A DNA stretch of 41,051 nt. Origin: a virus (lineage: Duplodnaviria > Caudoviricetes). The notes under the pieces are model-generated. The model searched no databases, was not told the origin of the DNA, and saw only the letters and a list, made by a program, of their open reading frames with translations. Numbering within the stretch: the first letter of the stretch is position 1; each line of letters opens with the position of its first letter. Location: positions 1 through 41,051 of IMG/VR virus record IMGVR_UViG_3300032303_002889. The stretch is one strand, 5' to 3'. The position numbers were made by a program, and so were the translations under genes. Of the stretch, positions 1 through 41,051 are shown piece by piece.

Positions 1-38
1 ATGAAAACCCGAGGTGCTAACCACTACACTATGAGAGC
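1..38 (-). tRNA. tRNA-Glu(TTC), 5' half only (truncated by window edge)
   Basis: Reverse complement GCTCTCATAGTGTAGTGGTTAGCACCTCGGGTTTTCAT gives acceptor 5' strand, D-arm with TGG and anticodon loop TTTTCAT. Confidence 0.85.
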
Positions 39-44
39 AAGATA

Positions 45-117
45 CGGTCAATGCCGGGATCGAACCGGCGATCTCCTCCGTGACAGGGAGGCGAAATAAC
101 CACTATTCTAATCGACC
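45..117 (-). tRNA. tRNA-Asp(GTC)
   Basis: Full cloverleaf; anticodon arm CCTCC-CTGTCAC-GGAGG; T-loop GGTTCGATCCC; CCA not encoded. Confidence 0.96.
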
Positions 118-122
118 AAAAA

Positions 123-265
123 AGTTCAGTATGCTGTGTAACTGCAGATGGTCAACCTGCACATACGTTCAAGGTGCTTCGAACTCCAAGGTCAAAAGAC
201 TTATCCTCTAATCATGACCTGAATCACGCTCACCATCACACAGCACGTACGTGTTGAACTGAACT
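123..265 (-). ncRNA. Candidate structured non-coding RNA (rod-like, about 143 nt) in the tRNA transcript
   Basis: Four nested inverted repeats: 123-130/258-265, 132-139/238-245, 147-152/232-237, 189-194/215-220. Lies between a promoter and tRNA-Asp; no ORF in the track. Confidence 0.6.
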
Positions 266-349
266 AGAAACCAAAAGAACTAAAAACGAATTGCACCTGC
301 TGAACCGTGGTTACTGGTTGGTGTGCAATTTCTCATACCTTACCTGTTT

Positions 350-378
350 AATATAACCTGATTGCAATTATATGTAAA
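350..378 (-). promoter_or_regulatory. Sigma70-type early promoter TTTACA-N17-TATATT driving the ncRNA/tRNA cluster
   Basis: Exact hexamers with 17-nt spacer and A/T tract upstream; one of 8 copies in the window. Confidence 0.85.
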
Positions 379-392
379 AAACTTTTTTAGAT

Positions 393-421
393 AAAAAAAA
401 GGCACCCTTTTGAGGTGCCTT
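393..421 (-). terminator. Intrinsic terminator
   Basis: AAGGCACC-N7-GGTGCCTT hairpin followed by a T run on the minus strand, just after ORF 442-756. Confidence 0.85.
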
Positions 422-441
422 ACAAAACTCAAGATCTAATC

Positions 442-756
442 TTAAGCTTCTGTTACTGGTTCCTCAACCTTTTCTTCTTCTACCACAACTGGTGTTTCTA
501 CAGTTGTAGCAACGGTTTCTTCAACTTTTGCTTTCTTGCTCTTCTTATCTTCAACAATCGTCTCTTCTACTACAGGAACTGCCACTTCAGCAACCGTTTC
601 AACTACTGCTTCTGGCATGTGTTCAATCTTGTTAAACACTCTTCCTTTATCAGTAAAAACCATGTCGTAAGTAAATTGTCCGTCAGAGACTGGACCATTA
701 TCAATTTTCCAATACTTCTTACCGGTTTTATCAGTGAATTGTTCAATCATACTCAT
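442..756 (-). CDS. Hypothetical protein with Glu/Val-rich low-complexity C-terminus
   Basis: 104-aa ORF, SD AGGAG, ACTAATTA motif upstream, terminator downstream. Confidence 0.8.
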   Translation of the reverse strand: MSMIEQFTDKTGKKYWKIDNGPVSDGQFTYDMVFTDKGRVFNKIEHMPEAVVETVAEVAVPVVEETIVEDKKSKKAKVEETVATTVETPVVVEEEKVEEPVTEA

Positions 757-766
757 AATCTCCTAG

Positions 767-982
767 TTAATTAGTTTCATTAGAATAATCTAGTATAGAT
801 TGATTTGCTGCAAGCTTTTTTATTTGTGTAGAATGCTCTCGATTCTCTTGGCAATATGGGCAGCCATCAACATGCTTCCCGGAGCGCCCGCCATGAGGAC
901 GACAAGAAGAATCAAAACGTTTAGATCCATAATAAGGTTTCCTTTTTTCTTTTCCGTGTAAAATAGCTTTTTTCAAAGACAT
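767..982 (-). CDS. Small basic Cys/His-containing hypothetical phage protein
   Basis: 71 aa, HGKEKRKPY..SK.FD.SCR.HG...CPYC; translationally coupled to the upstream ORF. Confidence 0.8.
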   Translation of the reverse strand: MSLKKAILHGKEKRKPYYGSKRFDSSCRPHGGRSGKHVDGCPYCQENREHSTQIKKLAANQSILDYSNETN

Positions 983-1158
983 CAGTATCGTCCTATCTCA
1001 ATTAATGAATAATTGGTAGGGTCAAATTTCCAATAATTTCCGCTATTGTTTAGCTCTAGTGCTACAAGTTGTGTGTCCTTAAACGTCTTCTTGATTCCAA
1101 ATTGATAATAATCAAATACTGTTTCAAACACTGCCAAAATCTTTTCAAAGTCGGTCAT
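982..1158 (-). CDS. Hypothetical protein, 58 aa (not in ORF track)
   Basis: Hand translation MTDFEKILAVFETVFDYYQFG...SLIEIGRY*; SD GAGG; TGATG overlap with the next gene. Confidence 0.75.
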   Translation of the reverse strand: MTDFEKILAVFETVFDYYQFGIKKTFKDTQLVALELNNSGNYWKFDPTNYSLIEIGRY

Positions 1159-1171
1159 TTTTTGCCTCTTA

Positions 1172-1831
1172 TTAAGAATATAACACTGGAATGATATTAT
1201 TCTTGAACAGAGTGGGATACACTCTATTTAGAACCGTTTTATCATAAGAATATGCTGCATTAAAACAAGACTTAAGACTTTGGTAATGCTGAACTCTAAC
1301 AATGGCAGACTTAATTTTAAAGACTTCAAACTTATTCTGATACAAAGCTTTTACATCTCCATTGTCCAAGTTTTTCATGAAGCCATATGATCCATTAGGA
1401 CGTTTGAGAAGATATTGACGTGAGTTCTTAGCGCGCTCCAATTTCTTGGAGGTAATAAGATTGCTAATCTTTTCATTACGCGCCTTAGAGGTGATGATCA
1501 TCTTAGGATCGATCTTAAAGATTTCTGCCGCCTTGGATTTAAAATCTGCGCCATGACTTAAAGTCTTACCAGTCTGATATTGCCACGCATGAACTAGTTC
1601 ATGTGTGACAGTGTTTCTCCATTCATACTCATCCTTAAGCACCACTTGGCTTAGTGTGATAGACTGTTGATTGGCTTTAACTCGATATAGACCAAGAACA
1701 TTTACCATTCTGGCCGATAACTTGAATTCAATACTTTTCAGGTTAACGCGGCCATTGAAGTATTTGGAATTAGCTGCATGAGCATACTTCATAATGTTAT
1801 CAATTGCCAAAGCTTTTTCTTTTTGAGTCAT
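1172..1831 (-). CDS. SprT-like zinc metalloprotease
   Basis: HELVH (HExxH) plus downstream HGADF. Start moved to ATG 1831 (SD TAAGGA) because the promoter occupies 1850-1878. Confidence 0.85.
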   Translation of the reverse strand: MTQKEKALAIDNIMKYAHAANSKYFNGRVNLKSIEFKLSARMVNVLGLYRVKANQQSITLSQVVLKDEYEWRNTVTHELVHAWQYQTGKTLSHGADFKSKAAEIFKIDPKMIITSKARNEKISNLITSKKLERAKNSRQYLLKRPNGSYGFMKNLDNGDVKALYQNKFEVFKIKSAIVRVQHYQSLKSCFNAAYSYDKTVLNRVYPTLFKNNIIPVLYS

Positions 1832-1849
1832 GATCTTCCTTATGATTCT

Positions 1850-1878
1850 AATATAATTCAAATACGCTTAATTGTAAA
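1850..1878 (-). promoter_or_regulatory. Early promoter TTTACA-N17-TATATT
   Basis: Exact motif and spacing. Confidence 0.85.
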
Positions 1879-1887
1879 AACATTTTC

Positions 1888-2091
1888 CTAATGCAATTTT
1901 GCTATTAGCCAATTAAGAACTTGAAATCGTTCTCCAAATGCCAGGTTTGTGGCTTTCAAACGAGTTAGTATGGGAGAGGTTGACACATCAGACACATCTT
2001 TCATTTCACGTACCATCTTTTCAATAATGGCTTTTTCAATTGAGTCTGTTTGATTCCAGGCCTTATTGATATTTCGTGGAAGCTTTGTCAT
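1888..2091 (-). CDS. Hypothetical protein
   Basis: 67-aa ORF with its own promoter and SD TAAGGA. Confidence 0.75.
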   Translation of the reverse strand: MTKLPRNINKAWNQTDSIEKAIIEKMVREMKDVSDVSTSPILTRLKATNLAFGERFQVLNWLIAKLH

Positions 2092-2111
2092 AGGTATTTC
2101 CTTACAGATCT

Positions 2112-2140
2112 AATATAATCTGACAGGGCTTATTTGTAAA
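2112..2140 (-). promoter_or_regulatory. Early promoter TTTACA-N17-TATATT
   Basis: Exact motif and spacing. Confidence 0.85.
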
Positions 2141-2142
2141 AT

Positions 2143-2167
2143 AAAAAAGATGGGACTTTCACCCATC
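2143..2167 (-). terminator. Intrinsic terminator
   Basis: GATGGG-N7-CCCATC hairpin followed by T6 on the minus strand. Confidence 0.75.
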
Positions 2168-2212
2168 CTGATCGCTATTAATTGTAAGGAGAAATTGCGA
2201 TCTGGATAATTC

Positions 2213-2437
2213 CTAATTTGGCGGGCGTTCTCTATCAACCCAAGTATAATTAATTGGCCAGTGATGCTGATTGCCAAGAGGATCAAAGAACTTTACCATT
2301 CCTTCATGATAATGAATCTCTGCCTTGGTGTAAATTACCTTAGGAGATTGACCTGGCTGGCAAGTGGTTACCTTATGCCAGGTCATTGGCAAATCAGACT
2401 GAGCTCGATTTAGAAGATTTTCAAAGATGCTTTTCAT
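2213..2437 (-). CDS. Hypothetical protein
   Basis: 74-aa ORF coupled to the upstream gene by a TAATG overlap. Confidence 0.7.
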   Translation of the reverse strand: MKSIFENLLNRAQSDLPMTWHKVTTCQPGQSPKVIYTKAEIHYHEGMVKFFDPLGNQHHWPINYTWVDRERPPN

Positions 2438-2709
2438 TACTTAAAGTATCTCACTGAGCGGTCAAGCATTTCGAGATAATCAGAACGAATGGAACGAGGG
2501 ATGTCATTAATATCCGGTGAAGGAATAGTAAATGCTCGTTGGATAGCAATGCGAATTCCCAACTGCTTGTCAAACCTATCTCGCTTATTAGCGAGTGAGA
2601 AACCAACTTCATTACGACCAATTGCAACAAGAACACCTACCTTTTGATTTTGCCTATTTCGTGTATACTTAACAAGTATTCTTCCTTCTACAACATCTAA
2701 CATTTTCAT
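2437..2709 (-). CDS. Hypothetical phage protein
   Basis: 90 aa, SD AAGGAG; G.S....D.FD...G..IA..RA pattern common in small phage proteins. Confidence 0.8.
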   Translation of the reverse strand: MKMLDVVEGRILVKYTRNRQNQKVGVLVAIGRNEVGFSLANKRDRFDKQLGIRIAIQRAFTIPSPDINDIPRSIRSDYLEMLDRSVRYFK

Positions 2710-2731
2710 CTCCTTTTCTGAGCTATTTATA

Positions 2732-2804
2732 TACTACCCCAAGGAATTGAACCTTGTGTGCCAGCTTATAAGGCTGGTCCTCAATACCATCGAGGACGAG
2801 TAGC
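2732..2804 (-). tRNA. tRNA-Ile(TAT), AUA-decoding, atypical core
   Basis: Cloverleaf with anticodon arm CCAGC-CTTATAA-GCTGG and T-arm CAAGG-TTCAATT-CCTTG; G at positions 8 and 14 instead of U8/A14. Confidence 0.85.
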
Positions 2805-2811
2805 AAGTCAT

Positions 2812-2883
2812 TGAGCCTGGAGGGAATCGAACCCCCATTAAGATATTAGAAGTATCTGATCCTATCCGTTGAATGACAGGCCC
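2812..2883 (-). tRNA. tRNA-Arg(TCT)
   Basis: Cloverleaf; anticodon arm AGATA-CTTCTAA-TATCT; T-loop GGTTCGATTCC. Confidence 0.95.
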
Positions 2884-2891
2884 ATAAAATT

Positions 2892-2915
2892 GCTCCCACA
2901 TATATATGTGGGAGC
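2892..2915 (-). terminator. Palindromic hairpin after rIIB (terminator or processing stem)
   Basis: Perfect 24-bp palindrome GCTCCCACATATATATGTGGGAGC. Confidence 0.6.
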
Positions 2916-2921
2916 TATTAA

Positions 2922-3938
2922 CTACGAGTGGTTTATGACGTACTCAATCAGGTCCTTCATGGTAAAGGAATAGAACTTTTCATCAAGAAATTCGCGGGTG
3001 ACCTCTTCAATTGACTTGCCAAGTACTGTGACATGAAAGTGGGTAAAAACCCTAAATGCCAGGTCTTCAATTTCCTTGTCAGTGAGATCCTCGCAAAGAT
3101 CACTTTCAAACTTAGCGGTTTTGAACTCATCCATGGAACGGAATTGAGTGATAAGATCTCCAATTTTGGCGGCCGAAGCGTTGGTCATGAAGCCTTCAAA
3201 CAACGGGTCATTCTCGCCACGAGGAATCACACTCACAACTTCATAGGTAGCCACGCGCATTTTGGCATTGTTATAATCAACCGGAACCGAAACAACGTCA
3301 CGAGGATTGATTTTGCAAACCACAATCACATCATCCAGGTCAGTCTTTCCTTGGCCGCCGTAATGAGCCATGTAATTAAAGCTGGCAACATGCAGGCCAC
3401 GACTACAGGTGCGATTCTTGTCATCATCAACCTGATGGCGGGCCATTGTGGGCTTGGAGCCAACTGAGTTATCAAAAACTCCAGTGTGAAGATCTCGAAA
3501 GTCATAGCGAACTTTCTTATAGGCCAAGAAGCAACCATCATCAGTGATAGGAAGATCGTTGGCATCCAGAAAGCCATAAAGCTGATCAACCGAATTCAAT
3601 GAAGGATTCTCATAGAGGTTTGCAATAAACTTTTCCATGACCTCCAGGCTTTCACCAGCATCAATGATTGCCTGAAGACGAATGGCCAGTGATTGATGAA
3701 GTGGAAAACCATCAAAGGTAGTCTTTTCACCATCAAACTGAATCTTGCCTTGAGACCAGACTGACACAGTCTTTTGCTCATCAATGAGCATCTGAAGCTC
3801 ATCTTCAGTGATTGTTCCATTAAGCAATCCAGAATTGATCTTGCCAAAATTGACATGACCCTCCTGAATATTAATTGGGGTACCGTCACTCACAAAAACA
3901 GTGAGTCCGGATTTAGTTCGTACAAAGGGTACTTGCAT
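2922..3938 (-). CDS. rIIB: RIIB-like protein
   Basis: LYGFL...LPITDDGCFLAYKKV...D.HTG.FDNSVG....M.R..VDDD....CSRGLHV core; directly follows rIIA. Confidence 0.92.
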   Translation of the reverse strand: MQVPFVRTKSGLTVFVSDGTPINIQEGHVNFGKINSGLLNGTITEDELQMLIDEQKTVSVWSQGKIQFDGEKTTFDGFPLHQSLAIRLQAIIDAGESLEVMEKFIANLYENPSLNSVDQLYGFLDANDLPITDDGCFLAYKKVRYDFRDLHTGVFDNSVGSKPTMARHQVDDDKNRTCSRGLHVASFNYMAHYGGQGKTDLDDVIVVCKINPRDVVSVPVDYNNAKMRVATYEVVSVIPRGENDPLFEGFMTNASAAKIGDLITQFRSMDEFKTAKFESDLCEDLTDKEIEDLAFRVFTHFHVTVLGKSIEEVTREFLDEKFYSFTMKDLIEYVINHS

Positions 3939-3957
3939 TTTCTCTCCTTACCTTTCT

Positions 3958-3986
3958 AATATAACAACTACTAGGTTAGTTGTAAA
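3958..3986 (-). promoter_or_regulatory. Early promoter TTTACA-N17-TATATT (rIIB)
   Basis: Exact motif; SD TAAGGAG follows. Confidence 0.85.
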
Positions 3987-3993
3987 AAACTTT

Positions 3994-6048
3994 TTAAGCA
4001 ATTTTAACCAACCTCTCAAGCTTGATGGTATTAACCATCTCAACCAGCGCAACCTCTTCATCTTTGTGAATTTTGCTATAATCAGAGATGCCACGAGAGA
4101 TCATTTTAAGAACAAGATTGCTATTAATGAAAGCGGTGATTTCTTTTTCAAAAGGATTCAATTCAATTCCATAAAGCATGTCATGGCAAACATGATTAAG
4201 ACTGAAGGTGTTTAAACCATTGGAGGAATTCTTAGGAGCCAGATAGGCATTGGTGGTAATGAACTCGCTAACTGCAGGAAGGCCAGCATTATCAACTACA
4301 ATACGACACAAAGGATTGCGAACAAGACGATCAAAGTTTTCCTTTTTTTTCATTTCAATATAGTCATTGAGAACGATCTTGGCAAGATCTTTTCTGAGAT
4401 CGTCAACCGGCTTGATCTTGGCAGACAGCTTGCGCTGCTTAACCTTTTCAACAACGTAGACTGTGGCCAGGCCGCTGGTTTCAAGATAATCAAGATCTGA
4501 TGAGATGCGGTAAATCCACGAATCCTTGTAGTGAACACGATCAACCCAATAGGCATTTTTGGCAGAGCTCATGTTGCTAAGAGTAAGCTGAACTCCATTG
4601 CCTAAGCTGCGACCAAGAACTTCAGAAGGAGTGGAGGTGCCGCGAACAGTTTTGTCCTTGACAACCGGAACTGCAACCTTAACGTCCTCTTCACAAAGGC
4701 CAAAGAACTCAAGCAAACCGTTAGGAATTTTATCCTTAACTGCAATAAAGATGAGTGAGCTTAGGCCGTGATACAAACTGGTTTGATCTTTGATCAGACC
4801 AGGAACACGATTCTTGCCATAAACTTTACCAACCTTAATGATCACAGGCTTGCGGTCAGCGTTGTGAAAAGCCATGTCTTCAACCATGGTGTTTTGCAAT
4901 TTGATGCGACCTTGCTTGCCATAAGTGGTGAAGTCATAAGCGGTGGCGCCAACAAAGGAAGCCTTGACTTTGAAATTATCCTTACGAAGATCTTCAACGC
5001 GAGGATGATTGGGATAATAACCAATGACCTGGTAAATCTCACTGGCTTTGCGAGCCACAATAAAATCGCTATCAGTGTTAAGAATCGATTCGGAAGCTTT
5101 TTCACGAAGCTCCTCAACACCGGCATCCATTACATAAATGAGATTCTTAAGAGTGCGCTTGTCATAGGACAATGATTCACGAGACGGAGCGAGATCAACC
5201 TCGCCAATATTGCAATTGAACACAATAGCGCGGCGAGAATAACTACCAAACTTATTACGAATAAGAGTGCGGGTAGGACCGTCAGGCAGTGCGCCAATTT
5301 GATCCAGGTCAACCGGGTAAATGGAAGATCCCATTTTAACAAAGACACCACCAAGGTTAACCTGGTCATAGCTATTGGTGCGAGTGTCATCATAAATAGT
5401 GAACTTGCTGCCAGGAAACGCAGAGGACTTTTCAAGATTCCATTTGAAAGTGAGGTTAACCTCAACTTGATCTTTCATCCAGAAGAAAAGACGGCCAGCT
5501 TTTTGTTGAAATTCCTGAATGTCTTTGCTATTCACAGGAACGTAAACTTCAAGGCCATTGCGATCAGTAGTGTCAACCTCATTAACCAGGCTGATCTCAG
5601 GAAGATTTTCGCTATTGATCAAGGCCGCATAAGAGCGCTTTTTGCCATTGAAAATGCTGACAACTTGGAATTGATCAGTGTAAGCAAATGGGCTTTTGGA
5701 ACCAAGACCAAAGCCGCCAATGAGATCATTAGATTCAGTTTTGGTGGACCTGAAGTAGGTGGTGTAGAGAACCATTACGTCCTCATGGTCAAGGCCAATG
5801 CCTTGATCCTTAACACTGAAATAGGGTTCATCAGGACGTGGCAGGTGGACAATTACCTTGTCTGTATTGCCTGCAGCCACGTTGGCGTCAATGCCATTGG
5901 TGGTGATTTCACGAAGGACAGCAGTGATTTTGTCCTTGTAGAGGCTGGATGATAGGATGTGGAAAGCTTTGGCCGAGGCATCAATGGTGAATCCACGAGC
6001 CTCGCCAAGATTGCTTGCAACCCTATTGGTTTTTTCGTTAACGATCAT
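3994..6048 (-). CDS. rIIA: RIIA-like protein (N-terminal GHKL/Hsp90-like ATPase)
   Basis: LSSSLYKD...VLREITTNGIDA, KDQGIG, STK..SND.IGGFGLGSKSPFAYTD, PSRESLSY motifs. Confidence 0.93.
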   Translation of the reverse strand: MIVNEKTNRVASNLGEARGFTIDASAKAFHILSSSLYKDKITAVLREITTNGIDANVAAGNTDKVIVHLPRPDEPYFSVKDQGIGLDHEDVMVLYTTYFRSTKTESNDLIGGFGLGSKSPFAYTDQFQVVSIFNGKKRSYAALINSENLPEISLVNEVDTTDRNGLEVYVPVNSKDIQEFQQKAGRLFFWMKDQVEVNLTFKWNLEKSSAFPGSKFTIYDDTRTNSYDQVNLGGVFVKMGSSIYPVDLDQIGALPDGPTRTLIRNKFGSYSRRAIVFNCNIGEVDLAPSRESLSYDKRTLKNLIYVMDAGVEELREKASESILNTDSDFIVARKASEIYQVIGYYPNHPRVEDLRKDNFKVKASFVGATAYDFTTYGKQGRIKLQNTMVEDMAFHNADRKPVIIKVGKVYGKNRVPGLIKDQTSLYHGLSSLIFIAVKDKIPNGLLEFFGLCEEDVKVAVPVVKDKTVRGTSTPSEVLGRSLGNGVQLTLSNMSSAKNAYWVDRVHYKDSWIYRISSDLDYLETSGLATVYVVEKVKQRKLSAKIKPVDDLRKDLAKIVLNDYIEMKKKENFDRLVRNPLCRIVVDNAGLPAVSEFITTNAYLAPKNSSNGLNTFSLNHVCHDMLYGIELNPFEKEITAFINSNLVLKMISRGISDYSKIHKDEEVALVEMVNTIKLERLVKIA

Positions 6049-6070
6049 ATTTCGTTCTCCTTACCTGTCT

Positions 6071-6099
6071 AATATAATCATGCTCTAACTGTTTGTAAA
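6071..6099 (-). promoter_or_regulatory. Early promoter TTTACA-N17-TATATT (rIIA)
   Basis: Exact motif; SD TAAGGAG follows. Confidence 0.85.
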
Positions 6100-6187
6100 A
6101 AAGATTTTGCAATCTTTTTTTGAAGCCGAGCATCACTATGCATGAGGTGGTTGTACTATTTGTTATTGCACCCATACTCATGGGTCT

Positions 6188-6216
6188 AATATATTCAGAA
6201 TCTGCTTATATGTAAA
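6188..6216 (-). promoter_or_regulatory. Early promoter TTTACA-N17-TATATT with no obvious gene
   Basis: Exact motif, 117 nt upstream of the rIIA promoter. Confidence 0.75.
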
Positions 6217-6219
6217 TAA

Positions 6220-7236
6220 TTAATTGAATATCTTTTTTTGTTTGGCTAATTCGTAAAATGCAAAGCTTGCCAGGTTTTTGGCCTTGCTTTCGCACATGAT
6301 ATCAAAATCCTGAATAAAGCCAAGTGCCCATTCATTTACAGCAGTATTCCAATAGAAGTCTGAATGAGCGCGCAACTTTTGCTTTCGGTAACCTGCAGCA
6401 AGAAGACTAGGCATATCAGGCCGTGTTTGTGAGCAATGATCTATTAAGAGATCTTCACGACTAACACTGAAATGAGCAGTAGGACGAGTACCACGCCAGC
6501 TATCAAGCACGTGTTGTACTCGCGGATCAGTTGGCAATATATACTCTCCAGTACGAATCCAGTGATGATGTATATCAAGAACCAGAGCAGTATGAGATCC
6601 TACTGCAAGAATATCATCCAAGCCAGCACTCATTTCATCATTTTCAATAGTGATAAGATTTTGAGCTTCAGGAGTCATACGGCTAAGAGAAGACAAATAC
6701 TTGGCAGCGCCACCACGACCACTAAGATGCACATTGATTTTAAAGCCATGATCATGCCAGGACGAGCCGTAACCCATCCAGCGAGCTACGTCTACATGAT
6801 ATTCAAATTCCTCAATGCTACGCTCAACAATTTCATTGCTAAGACTGGCAAGAACGCAAAACTGACCAGGATGAAACGATAAGCGTACATCATGTGCACG
6901 AGCAAACTCACCTATGGGTGCAAAATGTTTAGCACAATAATCTCGTATATCGCCTTGCTCATAAAACCAACGCCATGATGGTTCAGTATACATAGGAAGA
7001 ACATGACTGCCAATGCGCGCCATACGTAGTTGTGGATCTTGCTGTGCAATCTTTTCCACAAAACGACCTGTGGAAGAGATATTGTGTTGAACAATATCCC
7101 ATAGCCGTTGCACTGCTACATCACGTGGTTGTCTTTTAAGCCAGGCAACTGTGGTGGATCGCATGTTAACCAGTGGATCGGGTGTGTTAGAGCTGTCAAC
7201 CCATTTGCATGCAAAGCCTATACGTTTTTGAACCAT
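6220..7236 (-). CDS. uvsE: UV damage endonuclease UvsE/UVDE
   Basis: RIGFAC, RLSFHPGQF.VL.S, IENDE, LVLDIHHH and LRAHSD motifs. Confidence 0.95.
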   Translation of the reverse strand: MVQKRIGFACKWVDSSNTPDPLVNMRSTTVAWLKRQPRDVAVQRLWDIVQHNISSTGRFVEKIAQQDPQLRMARIGSHVLPMYTEPSWRWFYEQGDIRDYCAKHFAPIGEFARAHDVRLSFHPGQFCVLASLSNEIVERSIEEFEYHVDVARWMGYGSSWHDHGFKINVHLSGRGGAAKYLSSLSRMTPEAQNLITIENDEMSAGLDDILAVGSHTALVLDIHHHWIRTGEYILPTDPRVQHVLDSWRGTRPTAHFSVSREDLLIDHCSQTRPDMPSLLAAGYRKQKLRAHSDFYWNTAVNEWALGFIQDFDIMCESKAKNLASFAFYELAKQKKIFN

Positions 7237-7245
7237 TGTGAGTCT

Positions 7246-7274
7246 AATATAACAATGGACCTGTCATTTGTAAA
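7246..7274 (-). promoter_or_regulatory. Early promoter TTTACA-N17-TATATT (uvsE, near-leaderless)
   Basis: Exact motif; ATG lies 9 nt past the -10 box, no SD. Confidence 0.85.
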
Positions 7275-7339
7275 AACTTTTTTTCTCCTATTCTAATCGC
7301 GTCACGCGCGCGAGCGTGCTTGCAAAAGAATGCCAATGT

Positions 7340-7378
7340 ATATATACGGCTCATGTGTAACTTTAATATATACGGCTC
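7340..7378. repeat. 13-bp direct repeat ATATATACGGCTC x2
   Basis: Copies at 7340-7352 and 7366-7378, between divergent promoters. Confidence 0.85.
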
Positions 7379-7392
7379 GTGCGCATATTTGT

Positions 7393-7421
7393 TTTACATA
7401 CTAATTGTGTGTGGTTATATT
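7393..7421 (+). promoter_or_regulatory. Promoter TTTACA-N17-TATATT driving the DNA-modification operon
   Basis: Exact motif on the plus strand. Confidence 0.85.
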
Positions 7422-7449
7422 ACTTTACAAAGAAGGAGATGTTACTTTA

Positions 7450-7623
7450 ATGCCAGTCAAAGACCCGGTTGATTATGAAATCATCGTTGATGATAGTCCC
7501 GTAGAGAAGAATGATAATATTATAGAGTATGAGGTGTGTTCTGAATGTGATGGAGACGGACAAATAGAGATTGGATATTCCACTTATATTTGTAAGGCCT
7601 GTCAAGGAAAAGGATACATTTAA
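7450..7623 (+). CDS. Small zinc-finger protein (two CxxCxGxG, DnaJ-like repeats)
   Basis: CSECDGDG and CKACQGKG; start moved to ATG 7450 after SD AAGGAG. Confidence 0.75.
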   Translation: MPVKDPVDYEIIVDDSPVEKNDNIIEYEVCSECDGDGQIEIGYSTYICKACQGKGYI

Positions 7624-7625
7624 AC

Positions 7626-8864
7626 ATGAAAGTTGCTATTATATTAGGACGTGGTACTGAGGGTTGTGGAGTAACCCAGTGCGCCATTCAAATGCAAAAA
7701 GCAATTGGCGCAGATATATACTCTGCAAATGATAAAAAATGGCCACGAGCCAAAGGCTTTGATTTTCCTGTAACTGAATTAAACCTTGGAAAGTCTTGGG
7801 AGCGGCTTGCTACTGAAGTTAATAAATATGACCTGTGTGTTGTTTATTCTATTCCGTCTATCACTCATCCAAAAGATTGCCAAGACAATTTTATTCATGC
7901 TCTTAAATCCATTACTATACGTAAAGCATTTATTAATGTTGATCATAAGGCGGCGTCTATTGCGCGCAATGCTAATTTGAAAGAAGTATGTGAATCAGTT
8001 GATATTATTATGACTCACTCTTTACAAAATGCATTTTGTGATACTATTATTAAGCTTGATGTAAAAACGCCTGTTGTAAAAATGGGTTTGGGTTTTGACT
8101 ATGATGCTCATAGAGCGCAATATTGGAAGTCAATTGAAGATCAACAGGCCAATGTTGTACGATGGATTGGAAGAACAGCCACCTGGAAAGGACCGGCTCC
8201 CATGATTGATTTTCATGAAGCATGTCTTATGAACAGTGGATTCATTACCATTCTTGAAGGCCTTGAAGCATCAATTAACTATCCGTCTGTTTTATATAGA
8301 GACAAAGAGCAGACAAATAGAAGAAAGGTTGTTAACTTTTTTAGACCAGAAAAACAGCACGGTGAAACCACAAAATTCACCCAAGATATGTATGGCAAAG
8401 AGATACTTGGTGTAGGAGCTTATTTGTATCCGCCTTATACCAATCAAGAGGGAATGGAAAGAATGTCACATTCTGCTTTTGGATCAGACTTATATTATCT
8501 TGATGCCAAAATGTATGGCAATAACATTGAAAATTGTCATGCTGAAATTGTAGCATGTGGTTCAGTTCCTATCTTTCATAAACATTTCTGCGATAATGTC
8601 ATTCATAAAGTACAAGGAGCTCCTATATCCAAATGTGTCAATAGCGGCACACTAGCACTGGATCACACTAACTTTGATATGGTAGTTGATACTATGATTA
8701 AGCTTAAAAACGATTCAGTCATGAGAAATGAATGGAGAGAGATGGCTTTTGAATTCTGGAAGCAACACTCAGACGGAAAAGAAGTTATTGCTGAAATTAT
8801 TAATTTGGCATTTAATAATGAAACACAACTTCAAGCACAGTCAAAACTTAAGGGGTTTTTTTAA
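7626..8864 (+). CDS. agt: DNA glycosyltransferase, T4 alpha-glucosyltransferase (AGT) family
   Basis: Collinear T4 AGT motifs: RG.EGCGVT, RWIGRT.TWKG, DFHE, EGLE.S, ERMS.S.FG, E..H.E..ACG..P.F.K. Confidence 0.9.
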   Translation: MKVAIILGRGTEGCGVTQCAIQMQKAIGADIYSANDKKWPRAKGFDFPVTELNLGKSWERLATEVNKYDLCVVYSIPSITHPKDCQDNFIHALKSITIRKAFINVDHKAASIARNANLKEVCESVDIIMTHSLQNAFCDTIIKLDVKTPVVKMGLGFDYDAHRAQYWKSIEDQQANVVRWIGRTATWKGPAPMIDFHEACLMNSGFITILEGLEASINYPSVLYRDKEQTNRRKVVNFFRPEKQHGETTKFTQDMYGKEILGVGAYLYPPYTNQEGMERMSHSAFGSDLYYLDAKMYGNNIENCHAEIVACGSVPIFHKHFCDNVIHKVQGAPISKCVNSGTLALDHTNFDMVVDTMIKLKNDSVMRNEWREMAFEFWKQHSDGKEVIAEIINLAFNNETQLQAQSKLKGFF

Positions 8865-9805
8865 TGAACATTTTTATTACTGGTATTTCTGGAATGATTG
8901 GTTTTCATGCTGCAAAGCAATTGACCAAAGAGGGACATACTGTAACTGGCGTAGATAATTTTAATGACTATTATGAAGTGTCGTTAAAGCGCGCTAGAGA
9001 AAAGATTCTTCTTGAAGAATTTAAAATACAGGTGGTTGATGCTGACATACAATCTGCCAATTATGATAAGCTATTACATAATGTGGATGCAGTGTTACAC
9101 CTGGCGGCATATGCCAATCCACGTCATTCACTAGAATATCCTCAGTTGTATATTGATACCAACATCACTGGTACTCAACGTCTTATTGAAGCATGTGAAA
9201 AGGCTAATATTTCAGATGTTATTTATGCGTCATCCTCTTGTGTGATGCATGGCCAAGATCTTCCATGGAATGAACATGATAAACCAGGACATCAGAACAA
9301 TCCTTATGGCTGGTCAAAAAGAGTTAATGAATGTCAGTTTGTTTATAGTAAAATTCCCAAGACAACCGGTCTCAGATTCTTTACAGTATACGGCCCATAT
9401 GGTCGTCCAGACATGGCTCTTTTCTTATTCACCAAAGGAATTATTGATGGCACACCTATTACGCTATTTAACTATGGCAATATGATTCGTGATTTTACTT
9501 ATGTAGATGATATTGTTCAAGGCATAAGTCTGGTAATAAATGAGTCTAAGAGTAAACAAAGTTTCCATGAAATATACAATATTGGATATGGTGACAAAGT
9601 TGACCTAATGGATTTTGTACACCACATAGAAAAGAATGTAGGAAAAAGTGGTGTGTATAATCTTCTTCCGCCTCATCCTGCTGACGTTCCTGCAACCTGG
9701 TCAGATATTTCCAAACTTCAAACTCTTGGATACAATCCCACAACACCTATTAGTCTAGGAGTTGAAAAGTTTGTTGAATGGTATAGAAGTTACTATAATG
9801 TCTAA
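8864..9805 (+). CDS. NAD-dependent epimerase, UDP-glucuronate 4-epimerase-like
   Basis: GISGMIG, DNFNDYY...LK..R, HLAA, YASSS, YGWSK, LRFFTVYGPYGRPDMA, RDFTYVDDIV. Confidence 0.88.
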   Translation: MNIFITGISGMIGFHAAKQLTKEGHTVTGVDNFNDYYEVSLKRAREKILLEEFKIQVVDADIQSANYDKLLHNVDAVLHLAAYANPRHSLEYPQLYIDTNITGTQRLIEACEKANISDVIYASSSCVMHGQDLPWNEHDKPGHQNNPYGWSKRVNECQFVYSKIPKTTGLRFFTVYGPYGRPDMALFLFTKGIIDGTPITLFNYGNMIRDFTYVDDIVQGISLVINESKSKQSFHEIYNIGYGDKVDLMDFVHHIEKNVGKSGVYNLLPPHPADVPATWSDISKLQTLGYNPTTPISLGVEKFVEWYRSYYNV

Positions 9806-10658
9806 AAAGTTATCATTAGGTATAATAGGTCATGGCTTTGTTGGAAAAGCTGTGGAATTTGGTTTTGATACAGAAAATGTTGAGAAGTTTATTGTTGATC
9901 CGCTACATAATACCACAATTGATGATATGTTTAATCATTTCATTCCAGACATTGTGTTTATTGCTGTTCCTACTCCAATGGGAGAAGACGGATCTATAAA
10001 TTCCAGTATTATTGAATCTGTTTTTCATGGCCTTGCCAAACAAAAAAAGAAAACAATTGCAGTAGTTAAATCCACTGTAACGCCGAATGTTATCACTGGT
10101 CTTGAAAAGATTTATGATAGAGTGGTGTATAATCCAGAATTTCTTACTGAAAGAAATGCCAATGAAGACTTTATACACTCAGATTTTCTTATTTTGGGTG
10201 GAAAAATAGTAAGCGATCTGGTTAAAGTAAAGAACATATATGAAGATTACTCTAAATGTGATTCTTTTGAGGTATATTACACTGATCTTGAAGCAGCGTC
10301 CATGGTAAAATACACTATGAATTGCTTTATGGCAGCAAAAGTTCTATTCTTTAATCAAATACATTCAATATACCGTGCTTCGGGCTCTTTAACCCCATGG
10401 GATCAATTTGTTGATATCATAAAAGCAGACAAAAGAATGGGAACCACTCATATGGATGTTCCAGGACCAGACGGTAGATTTGGATATGGAGGAGCTTGTT
10501 TTCCAAAAGATACCGCTGCACTTGTTAGATACGCATCAAATATAAACAATCCTTTTACTGCATTAGAAGAGGTTATTCAGGCCAATCAACGTATACGAAA
10601 TCAATATACAGAATTAAGTGATAGAGAAAAAGAACAAAATGTTAAGTTTGATATTTAA
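9798..10658 (+). CDS. ugd: UDP-glucose/GDP-mannose 6-dehydrogenase family, short form lacking the C-terminal domain
   Basis: GHGFVG, IAVPTP, KSTV.P, NPEFL.E, KY..N.F.A.K, GYGGACFPKD with catalytic Cys; start set at ATG 9798. Confidence 0.88.
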   Translation: MSKKLSLGIIGHGFVGKAVEFGFDTENVEKFIVDPLHNTTIDDMFNHFIPDIVFIAVPTPMGEDGSINSSIIESVFHGLAKQKKKTIAVVKSTVTPNVITGLEKIYDRVVYNPEFLTERNANEDFIHSDFLILGGKIVSDLVKVKNIYEDYSKCDSFEVYYTDLEAASMVKYTMNCFMAAKVLFFNQIHSIYRASGSLTPWDQFVDIIKADKRMGTTHMDVPGPDGRFGYGGACFPKDTAALVRYASNINNPFTALEEVIQANQRIRNQYTELSDREKEQNVKFDI

Positions 10659-10666
10659 GGATATAT

Positions 10667-11860
10667 ATGTCATATACACACGGTAATATTATACCCCTAA
10701 TCGGTGGATTGGCTGAAGCTCAGCGCCAAGCATTTGGCGCAGAACCAACTTGGAATGCGTCCTATTCGGCTTTTCAAAACAATGATCAATGGACTAAAAA
10801 GAATTTTACTAAAACTCCTTTTTATGATTTGGATGTTGATGATAAGTCCAATATAAATCATGTTAATGTTGTAGGATCTGTGTGTCCTTGCGCAGGCCTA
10901 TCTCAATTATCCATAAAAGCTGGCTTTGATAATACAGCTAACGATTGGATGTACAGATCAACAGAAGATGTTCTTAAACATTCTCAACCGGATGTTTTAT
11001 GGGGAGAGAATGCGCCTGCTTTGTCAACTAGACTAGGTGAATCAGTAAGAGAAAAACTATATGCTATTGGTAAAGAGAGCGGATATACCCTATCTTTGCT
11101 TAAAACTGCATCCATGCATCATGGTGTTCCACAAGTAAGAAATAGATCATTCTTTTTCTTTTGGAAAGGAGATCAGGTGCCAGTGCTAGAGTTTGTTAAA
11201 GAAAAGAGTGTTAGTCTTAAGGATCATCTCGCTTCTTTTCCAGCAGTTCAAGATGAGCCACTAAGAAAAGATATTCCAAGCAGTCTTCCTCTTTATAGGT
11301 TTATTTTACAAAAATATGGAAAAACACATGCAGAATTTGTTGAATCATTAACCAAGTATGCAGATATTCTTACCTATTTAAAAGATAATAATTTGATTGA
11401 TGAAGCGCTAAAATTCCTAGGTGAAGAGGATTCCAAGGAAAAGCGTATGCTTATGAGAATAAAGAACAAGATTTCGCAAAACATGAACTTTAGAGGTGGA
11501 TATATGGTATTTACCCCTAATAATAAGCCTACTGCAGCGTTTGTGGGGTCTGTGCCCATGGATTTGGTACATCCAACTGAAGATAGATTTTTAACTCTAA
11601 CCGAAATGAAAAGAATAATGACTCTTCCTGATAGTTATATTTTTGATCCAGGCAAGTCACTTAAGAATCTAAATCACTTGTGTCAAAATGTTCCAACAAA
11701 AACAGCACTTGAGGCTGCCAAGCAAGTCATTAAACACTTGGATGGAAAGTTAACCACCATCAGACCATCAGGAATCTATATACAGAGCTTTAATGATGAT
11801 GCAGAACTAGTTAAAAAGTCCTTTTCAGGATTTGATTTTACTAGGAGGAATGCGGTATGA
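10667..11860 (+). CDS. Divergent DNA cytosine-C5 methyltransferase
   Basis: Motif IV PC (CPCAGLS), VI ENA, VIII GVPQ.R.R, IX R.LT..E..R....P..Y, X QNVP; motif I is IIPLIGG rather than FxGxGG. Confidence 0.85.
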   Translation: MSYTHGNIIPLIGGLAEAQRQAFGAEPTWNASYSAFQNNDQWTKKNFTKTPFYDLDVDDKSNINHVNVVGSVCPCAGLSQLSIKAGFDNTANDWMYRSTEDVLKHSQPDVLWGENAPALSTRLGESVREKLYAIGKESGYTLSLLKTASMHHGVPQVRNRSFFFFWKGDQVPVLEFVKEKSVSLKDHLASFPAVQDEPLRKDIPSSLPLYRFILQKYGKTHAEFVESLTKYADILTYLKDNNLIDEALKFLGEEDSKEKRMLMRIKNKISQNMNFRGGYMVFTPNNKPTAAFVGSVPMDLVHPTEDRFLTLTEMKRIMTLPDSYIFDPGKSLKNLNHLCQNVPTKTALEAAKQVIKHLDGKLTTIRPSGIYIQSFNDDAELVKKSFSGFDFTRRNAV

Positions 11861-12039
11861 TAACTATTACTGTTGCTGAATTAGAAAAGGATTTTGATGA
11901 TATTATGGATGATGTAATTGAGAATGGAACACATTATATCATCACTGATAATGATGGAAAAAAGTCTTCTGTTTTAATGCCTTATGACAAAAAAATATCT
12001 GATTTCTTTAGTGAAGATGATAATGAGGAAGATGAATAA
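11857..12039 (+). CDS. Phd/YefM-like antitoxin-domain protein (orphan)
   Basis: ITVAEL..DFD.IMD.V...G..YIIT.......VLMP pattern, acidic tail. Confidence 0.7.
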   Translation: MITITVAELEKDFDDIMDDVIENGTHYIITDNDGKKSSVLMPYDKKISDFFSEDDNEEDE

Positions 12040-12053
12040 ATAGGATATATAAG

Positions 12054-12287
12054 ATGATAAGTCACCAGCAAATATTAGATATGACCAAAGAAGATGTAAT
12101 AAAAATTACCACTTTTGAAGAAGAAGAATCATCTATTGAAGTAAATATGAAAGAAGAGCTTCTAAAAACCTATGAGGATCATGCAAAGAAAATTGGTGTT
12201 GAAACTGAAAAACTTCTCTCTGCAATAGTTATTCTTTATTGCAGAGAGCTTCTTGAAAAAGATGAAGAAATTCCAATTACTAATTAA
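12054..12287 (+). CDS. Small acidic protein, possible ribbon-helix-helix
   Basis: SIEVNM.EEL...Y...AKK.G.....LL..IV fits a beta-helix-G-helix pattern. Confidence 0.6.
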   Translation: MISHQQILDMTKEDVIKITTFEEEESSIEVNMKEELLKTYEDHAKKIGVETEKLLSAIVILYCRELLEKDEEIPITN

Positions 12288-12340
12288 ATAGATGAGATCA
12301 AAACGACCGATTCTAAAAAGTTATTTTTTAACATTTGAAG

Positions 12341-12465
12341 AAGAAGCCAAGTATGTTCCTGTCTGCCCGTCCTTAGTTAGGTGATGTCGATTGCAATCGT
12401 CACCTGAACCGGACAGGTGACAGACATTAGATAGGTGCTATTCCTATTAACGGGCTTCTTTTTCT
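12341..12465 (+). ncRNA. Candidate structured RNA or complex bidirectional terminator
   Basis: GC-enriched island with multiple nested and mutually exclusive helices, downstream of ACTAATTA (12279), ending in a T run. Confidence 0.5.
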
Positions 12466-12471
12466 TTCTAT

Positions 12472-12651
12472 TTACAAGCCAGATGCTGTTATTTTGGGAT
12501 TTTGTATTACAAAGTCATTAATAGACTGGTTAATTAACAATTCACTTTCATCAAGCTTTCCACAGGTACAAATTCCACCGCAAGTACAAAACTCTTGATA
12601 CAGATCAGCACCACCACAATTACAATTTCCACCGTTACCACAATCACACAT
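12472..12651 (-). CDS. Metallothionein-like Cys/Gly-rich protein, 59 aa (not in ORF track)
   Basis: MCDCGNGGNCNCGGADLYQEFCTCGGICTCGK...: four CxC motifs; SD AGGAGG; 9 nt after the glutaredoxin stop. Confidence 0.75.
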   Translation of the reverse strand: MCDCGNGGNCNCGGADLYQEFCTCGGICTCGKLDESELLINQSINDFVIQNPKITASGL

Positions 12652-12660
12652 AATATCCTC

Positions 12661-12903
12661 CTATAAATCTAGTACTTCATCAAGCTTGGGCTTTGTGAAC
12701 CCAATCATATGAACCTCGCCATCAATATTAATCTGAGGTACTGAGGCTACTCCACCGCTTAATTCCATCATTTTGTCATAAGCGGCTTGATCTTTTTCAA
12801 CATCAAGCTTAGTGTAAGGAATACCCTTGGATTCTAAATATTTTGTTAAATACTTGCATGGCTGGCACCATTCTGTGCTATAGATAGTTATTACTTTGTT
12901 CAT
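12661..12903 (-). CDS. Glutaredoxin (NrdH-like)
   Basis: WCQPC active site, SVPQI cis-Pro motif, IGF; ATGA overlap with the nrdJ stop fixes the start at 12903. Confidence 0.93.
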   Translation of the reverse strand: MNKVITIYSTEWCQPCKYLTKYLESKGIPYTKLDVEKDQAAYDKMMELSGGVASVPQINIDGEVHMIGFTKPKLDEVLDL

Positions 12904-14804
12904 ATTACCACACATCCCTCTGCACCTGAACATGCAGCTTCACCTTGAAGATCTGTATTGTCAGATTCTTCAATAATCTCACTTAAATCTACTGAATGTA
13001 AATCACTCACTAGTTCTTCATATCGCTCTTTAGTGATATCCTCAAAAGGGGCCTGTATATAACTTCCTCCATCGTAAGGCAACACGGATATACCTGAATA
13101 ATAATCTTTATTTTCCCACATCCATGCTCCAACTGTGCTCCATTCATCAGGCTTAATTGAAATGGTACAACTTACGTTATGAGTATTTTTTCCCTTATTA
13201 TGACCAGGTTTAATCCAATTCTTATGTAAAGATTTAACTCGCTCAAGAGTAGAAATAGGGCTTTCTGTCCGTAATGTTGCTCCAACTGGAGCTTTTTGAG
13301 GCACACCGATTACTGCAGTGGTGGTTGGATTAAAATGTTCATTCTCAACTAGCTCAGGATGAAAAATTGATAGATACTGATAGATGGCTTCATTCTTACC
13401 TACTCGAATTCTACGTAGGTAATAATCATTATGCCAGGCATGAACACCACTTGAGGTTCCAAGTACGCAACTTGAAGTTCCACTAGGTTTGGTTGTGGTA
13501 ACACGCGCAGCAGGGTTAATCCCTATGATAGCAGCAACTCGCTTATTTTCTTCAACAGCGGCTTTAGCTCCAGCTTTAAGATCCAGATTCATAACCACAC
13601 CGGATGCAATGCCAGTCATGGATACTCCAAGTAGCGCGTCTTTTTCTTGATTCTTTCTCCAAATAGGACGAAGATAATGAAACTCAGTGTATCCAGCTTG
13701 CAGTGTTCCAATAAATGCAGCAGCGCGTGTCCTTTCTTCAAAGTCCGCCTGGTCAAGAATATCTCCAGCATTGATTTCACAAAGATTGCAAAATTGATTT
13801 GAACGCAACGAAATTTCGGCGCAAGGATTGACACCTAATTCAGAATCATTGGTTAGAAATATTCCAGGTTCACCTGAACCACTATCCTCAATCTTTTTCC
13901 AGATCTTAAAGAAATCAGCCTCTTGTAGTTTATCACGTACAAGCACAACTGAGTTATTGGCTCTTCCACGTTGTGGATTGCTTTCCCACCAGTTGCCAGT
14001 TTTACAGGTAAGCATGGCTTCGTCTTCAAAACTAAACAGCGAAATAAGTGCTGCTCGGCGAATACCACCTGCAAGAACAGCGTCAGCAAGATGACAAATA
14101 ATATCATGTACTTCAATAGGACGAAGCTTGGTTCCACGACCACGAGTTTGAACTGCAGCTTCTAGTATATTGGTTACCTGAGTAATACATTCACGAAGAG
14201 GACCAGGTCCTGGAGCTTTTCCACCAGAGGTCATAAGCTGTTCGCCTTTTGCTCTTACATCTCTATAATCAAACTCCAGTGGCTTCTTTCCTTTAAACCA
14301 AGCTTCAATCAAAACCTTAACAGCATCAGCCCAACCTTCAATAGAATCTCCTACCAGATAGCGACGAGCTCTCTCATTTCCTTCAAGACGCTCAGGTCCT
14401 AATAGCGGAGGAAGTTGATCAACATGATCTTTTTGAACAGAAACACCAACTCCAGTGCCCGATAATAGCAAAAAAATAGTTTCACTAAATGCATCAATAT
14501 GATTGACATGGAGAAAGGAACAATTGTATAGACGTGAAGGATTAACTTCTATAGGTTTACCCGCAAATTGTAATGATCTCATTGACGGCAATACTTTCTT
14601 TGTAAGCACAAAGTCAGCATATACTTTTTCAATATCATTGTGTAAATTTGGATATTTTCTTTGATGCATTTCCTTGTTTCTAGTAACAAGTTCTGTCCAG
14701 GTTTCTCGCCTCTTCTTCTCTGGAACATATTTAGCATATTTCATATGTGTTGTAATTTCGGATAAAATGTCTGAAGATAACTTTCCGCTATCAATTGACG
14801 TCAT
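12900..14804 (-). CDS. nrdJ: Class II (adenosylcobalamin-dependent) ribonucleotide reductase
   Basis: YNC, GG.A.GP.PL, AGGIRRAALISL, NPCAEI.L..QFCNL.E, KPSGT and a C-terminal Cys pair; no beta subunit gene adjacent. Confidence 0.92.
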   Translation of the reverse strand: MTSIDSGKLSSDILSEITTHMKYAKYVPEKKRRETWTELVTRNKEMHQRKYPNLHNDIEKVYADFVLTKKVLPSMRSLQFAGKPIEVNPSRLYNCSFLHVNHIDAFSETIFLLLSGTGVGVSVQKDHVDQLPPLLGPERLEGNERARRYLVGDSIEGWADAVKVLIEAWFKGKKPLEFDYRDVRAKGEQLMTSGGKAPGPGPLRECITQVTNILEAAVQTRGRGTKLRPIEVHDIICHLADAVLAGGIRRAALISLFSFEDEAMLTCKTGNWWESNPQRGRANNSVVLVRDKLQEADFFKIWKKIEDSGSGEPGIFLTNDSELGVNPCAEISLRSNQFCNLCEINAGDILDQADFEERTRAAAFIGTLQAGYTEFHYLRPIWRKNQEKDALLGVSMTGIASGVVMNLDLKAGAKAAVEENKRVAAIIGINPAARVTTTKPSGTSSCVLGTSSGVHAWHNDYYLRRIRVGKNEAIYQYLSIFHPELVENEHFNPTTTAVIGVPQKAPVGATLRTESPISTLERVKSLHKNWIKPGHNKGKNTHNVSCTISIKPDEWSTVGAWMWENKDYYSGISVLPYDGGSYIQAPFEDITKERYEELVSDLHSVDLSEIIEESDNTDLQGEAACSGAEGCVVI

Positions 14805-14874
14805 AAATTCTCCTGTATGTTAATGGTTAGGAAATAATTAGTACTTCCAACACATATCTCTTTTCTATTAAAGG

Positions 14875-14911
14875 AGTAATAGCAGGAGTATAAGCTACTC
14901 CTGCTATTACT
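14875..14911. terminator. Perfect 16-bp inverted repeat downstream of the SSB-like gene
   Basis: AGTAATAGCAGGAGTA-TAAGC-TACTCCTGCTATTACT. Confidence 0.7.
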
Positions 14912-14931
14912 AATAATTAATTATTTGTAAT

Positions 14932-16209
14932 CTAGAAAACTAGACCACAGCTAGGACAATGACCAAAAGACTCAGGACTTCCTACGCCACATTGTTGACA
15001 CTTAAGAATTTCGTCAGCAGTGCTATAAGAAACAACCACCTGGCCCTTTTCAGTTTTTACTGCAGTGATGAGTTGGCGCTCTTCTTCATTAAGAACATCC
15101 CAACCCTTAAGAAGATTGGTGTCTATTCCTGAAGACGCTGCAGCTTTCTTTTCACGAGTCTTAGGCGCTTCTACCACCTTAGGAGCTTCAACCACATCAT
15201 TCATAGGATTCCATGAGGTATCTCCGCTATCTGGTGTAACTACACCGCTATCTTCACGACCAGCAGCAAGTTCCCGCTCCTCAGCTTCTTTTTCAACTGC
15301 CTCTTTAAACATTTTGTCAAACTTGGTTCCAAGACGTGCATCAATCTTTTGAATACCAATCTTAAGATGATTATAGATCTTGGTCATATTTGTATATTTA
15401 AACAGCTTTTCAAAGTCATATACTTCCCAGCCCAACTCTTCTTGAGTTAGCCAAGCTTCTTCTGAGACCAGTGCCTGAAGATCTTCAGGAATTTCATCTT
15501 TATACTTGCTGGCATTAATAATGCGATAAGGAGTTTCCTTAAGACCAGTTTTGGTAATACCAAGATCATACTTTCTCCAGTCTTTGTAGAACTTAAATAC
15601 ACCAGTTGCTAGAAGATTTGAGAAGCCAAAAGCTGGTACGCCTTCATCAGCGTAAACTTTTCCATCATTGGTTTCATTAACTGATTTGGAAAGAGCAAGC
15701 GTATGCTTGGTCTTGCGATGCCAATCCATCTTCTCACGATCAATAACATTCATTAAGAACTTGGTCTTGCCCATCCAACCTGTGTCAAACATGGCCTTCT
15801 TATCCATTTCAGATAATCCGTTCTTGTTAACCATACGAAATAGTTCAGGATTTCTATCTTCATGAATAAACACTTTCTTCTTGTTAATATATGTGGTCTC
15901 ATTAACAGCAGCAATTACTCTCCAGAGTAAATGATCTGGATCATTTGCCTTTTCAGGCAGAATAGTGCGGAACTTCTTTCCATCATCACCAATAATCCAG
16001 GATATACGGCGAGTTACTGCTGTTCCCTTATCCTCTTTGCTGTCTGGTGCTCCACCAACAGCACGTATAATCTTTGGTACGTTAGGATTTAAACCTGTCC
16101 AATGCATTTCTTCAAACTGATATGTTGAAGTTGGGCCCTTTTGGCGTTCCTTAGCCTCGGTCTCTGCCTGCTTTGCAAATGCAGCAAAAGCATCATCTGA
16201 TGTTGCCAT
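14932..16209 (-). CDS. Putative single-stranded DNA-binding protein (gp32-like) with C-terminal Zn ribbon
   Basis: 425 aa in the replication region, FLMNVIDR..., YDL.I.K.G...Y pattern, C-terminal CQQC...CPSC; the function call is tentative. Confidence 0.55.
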   Translation of the reverse strand: MATSDDAFAAFAKQAETEAKERQKGPTSTYQFEEMHWTGLNPNVPKIIRAVGGAPDSKEDKGTAVTRRISWIIGDDGKKFRTILPEKANDPDHLLWRVIAAVNETTYINKKKVFIHEDRNPELFRMVNKNGLSEMDKKAMFDTGWMGKTKFLMNVIDREKMDWHRKTKHTLALSKSVNETNDGKVYADEGVPAFGFSNLLATGVFKFYKDWRKYDLGITKTGLKETPYRIINASKYKDEIPEDLQALVSEEAWLTQEELGWEVYDFEKLFKYTNMTKIYNHLKIGIQKIDARLGTKFDKMFKEAVEKEAEERELAAGREDSGVVTPDSGDTSWNPMNDVVEAPKVVEAPKTREKKAAASSGIDTNLLKGWDVLNEEERQLITAVKTEKGQVVVSYSTADEILKCQQCGVGSPESFGHCPSCGLVF

Positions 16210-16287
16210 ATATATATTCCTTTTTGTGGACTTGCCACTGTTTATTTGTAGCTGAGCTACTCTTTTAATATAACCACAACGGGTTAC

Positions 16288-16974
16288 TTATTTAGTTTCT
16301 TCTTCTTGCACTAGCGGAGCTTTGGCTTTCTTTTTATTGTCAGCCTCTTCTTTTTTCTTCTGCTTGTCTAACTCTTTCATTTTCTTTTCCATGGCAGAAT
16401 TCTTGGCTTCAAATCTAGCACCTACATCCTCACGACTCATCCATAGATCCTTACCATCAAGAATAGATTTGATCTCTTCTGTTGTAAGGAATCCCTCATA
16501 GAACGCCTTAATCATGCTCTCAGACCAGCGTCGCTCAAAAGTGATCTGATCATGCATTTCTCCACCTTTCCCAATAACACCACTACGATAGTTGTGAAAC
16601 AAGAAGCTGGCATGCTCTGAGATTTCCCAGCGCTCACAAGACAGGAAAATAAATGTAGCAGCAGAATAACACATACCAGAAACAGATCCCACAATGGTAG
16701 CGTTAGATTCTTCAATAGCATCCACAAGTTGCAATGCAGTATGAACTTGTCCACCCTCTGAATTAATATGAATTGTAATCAGGTCCAATTCACTGGCAGT
16801 TCTAATAAGCTGATACCAATCAGTATACTCTTCTGGTGGACCAATGTCAGAAGACAAATATAAATCAATTTTACGAGCAATAGGCTCAATAAACATTGAG
16901 GGCTTTTGTACAGAATTTCCAATAACAATCATTCCATTATCATCTGGTCCCTGACCAGCGAACTTCTTTTTCAT
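16288..16974 (-). CDS. clpP: ClpP-family serine protease
   Basis: IHINSEGG, GMCYSAATFIF (catalytic Ser), FLFH (His), DLWM (Asp). Confidence 0.9.
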   Translation of the reverse strand: MKKKFAGQGPDDNGMIVIGNSVQKPSMFIEPIARKIDLYLSSDIGPPEEYTDWYQLIRTASELDLITIHINSEGGQVHTALQLVDAIEESNATIVGSVSGMCYSAATFIFLSCERWEISEHASFLFHNYRSGVIGKGGEMHDQITFERRWSESMIKAFYEGFLTTEEIKSILDGKDLWMSREDVGARFEAKNSAMEKKMKELDKQKKKEEADNKKKAKAPLVQEEETK

Positions 16975-17005
16975 TTAAGACCCCTATACCTATTAATATA
17001 ACAAC

Positions 17006-18994
17006 TTATTCAACGTTGTATTGACCTTTCTCTACACGATAACAAATCACACTAGGTTGTTCATCAGACAGGATCTTTTGTACTTCAGGCTTATGTGTAA
17101 TAATAATTACATTATCAAAATCAGATATCTTGGCAATCAAGCTAAATAACTTATAAGAATTAGACTCTGTGGATGCAGAGTCAATTTCATCTAAAATTAG
17201 TACTTTAAGATTGTATGCTTTTGCTAATCCAATTTTAAATGCCGCGTTAATTAAATCTTGCTCAAAACCGCTTGCCATCTTTACTGATGACCAATTGGAT
17301 ACCTCTGTGCTTAGTGCACTTATTGGAGTATAATAAAGGTCCACTCCTTTCTTGGTTTGAATAAGTTTAATTTTTACATCGGCTTTTACTGATTCAATAA
17401 ACTCGTTAATATAATCTTCTAGCAGGCCACAAGTCTTAACAATACTATAATTTACCAGGTCAACTGTTAGGATATTCATGGCAGCTTCATTAGAATTTAT
17501 ATCCATGTTTGCTTTATTAATTTTTTTAACGATGTCATCAATCTTGATAACATTTTCTTTTTCATCCAAAACCAATTGATGATTATTCTCTTCAATTGTC
17601 TTGTTCTGACCCAATAAGATATCTCTTTCAGATAATATCTTTTCCAGCTTTTGTATAGCGGTTTCTTTCTCTTGAATAGAATTAGAATTAAAAGACTCAG
17701 GAATGACTGGTAAATCTTTTTCCATCTCGTTGATGTCGGCTCTAAGGTTGTTGATTGTTTCATTGTTAGTTTGAATTGCATATGAAGAAAACTTCTTATT
17801 TTGAATGGCTTCAGATATTTTATTATCATATACACGCTTTGCCTGTTCTTCGTTTGATAATTTTATTTTAAGGTTTTTAAGATTGTCTTGCGTTTTAGTT
17901 ATACTGTTTTCTTCCAGTGACAAATCTTTTCTTAGTGTGGTTAGATCAGCTTCCATTTGATTTACTTTATTTTCCCAAGCAATGTTCTCTGCTTGATCAA
18001 GTGGCCGATGACATCTTACACACATTCCATCTAGATGATCTTGTTCATGTTCTTTTTCATGCTTTAAAGAGGTTAGCTTTTCAGCTATGGCCATTTTAAT
18101 ATTAACTGTATTTGTGCTGTGCTCTGATATGTTTTGTGATAGGACCAGGATGTGATCTTCAAGCTCTTTGATTGACCAGGTATTTTTTGATTTAAGATTA
18201 GGATCATTTTCTATGCTATCAATTTTGGATTGATGTTTTTTATTATCCTCAATAAGGCCATCTAATTGAACACGATTTCTTTTAAGACGTATATATGTTT
18301 CTTGTACTGACTTATAACTTTTTAAGATATTAAGCTCTTCTCTATTCTTAGAGATAAGATCCTTTAAACGAGATACTTCTTTATCTGGTATAATATCAAA
18401 TGAAGATTTCTTAATAAATTTCTTATTTTTAAGTTGATTTAATTCAGTATTGTAAGATGATACTTCGCTAGAGAGTGTGTTAATGTTATTTTGAATAATT
18501 TTAGATTCATCTTCAAAAGTAATGTTAAACATATTCTTAAAAAGATCACGTCTTTGTGATGGAGATAGTTTACTTATGTTGCTGTCTTCTTTTTGCATTG
18601 AAAACATAACGTTCTCTATTACGGATAGATCTACATTCTCTTGTAAGAATGTTTTAATCTCAGAGTTGACATACTCTTTTTCTTGATATGTCATTTTTCT
18701 TTCAAGTGGAAGTTTTTTTTCTGATGAATTTATGTTAATATCAAATACAACTGCGGAGCCTTTAAATGTGGCCTCAAGATGTAAGATGGCCTGTTCGCAG
18801 CCGTATCGCACATATTCTTTATATGAGTCAGCTCGCTTGTTTTCAAATAAAATAAGAGCAAGCGCATCCAACATGGCAGATTTTCCAGCGCCATTGTCAC
18901 CAATAATAACATGAAACGATGCTTCTTTAAAGTCAAATTCCACTGATTCAATAATCATGAAATTTTTAATAGACAGCTTTTGCAGAGTAATCAT
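17006..18994 (-). CDS. sbcC: SbcC/Rad50/gp46-like recombination ATPase
   Basis: Walker A GDNGAGKS, coiled coil with CVRC zinc hook, signature ASGFE, Walker B LILDE, IITH. Confidence 0.93.
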   Translation of the reverse strand: MITLQKLSIKNFMIIESVEFDFKEASFHVIIGDNGAGKSAMLDALALILFENKRADSYKEYVRYGCEQAILHLEATFKGSAVVFDININSSEKKLPLERKMTYQEKEYVNSEIKTFLQENVDLSVIENVMFSMQKEDSNISKLSPSQRRDLFKNMFNITFEDESKIIQNNINTLSSEVSSYNTELNQLKNKKFIKKSSFDIIPDKEVSRLKDLISKNREELNILKSYKSVQETYIRLKRNRVQLDGLIEDNKKHQSKIDSIENDPNLKSKNTWSIKELEDHILVLSQNISEHSTNTVNIKMAIAEKLTSLKHEKEHEQDHLDGMCVRCHRPLDQAENIAWENKVNQMEADLTTLRKDLSLEENSITKTQDNLKNLKIKLSNEEQAKRVYDNKISEAIQNKKFSSYAIQTNNETINNLRADINEMEKDLPVIPESFNSNSIQEKETAIQKLEKILSERDILLGQNKTIEENNHQLVLDEKENVIKIDDIVKKINKANMDINSNEAAMNILTVDLVNYSIVKTCGLLEDYINEFIESVKADVKIKLIQTKKGVDLYYTPISALSTEVSNWSSVKMASGFEQDLINAAFKIGLAKAYNLKVLILDEIDSASTESNSYKLFSLIAKISDFDNVIIITHKPEVQKILSDEQPSVICYRVEKGQYNVE

Positions 18995-19021
18995 GTAAAG
19001 AAATATAACAAATTATTTAAA

Positions 19022-19588
19022 CTATTCTTCAATACTTGCGTTTACAGTAATGATACGATCAGCAAGGTTATTTTTTCCGGCCCAATCTTTTACAATGTTA
19101 AGATTCTTTTCATCATCATCAATAAAATATATCTCATCATAAAAATCTGACAGGTATTGTATGACATTAAGCTTTCTTTCAGGAATGGAATTTCCACGAG
19201 CATTGTGCTTGGGGTCATTGATTGCAAATACCAGATCTCTAGAAACTTTTGGAAGAAAGTGATCTTCTAAGAATATATTCATTGCTTGAAACATTTCTTC
19301 TTCTTTTGATCGTGCTGTTAATAAACCGACATCAATGTCATTTTCATCATGAGTTTCCAGTATCTGATTAAGGATAGCAAGACCAAAAGCTGGTGGTGCA
19401 TTCTTAAGATTCTTAATATGTTCTGGATCATTGAACTCTGTGAAATCATACTCTTCATCTGGTCCTATTTTACGTTTGGCAAACTGCTCAGTATCCAGTC
19501 GGTCAATAACCTCACCACCTCTTTTAACAAGAATGCGATCAGGCGATTTGAGAAGTGTATCATCAATATCAAACAAGAACAATGTCAT
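19022..19588 (-). CDS. HAD-superfamily phosphatase
   Basis: FDIDDT, LTAR, conserved K, FIDD motifs. Confidence 0.85.
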   Translation of the reverse strand: MTLFLFDIDDTLLKSPDRILVKRGGEVIDRLDTEQFAKRKIGPDEEYDFTEFNDPEHIKNLKNAPPAFGLAILNQILETHDENDIDVGLLTARSKEEEMFQAMNIFLEDHFLPKVSRDLVFAINDPKHNARGNSIPERKLNVIQYLSDFYDEIYFIDDDEKNLNIVKDWAGKNNLADRIITVNASIEE

Positions 19589-19762
19589 AGCTAATTAGTT
19601 AATTCTTGGAACTCGTTCTAAGAAATAAATATTTTATAATATTCTAATATTGATATTATATTACTGCCATTATTAAGCAGTATGCAGTCTGCTCAATACT
19701 AGCAATCTGTAGAATAATAAAGGTGGCTGGTTATATATTGATAGCGAGGGTATAAGCAACGT

Positions 19763-20890
19763 ATGTCAACACAATTTTCGATTAAGTATCGTCCTAAAGT
19801 CTTGTCTGAGGTCTTTGGTCAAGAGCCTATTGTTAAGGAGCTTAAGAATCGTACACTAAAGAACGTATGGCCAAATGCCATCTTATTTTATGGACGATAC
19901 GGCACTGGTAAAACCACAATGGCTCAAATTGTGGCCATGAATGCCAACTGCAAACATACAGATGATCAAGGAAACGCCTGTCAAAAGTGTGCATCATGTG
20001 TGTCTATTATGACAGAGCAGTTTAGTCGTGATACTCAGGTCTTGGACGGATCACTTATTGGTGGCAAAGGAGACATGACTGATTTTCTTTCCAACATAAA
20101 TTCTCCTCCACTATATGATCCAAGGCGTATCATGATCATTGAGGAAGCAGATCAGTTATCCAAGAGTGCAATAAATGCTCTTCATAAGGTTTTGGAAAAG
20201 CCTAGAGATAACATTTTATTTATTCTGTTATCCATGATATCCAATGGCGTTCCTGCATCAATTGCATCGCGATGCCAGAAATATTCACTAAAAGATTCTT
20301 CAATAAAAGACATCATGTTCTATCTCAAATCTCTTCTTGAAAAAGAAAGTTTATGGAATGATTCATCTATACCAGATGAGTTTAAAACCAAAGGATTGGC
20401 ATGTATTGCTGAAGGATCTAACGGATCGCTACGTGAGGCTGTTCAACATTTTGAAAAGTGTCTTATGGGAGAGTATTATACAGTTGAAGAGATTCAAACC
20501 AATCTTAACCTATTAACTGAAGACATATCCATAAACATGGTTGAAGACCTTCTTGAATTGCGTATGGATAAGATCTTTCGTAAGCTAGACGAAATGGATC
20601 CATATGACTTTATAAACTTTGTAGGAGCTATTGTTTCTAATATTTTTGCATTACTTACAAGTGGTTATAGCAAGCAATCTTATTATGCTGCAAAGAATAT
20701 GGCAATTGGACGTCATAAGAATTTTCTTCAGTTGACTGCAACTTTTGATGAGTTGTTTAAACAGAGTAAGCCTTTTATTAGAAAGTCAGAAGTGTTTTAT
20801 ATTTTTTCCAAGTATGCTCATGAGCTAAAGAAAACTCCTGATGGTGTAAGTGAAGCAGCACAACAAATGAGAATTAGAGGTATAAGATGA
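19763..20890 (+). CDS. dnaX: DNA polymerase III gamma/tau-like clamp loader subunit
   Basis: KYRP....VFGQ, GRYGTGKTT, Zn cluster C...C..C..C, IIEEAD.LS..A.NAL.K.LE.P, IASRC, GSLR.A. Confidence 0.92.
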   Translation: MSTQFSIKYRPKVLSEVFGQEPIVKELKNRTLKNVWPNAILFYGRYGTGKTTMAQIVAMNANCKHTDDQGNACQKCASCVSIMTEQFSRDTQVLDGSLIGGKGDMTDFLSNINSPPLYDPRRIMIIEEADQLSKSAINALHKVLEKPRDNILFILLSMISNGVPASIASRCQKYSLKDSSIKDIMFYLKSLLEKESLWNDSSIPDEFKTKGLACIAEGSNGSLREAVQHFEKCLMGEYYTVEEIQTNLNLLTEDISINMVEDLLELRMDKIFRKLDEMDPYDFINFVGAIVSNIFALLTSGYSKQSYYAAKNMAIGRHKNFLQLTATFDELFKQSKPFIRKSEVFYIFSKYAHELKKTPDGVSEAAQQMRIRGIR

Positions 20891-21162
20891 TTAAAGGAAA
20901 GAACGCTTTAAAGAAAGAAGCAGAAGAGGATATTTTAAAAAAGCCAAGATCATTAAAGGTTCAAGCTCTTGAAAGCATATTAACCACATATGGCGGGCGA
21001 TTATATGGAAAGATGTCTCTTGATCAAATCAAAGAAGGGTGTAAAGGAATTATTTTAGCGCGTTTAAAGAAAGAAGACTGTGTTGAATTGATTGCATCTA
21101 TTTATACACATAAAACAATTGAATCTCTTTTTTCTTGGGTAACTGAAGAGATGTTTAAGTGA
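20887..21162 (+). CDS. Hypothetical protein
   Basis: 91-aa ORF coupled to both neighbours. Confidence 0.75.
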   Translation: MIKGKNALKKEAEEDILKKPRSLKVQALESILTTYGGRLYGKMSLDQIKEGCKGIILARLKKEDCVELIASIYTHKTIESLFSWVTEEMFK

Positions 21163-21887
21163 ATCATGAGCAATATGTAATAACTGCTCTTTCAGCAAAC
21201 CATTTCCTAATGGTTAATAAAAATATGCTAAAACATCTCAATGGTGATAGCACCGCAGTTATTATACTTACAGAACTCATACTCAAGCATCAGTTCTATA
21301 AACATAATCATCAGCTTGATAGCGATGGATACTTTTTTTGCACATTAAAAACTCTAGAAGATAGCCTAGGAATAAAAAGAGGAGCTCAAGATCATGCGCT
21401 AAAGCATCTAATAGATAAAGAATTAATTTACATTATTAATAAAGGATTTCCAAAGAAGCGTTACTTTGAAATTCAATACTCAAAGTTATATGAGGTTTTG
21501 GATGCAGAGAACATTCGAACTGAGAAAACTCGAGATGAATTCTTTAGCGCGCTAAATGGATCTAAAACATTTACTGAGTGGGTAAAGAATAAACAAAATA
21601 TTCAATTACATGTGGCCAAGGCCATGTGGATATTAAAGATAAAAACCAGAATAATATATACCTCTCGTGATTTTGGTATGTTGAAGTATTATTTGTTTGC
21701 TCGTTTTAAAGGAAAGGCATGGGACTATTCAACTTTTAATTCTGCCACATTTAAACCAGGAATGAACATAGCTTCAATAATTGATCAATTAAGATGCTTG
21801 GAAACTGACACCAATCTTGAGCATATACAAAAGAAGAATCTAGAAATGGACGTGTTATATTTTAACGAAGAGGAAATTAATGTCTAA
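21159..21887 (+). CDS. Winged-HTH protein, replication initiator/replisome organiser-like
   Basis: DGYFFCT...LE..LG.....Q..ALK.L....LI.....G.P.KRYF pattern of Rep N-terminal wHTH domains. Confidence 0.65.
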   Translation: MNHEQYVITALSANHFLMVNKNMLKHLNGDSTAVIILTELILKHQFYKHNHQLDSDGYFFCTLKTLEDSLGIKRGAQDHALKHLIDKELIYIINKGFPKKRYFEIQYSKLYEVLDAENIRTEKTRDEFFSALNGSKTFTEWVKNKQNIQLHVAKAMWILKIKTRIIYTSRDFGMLKYYLFARFKGKAWDYSTFNSATFKPGMNIASIIDQLRCLETDTNLEHIQKKNLEMDVLYFNEEEINV

Positions 21888-22188
21888 GAGAAACCGAGTT
21901 CCTAAAGATGTATACATAAAGCATCTGTTTGAAATGCAACAGCTATTGTTGGGCTTTTATATTGATAAGTATGGAGTTCCAGATCCTCAAACAACTGAGG
22001 ATGAACAAGCCAAGAAACTTGCTACAGGAATTCATAAGCTGTTAAATGAGTCAGCACATTTGGCAATTAAATTAGGACTAGTAAAGCGATCAACGATTCA
22101 AGAAGAACAAGGAGAGATTGATGAATCAAACAATGAAATACAAGAAGATACTACAAGTAAAGAGCCCACAGCGAGCGAATCCAACTGA
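21880..22188 (+). CDS. Hypothetical protein
   Basis: 102-aa ORF, SD GAGG. Confidence 0.7.
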   Translation: MSKRNRVPKDVYIKHLFEMQQLLLGFYIDKYGVPDPQTTEDEQAKKLATGIHKLLNESAHLAIKLGLVKRSTIQEEQGEIDESNNEIQEDTTSKEPTASESN

Positions 22189-22636
22189 TGCTGGCATAGA
22201 TTTCTTTATGCCAGATTATACACCAGAATTTGTAGAGCAAGTTCTTGAAAAGAATAAAGAACTAGCGTATGGTCCTCATGGTTTGGTCTTAAAACAAGGA
22301 GAAAGATGCCTTATACCATCTGGTATTAAAGTAGATGTTCCTGCTGGTCACATGCTATGTGCATTTAACAAAAGTGGAGTTGCAGTAAAGAAAGGGTTAG
22401 ATGTAGGAGCCTGTGTGGTTGACGTAGGATACCAAGGACAATTACATATTAGCTTAAATAACCCAAGTAAAAGTGTAGCGTTAATTGAACATGGAGAAAA
22501 GATAATTCAATTTGTTCTACTACCTGTTAATTTTGCAAATCTAGAAGAAGTTTATACAGAAGAACAACTGTATCCTGTGAAGTCATCACGTGGTGATGGT
22601 GGTTTTGGAAGTACAAATATGGCGGTAAATGTATAA
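22121..22636 (+). CDS. dut: Trimeric dUTPase
   Basis: DAGIDF, KSG, VVD.GY.G, KI.Q and RGDGGFGST (motifs I-V). Confidence 0.95.
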   Translation: MNQTMKYKKILQVKSPQRANPTDAGIDFFMPDYTPEFVEQVLEKNKELAYGPHGLVLKQGERCLIPSGIKVDVPAGHMLCAFNKSGVAVKKGLDVGACVVDVGYQGQLHISLNNPSKSVALIEHGEKIIQFVLLPVNFANLEEVYTEEQLYPVKSSRGDGGFGSTNMAVNV

Positions 22637-22640
22637 TTGG

Positions 22641-22683
22641 TTTGCTACATTTCCATACTAATTAAATATGGAGATGTTGCAAA
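22641..22683 (+). promoter_or_regulatory. RBS-sequestering hairpin with candidate late promoter ACTAATTA in its loop
   Basis: Arms 22641-22657 and 22667-22683 pair at 16 of 17 positions; the right arm contains GGAG and ends at the ATG. Confidence 0.8.
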
Positions 22684-23589
22684 ATGTTAGATAAAAAAGC
22701 ATGCGTATATGTAATTATTAGAAAAGGAACAAATAGAGCATATGTTGGAAAACATGTTCTTCATGAAAAAGAGAATCATGATAAATATTTTGGATCTGGT
22801 AACCTTATAAAAGCTGCTATTAAGAAATATGGAAAAGATTCTTTTATAAAAAATATACTAGAAATATGTGATTCTGAAGATATTGCTTATGAACAAGAGC
22901 GCAACTTTTGGATTCCACTTTATGTTAGCTTGGGTTACGAATTATACAATCAAGCTCCAGGAGGAGAAGGGTTTACCTCAGAGTATGCTAAAAAAGTTTC
23001 TAATGAATACTACTTTTCTTTATCTGATGAGGATAGATCTTTACTTTATGAAAAAAGAGCTGCAGCTATTAGAAGACCTGAAGTATTAAAAAAAATGTCT
23101 GATTCTCAAAAAATAGCTCAAAGTAAAAATAATCCAAAAAGAACTCCTGATTTTTTAAATCAAAAGTATGCATTTACTCAAACAAAAGATTTTTCAAATA
23201 AAAGAAAAGAAGCTACTTTAGGATCAAATAATCCAATGTTTGGAAGATCTGTATATGATGTTTGGGTAGAAAAATATGGTATAGAAGAAGCTGATATTAG
23301 GATTAAAGCTCAATCTGAAAAAAGAATAGAAACATGGACAGAAGACCTTAGAAAAAAAACCGGTGAAGTTAGAAATGCTACAAGAGAAAGACAAAAAACA
23401 TTGAACTCATACAAAAATTTAACCTCTGCAATGCAAAAACCTACTTCATTAAAAAGAAGATTAAACAATGGAACAATATCAAAAGAGGATTTTGAAATTC
23501 AATATGCTGAAGCAAAGGTAAATTTAGAAAAAGTATATGTTATATTTAAAGAAGAGGAAAAAATAAAATATGGCGATGTCATCATTTGA
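22684..23589 (+). mobile_element. Free-standing GIY-YIG homing endonuclease (Seg-like)
   Basis: CVY...AYVGKH, YFGSG..IK.AIKKYG...F, E, LYN...GGEG, NUMOD-like G..NPMFG; very AT-rich. Confidence 0.88.
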
Positions 23590-24646
23590 AAAAAGTTTAG
23601 GAAAAGTTATTAAGGAATATAAGGATAGTTTTGCGGACATTGATTCTTCTGGTTCAATTAATTATTTAAAACTAAGATCTCCAGCGCTTAATTATGCTTT
23701 TGGAGGAAAAGGTTTAGCCTTAGGAAGAATAACAGAATTAAGTGCACAAGAGTCTCATGGTAAAACAACTTTGGCTACTCTTTTAGCAGTAGAAATACAA
23801 AATAGGCCTAAAAAAAATGTAGTGTTATATGTAGATTTTGAATATTCTTTAGATTTAGACCACGCTAGATCTTTAGGATTAGATACTTCAGACGCGACTA
23901 AAGACCCAAATAATGGAAAATTTATTTTTCTTCGTCCAACTGTAGCAGAACATACTTTTGAAATAATTAAAGAATTAGTTTCTTCTGGAGAAATTGGATT
24001 GATTATTTGGGATAGCGTTGTTACTTCTCCAACTCACTCTATGGTTGAAAATGATGTAGGAAAATCAACATTTGGTGGAATTGCTCGCTTGTTTTCAGAA
24101 GGTCTTAGAATAATTAACCCTTGGTTAGTTCGTACAGAAACTCCTTTGATTCTTATAAATCAATTAAGAGCTAACATGAAAATGGCTAATATGTTCTCAG
24201 ACCCGTATGCTACATCTGGTGGGATGGCTATTAAATTTTATTGTTCTACTAGGTTTAGGTTAAGCAGAGTAGAAGACATTCTTGAAAATGGTGATATGGT
24301 TGGCATCAAGATAAAGATCAAGAATCAGAAGAACAAAACAGGTATACCTAAGCGTGAATCTGTTTTTAATGTTTTATTCAAAGGAGGTCTTCAAGTTGAT
24401 CCAGAGTATGTTGACCTTGCAACTGAACTCAAGATCATTAAGAAGTCTGGCTCCTGGTACAAGCATGAAGAAACAGCCATGGCTGTTCAAGGCGCTGATG
24501 GTGTTCTGGCTTTCTTTAAAGACAAGCCAGAAGCCTGGCAACAGATCAAGAACACAGTTGATGCGCTCATCGCTCAAAAAAATGATTTGGACGTGGAAAG
24601 AGAGGCCACTGAAGGATCGGGTTTTGATTTAGCTGAAGAAGATTAA
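23570..24646 (+). CDS. recA: RecA/UvsX recombinase
   Basis: GRITEL..QESHGKTT, VDFE..LD, IIWDSV, LINQLR, SGG.A.KFY.S.R, KNK, KSGSWY. Confidence 0.95.
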   Translation: MAMSSFEKSLGKVIKEYKDSFADIDSSGSINYLKLRSPALNYAFGGKGLALGRITELSAQESHGKTTLATLLAVEIQNRPKKNVVLYVDFEYSLDLDHARSLGLDTSDATKDPNNGKFIFLRPTVAEHTFEIIKELVSSGEIGLIIWDSVVTSPTHSMVENDVGKSTFGGIARLFSEGLRIINPWLVRTETPLILINQLRANMKMANMFSDPYATSGGMAIKFYCSTRFRLSRVEDILENGDMVGIKIKIKNQKNKTGIPKRESVFNVLFKGGLQVDPEYVDLATELKIIKKSGSWYKHEETAMAVQGADGVLAFFKDKPEAWQQIKNTVDALIAQKNDLDVEREATEGSGFDLAEED

Positions 24647-26463
24647 CCTGTAACTGGTAAACCAATTGGAAGCACTTTAACTAAACGTATAAGACCAGGT
24701 GTATTTGTATCCCAACTCCATGGCACCTTTGAAGATAATGTCAAAGGTGCATGAGGAACCAAAGCATTTTGTACTCCTATGGTTTTTTTCTTATTAGGCA
24801 TTACACCTTCTTTAAAATCTATGGGTTCTGAAGAAGTTTGTGTAACACTTACTTTTGTTTCAAAGAAAAGCATATTTCCTTGGATTTTATCGTCTGATAC
24901 AATATACACGGTTCCAGTAAAAGAGCTTTGTTTATTAGAATCTATATAAATACTTTTTCTATCTTCAGAAATCTCTTTAATATTAGCCACCAATAATAAC
25001 TGAGATACTGCTTCATCTTCAGCTCTTTTTTGATCTTTATTTTTATTATTTGTATTTTTAGCTTCACACATTAGAAATAAAGTAGAATTTTTTCCTAATA
25101 ATTTGTTATATCTAACCAAACCTATTTGATATCTTGATTTATATAAACCGCTACTAGAAGTATATGTTGTTGTTCTTCCTTTAATATTTCTAACACTTCC
25201 TAATGTAGTATTGATTAGTGCAGTTCTAGTTATTCTATTGGCCTGTCTTGTAGTAAACAAACTTAATATAGCTATAAGTGCAGAATTAATATAGCGATTT
25301 GTAGGCGTTAAGTTAAAATTATAAATAGAATTAAGATTTGTTACTTCACTAGACAATCCATTATAATTTTTAATGTAACTAGAATTATTCATCCAATCAT
25401 AAAGTTTTTTATACACGGCAAAAGGAGATTTAAACAAAGTAAACCAGGCGTCAAACATGGAAATAAATCCAGCTTTAACATACTTATATTCGTAGTCATA
25501 AAACATAATTGAACTAGTATAATTTGAAGCTTTTTGAGTATCAGTAAATAGCGGTAATCCATTACTTAAAACATAAGTACCGGTTGGCACATTACCTGAA
25601 ATTAAACCATTTCCGTAATATACAGTCAAAGTAGCGTTCCAATCACCTGGAACAGGGGAAGTTGGTGGAGGCCCAGCACTACCGGGATGTCCTTCAGTTC
25701 CGGTCCAATAGCTTATATGTACTTTAGCAAAAACTGAAGTAGTTTGATTAAAAATAAAAAAGTCTCCTGTAGGAGGAGACCTATAGCTTGTACTAAATAA
25801 AGTTATACCATTTGAAACTATATTATTATAAAAACTTGATACCGCAGATCCATCTTTAAAATCAGTAAACGCAGTAATCATATTTGTATAGTTAACTGAA
25901 GAAAGAAATGATTGTTCATCATACCATGCTGAAGTTTCTGTTTTTCTTATCCAGGTATTATTAGAAGCATTATAGAAATATCCATTCCATGATCTTGGAA
26001 TTGTGTTACTATCACCATCACTATCTCTTCCAGCCAATGTTTCTATATTTTGATACCTGTCATCGTTATTATATAATATTCTATAATAAGGATAAATACG
26101 AGCTACAGCTTTATTTAAACAATAACTATCATTTTCTAAAACTGCTGCTGTAGTTTGCTCTGCTATTGCTTCAGGAATAAAATCTATATCTATAAGATTA
26201 CGACTACCATCATAATATTTATGAAGTGGTTGTTCTTTTCCATAAAAATCTGGTCTTATTTCTCCACTAATCCAAACAAGTTCTTTTTGATAATTGGATA
26301 TCATTTGATTAATATGATTCCATGCTCCAGAAAGAGATTCATCATCTTTTTCAGCTGATAAAATTTTAGTTAAAAGAGGATCATCTACAAAAAAATCCAA
26401 ATTAGAGTTTTTAAGATTTTTTATTGTGGTTCTTGAAAGGTCTCTTATACTATTTTTTGTCAT
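24643..26463 (-). CDS. Hypothetical, probable virion (baseplate/tail) protein
   Basis: 606 aa, Asn/Ser/Thr/Tyr-rich, last gene of the tail operon. Confidence 0.7.
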   Translation of the reverse strand: MTKNSIRDLSRTTIKNLKNSNLDFFVDDPLLTKILSAEKDDESLSGAWNHINQMISNYQKELVWISGEIRPDFYGKEQPLHKYYDGSRNLIDIDFIPEAIAEQTTAAVLENDSYCLNKAVARIYPYYRILYNNDDRYQNIETLAGRDSDGDSNTIPRSWNGYFYNASNNTWIRKTETSAWYDEQSFLSSVNYTNMITAFTDFKDGSAVSSFYNNIVSNGITLFSTSYRSPPTGDFFIFNQTTSVFAKVHISYWTGTEGHPGSAGPPPTSPVPGDWNATLTVYYGNGLISGNVPTGTYVLSNGLPLFTDTQKASNYTSSIMFYDYEYKYVKAGFISMFDAWFTLFKSPFAVYKKLYDWMNNSSYIKNYNGLSSEVTNLNSIYNFNLTPTNRYINSALIAILSLFTTRQANRITRTALINTTLGSVRNIKGRTTTYTSSSGLYKSRYQIGLVRYNKLLGKNSTLFLMCEAKNTNNKNKDQKRAEDEAVSQLLLVANIKEISEDRKSIYIDSNKQSSFTGTVYIVSDDKIQGNMLFFETKVSVTQTSSEPIDFKEGVMPNKKKTIGVQNALVPHAPLTLSSKVPWSWDTNTPGLIRLVKVLPIGLPVTG

Positions 26464-26473
26464 TTTATTCTCT

Positions 26474-27856
26474 TTATAAATCTTTAGCTGGTTTTGTAGA
26501 AGATGATGGTGGAACTGAAGATGTTGTTAGTGGAAGTGGTTCTGCTTCTTTTAGTTTATAATCTGCTATAGCTTTTAAAGTATCATCACTTTGTGTTTTT
26601 GTAGAATCAACCCAACTTTTAAATGGATCGGTATATGATCTTATATTAGTAATAAGCTCTCCAAACCCGGCCGCAGGAATAGGTTTTGGATCTAGGAAAA
26701 AATCCAAAATAATAGTAGGAACTGGAACTGGTAATGAAAACAAATATTCCACTATTGCTTTTTCTATATCTTGAATTCCTTGTTCAACCGCTTTTTGAGC
26801 TTCTTGCATAAAAATTCCAGCTAATTTTGGCATAATAGCAGGATTTTGCCATGCTTGAATTATGTCAGCTAAAATTTGAAACTTAGGAATAACCTCTTTT
26901 GCTATTTCAACAATATCATTTATTGTTGCAGAAATATCTACTACTCGTATTATTACGAAAAGAAACAGATCTAATTTTCCAAGAGCATCAATTGAATTTA
27001 GAATTATAGGATCTTTGGAGTTTTGTTGACGTGCTAATTTATTAATAGCTATAACTATTTTTCTGATAGCAAGAGCAAAATATTTAATAACATCAAGCAT
27101 TTCTCTATCTGTAAACGTTCTTGGTTTGTATTCTGATCCTAACTTTAATAGTGTTCCAATAGGAATTGTGGATATGTCTAATCCTAAGAATTCTGTAGGA
27201 TATTTAAAATTAAGTATATCTTCTAATAGCCGATTAAACTTATTTGCTAATTCAGTTAAATACGCAATGTATTCTTCTATTTCTTTTTGTAAATTTTTAA
27301 GATTTGCTATGTAAAAAGTATAATATACTTTTTCTTTAAAATCTTCTGCTTGATTTCCATTTTTAGTATAAGAAATTGTAAAAGTATTATCAGTAACACT
27401 TTTTATATAGACCACTTGCACAACTTTAAGTTCAATTATTTCACCCGTTATAGGATTAGTAGTAGACGCACCTGTTTCTTTTGTAACAAAAAACATCATT
27501 CCCGTGGTTAATCCATGTCTATAAAGGTTAAAGACACCAATAGAATGTAAAGCAGTAATGTTATCATAATCTTTTTCTTTACCAGAGTAAAACTCTGATA
27601 GAGTTATTTCATCATTTAAATATTTTTCAAATCTAGTTCTAAGCTTCTTTTTCATGTATTCTAAGTTGTTTTCATGATCTCTAGGAGTAAAAGTAGTAAG
27701 AGATGCTTCTAATTCTCTTCTAGCACGTTCAAAGTCTTCTTCAGATCCAGAGTTGTCAATTGGAATAAGATTTGCTCTAGTAGATTCTTCATCTTTAATA
27801 AAAGATCCAACTTCAGTAGAAAATTCATCTAAAAATAAATCAAATATTGTTGGCAT
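26474..27856 (-). CDS. Hypothetical protein in tail operon with amphipathic helical C-terminal half
   Basis: 460-aa ORF coupled to the upstream spike-like gene. Confidence 0.7.
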   Translation of the reverse strand: MPTIFDLFLDEFSTEVGSFIKDEESTRANLIPIDNSGSEEDFERARRELEASLTTFTPRDHENNLEYMKKKLRTRFEKYLNDEITLSEFYSGKEKDYDNITALHSIGVFNLYRHGLTTGMMFFVTKETGASTTNPITGEIIELKVVQVVYIKSVTDNTFTISYTKNGNQAEDFKEKVYYTFYIANLKNLQKEIEEYIAYLTELANKFNRLLEDILNFKYPTEFLGLDISTIPIGTLLKLGSEYKPRTFTDREMLDVIKYFALAIRKIVIAINKLARQQNSKDPIILNSIDALGKLDLFLFVIIRVVDISATINDIVEIAKEVIPKFQILADIIQAWQNPAIMPKLAGIFMQEAQKAVEQGIQDIEKAIVEYLFSLPVPVPTIILDFFLDPKPIPAAGFGELITNIRSYTDPFKSWVDSTKTQSDDTLKAIADYKLKEAEPLPLTTSSVPPSSSTKPAKDL

Positions 27857-28536
27857 TAAATTACCACCGAGTCACTAGATTTTGCTATACTTCCATCACT
27901 TAAAGATATAAAAGCATCTTTACTTTTTGAAGCTAAAACATACATTTTTTTTGTACCAGTTCCCAAAGAAACATTACCATTTAAACGAATGTCTTTTGCA
28001 GTAATATTAATTTCAGAAGATCCACTAGAAGTGTTTTTTCCTAAAGATATTAACCCATCAGAATATGACATAATAATACCAACTGGACCAACAACAAACA
28101 TAGCTCCGTTTGAATGATAGGTTATTTTTATTCCGGTTTTTGTACTTACTGCTTCCATGATGTTATTATCTACATATGTAAAATGTAAATCACTAAAGTT
28201 AGGCAATCCTACTTCAATTCCTGAGAGTGTGTTTTGTAAAATTTTAGTAAAAGAATCTTTTACATTAGAATAGTTTACGTAAGAATCTATAGCATCAGAG
28301 AAAACATTTGATGGGCCAATAACATATCCTATGTCAAAAGTGTCATTACAAAGACACCAGACGGTTGATCCTGTTTGAAAATTAAATAGTTTATTTGCAA
28401 AAAAAGAAGGATATTTTGGAAGTACTTTAGCATCAGTTATGCCATCCATAAGAGTAAGAATTCTTACTGTTGTTCTAGGATCTGTTATTGATGGATTTTG
28501 AACAACTGTAGCTCTATATATTTCATAATATGACAT
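27856..28536 (-). CDS. Baseplate spike-like protein (gp5/gpV OB-fold N-terminus)
   Basis: YRATVV.N....D.R..VRI, G..VW....D.....YVIG, beta-repeat C-terminus; follows the hub gene. Confidence 0.6.
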   Translation of the reverse strand: MSYYEIYRATVVQNPSITDPRTTVRILTLMDGITDAKVLPKYPSFFANKLFNFQTGSTVWCLCNDTFDIGYVIGPSNVFSDAIDSYVNYSNVKDSFTKILQNTLSGIEVGLPNFSDLHFTYVDNNIMEAVSTKTGIKITYHSNGAMFVVGPVGIIMSYSDGLISLGKNTSSGSSEINITAKDIRLNGNVSLGTGTKKMYVLASKSKDAFISLSDGSIAKSSDSVVI

Positions 28537-28579
28537 AAAGAAAAGATTCCTTTTTCTAATTAGTCAATATAGAATTTTT

Positions 28580-29809
28580 CTATACAGAGCGAGCTTGTGC
28601 TGATGAAGCCGTAGTAGATCCGGGAGTAGCAGTTTGAACAGTCCAATCTACAATTGGGGTTGCAATCTTAACCAAGATAAGCGAGCTTCTGGATTGAAGA
28701 CTTTCAATTTTATGTTCACAACGTTTTATAATATATTTTCCAGAATAAGAACTAGAGTTCTCAACATTAAGACTGGAGGGAATAACTAGTTCTACCATAT
28801 CTCCAGTTTTAACTTTTCCTACTGCATCTCTTAAAGAAACTTCTACAACAAAGTTATGTAATTGATCTTTTTGATATTGTAATGACATTGCTTTTTGTTC
28901 TAGTACGCCATCAGCTGGAGCAGAATATTGACTTGTAAACTTAACATTATTTGTGATTAATTCATTTAAGAATACTTCACTTCCACTTGGCACCAATGAT
29001 GTCATATACAACGAAGAAACACTATTATTAGAAATGTCAATTTGGTTATATAGAATTTTTTGAGTATTCCACGAATCTAGATTTTCATAAAGTCTTATGT
29101 TAAATGCATCCATTATTATTGGTGAATACTGATTAGATCCAGTAACCATTGGAGAAACAAGAGAGAATGTAGGTATTTCTGTTAGTCTTTTATTTAATGA
29201 TGTAAAATGAAATCCATTAAGCTCATCTACATAGCAAAGAGAAGCAGATCCCTCTATAGAAGCTTTCATGGAAATTTTCTTTATAAAAGAAAGAGGCCTT
29301 TCATTTAAAAGATATCTTCTTGACATAGAGTCATCTGAATCTTGTATTTCTGTTGAATCTGAATTAAACTTCCAATTTATAAGATTTAATTCTTGTCGTA
29401 TTATATCTGAAGTAGAAGACTTATATCCGCGATTAGCTGGTATTTGTGAATAAAATGCTGGAGATATTAGTTTATAAATATAATATCCACCACCATTATC
29501 ATATGTCTTTTTATGTTCATCATCTTGATGAATACTATGAATACACATTTCTGTTGAAATTTTTTTAGGAGTGCTGGTATTTTCGGTGCTAAATGTAAAA
29601 ACAATTTTTATAAAATCACCTATTCTTAAAGCAGCCGAGTCTATAAAAGTTCCATTAACATCATTTAAAACAAGAGCTCCACCATTATATATGAAGTCAA
29701 TATCTCCAACAATTGATATTGCTTCATATGCTTGTGCTGGCAATTCTATTTCTTTTACAAAAATCTGTATGTCTACTAAAGTATTAGGTAATATCTTATC
29801 ATTGGCCAT
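28580..29809 (-). CDS. Baseplate hub protein (gp27/GpD-like)
   Basis: 409 aa; GD.I.I.F, F.F.SL, GD.V.L....YSGKYII....H.I pattern; gene order. Confidence 0.65.
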   Translation of the reverse strand: MANDKILPNTLVDIQIFVKEIELPAQAYEAISIVGDIDFIYNGGALVLNDVNGTFIDSAALRIGDFIKIVFTFSTENTSTPKKISTEMCIHSIHQDDEHKKTYDNGGGYYIYKLISPAFYSQIPANRGYKSSTSDIIRQELNLINWKFNSDSTEIQDSDDSMSRRYLLNERPLSFIKKISMKASIEGSASLCYVDELNGFHFTSLNKRLTEIPTFSLVSPMVTGSNQYSPIIMDAFNIRLYENLDSWNTQKILYNQIDISNNSVSSLYMTSLVPSGSEVFLNELITNNVKFTSQYSAPADGVLEQKAMSLQYQKDQLHNFVVEVSLRDAVGKVKTGDMVELVIPSSLNVENSSSYSGKYIIKRCEHKIESLQSRSSLILVKIATPIVDWTVQTATPGSTTASSAQARSV

Positions 29810-30146
29810 TATTTACTCTACCACTTTTCATTTTTCTTTTTGTTTCTAATACAAATTTGTTAATATCTTCTTGAGAAGGAATAAAAAAGTCATCTCCAGC
29901 TCGTAATTGCTCTTTATAAGGAATGTTATTAAGAGTAAGAAGAATATCATCCCATTGTGACACCCCATACATTTGATAAGTAAGAAGCCAAGGTCTATGT
30001 ATATACCTTTCTTGAAGAGTTTTCAAATATGGAGAAGATGTAAGAGTAAACTCTGTCCAATTTACTGATAGTGGATCAGGAAATGGATCTTTGTCTTCAG
30101 AGTCTAAAACTGCGCCTTTTTCCATGATATCATAACGTGATTGCAT
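29799..30146 (-). CDS. Baseplate wedge LysM-like protein (gp53/gpX-like)
   Basis: RP.LL.Y..YG....DDILL.LNNI.....L..G....IP. Confidence 0.7.
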   Translation of the reverse strand: MQSRYDIMEKGAVLDSEDKDPFPDPLSVNWTEFTLTSSPYLKTLQERYIHRPWLLTYQMYGVSQWDDILLTLNNIPYKEQLRAGDDFFIPSQEDINKFVLETKRKMKSGRVNNGQ

Positions 30147-30148
30147 AT

Positions 30149-31075
30149 TTAGTTTACCTCCTTAATAGAATCTGTTGTTCCTATGAGCATGGTTTCACAA
30201 TGTATACTGCATTTTCCAGAGATTGGCCAACCTTCACTATCCATCTCTTTTGAAAAAGAATATTGAAAAGATATTGGAAGAATACTATCAAATTGATAAA
30301 TTTTTCCTATTGTTATAGCAATAACATTTCCAGAAGTTAGGTTTTTTTCGGTAAGTGCGACTTGATTGTTTGTTTCATCAATAGAAGCTTTTAATACCTT
30401 CCAAGCTTTGTCACGGTTTTCCCTAAGAACTTGTTGTTGAGCAATACCAGCCCAGTCAAAAACACTTCCCGGCCGGACTGCGGTTCTTGCTGCCTCAGTA
30501 AGAGCCTTAGCTACATCTACTCCAAAACTTTCAAGGTCTTTTATGGCCGGGTCAATTCCTCTTAAAACTGTCTTTGCTTGATTGCTAAGTAAATCAGCAT
30601 AAGACGGGCCAGGTGCAGTAAGAAAACCATTTGAATGAGGCAAAAATATATATCCAAGAGCTCTTATAGGATTGTACACTTCTGTTTTTCCACTGTAAGC
30701 GCCGGTCATTCCCATATAAAAATTAAATTGTAGATCAAATGATACCTGTGAAGATCCTTTCCAAGCTTTAGCTCCAGAAAGTGTAGTAATATTTTTAACA
30801 TTAGTAGCAAGAGAAGCCAAGTCCACAACACCTTGAAGTCCATTAACAACACTTCCTAACAATGAACCTTTTGCTGCAGCCATTATTTCTGCTAATGGAT
30901 CTTCATAGTCTTGATGTATATCAAAAGAAAAATCCTGCTCTAAGTATAATTCAAGATTCTTAGCAATATCAATTTTATTACTTTTTGCTAAATCTTTCCA
31001 ATCTTGGCTTTTCAAAGTTATATTAACAACTTTATTGCTATTTGCTACGTATGCTTCACTGTTTAAATCGCTCAT
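30149..31075 (-). CDS. Tail-tube-fold baseplate protein (tube initiator-like), paralog A
   Basis: Shares NLEL.L, YEDP.AEI, AKAWK.SSQ.SF.L.FNFYMGM and FSK..DS.G.PISG.C.I.CET with its neighbour; located between the TMP-like and LysM genes. Confidence 0.6.
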   Translation of the reverse strand: MSDLNSEAYVANSNKVVNITLKSQDWKDLAKSNKIDIAKNLELYLEQDFSFDIHQDYEDPLAEIMAAAKGSLLGSVVNGLQGVVDLASLATNVKNITTLSGAKAWKGSSQVSFDLQFNFYMGMTGAYSGKTEVYNPIRALGYIFLPHSNGFLTAPGPSYADLLSNQAKTVLRGIDPAIKDLESFGVDVAKALTEAARTAVRPGSVFDWAGIAQQQVLRENRDKAWKVLKASIDETNNQVALTEKNLTSGNVIAITIGKIYQFDSILPISFQYSFSKEMDSEGWPISGKCSIHCETMLIGTTDSIKEVN

Positions 31076-31524
31076 TATATGCTTCCAGCGTGACCAAGAT
31101 AAAGAGTTTCACATGCTATAGTACAACTTCCTGAAATAGGAAATCCATCTGAATCCAGATCTTTTGAAAAAGAATATGTAAAATCCATAGGAAGAATTTT
31201 ACTGAAATTTATTACGTTATTTTTTCCTACTGTTAATCTAATTCTTCCACCACCAGTTGCGTCTTCTGATGGTAATGTGCCCTTAACTGCGTTTCCAATA
31301 CCGTTAACAATACTATCAAATTGTTTAGCTGCATCATCACCAAAAAAATTTATTGCCCAACCATCAACAGTCTTTTGCAATGCATCATATACCACTTTTC
31401 CTTGATCACTTATCATAGAAGAATACGAAGGACCAGGCCCAAGAATTTGTATACCACTGGTTACTCTTGGTAAAAATATATATCCAAGAGCTCTTATAGG
31501 ATTGTACACTTCTGTTTTTCCACT
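30642..31524. repeat. 53-bp identical direct repeat (30642-30694 and 31472-31524)
   Basis: AAAAATATATATCCAAGAGCTCTTATAGGATTGTACACTTCTGTTTTTCCACT in both paralogs, 830 nt apart. Confidence 0.92.
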
Positions 31525-32220
31525 ATATTCTCCAGCCATTCCCATATAAAAATTAAATCTTAAACTAAAAGATAATTGAGAAGAGGTTTTCCAAGCCTTG
31601 GCTGCTGTAAATTTTGTCATTATTCTTGTATTCGTAAAAAGAGAAGAGAAATTAGCTAGTCCAAGAAATCCTTGAACCATAGACCCAACTTTTGTTTTTT
31701 TAGCAGCATTTAATATTTCAGCAATTGGATCTTCATAAGTGTTGTTTATAGTAAAGCTAATGTCATCTTCTAATATAAGTTCCAAGTTTTTTGCTATCAT
31801 ATTTGGCCCTAATTGATCTTTCCAACTTATGTCTTTACCGTCTGAGCTTCTAGAAATTTGTACTAGTCTATATGTATTAATTCCAAGATCGGCTAATCTA
31901 ACAGCCTCTGCTGCTGCTGCTGCCGCCTCTGCTGATGCTTGAGAAGCTGCAGCGCCTCCATAAGCTGCAGTTGAGCGATTTGTATTAGCATTGTTAGCAG
32001 CTTGAAGATCTGCTTGCCGCTGGGTTTCTGCTTTTTGTGTAGCTTCACGTGATTTATCTGCTAATTTTTGTGAATTATTTATATCATTATTTGCCATTTC
32101 AGCAGAAAAAGATGCTTTTGCCGCCCTGGTTATGGCATCTGCCCTCTCAGCTGCTGCAGCAGCTTTAATTCTTTGTGTATTATCATCATATCTATTTGCA
32201 GAAGCTAAAGGCTGGGCCAT
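31075..32220 (-). CDS. Tail-tube-fold baseplate protein, paralog B with Ala-rich N-terminal extension
   Basis: As paralog A, plus about 110 aa of Ala-rich helix. Confidence 0.6.
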   Translation of the reverse strand: MAQPLASANRYDDNTQRIKAAAAAERADAITRAAKASFSAEMANNDINNSQKLADKSREATQKAETQRQADLQAANNANTNRSTAAYGGAAASQASAEAAAAAAEAVRLADLGINTYRLVQISRSSDGKDISWKDQLGPNMIAKNLELILEDDISFTINNTYEDPIAEILNAAKKTKVGSMVQGFLGLANFSSLFTNTRIMTKFTAAKAWKTSSQLSFSLRFNFYMGMAGEYSGKTEVYNPIRALGYIFLPRVTSGIQILGPGPSYSSMISDQGKVVYDALQKTVDGWAINFFGDDAAKQFDSIVNGIGNAVKGTLPSEDATGGGRIRLTVGKNNVINFSKILPMDFTYSFSKDLDSDGFPISGSCTIACETLYLGHAGSI

Positions 32221-32221
32221 G

Positions 32222-34522
32222 TTACATAGACCCCATCAATAAGTTTTTTCCACCAAGAATATCCATTTTAGGCGTAATAGTTTTCTTATTGTTGCTATAT
32301 TTAAGCTCTTTAAGTATGGATTGCAATAATTCCACCATGGTATCATTAGAGAACACGCTACCAGATGCGCTTTCTTGTTTAGATTCTGATTTTGTATTTT
32401 TTACAATTTCAATTGTATTAGGATCTTGAAAGAAAAGAATTTTATCTCTTGGATCTTTATAATGTATTGTTCCATTACTTTCAATATAAGCATCTTCAAC
32501 TTTCTTTCCTTCTTTAGGTTTTCCAGCAGGTTCTCCAAAAACAGCATTATACATTCCAGAATCATATAAAACATCAGCTAAGTTATCTCCAAGTACATTT
32601 CCAAGAACGCCTAATGCAAGACCAGCAGCTAGTGTTAGTGGGGTTGGCACTCCCAGTGAAGGAGCTGTACCAGCTAGGGCTCCAAGAGCCCCGAATCCAA
32701 TACCGCCAATATTTCTAAGCAAATATTTAAAATTTGATCTTTCTGCAAACTTATTTTTTTCATAATCAGTAACCTTATCACTGGCGTTTATTGTGTTTAT
32801 ATCTGATGCTGTAAATGCAGCATCAACTCCTGCGCCAATAATTGGTAAACCTTTAACTAAATATCTGCCTGCTGTACCTACTGCTCCTTTTAATCCTTTT
32901 AAAAATGAAGGATTTTCAGCAATAGGAGGTGTGGAACTATCAGGACCCGGTAATGTACCTGGGCGAGTAGACATTGGAGAAGGAACAAATCCTTTTACGT
33001 GGGGTTTATACCATCGTTGAGCTTTTAGATTGTATTTTAAACCTCTTGTATCTTCAGGTTTAGGAGCGTATCTTCCTTGATTTCTAAATTCGCCTGTTTT
33101 TTGATAAAATTTAGGACCATTAGGCGCTCTAACACTTGGGTTTGATGGTTTGGGGGCAGGAGGGGCAGGAGGAACCAAACTTGGCGCTGTAGGCATACCA
33201 GGTTTAGGTGTAAATTTATTTTTTAGACCATCCATAAAAGTCTTAAGTGCAGCTGCGATGCCACCTCCTGCAAATAGTGAAATAATCGAATCTAGTCCTC
33301 CACCGCCTCCACCGCCTGAAGGACCACCAGCATCTCCAGACCCATTTTTATATAAACCACCTTTGGCGCCAAGATCTGTTATTCCAAAAGCATTTGTTAA
33401 AAACAAAGTTTGTTCACCAGGAAGAGCAGTAGGTAGTAAAATATCATTCTTGGTGGGTTTTAATTTTCCTTTAGTAGTTTTTTTAGATGAGTTTTTATTA
33501 GGACTTCCATCTCTATTAGCACCGGGTCCAAACGAGGCTGCTTCACCAGATCTGCCTAATGATATAGATTTTTCATAACTGCCTGTATTTTGATATATAC
33601 TGTTGTCTTTAAAAACACGTGCATCACTTTCATCCATCACTGGATTTCTGTCATATGCATCTTGTTCATCATACGCGCCTAATTGAGCACGTAAAGCATT
33701 ATACTCTGAGGATCCAGGTTTTGCTCTTCTAAATCTTTCTTGTGCTCTTGTTTTATTTTCTTGAAATTTAAGTTTTTGTGCAAAAGAATTCCTATTCTCT
33801 GTAAGCATTTCTTCTTTATCGGCTGAACGATTTTTAAATCCGCCAAAAAGCTTTCCAACATACCCAAACTTATCTTCAATAGCAGATACTACATCTTGAT
33901 TGGCTTTTTGATAACCTATGTCTTTATCTATTGCCTCTAATACTTTTCTATTAGTCAATCTAACTTTTCTAGTTTCTATTAATTCTCTATCCAATTCCTT
34001 CATCTGCTTCATATATATGTTTTTTGCAAAACTTACGTTTCCAAGCAGAATCATTTGAAATTTTTGCATTCCTTTTAAATCATTATCAAATCTATTTTTT
34101 TGATGAAGAGAATATGCGGCGTCTGCTGCAATTCTATTTTTTCTTTGATCATCAAAAAATTTTGTTTGAGCTTCAAGAGATCCAATTAAAGAATGAATTG
34201 AGTCTATTTCAGAAGAAAGTCTACGAGTTAATCTAAAGTTTTCTGCAGAAATAGCCGCTCTTTCTTGTACTTCTTTTGTTCCAAAGCTAATAGCGTCTTT
34301 ATACGCCATTCCAGCTTTTCCTCTAGCGCCCGCTTGTCCAAACAGCCCGGTTAAAGATTGAGTACCACCAGAGCTTCCAACAGTTCCAGTATTATTGCCA
34401 CCAGCTCCACTCATAGTGGATATTGTGTGGTTTAAATCCTGTATGACATCAATAAGTTCTTGTTGAGTAGCAGTAAGAAGTCCTGGTCCATTTGGAGGAG
34501 ACAGTCTAGACGGATCACTCAT
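32222..34522 (-). CDS. Tape-measure/baseplate hub-like protein
   Basis: 766 aa: helical N-terminal half, Gly/Pro linkers, Gly-zipper hydrophobic segments; downstream of the chaperone-like gene. Confidence 0.6.
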   Translation of the reverse strand: MSDPSRLSPPNGPGLLTATQQELIDVIQDLNHTISTMSGAGGNNTGTVGSSGGTQSLTGLFGQAGARGKAGMAYKDAISFGTKEVQERAAISAENFRLTRRLSSEIDSIHSLIGSLEAQTKFFDDQRKNRIAADAAYSLHQKNRFDNDLKGMQKFQMILLGNVSFAKNIYMKQMKELDRELIETRKVRLTNRKVLEAIDKDIGYQKANQDVVSAIEDKFGYVGKLFGGFKNRSADKEEMLTENRNSFAQKLKFQENKTRAQERFRRAKPGSSEYNALRAQLGAYDEQDAYDRNPVMDESDARVFKDNSIYQNTGSYEKSISLGRSGEAASFGPGANRDGSPNKNSSKKTTKGKLKPTKNDILLPTALPGEQTLFLTNAFGITDLGAKGGLYKNGSGDAGGPSGGGGGGGLDSIISLFAGGGIAAALKTFMDGLKNKFTPKPGMPTAPSLVPPAPPAPKPSNPSVRAPNGPKFYQKTGEFRNQGRYAPKPEDTRGLKYNLKAQRWYKPHVKGFVPSPMSTRPGTLPGPDSSTPPIAENPSFLKGLKGAVGTAGRYLVKGLPIIGAGVDAAFTASDINTINASDKVTDYEKNKFAERSNFKYLLRNIGGIGFGALGALAGTAPSLGVPTPLTLAAGLALGVLGNVLGDNLADVLYDSGMYNAVFGEPAGKPKEGKKVEDAYIESNGTIHYKDPRDKILFFQDPNTIEIVKNTKSESKQESASGSVFSNDTMVELLQSILKELKYSNNKKTITPKMDILGGKNLLMGSM

Positions 34523-34598
34523 AGATTTTTAGATCTCCTAACAAATAATATCTCCTTTAATTAGTTATTAAAGAAGATTCACAAAACATTATAATCAC

Positions 34599-34802
34599 TT
34601 AACCACGCTGATTTCTTCTTTTCTTGGCTTCTTCATTTTGTGCATTAATAAGATCTACATATTCTTTATGTAAAAATTTAAATGTTCCCCAATCTAAATT
34701 AAGAAGATCTATTACAGAGTTATGAGTATTAAGTGTTAGTGACGATATCATACTCATCAGATTCGAATGAGCCAATGGCTTGAAGTATATCCACGAGTCG
34801 AA
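34599..34802 (-). CDS. Alternate-frame ORF (67 aa), probable frameshift extension of the upstream chaperone
   Basis: The +1 frame is open from TTC at 34802: FDSWIYFKPLAHSNLMSMISS...NEEAKKRRNQRG*; it fills the gap before the TMP-like gene. Confidence 0.6.
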   Translation of the reverse strand, partial: FDSWIYFKPLAHSNLMSMISSLTLNTHNSVIDLLNLDWGTFKFLHKEYVDLINAQNEEAKKRRNQRG

Positions 34803-35802
34803 AAGAGTACCCCCTGGTTACAGTCATTCTAGTAATAGGATTGTACATTTTTATTTCTTCACTATTTATACCAAATTTCAAACCAGCGTAATAATCTTCT
34901 ACTTTTTTTGAAAGAGTATAATCTACTCGTGGATCTTTTGATACATTAAGTTTTTCTTCAAAAGGAAGCTCTGAAAGATCTTTTCCATCAAATTCTAGAA
35001 AGTTAAGACAGCGAACAACATCTACGGCAACCACTGAGCGATTACTTTCAAATAAGGAATACTCTTTCAGATCCATTTCAGAAACATATGGCACATTAGC
35101 CAGATCTATTTCTTCTCCACTATAAGCTCGTCTTTCCAACTCATTTTTTATTTCTAAAGATCTTCTAATGGTAGCAAATTTTTTTGTGTCTTTTTCAAAA
35201 TATACTTTAAGAAATTTTCTTAGAAATATAACATCCCCGTATTTTGGATAGGTAAAAGTGGCAGAAAGACCGGTTTTCTTTGATGATAACTTAAGAATAG
35301 AATTAAACCTATCATCTAGGTCATGTGTTTCAATAGTGGTTAGATTTATTGTGGTTTTAGGAACCCAATTTCCTCTCATAAAGTCATCTCTCATTGTCAA
35401 ATAGCGCTCTTCTCCAACTTCATTTTTTAAGAATTCCCAATCTTCTTCCAGCGGTTCAAAGTCTATGTTTTCAAGAATTGGAGAAAAGTAAATCATGTAA
35501 AGACGCACAATAAGTTCGGTAACTTCTTTTTCATGCCAATTTCTTACTGAAACATTTTTTTCAAAAATCATATCATCTAACAAATTACACATGGTTTCAG
35601 GAAGATCATCTTGAGATGTAAGAGATATGCTTACTAAATCTGTAGTTCTAAAATTTCGTATATGAAATATTTTAGGAGCTCCAACTTTTCCTTTGGTTGA
35701 TAGCTCAATAGCCACATATCCTAATGGAACTTCACTCATGGTCTTTACTTCATGCTGTACTTCATTTAGCGCAGCTAACTGATCATCTGTCAATACTTTC
35801 AT
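34729..35802 (-). CDS. Baseplate/tail assembly chaperone (T4 gp26-like)
   Basis: I.L.T.GK......IR.F...D, F.YP...D pattern; immediately upstream of the TMP-like gene. Confidence 0.55.
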   Translation of the reverse strand: MKVLTDDQLAALNEVQHEVKTMSEVPLGYVAIELSTKGKVGAPKIFHIRNFRTTDLVSISLTSQDDLPETMCNLLDDMIFEKNVSVRNWHEKEVTELIVRLYMIYFSPILENIDFEPLEEDWEFLKNEVGEERYLTMRDDFMRGNWVPKTTINLTTIETHDLDDRFNSILKLSSKKTGLSATFTYPKYGDVIFLRKFLKVYFEKDTKKFATIRRSLEIKNELERRAYSGEEIDLANVPYVSEMDLKEYSLFESNRSVVAVDVVRCLNFLEFDGKDLSELPFEEKLNVSKDPRVDYTLSKKVEDYYAGLKFGINSEEIKMYNPITRMTVTRGYSFRLVDILQAIGSFESDEYDIVTNT

Positions 35803-35853
35803 TTTGTATCCTCTTGAGTAGATTAGTTGTTTTAGTACAAAGCTACAAAAAGA

Positions 35854-37080
35854 TTAGAATTCAGATTCTTGATCTAGTGCAAACTGCTTGGCCAGGTCTT
35901 GTCTAAGTATCTTAGATCTTTGGGACAATAGAACTCTACCACCATCAGGATCTTTAAACATAGGACCGCCGCCAAACTCATCAGGAAAATTATGAGTCAT
36001 CATAAACTCAACAATTCCTTTTGTAGATTTGTCTTGTAGGTCAGACAGATCAATCTTCATAATAGGAAGAAGTCGCGTCTTAATTCTATTAAGGAATGTT
36101 TGTACGTTTTCACTCCAAGCAGCGTCTGAGAATAGCACCATTGATAAGATAAAATCTCTAAAAGCCACTTTATTATCAAACTTATGTGCATATAGCCCAT
36201 TCTCAAACCAGCGTTTAAATACATCTTCATCTTCTGTATTTGCATAAGATGCGTCTTCTGTGCCCAGTGTATCACCAAGCTCGTCACCTGTTTCAGCATT
36301 AGCTTTATTTAGCGATACATCTTTGGGTACGTTCTTTTTAGGTAGATTTTGACGAACCATAGATTCTAGATATCTCATAACATAATGGCCAAGCTTGTAC
36401 CACATGTGTTTTTCAGCATTAGACAGATCAGCATCATTTTTAATTTCTGGAGTACTGATATTGCCTATTTTACTAAAATCATCTGATACTGACGGATCCC
36501 AAGCTCTTACAGGATTTCCTCTATTTTCAGGACTATTGTCTGTAATTTTTTCAGCTGCTGCTGAAGCAAAAGAACCTACATCTCCAAGATTAGGACTGGT
36601 CTTAAGAGCGTTCTTATATCGATGCCAAACTGAAGTAATTTGTCTTTTGGTATAGTGAAGTATTAGAGTGTCTGCATACTGTTTGCCAGGGCCGTTAGAG
36701 TCAAATTCATTTAACATCATTAGAAACTTTTCTTTTCCTAATTCATTCCTAAGCTCTTGAGCTAGAGTAGGATCTTCACCACTTTGAAGAAGTTCAATTA
36801 GCGAATCCACTTCATCAGAGTACTCTTGTTCAAATGCTTTATCAAAGTACTCTTTTGCTTTTTTAATTGATGCAGGATTAGAGAAAATTTGATCAAAGCT
36901 TTTATTATGAAAAGCAGCAGCTTTTTCTTCTCTGTCAGCAGCAGCTTTACGTTTGGATCTGGCCTCTAAAGAATCAGGATCAAGTTCACTTGGACCTTCA
37001 GGAATTTCTATTCCCTCATCTTCAATATCATCCAGGCCTTCAAGAAGCGCCTTTCGGTACATTTCTTCAATTTTACTCAT
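35854..37080 (-). CDS. Hypothetical protein with sigma-factor-like segments
   Basis: 408 aa; WDPS and VSLN......GDELGDTL resemble sigma70 regions 2.3 and 3.2; function tentative. Confidence 0.5.
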   Translation of the reverse strand: MSKIEEMYRKALLEGLDDIEDEGIEIPEGPSELDPDSLEARSKRKAAADREEKAAAFHNKSFDQIFSNPASIKKAKEYFDKAFEQEYSDEVDSLIELLQSGEDPTLAQELRNELGKEKFLMMLNEFDSNGPGKQYADTLILHYTKRQITSVWHRYKNALKTSPNLGDVGSFASAAAEKITDNSPENRGNPVRAWDPSVSDDFSKIGNISTPEIKNDADLSNAEKHMWYKLGHYVMRYLESMVRQNLPKKNVPKDVSLNKANAETGDELGDTLGTEDASYANTEDEDVFKRWFENGLYAHKFDNKVAFRDFILSMVLFSDAAWSENVQTFLNRIKTRLLPIMKIDLSDLQDKSTKGIVEFMMTHNFPDEFGGGPMFKDPDGGRVLLSQRSKILRQDLAKQFALDQESEF

Positions 37081-37095
37081 GAGTAATTAGTATAA

Positions 37096-38493
37096 CTAAT
37101 CATCCAATGATTCATCATTATCTTCAATAGGAAAGCATCTAAAAATGCTGCCATCAAAAGCATACTTCATTATCTTTCCTACTCGACCTTGCGATTGCTT
37201 GAGTATTTGAATTTCTAACACATCTTCAATTTCATCTGCTTCGGGTATATGAGTAAGATATCTCTCTGCATAATATTTTGCTCTAAAAGCTGAGAGCACA
37301 ACTCGTGAACGTTCAGCTAGTGCATGACTGTTCTTAACATGATTTAATTGCGGCCGCAGCAGCTCTAGATCCTCTATAGATTGAATTCTAGCACTGTCTG
37401 CTTGACGTCCAAACTGTGCGACTCCTAAGAAACATATATTCTCATCTTTACACATGGCATTTAAGCGATTGATTCCCATTTCAATAGTGGTTGCTAGCGA
37501 TCCATGACCATTCTCTTGAAAGTCTTGAACCATTGTAATCAAATCGCAAACCACAATAAGATAATCATTACCGGTGCGTTGCTTATATTCACGTATAAGC
37601 GATTGAATATGCGCAAGAGACAGATTAGGATCTTCAACAAAAAAGAAATTCTTTGATCTGTCCAGCTCTTCTTTTTCTTCTTTGAATTTCTTCAAGATAG
37701 GAATTAGATCATCACCTGAGCCATAAAGAGCTTCTACCGGAATCTCGGTTCTCATAGCAAGTAGCCTATCAAAAGTGCTTATGCCATCCATTTCTAGACT
37801 TATGTAAATAGACGGTATGTTAAGATTTATAAATCCATTTACAAGATTTAACGCGTATGCAGACTTTCCTGTGCCTGTAGAACCTGCAATCAAAATAAAT
37901 TGACCTGGAGAAGCTTTACGTGGAAGATATGCATCCAGATGAGCATCTGCAAATGAATAGGTTTTTCCATTCTGTCTATTAAGCAGCTCTTGATAATACT
38001 CATCTGTCCAGGTTTCAGCGCTTTTAAGAACGCTCTTATTGAATGAATTGGAGATAACATCATTCATGGATGATAGCGAATTGGATACAAAAGACGCATC
38101 CAACTCATCATGAGAGTTTACTTCATCTAGCAAATCAACAGCAATCTTTCGCAAGTTTGATTTTTGAACGCCTTTCTGAAGTGTGTTTAATATTTCATTA
38201 AGAACTGGATTTTCATTATCCAGATCTTTAATCATGCTAACTGTTTGAATATCTACGTTATAATTAAGTTCATTTGCTTTTTGAAATAATGAGCTCTCAG
38301 ACAGAGTTAAATCATTCTTGTGATGATATTCAATTGCTTCAAATATAGATCGGGCAGTGGCATGAAAAAAGATATCAGAATAAATTCTACTATCATTTAA
38401 CCAGGATTTGTTTTGAATAAGTCCATTAAGAAGACGATATTCAGACATTACCAGGTATTCAGAATTTGCTCGACTAACCGGTTTGTCTTTCAA
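37096..38493 (-). CDS. dnaB: DnaB-like replicative helicase
   Basis: IAGSTGTGKS, ISLEM, VVCD.I, VAQF.R, ILKQ..G motifs. Confidence 0.92.
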   Translation of the reverse strand: MKDKPVSRANSEYLVMSEYRLLNGLIQNKSWLNDSRIYSDIFFHATARSIFEAIEYHHKNDLTLSESSLFQKANELNYNVDIQTVSMIKDLDNENPVLNEILNTLQKGVQKSNLRKIAVDLLDEVNSHDELDASFVSNSLSSMNDVISNSFNKSVLKSAETWTDEYYQELLNRQNGKTYSFADAHLDAYLPRKASPGQFILIAGSTGTGKSAYALNLVNGFINLNIPSIYISLEMDGISTFDRLLAMRTEIPVEALYGSGDDLIPILKKFKEEKEELDRSKNFFFVEDPNLSLAHIQSLIREYKQRTGNDYLIVVCDLITMVQDFQENGHGSLATTIEMGINRLNAMCKDENICFLGVAQFGRQADSARIQSIEDLELLRPQLNHVKNSHALAERSRVVLSAFRAKYYAERYLTHIPEADEIEDVLEIQILKQSQGRVGKIMKYAFDGSIFRCFPIEDNDESLDD

Positions 38494-39236
38494 TCAAATA
38501 CCCCTTGAATGTTCTTAATATTGATTCCAGACATATAGTTGTCTTCAAAATTGAATTGAGTCTTCTTTAATATAACCCGTCGCTCAATGAAATCTTGAAG
38601 AGAGTAACCAAAGCCTTCACGATCTATTTCTGATATAGGCTTATTGCTGATCAAAATAAGACCTTTCTTATATGTATCAATTCTATCACGTATAAATTGA
38701 TCCAAAAATGGTATCTGAAAACCAGACTTAAAAAGAGTAATTTTATTTTTATCAAAGACTTCATCAATAATTAGCAGATCACAATCATAATACTTTCTTA
38801 CTTTATCTTCACGTTCTTCATCATCCAGCGTGGTTAACGCTTTTATAAGGTTCTGCATTAAGATATATTGAACAGTCTTGCCTTGTGAAAGAAGCTGCGA
38901 CCCGGCCCATTTTGCCAGTGTGGTTTTTTGAGTTCCATTGGCGCCAAAGAAATATAGAACTTCTGATGAATATTTACCAAAATCAGAAACATATTTTTCA
39001 AGCTTGGAGAGCTCGTCACGAGACTTGGTTCCTACATATTGATTTAGTGTATAATCCAGATCTGATTGAGATAATCCAGAAGATGATAATCTAATGGAAA
39101 TGTCACGATCTTTACGCCACTTAATGTGACATTCACACTCTATATATTTTTCATATCCGTCTAAGCCAATAGTGGAGATATAACCAGATAGACGTGCTTT
39201 GTTATGACACTTGCGACATGAGACAAATTTAGCCAT
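38490..39236 (-). CDS. dnaC: DnaC/DnaI-like helicase loader
   Basis: N-terminal CRKC...CEC, variant Walker A GANGTQKT, DLLIIDE, LISN; overlaps dnaB. Confidence 0.8.
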   Translation of the reverse strand: MAKFVSCRKCHNKARLSGYISTIGLDGYEKYIECECHIKWRKDRDISIRLSSSGLSQSDLDYTLNQYVGTKSRDELSKLEKYVSDFGKYSSEVLYFFGANGTQKTTLAKWAGSQLLSQGKTVQYILMQNLIKALTTLDDEEREDKVRKYYDCDLLIIDEVFDKNKITLFKSGFQIPFLDQFIRDRIDTYKKGLILISNKPISEIDREGFGYSLQDFIERRVILKKTQFNFEDNYMSGINIKNIQGVFD

Positions 39237-39251
39237 GATTAGAATATAACC

Positions 39252-39794
39252 CTAACGTGGTCTTTTTGCTAGCTCTTCTAGATTTAGATCTGGCCACTCT
39301 GACCATGAGGTAATACGTGCATCCTGTCTAACATCTGATCCACGATTATATGGAGCGTCAAATACAACTCTTAGGCCTTGAAAATTATTAATAAACTTTG
39401 GATTATCATCAATCAGAACCCAATCACTGGAAAAAATGCTTTTGTCATTGGTAAATATTACTTTTTGTGTATCAAAGAAAGGCAATTCTCTTTGAATCCA
39501 GCGAATCTTTTCTTTCATGATCCAGGGCTTGGATAGTGCAGATGAAACAATAAATACATCATGGTCTTTTATCATTTTAGACATAGCCTTTGCCATGCCA
39601 TCAATGGGTTTTAGCCATTCAAATGGACTAAAACGCTTTTCAAAACGCTTTAGCGCACCAGGCCAGGTCTTTTCAAGATCATACTCTATTACATCTTCTC
39701 TGGTAATGATTTTTCCATCAGCGCGCTCAAAAGTTTCTACAAAATAGCCAATCAAATCGGCAATCGTACCGTCCATATCAACAGCAATTCTCAT
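39252..39794 (-). CDS. 5'(3')-deoxyribonucleotidase (NT5C, HAD)
   Basis: IAVDMDGT.AD, K..W....PF, LIDDNP, F.APYN. Confidence 0.9.
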   Translation of the reverse strand: MRIAVDMDGTIADLIGYFVETFERADGKIITREDVIEYDLEKTWPGALKRFEKRFSPFEWLKPIDGMAKAMSKMIKDHDVFIVSSALSKPWIMKEKIRWIQRELPFFDTQKVIFTNDKSIFSSDWVLIDDNPKFINNFQGLRVVFDAPYNRGSDVRQDARITSWSEWPDLNLEELAKRPR

Positions 39795-39825
39795 TTTAAT
39801 ATCCTCTTCTTAAGAATATAACCGG

Positions 39826-40389
39826 TTAATCATAATCATACTTGGTTGCCAAAGCAAATAACAGATCACTTAGTCTATTAAGATAGCGTGAGCTATTATT
39901 TAGATCATATCTCATTTTATTGTGATTCATAAACTTTACTATGGTTCTCTCCGCGCGCCTACAACATGTGCGTGCCTGATGAATAAATCCGCCAGGAAGA
40001 ATAAACTTTGAGGGTATGTCCACAGTCTTAAGTATATCTCTTTGATAATCTTCCAGATCTTCTTCAATATGAAGAGGAGTTATTGGTTTTAGAGCCAGGT
40101 ATGTCTCTGAATGAAAAACTCCTGAAAAATCAATATCAGGATCTGTTGCTACTAGCGCCATTATATCATGCAATCTGTTTTGAATAGTGGTTAAACGTTC
40201 AGAGTTCACTGCCACAAAGCGATTGTCACGTGTCTTAAGAACTGTTCCTATCCAGGAGGATAGCTCATCAATGTCACCTAGCACATCAAAAAATTCATCA
40301 GATTTGGGAATTCGCCTACCGGACCAGTTGGATGAAACTCCCAAATCGCCCGATTTTGTGGTTATTTTATCAAAATCTTCTACACTCAT
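39826..40389 (-). CDS. pduO: PduO-type ATP:cob(I)alamin adenosyltransferase
   Basis: ITTK.GD.G, G.IDEL.S.IG, FILPGG, H.ART.CRRAER, YLNRLSD.LF. Confidence 0.93.
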   Translation of the reverse strand: MSVEDFDKITTKSGDLGVSSNWSGRRIPKSDEFFDVLGDIDELSSWIGTVLKTRDNRFVAVNSERLTTIQNRLHDIMALVATDPDIDFSGVFHSETYLALKPITPLHIEEDLEDYQRDILKTVDIPSKFILPGGFIHQARTCCRRAERTIVKFMNHNKMRYDLNNSSRYLNRLSDLLFALATKYDYD

Positions 40390-40428
40390 TCATATACTCC
40401 AGGTTACTAGGAATATAACCACATTTTA

Positions 40429-41051
40429 TTATTTTTTAGTAGAATCATTTAGTGAGTTTTGAATATCTTCTCTGGCCTGTAATAGTTTCTTGCTACGTTC
40501 AACGTTATAATTGCTTTTTTCTCTTATCACATTCATTAGATCATTGCTTATCTCAGAGAATACGTGTTTATTCTGCCACAACACATCACTGATGATGTTA
40601 GATGGAATCTCATCTGAAACAAACCACATATCATAATGCTCAACACTCTTGTGCAATACACTATCACTTATGGTTTCCAAGAGATTAGACCACTCTATCT
40701 GAGATCTATGATTAAATCCATTAAGTTCTGCGCTCTTAAGATAGATCTTCATGATCTCTATCTTTAAGCTCTCTCCTGCAGACGTAAACAGGTGAAAACA
40801 TCTTTTATAATGAGCTGGAGATGCTTTCACGATCACGTCTCGCACAATATCTCTATGATTGGACACCAAATTATCAGCACCACGTGTTACAAGAAGACGT
40901 ACATCCTCTTTGTATTTTACCTCAGCAATGAGATCATCCTGTATATTATCCACAAGTGAAGCTATCTTTTGATTAAGATAGTTATTTGAGATCTGTCGAG
41001 GTGATGGACGATGTAATACTTTTTCCACAAATACGTTAACGGCTTTCTCAT
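40429..41051 (-). CDS. Hypothetical protein, 5' end beyond the window
   Basis: The frame of the 199-aa ORF stays open to the window edge. Confidence 0.7.
   Translation of the reverse strand, partial: EKAVNVFVEKVLHRPSPRQISNNYLNQKIASLVDNIQDDLIAEVKYKEDVRLLVTRGADNLVSNHRDIVRDVIVKASPAHYKRCFHLFTSAGESLKIEIMKIYLKSAELNGFNHRSQIEWSNLLETISDSVLHKSVEHYDMWFVSDEIPSNIISDVLWQNKHVFSEISNDLMNVIREKSNYNVERSKKLLQAREDIQNSLNDSTKK

Follow-up and report, generated by a model that had tools for sequence, protein, structure and literature searches.

A phage gene block predicted to place an acidic sugar on hydroxymethylcytosine in DNA

The window analysed here is the whole contig of 41,051 nt, which comes from an uncultured phage of fresh water and represents a 27% complete genome. 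Within positions 7626–11860 it carries four core ORFs, all on the + strand and all intact. The features of the region are as follows.

7393..7421, +, candidate sigma70-like promoter (TTTACA-17-TATATT; 10/12 matches, by consensus match only), divergent from the UvdE gene
7450..7623, +, 57-aa ORF with two CxxC motifs, likely the first gene of the unit
7626..8864, +, AGT-family GT-B DNA glycosyltransferase, 412 aa (PF11440 and T4 AGT match)
8864..9805, +, UDP-glucuronate 4-epimerase-type SDR, 313 aa (residue signature)
9798..10658, +, short UDP-glucose 6-dehydrogenase (UGDH), 286 aa from ATG (PF03721 and PF00984)
10667..11860, +, C5-cytosine methyltransferase (MT), 397 aa (PF00145, E 8e-22)
11857..12039, +, Phd/YefM-like small protein (family match); its start overlaps the MT stop
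12054..12287, +, 77-aa ORF with no family match, the last gene of the + strand run

A preliminary description recognised four tightly coupled genes of these identities, and the ORF coordinates and family matches bear this out. It needs amending in that the co-oriented run comprises seven ORFs (the core genes, the 57-aa ORF before them and two ORFs after) and that the UGDH is truncated. The AGT and SDR genes overlap by 1 nt (TAATG), the SDR and UGDH genes by 8 nt, and the MT stop and Phd-like start share ATGA. A ribosome-binding site precedes the ATG at 7450; the 57-aa product has weak matches, below cut-off, to DnaJ/anti-TRAP-like zinc fingers. The single promoter proposed earlier is plausible, given the candidate at 7393–7421, but such sites are frequent (36 in a scan of the window against 21.4 ± 5.0 in shuffles). 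Genes for UvdE, rIIA, the Phd-like protein, glutaredoxin and RNR flank the block.

The first core gene is well supported as a DNA glycosyltransferase. It matches PF11440 with E 2e-34 and T4 AGT with E 1e-43, and its sequence matches in the PDB are T4 AGT entries only. The predicted model (pLDDT 90) gives TM 0.83 and E 3e-31 to T4 AGT, with the next family at E 4e-10, and both the full-length sequence and the GT-B fold match T4 AGT, as expected of a PF11440 member. The EGCG loop, Arg183, Lys188 and Glu302 are kept. These three residues correspond to Arg204, Lys209 and Glu306 of the T4 family, present in 121, 123 and 121 of 123 representatives, and by analogy to VldE and OtsA they would have a role in UDP binding. 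In the window AGT, Val105 takes the place of T4 His114, a residue with a predicted contact to O6 of glucose. This was considered as a uronate signature, but is not diagnostic, because the position varies across the family (His in 53/123) and three divergent UGDH-linked AGTs retain His.

The SDR carries the signature residues Ser124/Ser125/Cys126, Tyr148-x3-Lys152 and Arg181. Solved UDP-GlcA decarboxylases match it far less well (E 1e-21 versus 6e-74 and 8e-48). We take PDB 6zl6 to be the B. cereus UDP-glucuronic acid 4-epimerase, from matching residue numbers, and 5u4q to be Klebsiella Uge. Compared by sequence with the B. cereus enzyme (EC 5.1.3.6, PMC12338863), the SDR has equivalents of Tyr-x3-Lys, of Thr126/Ser127 and of the carboxylate-binding Arg185, with the Ser/Thr loop kept. 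It differs in having Cys at the Ser128 equivalent and in a phage-specific loop with the Arg motif A[YF]ANPRH, found in 83/83 relatives. The SDR is thus likely to be of the UDP-glucuronate 4-epimerase type, and is predicted from its residues to interconvert UDP-GlcA and UDP-GalA.

The short UGDH consists of the NAD-binding and central domains (PF03721 and PF00984), and its 286 residues give no match to the C-terminal PF03720 domain. The model ends in two helices at residue 286, so that the C-terminal domain with Lys320 is absent. The catalytic Cys260, Lys204, Asn208, Asp264 and Thr118 map by motif spacing to Cys234, Lys171, Asn175, Asp238 and Thr93, and 16/18 family invariants are kept; Tyr10 is replaced by Phe14 and Glu201 by Ser. 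With these two substitutions and no Lys320 domain, the enzyme may be slow or inactive. It is a truncated relative, UGDH-like in action at best.

The fourth protein is predicted by its PF00145 motifs to be a C5-cytosine methyltransferase. What we take to be motifs IV (PC), VI (ENxP; ENAP here), VIII (QxRxR), IX and X are intact, and the presumed motif I is a variant, PLIGG. The MT belongs to a phage clade accompanying dCMP-modifying ThyA homologues, and all five distinct records found with it carry gp42, in one case 100 kb from the MT. No recognition site can be inferred from the base composition of the window. CpG depletion (0.58) is not an MT footprint, because it is common to loci of the lineage lacking the block (0.59).

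Linkage was counted over 87 distinct AGT loci, which are kin rather than independent events. The association of AGT homologues with ugd and the epimerase, which the preliminary description named as a check, proves to be conserved: where 4 kb is available (n=44) the epimerase is found in 43 loci, the MT in 42 and the UGDH in 40. An epimerase lies near the AGT in 69 of the 70 loci with 1.5 kb available downstream. The phages in which the block is conserved are aquatic and mostly T4-like. Where 4.5 kb is available upstream (n=31), a gp42-like protein and a dCMP deaminase are each found in 28/31 loci.

The gp42 homologue of these relatives matches T4 dCMP hydroxymethylase with E 9e-70, and 63/64 gp42-like proteins keep Asp145/Cys148/Asp171/Asp179, the signature for hmC (PMC13326640). 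Since this enzyme adjoins the block in 28/31 relatives, replicative formation of hmC is favoured. The window AGT itself sits in a five-member clade (100/96) with locus L079, whose block includes gp42. Neither gp42 nor TET was found in the 41-kb contig or in the sister locus L090, and searches of three overlapping sets of 5, 19 and 16 records likewise gave no TET (PF12851) match, with no positive control; hmC as the acceptor in this phage is therefore putative. From gene context, hmC in duplex DNA is the predicted acceptor of the AGT. S-TIM5 was considered as a gp42-free precedent and rejected: gp42 has no match in it, yet its ThyA carries Asp at the position that sets dCMP specificity, and a separate ThyX is present.

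The sequence could not be extended. Three window proteins matched no other viral contig, the RNR matches were to other lineages, and contigs compared with 33000–41051 gave no usable extension. Base composition was also examined. The observed/expected ratio for CCC/GGG is 0.51 in the window, 0.56–0.71 in 21 relatives and 0.74 in T4; as a mark of cytosine replacement it was rejected, 30 unrelated loci spanning 0.42–1.02 and two complete genomes in which gp42 had no match giving 0.60 and 0.62. C-containing 4-bp palindromes are not avoided in the window (1.05; 19 lineage loci 0.60–0.99, 30 other loci 0.46–0.95). This is consistent with protection of the genome; as the value for T4 itself is 0.80, the measure was not used.

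On the basis of these observations we hypothesise, with moderate confidence, that the block puts an acidic sugar, most probably α-galacturonate, on hmC made at the nucleotide level, so that modification would be broad and not site-specific. A gp42-type dCMP hydroxymethylase, presumably encoded in the 73% of the genome that the contig lacks, would supply hmC at replication. UDP-Glc would be oxidised to UDP-GlcA by the short UGDH or a host enzyme, and the epimerase would convert this to UDP-GalA. The AGT would then flip hmC and transfer the uronate with retention. The MT would most likely methylate cytosines that escape replacement, and would not set the sugar sites; this role is a guess, because full replacement of dC leaves the MT little substrate. 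The uronic acid proposed earlier thus stands as the likeliest product, with the conserved epimerase/UGDH linkage, the uronate-type epimerase residues and the AGT (7) or TAGT (25) glycosyltransferase found near the short UGDH in 32/50 loci in its favour and the truncated UGDH against it.

A rather unlikely alternative is that the sugar transferred by the AGT is a neutral hexose, either glucose (as in T4) or galactose. The epimerase and UGDH would then serve another glycan, or the SDR would use neutral UDP-sugars. The only characterised member of the AGT family uses UDP-Glc. In 16/50 short-UGDH loci there is no AGT, TAGT or GT4 nearby; phage C48C1 has the epimerase and short UGDH with no match to AGT or gp42. 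The pair can therefore serve other glycans. Epimerase-dependent phage glycosyltransferases have also yielded hexose and HexNAc products (Pyle et al.). Against this, AGT and epimerase adjoin in 77/80 viral loci, where the stop of one gene usually overlaps the start of the other, and the A[YF]ANPRH subclade, present in 9 short-UGDH loci, is beside an AGT in 8 of them. The SDR residues are moreover of the uronate type, and enzymes of that type reportedly do not accept UDP-Glc/Gal.

Less probable again is direct use of UDP-GlcA as the donor, or of a pentose (UDP-Xyl) that the SDR would make by decarboxylation. One locus, L288, has AGT, UGDH and MT with the epimerase absent, and disturbing the Ser128 site, here Cys, is reported to shift the enzyme towards decarboxylation. 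The weak match to solved decarboxylases speaks against this, as does the finding that the epimerase is the tightest partner of the AGT (43/44 versus 40/44 for UGDH), which implies that the epimerised product is needed.

The preliminary description had placed the sugar at sites defined by the MT, which would write 5mC at a short motif for an unlinked TET to oxidise, with the AGT adding uronate there only. Clusters of MT, TET, glycosyltransferase and epimerase do exist, and the window keeps an MT with no gp42 visible and 73% of the genome unseen. Published MT/TET pairs were, however, chosen as lying within five genes (Burke 2021), and no TET/JBP lies within five genes of the MT in the window, which falls outside such clusters. 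Together with the absence of PF12851 matches noted above, the association of gp42 with both this AGT clade and the MT clade, and the more frequent association of GT-B enzymes with ThyS, this makes the route very unlikely, and site-defined modification is not upheld. The MT persists in phages with hmC, which ought to have little unmodified cytosine. A long shot is that the four genes suffice by themselves through new chemistry: the MT-like protein itself would act on or make hmC in DNA and the two-domain UGDH would be a minimal enzyme feeding an AGT-family uronosyltransferase, giving galacturonyl-hmC with neither gp42 nor TET. Least probable of all is an imported remnant lacking an acceptor pathway, in which only the MT is still useful: no gp42 or TET was seen and none of 19 distant same-lineage records carries AGT or MT, but the four genes are intact, keep their catalytic residues and are 97–99% identical in two sister contigs.

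The favoured scheme, galacturonate on replicative hmC, resembles several known systems. The T4 glucosyl-hmC system (gp42, dCMP deaminase, gp56, alpha-glucosyltransferase; PDB 1xv5, 1y6f) shares the glycosyltransferase fold and core residues; relatives carry gp42 and dCMP deaminase and have the block immediately ahead of uvsX-gp41, where T4 has 42 and b-gt. The differences are that the window phage is not T4-like, that its AGT is about 29% identical with Val at His114, and that the 20 kb of T4 examined around 42 and a-gt contains neither an epimerase nor a UGDH or C5-MT. A hexuronyl product has already been made from phage metagenome pathways with a phage epimerase and glycosyltransferase: subclass II glycosyltransferase and epimerase contigs 57 and 91 give HexA-mC, 433 amu (Pyle et al., bioRxiv 10.1101/2023.12.21.572611). 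Those clusters share epimerase-dependent transfer of hexuronic acid to hmC in DNA, predicted here from genes; the tested ones used GT-A enzymes and hmC made by MT and TET at GpC sites in E. coli, whereas the window block combines a retaining GT-B enzyme of the AGT family with a UGDH of its own, and its hmC is probably replicative. Bacillus phage SP-15 (PMC5977210) has a glucuronate moiety on native phage DNA and a phage UDP-glucose dehydrogenase, but as a phosphodiester-linked glucuronolactone on dihydroxypentyl-uracil and with a full-length UGDH (gene 146, 1311 bp). The arabinosyl-5-hydroxycytosine systems of RB69 and DLP3 (PMC13326640) similarly combine a ThyA-like base writer, a phage-made non-glucose donor and a DNA glycosyltransferase; position 169 of ThyA is Asn in these systems, which make 5hoC, whereas the block's relatives keep Asp. 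The Pfam accessions tried were not found in the MetaGPA paper (PMC8670742) or its four supplement files.

The block is predicted to be a natural counterpart of a chemistry that until now has been observed only in viral pathways reconstituted in the laboratory. Its source was probably a pool that occurs mainly among T4-like aquatic phages, from which an unrelated lineage of large phages would have imported it. New here are this probable import of the module into a non-T4-like freshwater lineage, the widespread short UGDH, which adjoins DNA glycosyltransferases with two different folds, and the finding that an MT travels with dCMP-modifying enzymes.

The module is small and amenable to work in E. 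coli or with T4gt DNA. If the proposal is true, UGDH can function without its C-terminal domain, and the AGT family gains a non-glucose donor and would offer a means of introducing a carboxylate handle at 5hmC. The product would be a substrate for asking whether readers of glucosyl-hmC (GmrSD, Brig1) recognise a uronate. In a widespread group of aquatic phages much of the cytosine would bear an anionic sugar, so that the chemistry of natural DNA would reach further than glucose and arabinose.

The preliminary description had placed a tightly packed four-gene block in the window, and all four ORFs are indeed present, spaced as follows:

7626–8864, + strand: AGT, ORF for a homologue of T4 alpha-glucosyltransferase
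8864–9805, + strand: SDR, ORF for a UDP-glucuronate 4-epimerase-like protein, 1-nt overlap with AGT
9798–10658, + strand: UGDH, ORF for a short UDP-glucose dehydrogenase, 8-nt overlap with SDR
10667–11860, + strand: MT, ORF for a C5-methyltransferase, 8-nt gap after UGDH

The block lies in a seven-ORF plus-strand island flanked on one side by UvdE/rIIA/rIIB genes on the minus strand and on the other by glutaredoxin/class II RNR genes. The block was read from a linear viral contig that is 27% complete, and 59–64% of the block's sampled words were found in four freshwater metagenome runs (four studies). The phage is not T4-like: among the products of the window are DnaB, a DnaC-like loader, a Pol III-type clamp-loader subunit, RecA, ClpP and cobalamin adenosyltransferase. 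The last of these (39826–40389) accompanies a B12-dependent class II ribonucleotide reductase (12900–14804). A Phd/YefM-like gene is coupled to MT and followed by a 77-aa ORF (11857–12287), where neither a family match for the ORF nor a toxin partner was recognised. Over the whole contig (1–41051), CCC/GGG stands at 0.51 of expectation, and 4-bp palindromes containing C show no avoidance.

The expected co-occurrence of AGT homologues with epimerase and UGDH is borne out by 87 distinct loci, de-duplicated from the top 80 of 144 viral matches and the top 80 of 175 from metagenomes. An epimerase follows AGT in 69 of the 70 loci with enough flank; where 4 kb downstream is available, epimerase is found in 43/44 best-match loci, UGDH in 40/44 and MT in 42/44, counts that are not independent because the loci share descent. 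Upstream, the 31 best-match loci with 4.5 kb available contain a gp42-like gene (28), a dCMP deaminase (28) and a dCTPase-like gene (20); those lacking gp42 are L090 (a sister of the window phage), L162 and L166. The commonest order is gp42 - deaminase - AGT - epimerase - UGDH - MT - UvsX - gp41, so that in relatives the block occupies the slot holding 42 and b-gt in T4. One locus, L288 (8799–10004 and neighbours), has gp42, deaminase, a divergent AGT, short UGDH and MT without an epimerase, and is a candidate glucuronyl variant. Immediately 5' of AGT, 36/80 loci carry a conserved gene of about 130 aa (L058:4525-4917 and kin) with no Pfam match, which, judged by eye, may have a uracil-DNA-glycosylase-like fold.

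The relatives' gp42 homologue matches the T4 hydroxymethylase with E 9e-70, and Asp145, Cys148, Asp171 and Asp179 are conserved in 63/64 homologues. By the residue rules in PMC13326640, the product is therefore hm-dCMP, rather than ho-dCMP or hm-dUMP.

A post-replicative route would pair MT with TET, and such MT/TET pairs are described by Burke et al.; the catalytic motifs of the window MT are intact. No TET was detected in the window or the relatives' records searched, in searches run without a positive control. Five distinct viral records with MT were found, and every one has gp42 (about 100 kb from MT in one), as does Pseudoalteromonas phage XG4. Cyanophage S-TIM5 has MT, AGT, ThyX and, in place of gp42, an annotated ThyA (L081:8775-9611, 2.4 kb from MT), which probably modifies dCMP, given its Asp at the position that sets dCMP specificity and the presence of ThyX. 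MT thus goes with replicative cytosine modification, irrespective of the glycosyltransferase. The window MT diverges more than its neighbours (35% against the enzyme of L029, a related locus, where AGT reaches 66% and the epimerase 63%), and its C-terminus (11830–11860) has lost the LxxF tail of relatives.

The window AGT is one of five members of a clade (100/96) in a tree of 43 rows; another is that of L079, where the order is gp42 - HNH-like gene - AGT - epimerase - UGDH. Nineteen records share a lineage marker with the window phage at 28–42% identity, five of them at least 90% complete; none has AGT or MT, and one has a gp42-like gene. In a 306-kb relative of the window's lineage that gives no AGT or MT match, a gp42-like match (L277; G011:229481-230104) lies within a 442-aa open frame. 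The simplest reading is that the block was imported into this lineage.

Among solved structures, the SDR matches best 5u4q (E 6e-74), followed by 6zl6 (E 8e-48), with GalE, dTDP-Glc dehydratases and UDP-GlcA decarboxylases well below. In the alignment, Thr126/Ser127/Ser128 of 6zl6 correspond to Ser124/Ser125/Cys126, and Tyr149, Lys153 and Arg185 to Tyr148, Lys152 and Arg181; according to PMC12338863, it is Thr/Ser and Arg185 that hold the carboxylate in UDP-GlcA 4-epimerase.

The UGDH model (pLDDT 96) comprises only the first two UGDH domains. Mapped by motif spacing, 16 of the 18 invariants listed in PMC4794789 are conserved; of the other two, Glu201 is replaced by Ser and Lys320 has gone together with the C-terminal domain. 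Tyr10, conserved in 98%, is Phe. The short tail has invariant Arg267, Tyr270, Arg276 and Glu277, and could take the place of Lys320. An alignment search returned 72/72 distinct proteins of at most 340 aa, so the short UGDH is a family and not a broken gene. Among 50 distinct loci with enough flank, taken from the top 80 of at least 591 confirmed matches, the neighbours include AGT in 7, a TAGT-family GT-A enzyme in 25 (by BLAST against six Pfam-confirmed members), only GT4 in 2 and none of these in 16. Mostly, but not always, the short UGDH therefore accompanies glycosyltransferases of the DNA type, which belong to two unrelated folds. In phage C48C1, an epimerase and a short UGDH occur with no match to AGT or gp42. 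At L293, L300 and L313 (e.g. L293:2084-3625) the short UGDH adjoins genes for a clamp loader and a radical SAM protein that binds B12, and none of the neighbours was recognised as a glycosyltransferase. Consecutive genes at L309:3022-5114 encode a ThyA-like protein, an asparagine-synthase-like amidotransferase, dCMP deaminase and short UGDH, possibly for another base modification.

T4 AGT gives the only PDB sequence matches of the window AGT (E 1e-43), and is the top match of its AlphaFold model (pLDDT 90; TM 0.83, E 3e-31), with OtsA and GT4 enzymes far behind. T4 Arg204, Lys209 and Glu306 are conserved in it, and in 121/123, 123/123 and 121/123 full-length family representatives. His114 is replaced by Val105 and Ser117 by Lys108. 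From its position, His114 is probably the equivalent of the OtsA/VldE His that contacts O6 of the donor sugar. Its replacement is not diagnostic, since only 53/123 representatives have His here and three divergent UGDH-linked AGTs retain it. The C-terminus (8841–8864) reads Q-x-x-L-x-x-F-F, presumably PIP-box-like, and T4-like relatives terminate in GLEEFF; in a 2025 preprint, T4 AGT itself showed no binding to gp45.

In the literature searched, which included few subscription papers, no AGT-family uronosyltransferase was found; no paper linked galacturonate to phage hydroxymethylcytosine, and Pyle et al. was the sole match for hexuronic acid, phage and hydroxymethylcytosine. In that study, HexA-mC (433 amu) was obtained with the epimerase and GT of contig 57, and also with the contig 91 GT; SP-15 DNA natively bears phosphoglucuronate (PMC5977210). 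The most likely reading, held with moderate confidence, is that the conserved block is a predicted galacturonyl-hmC writer, which would act on replicative hmC.
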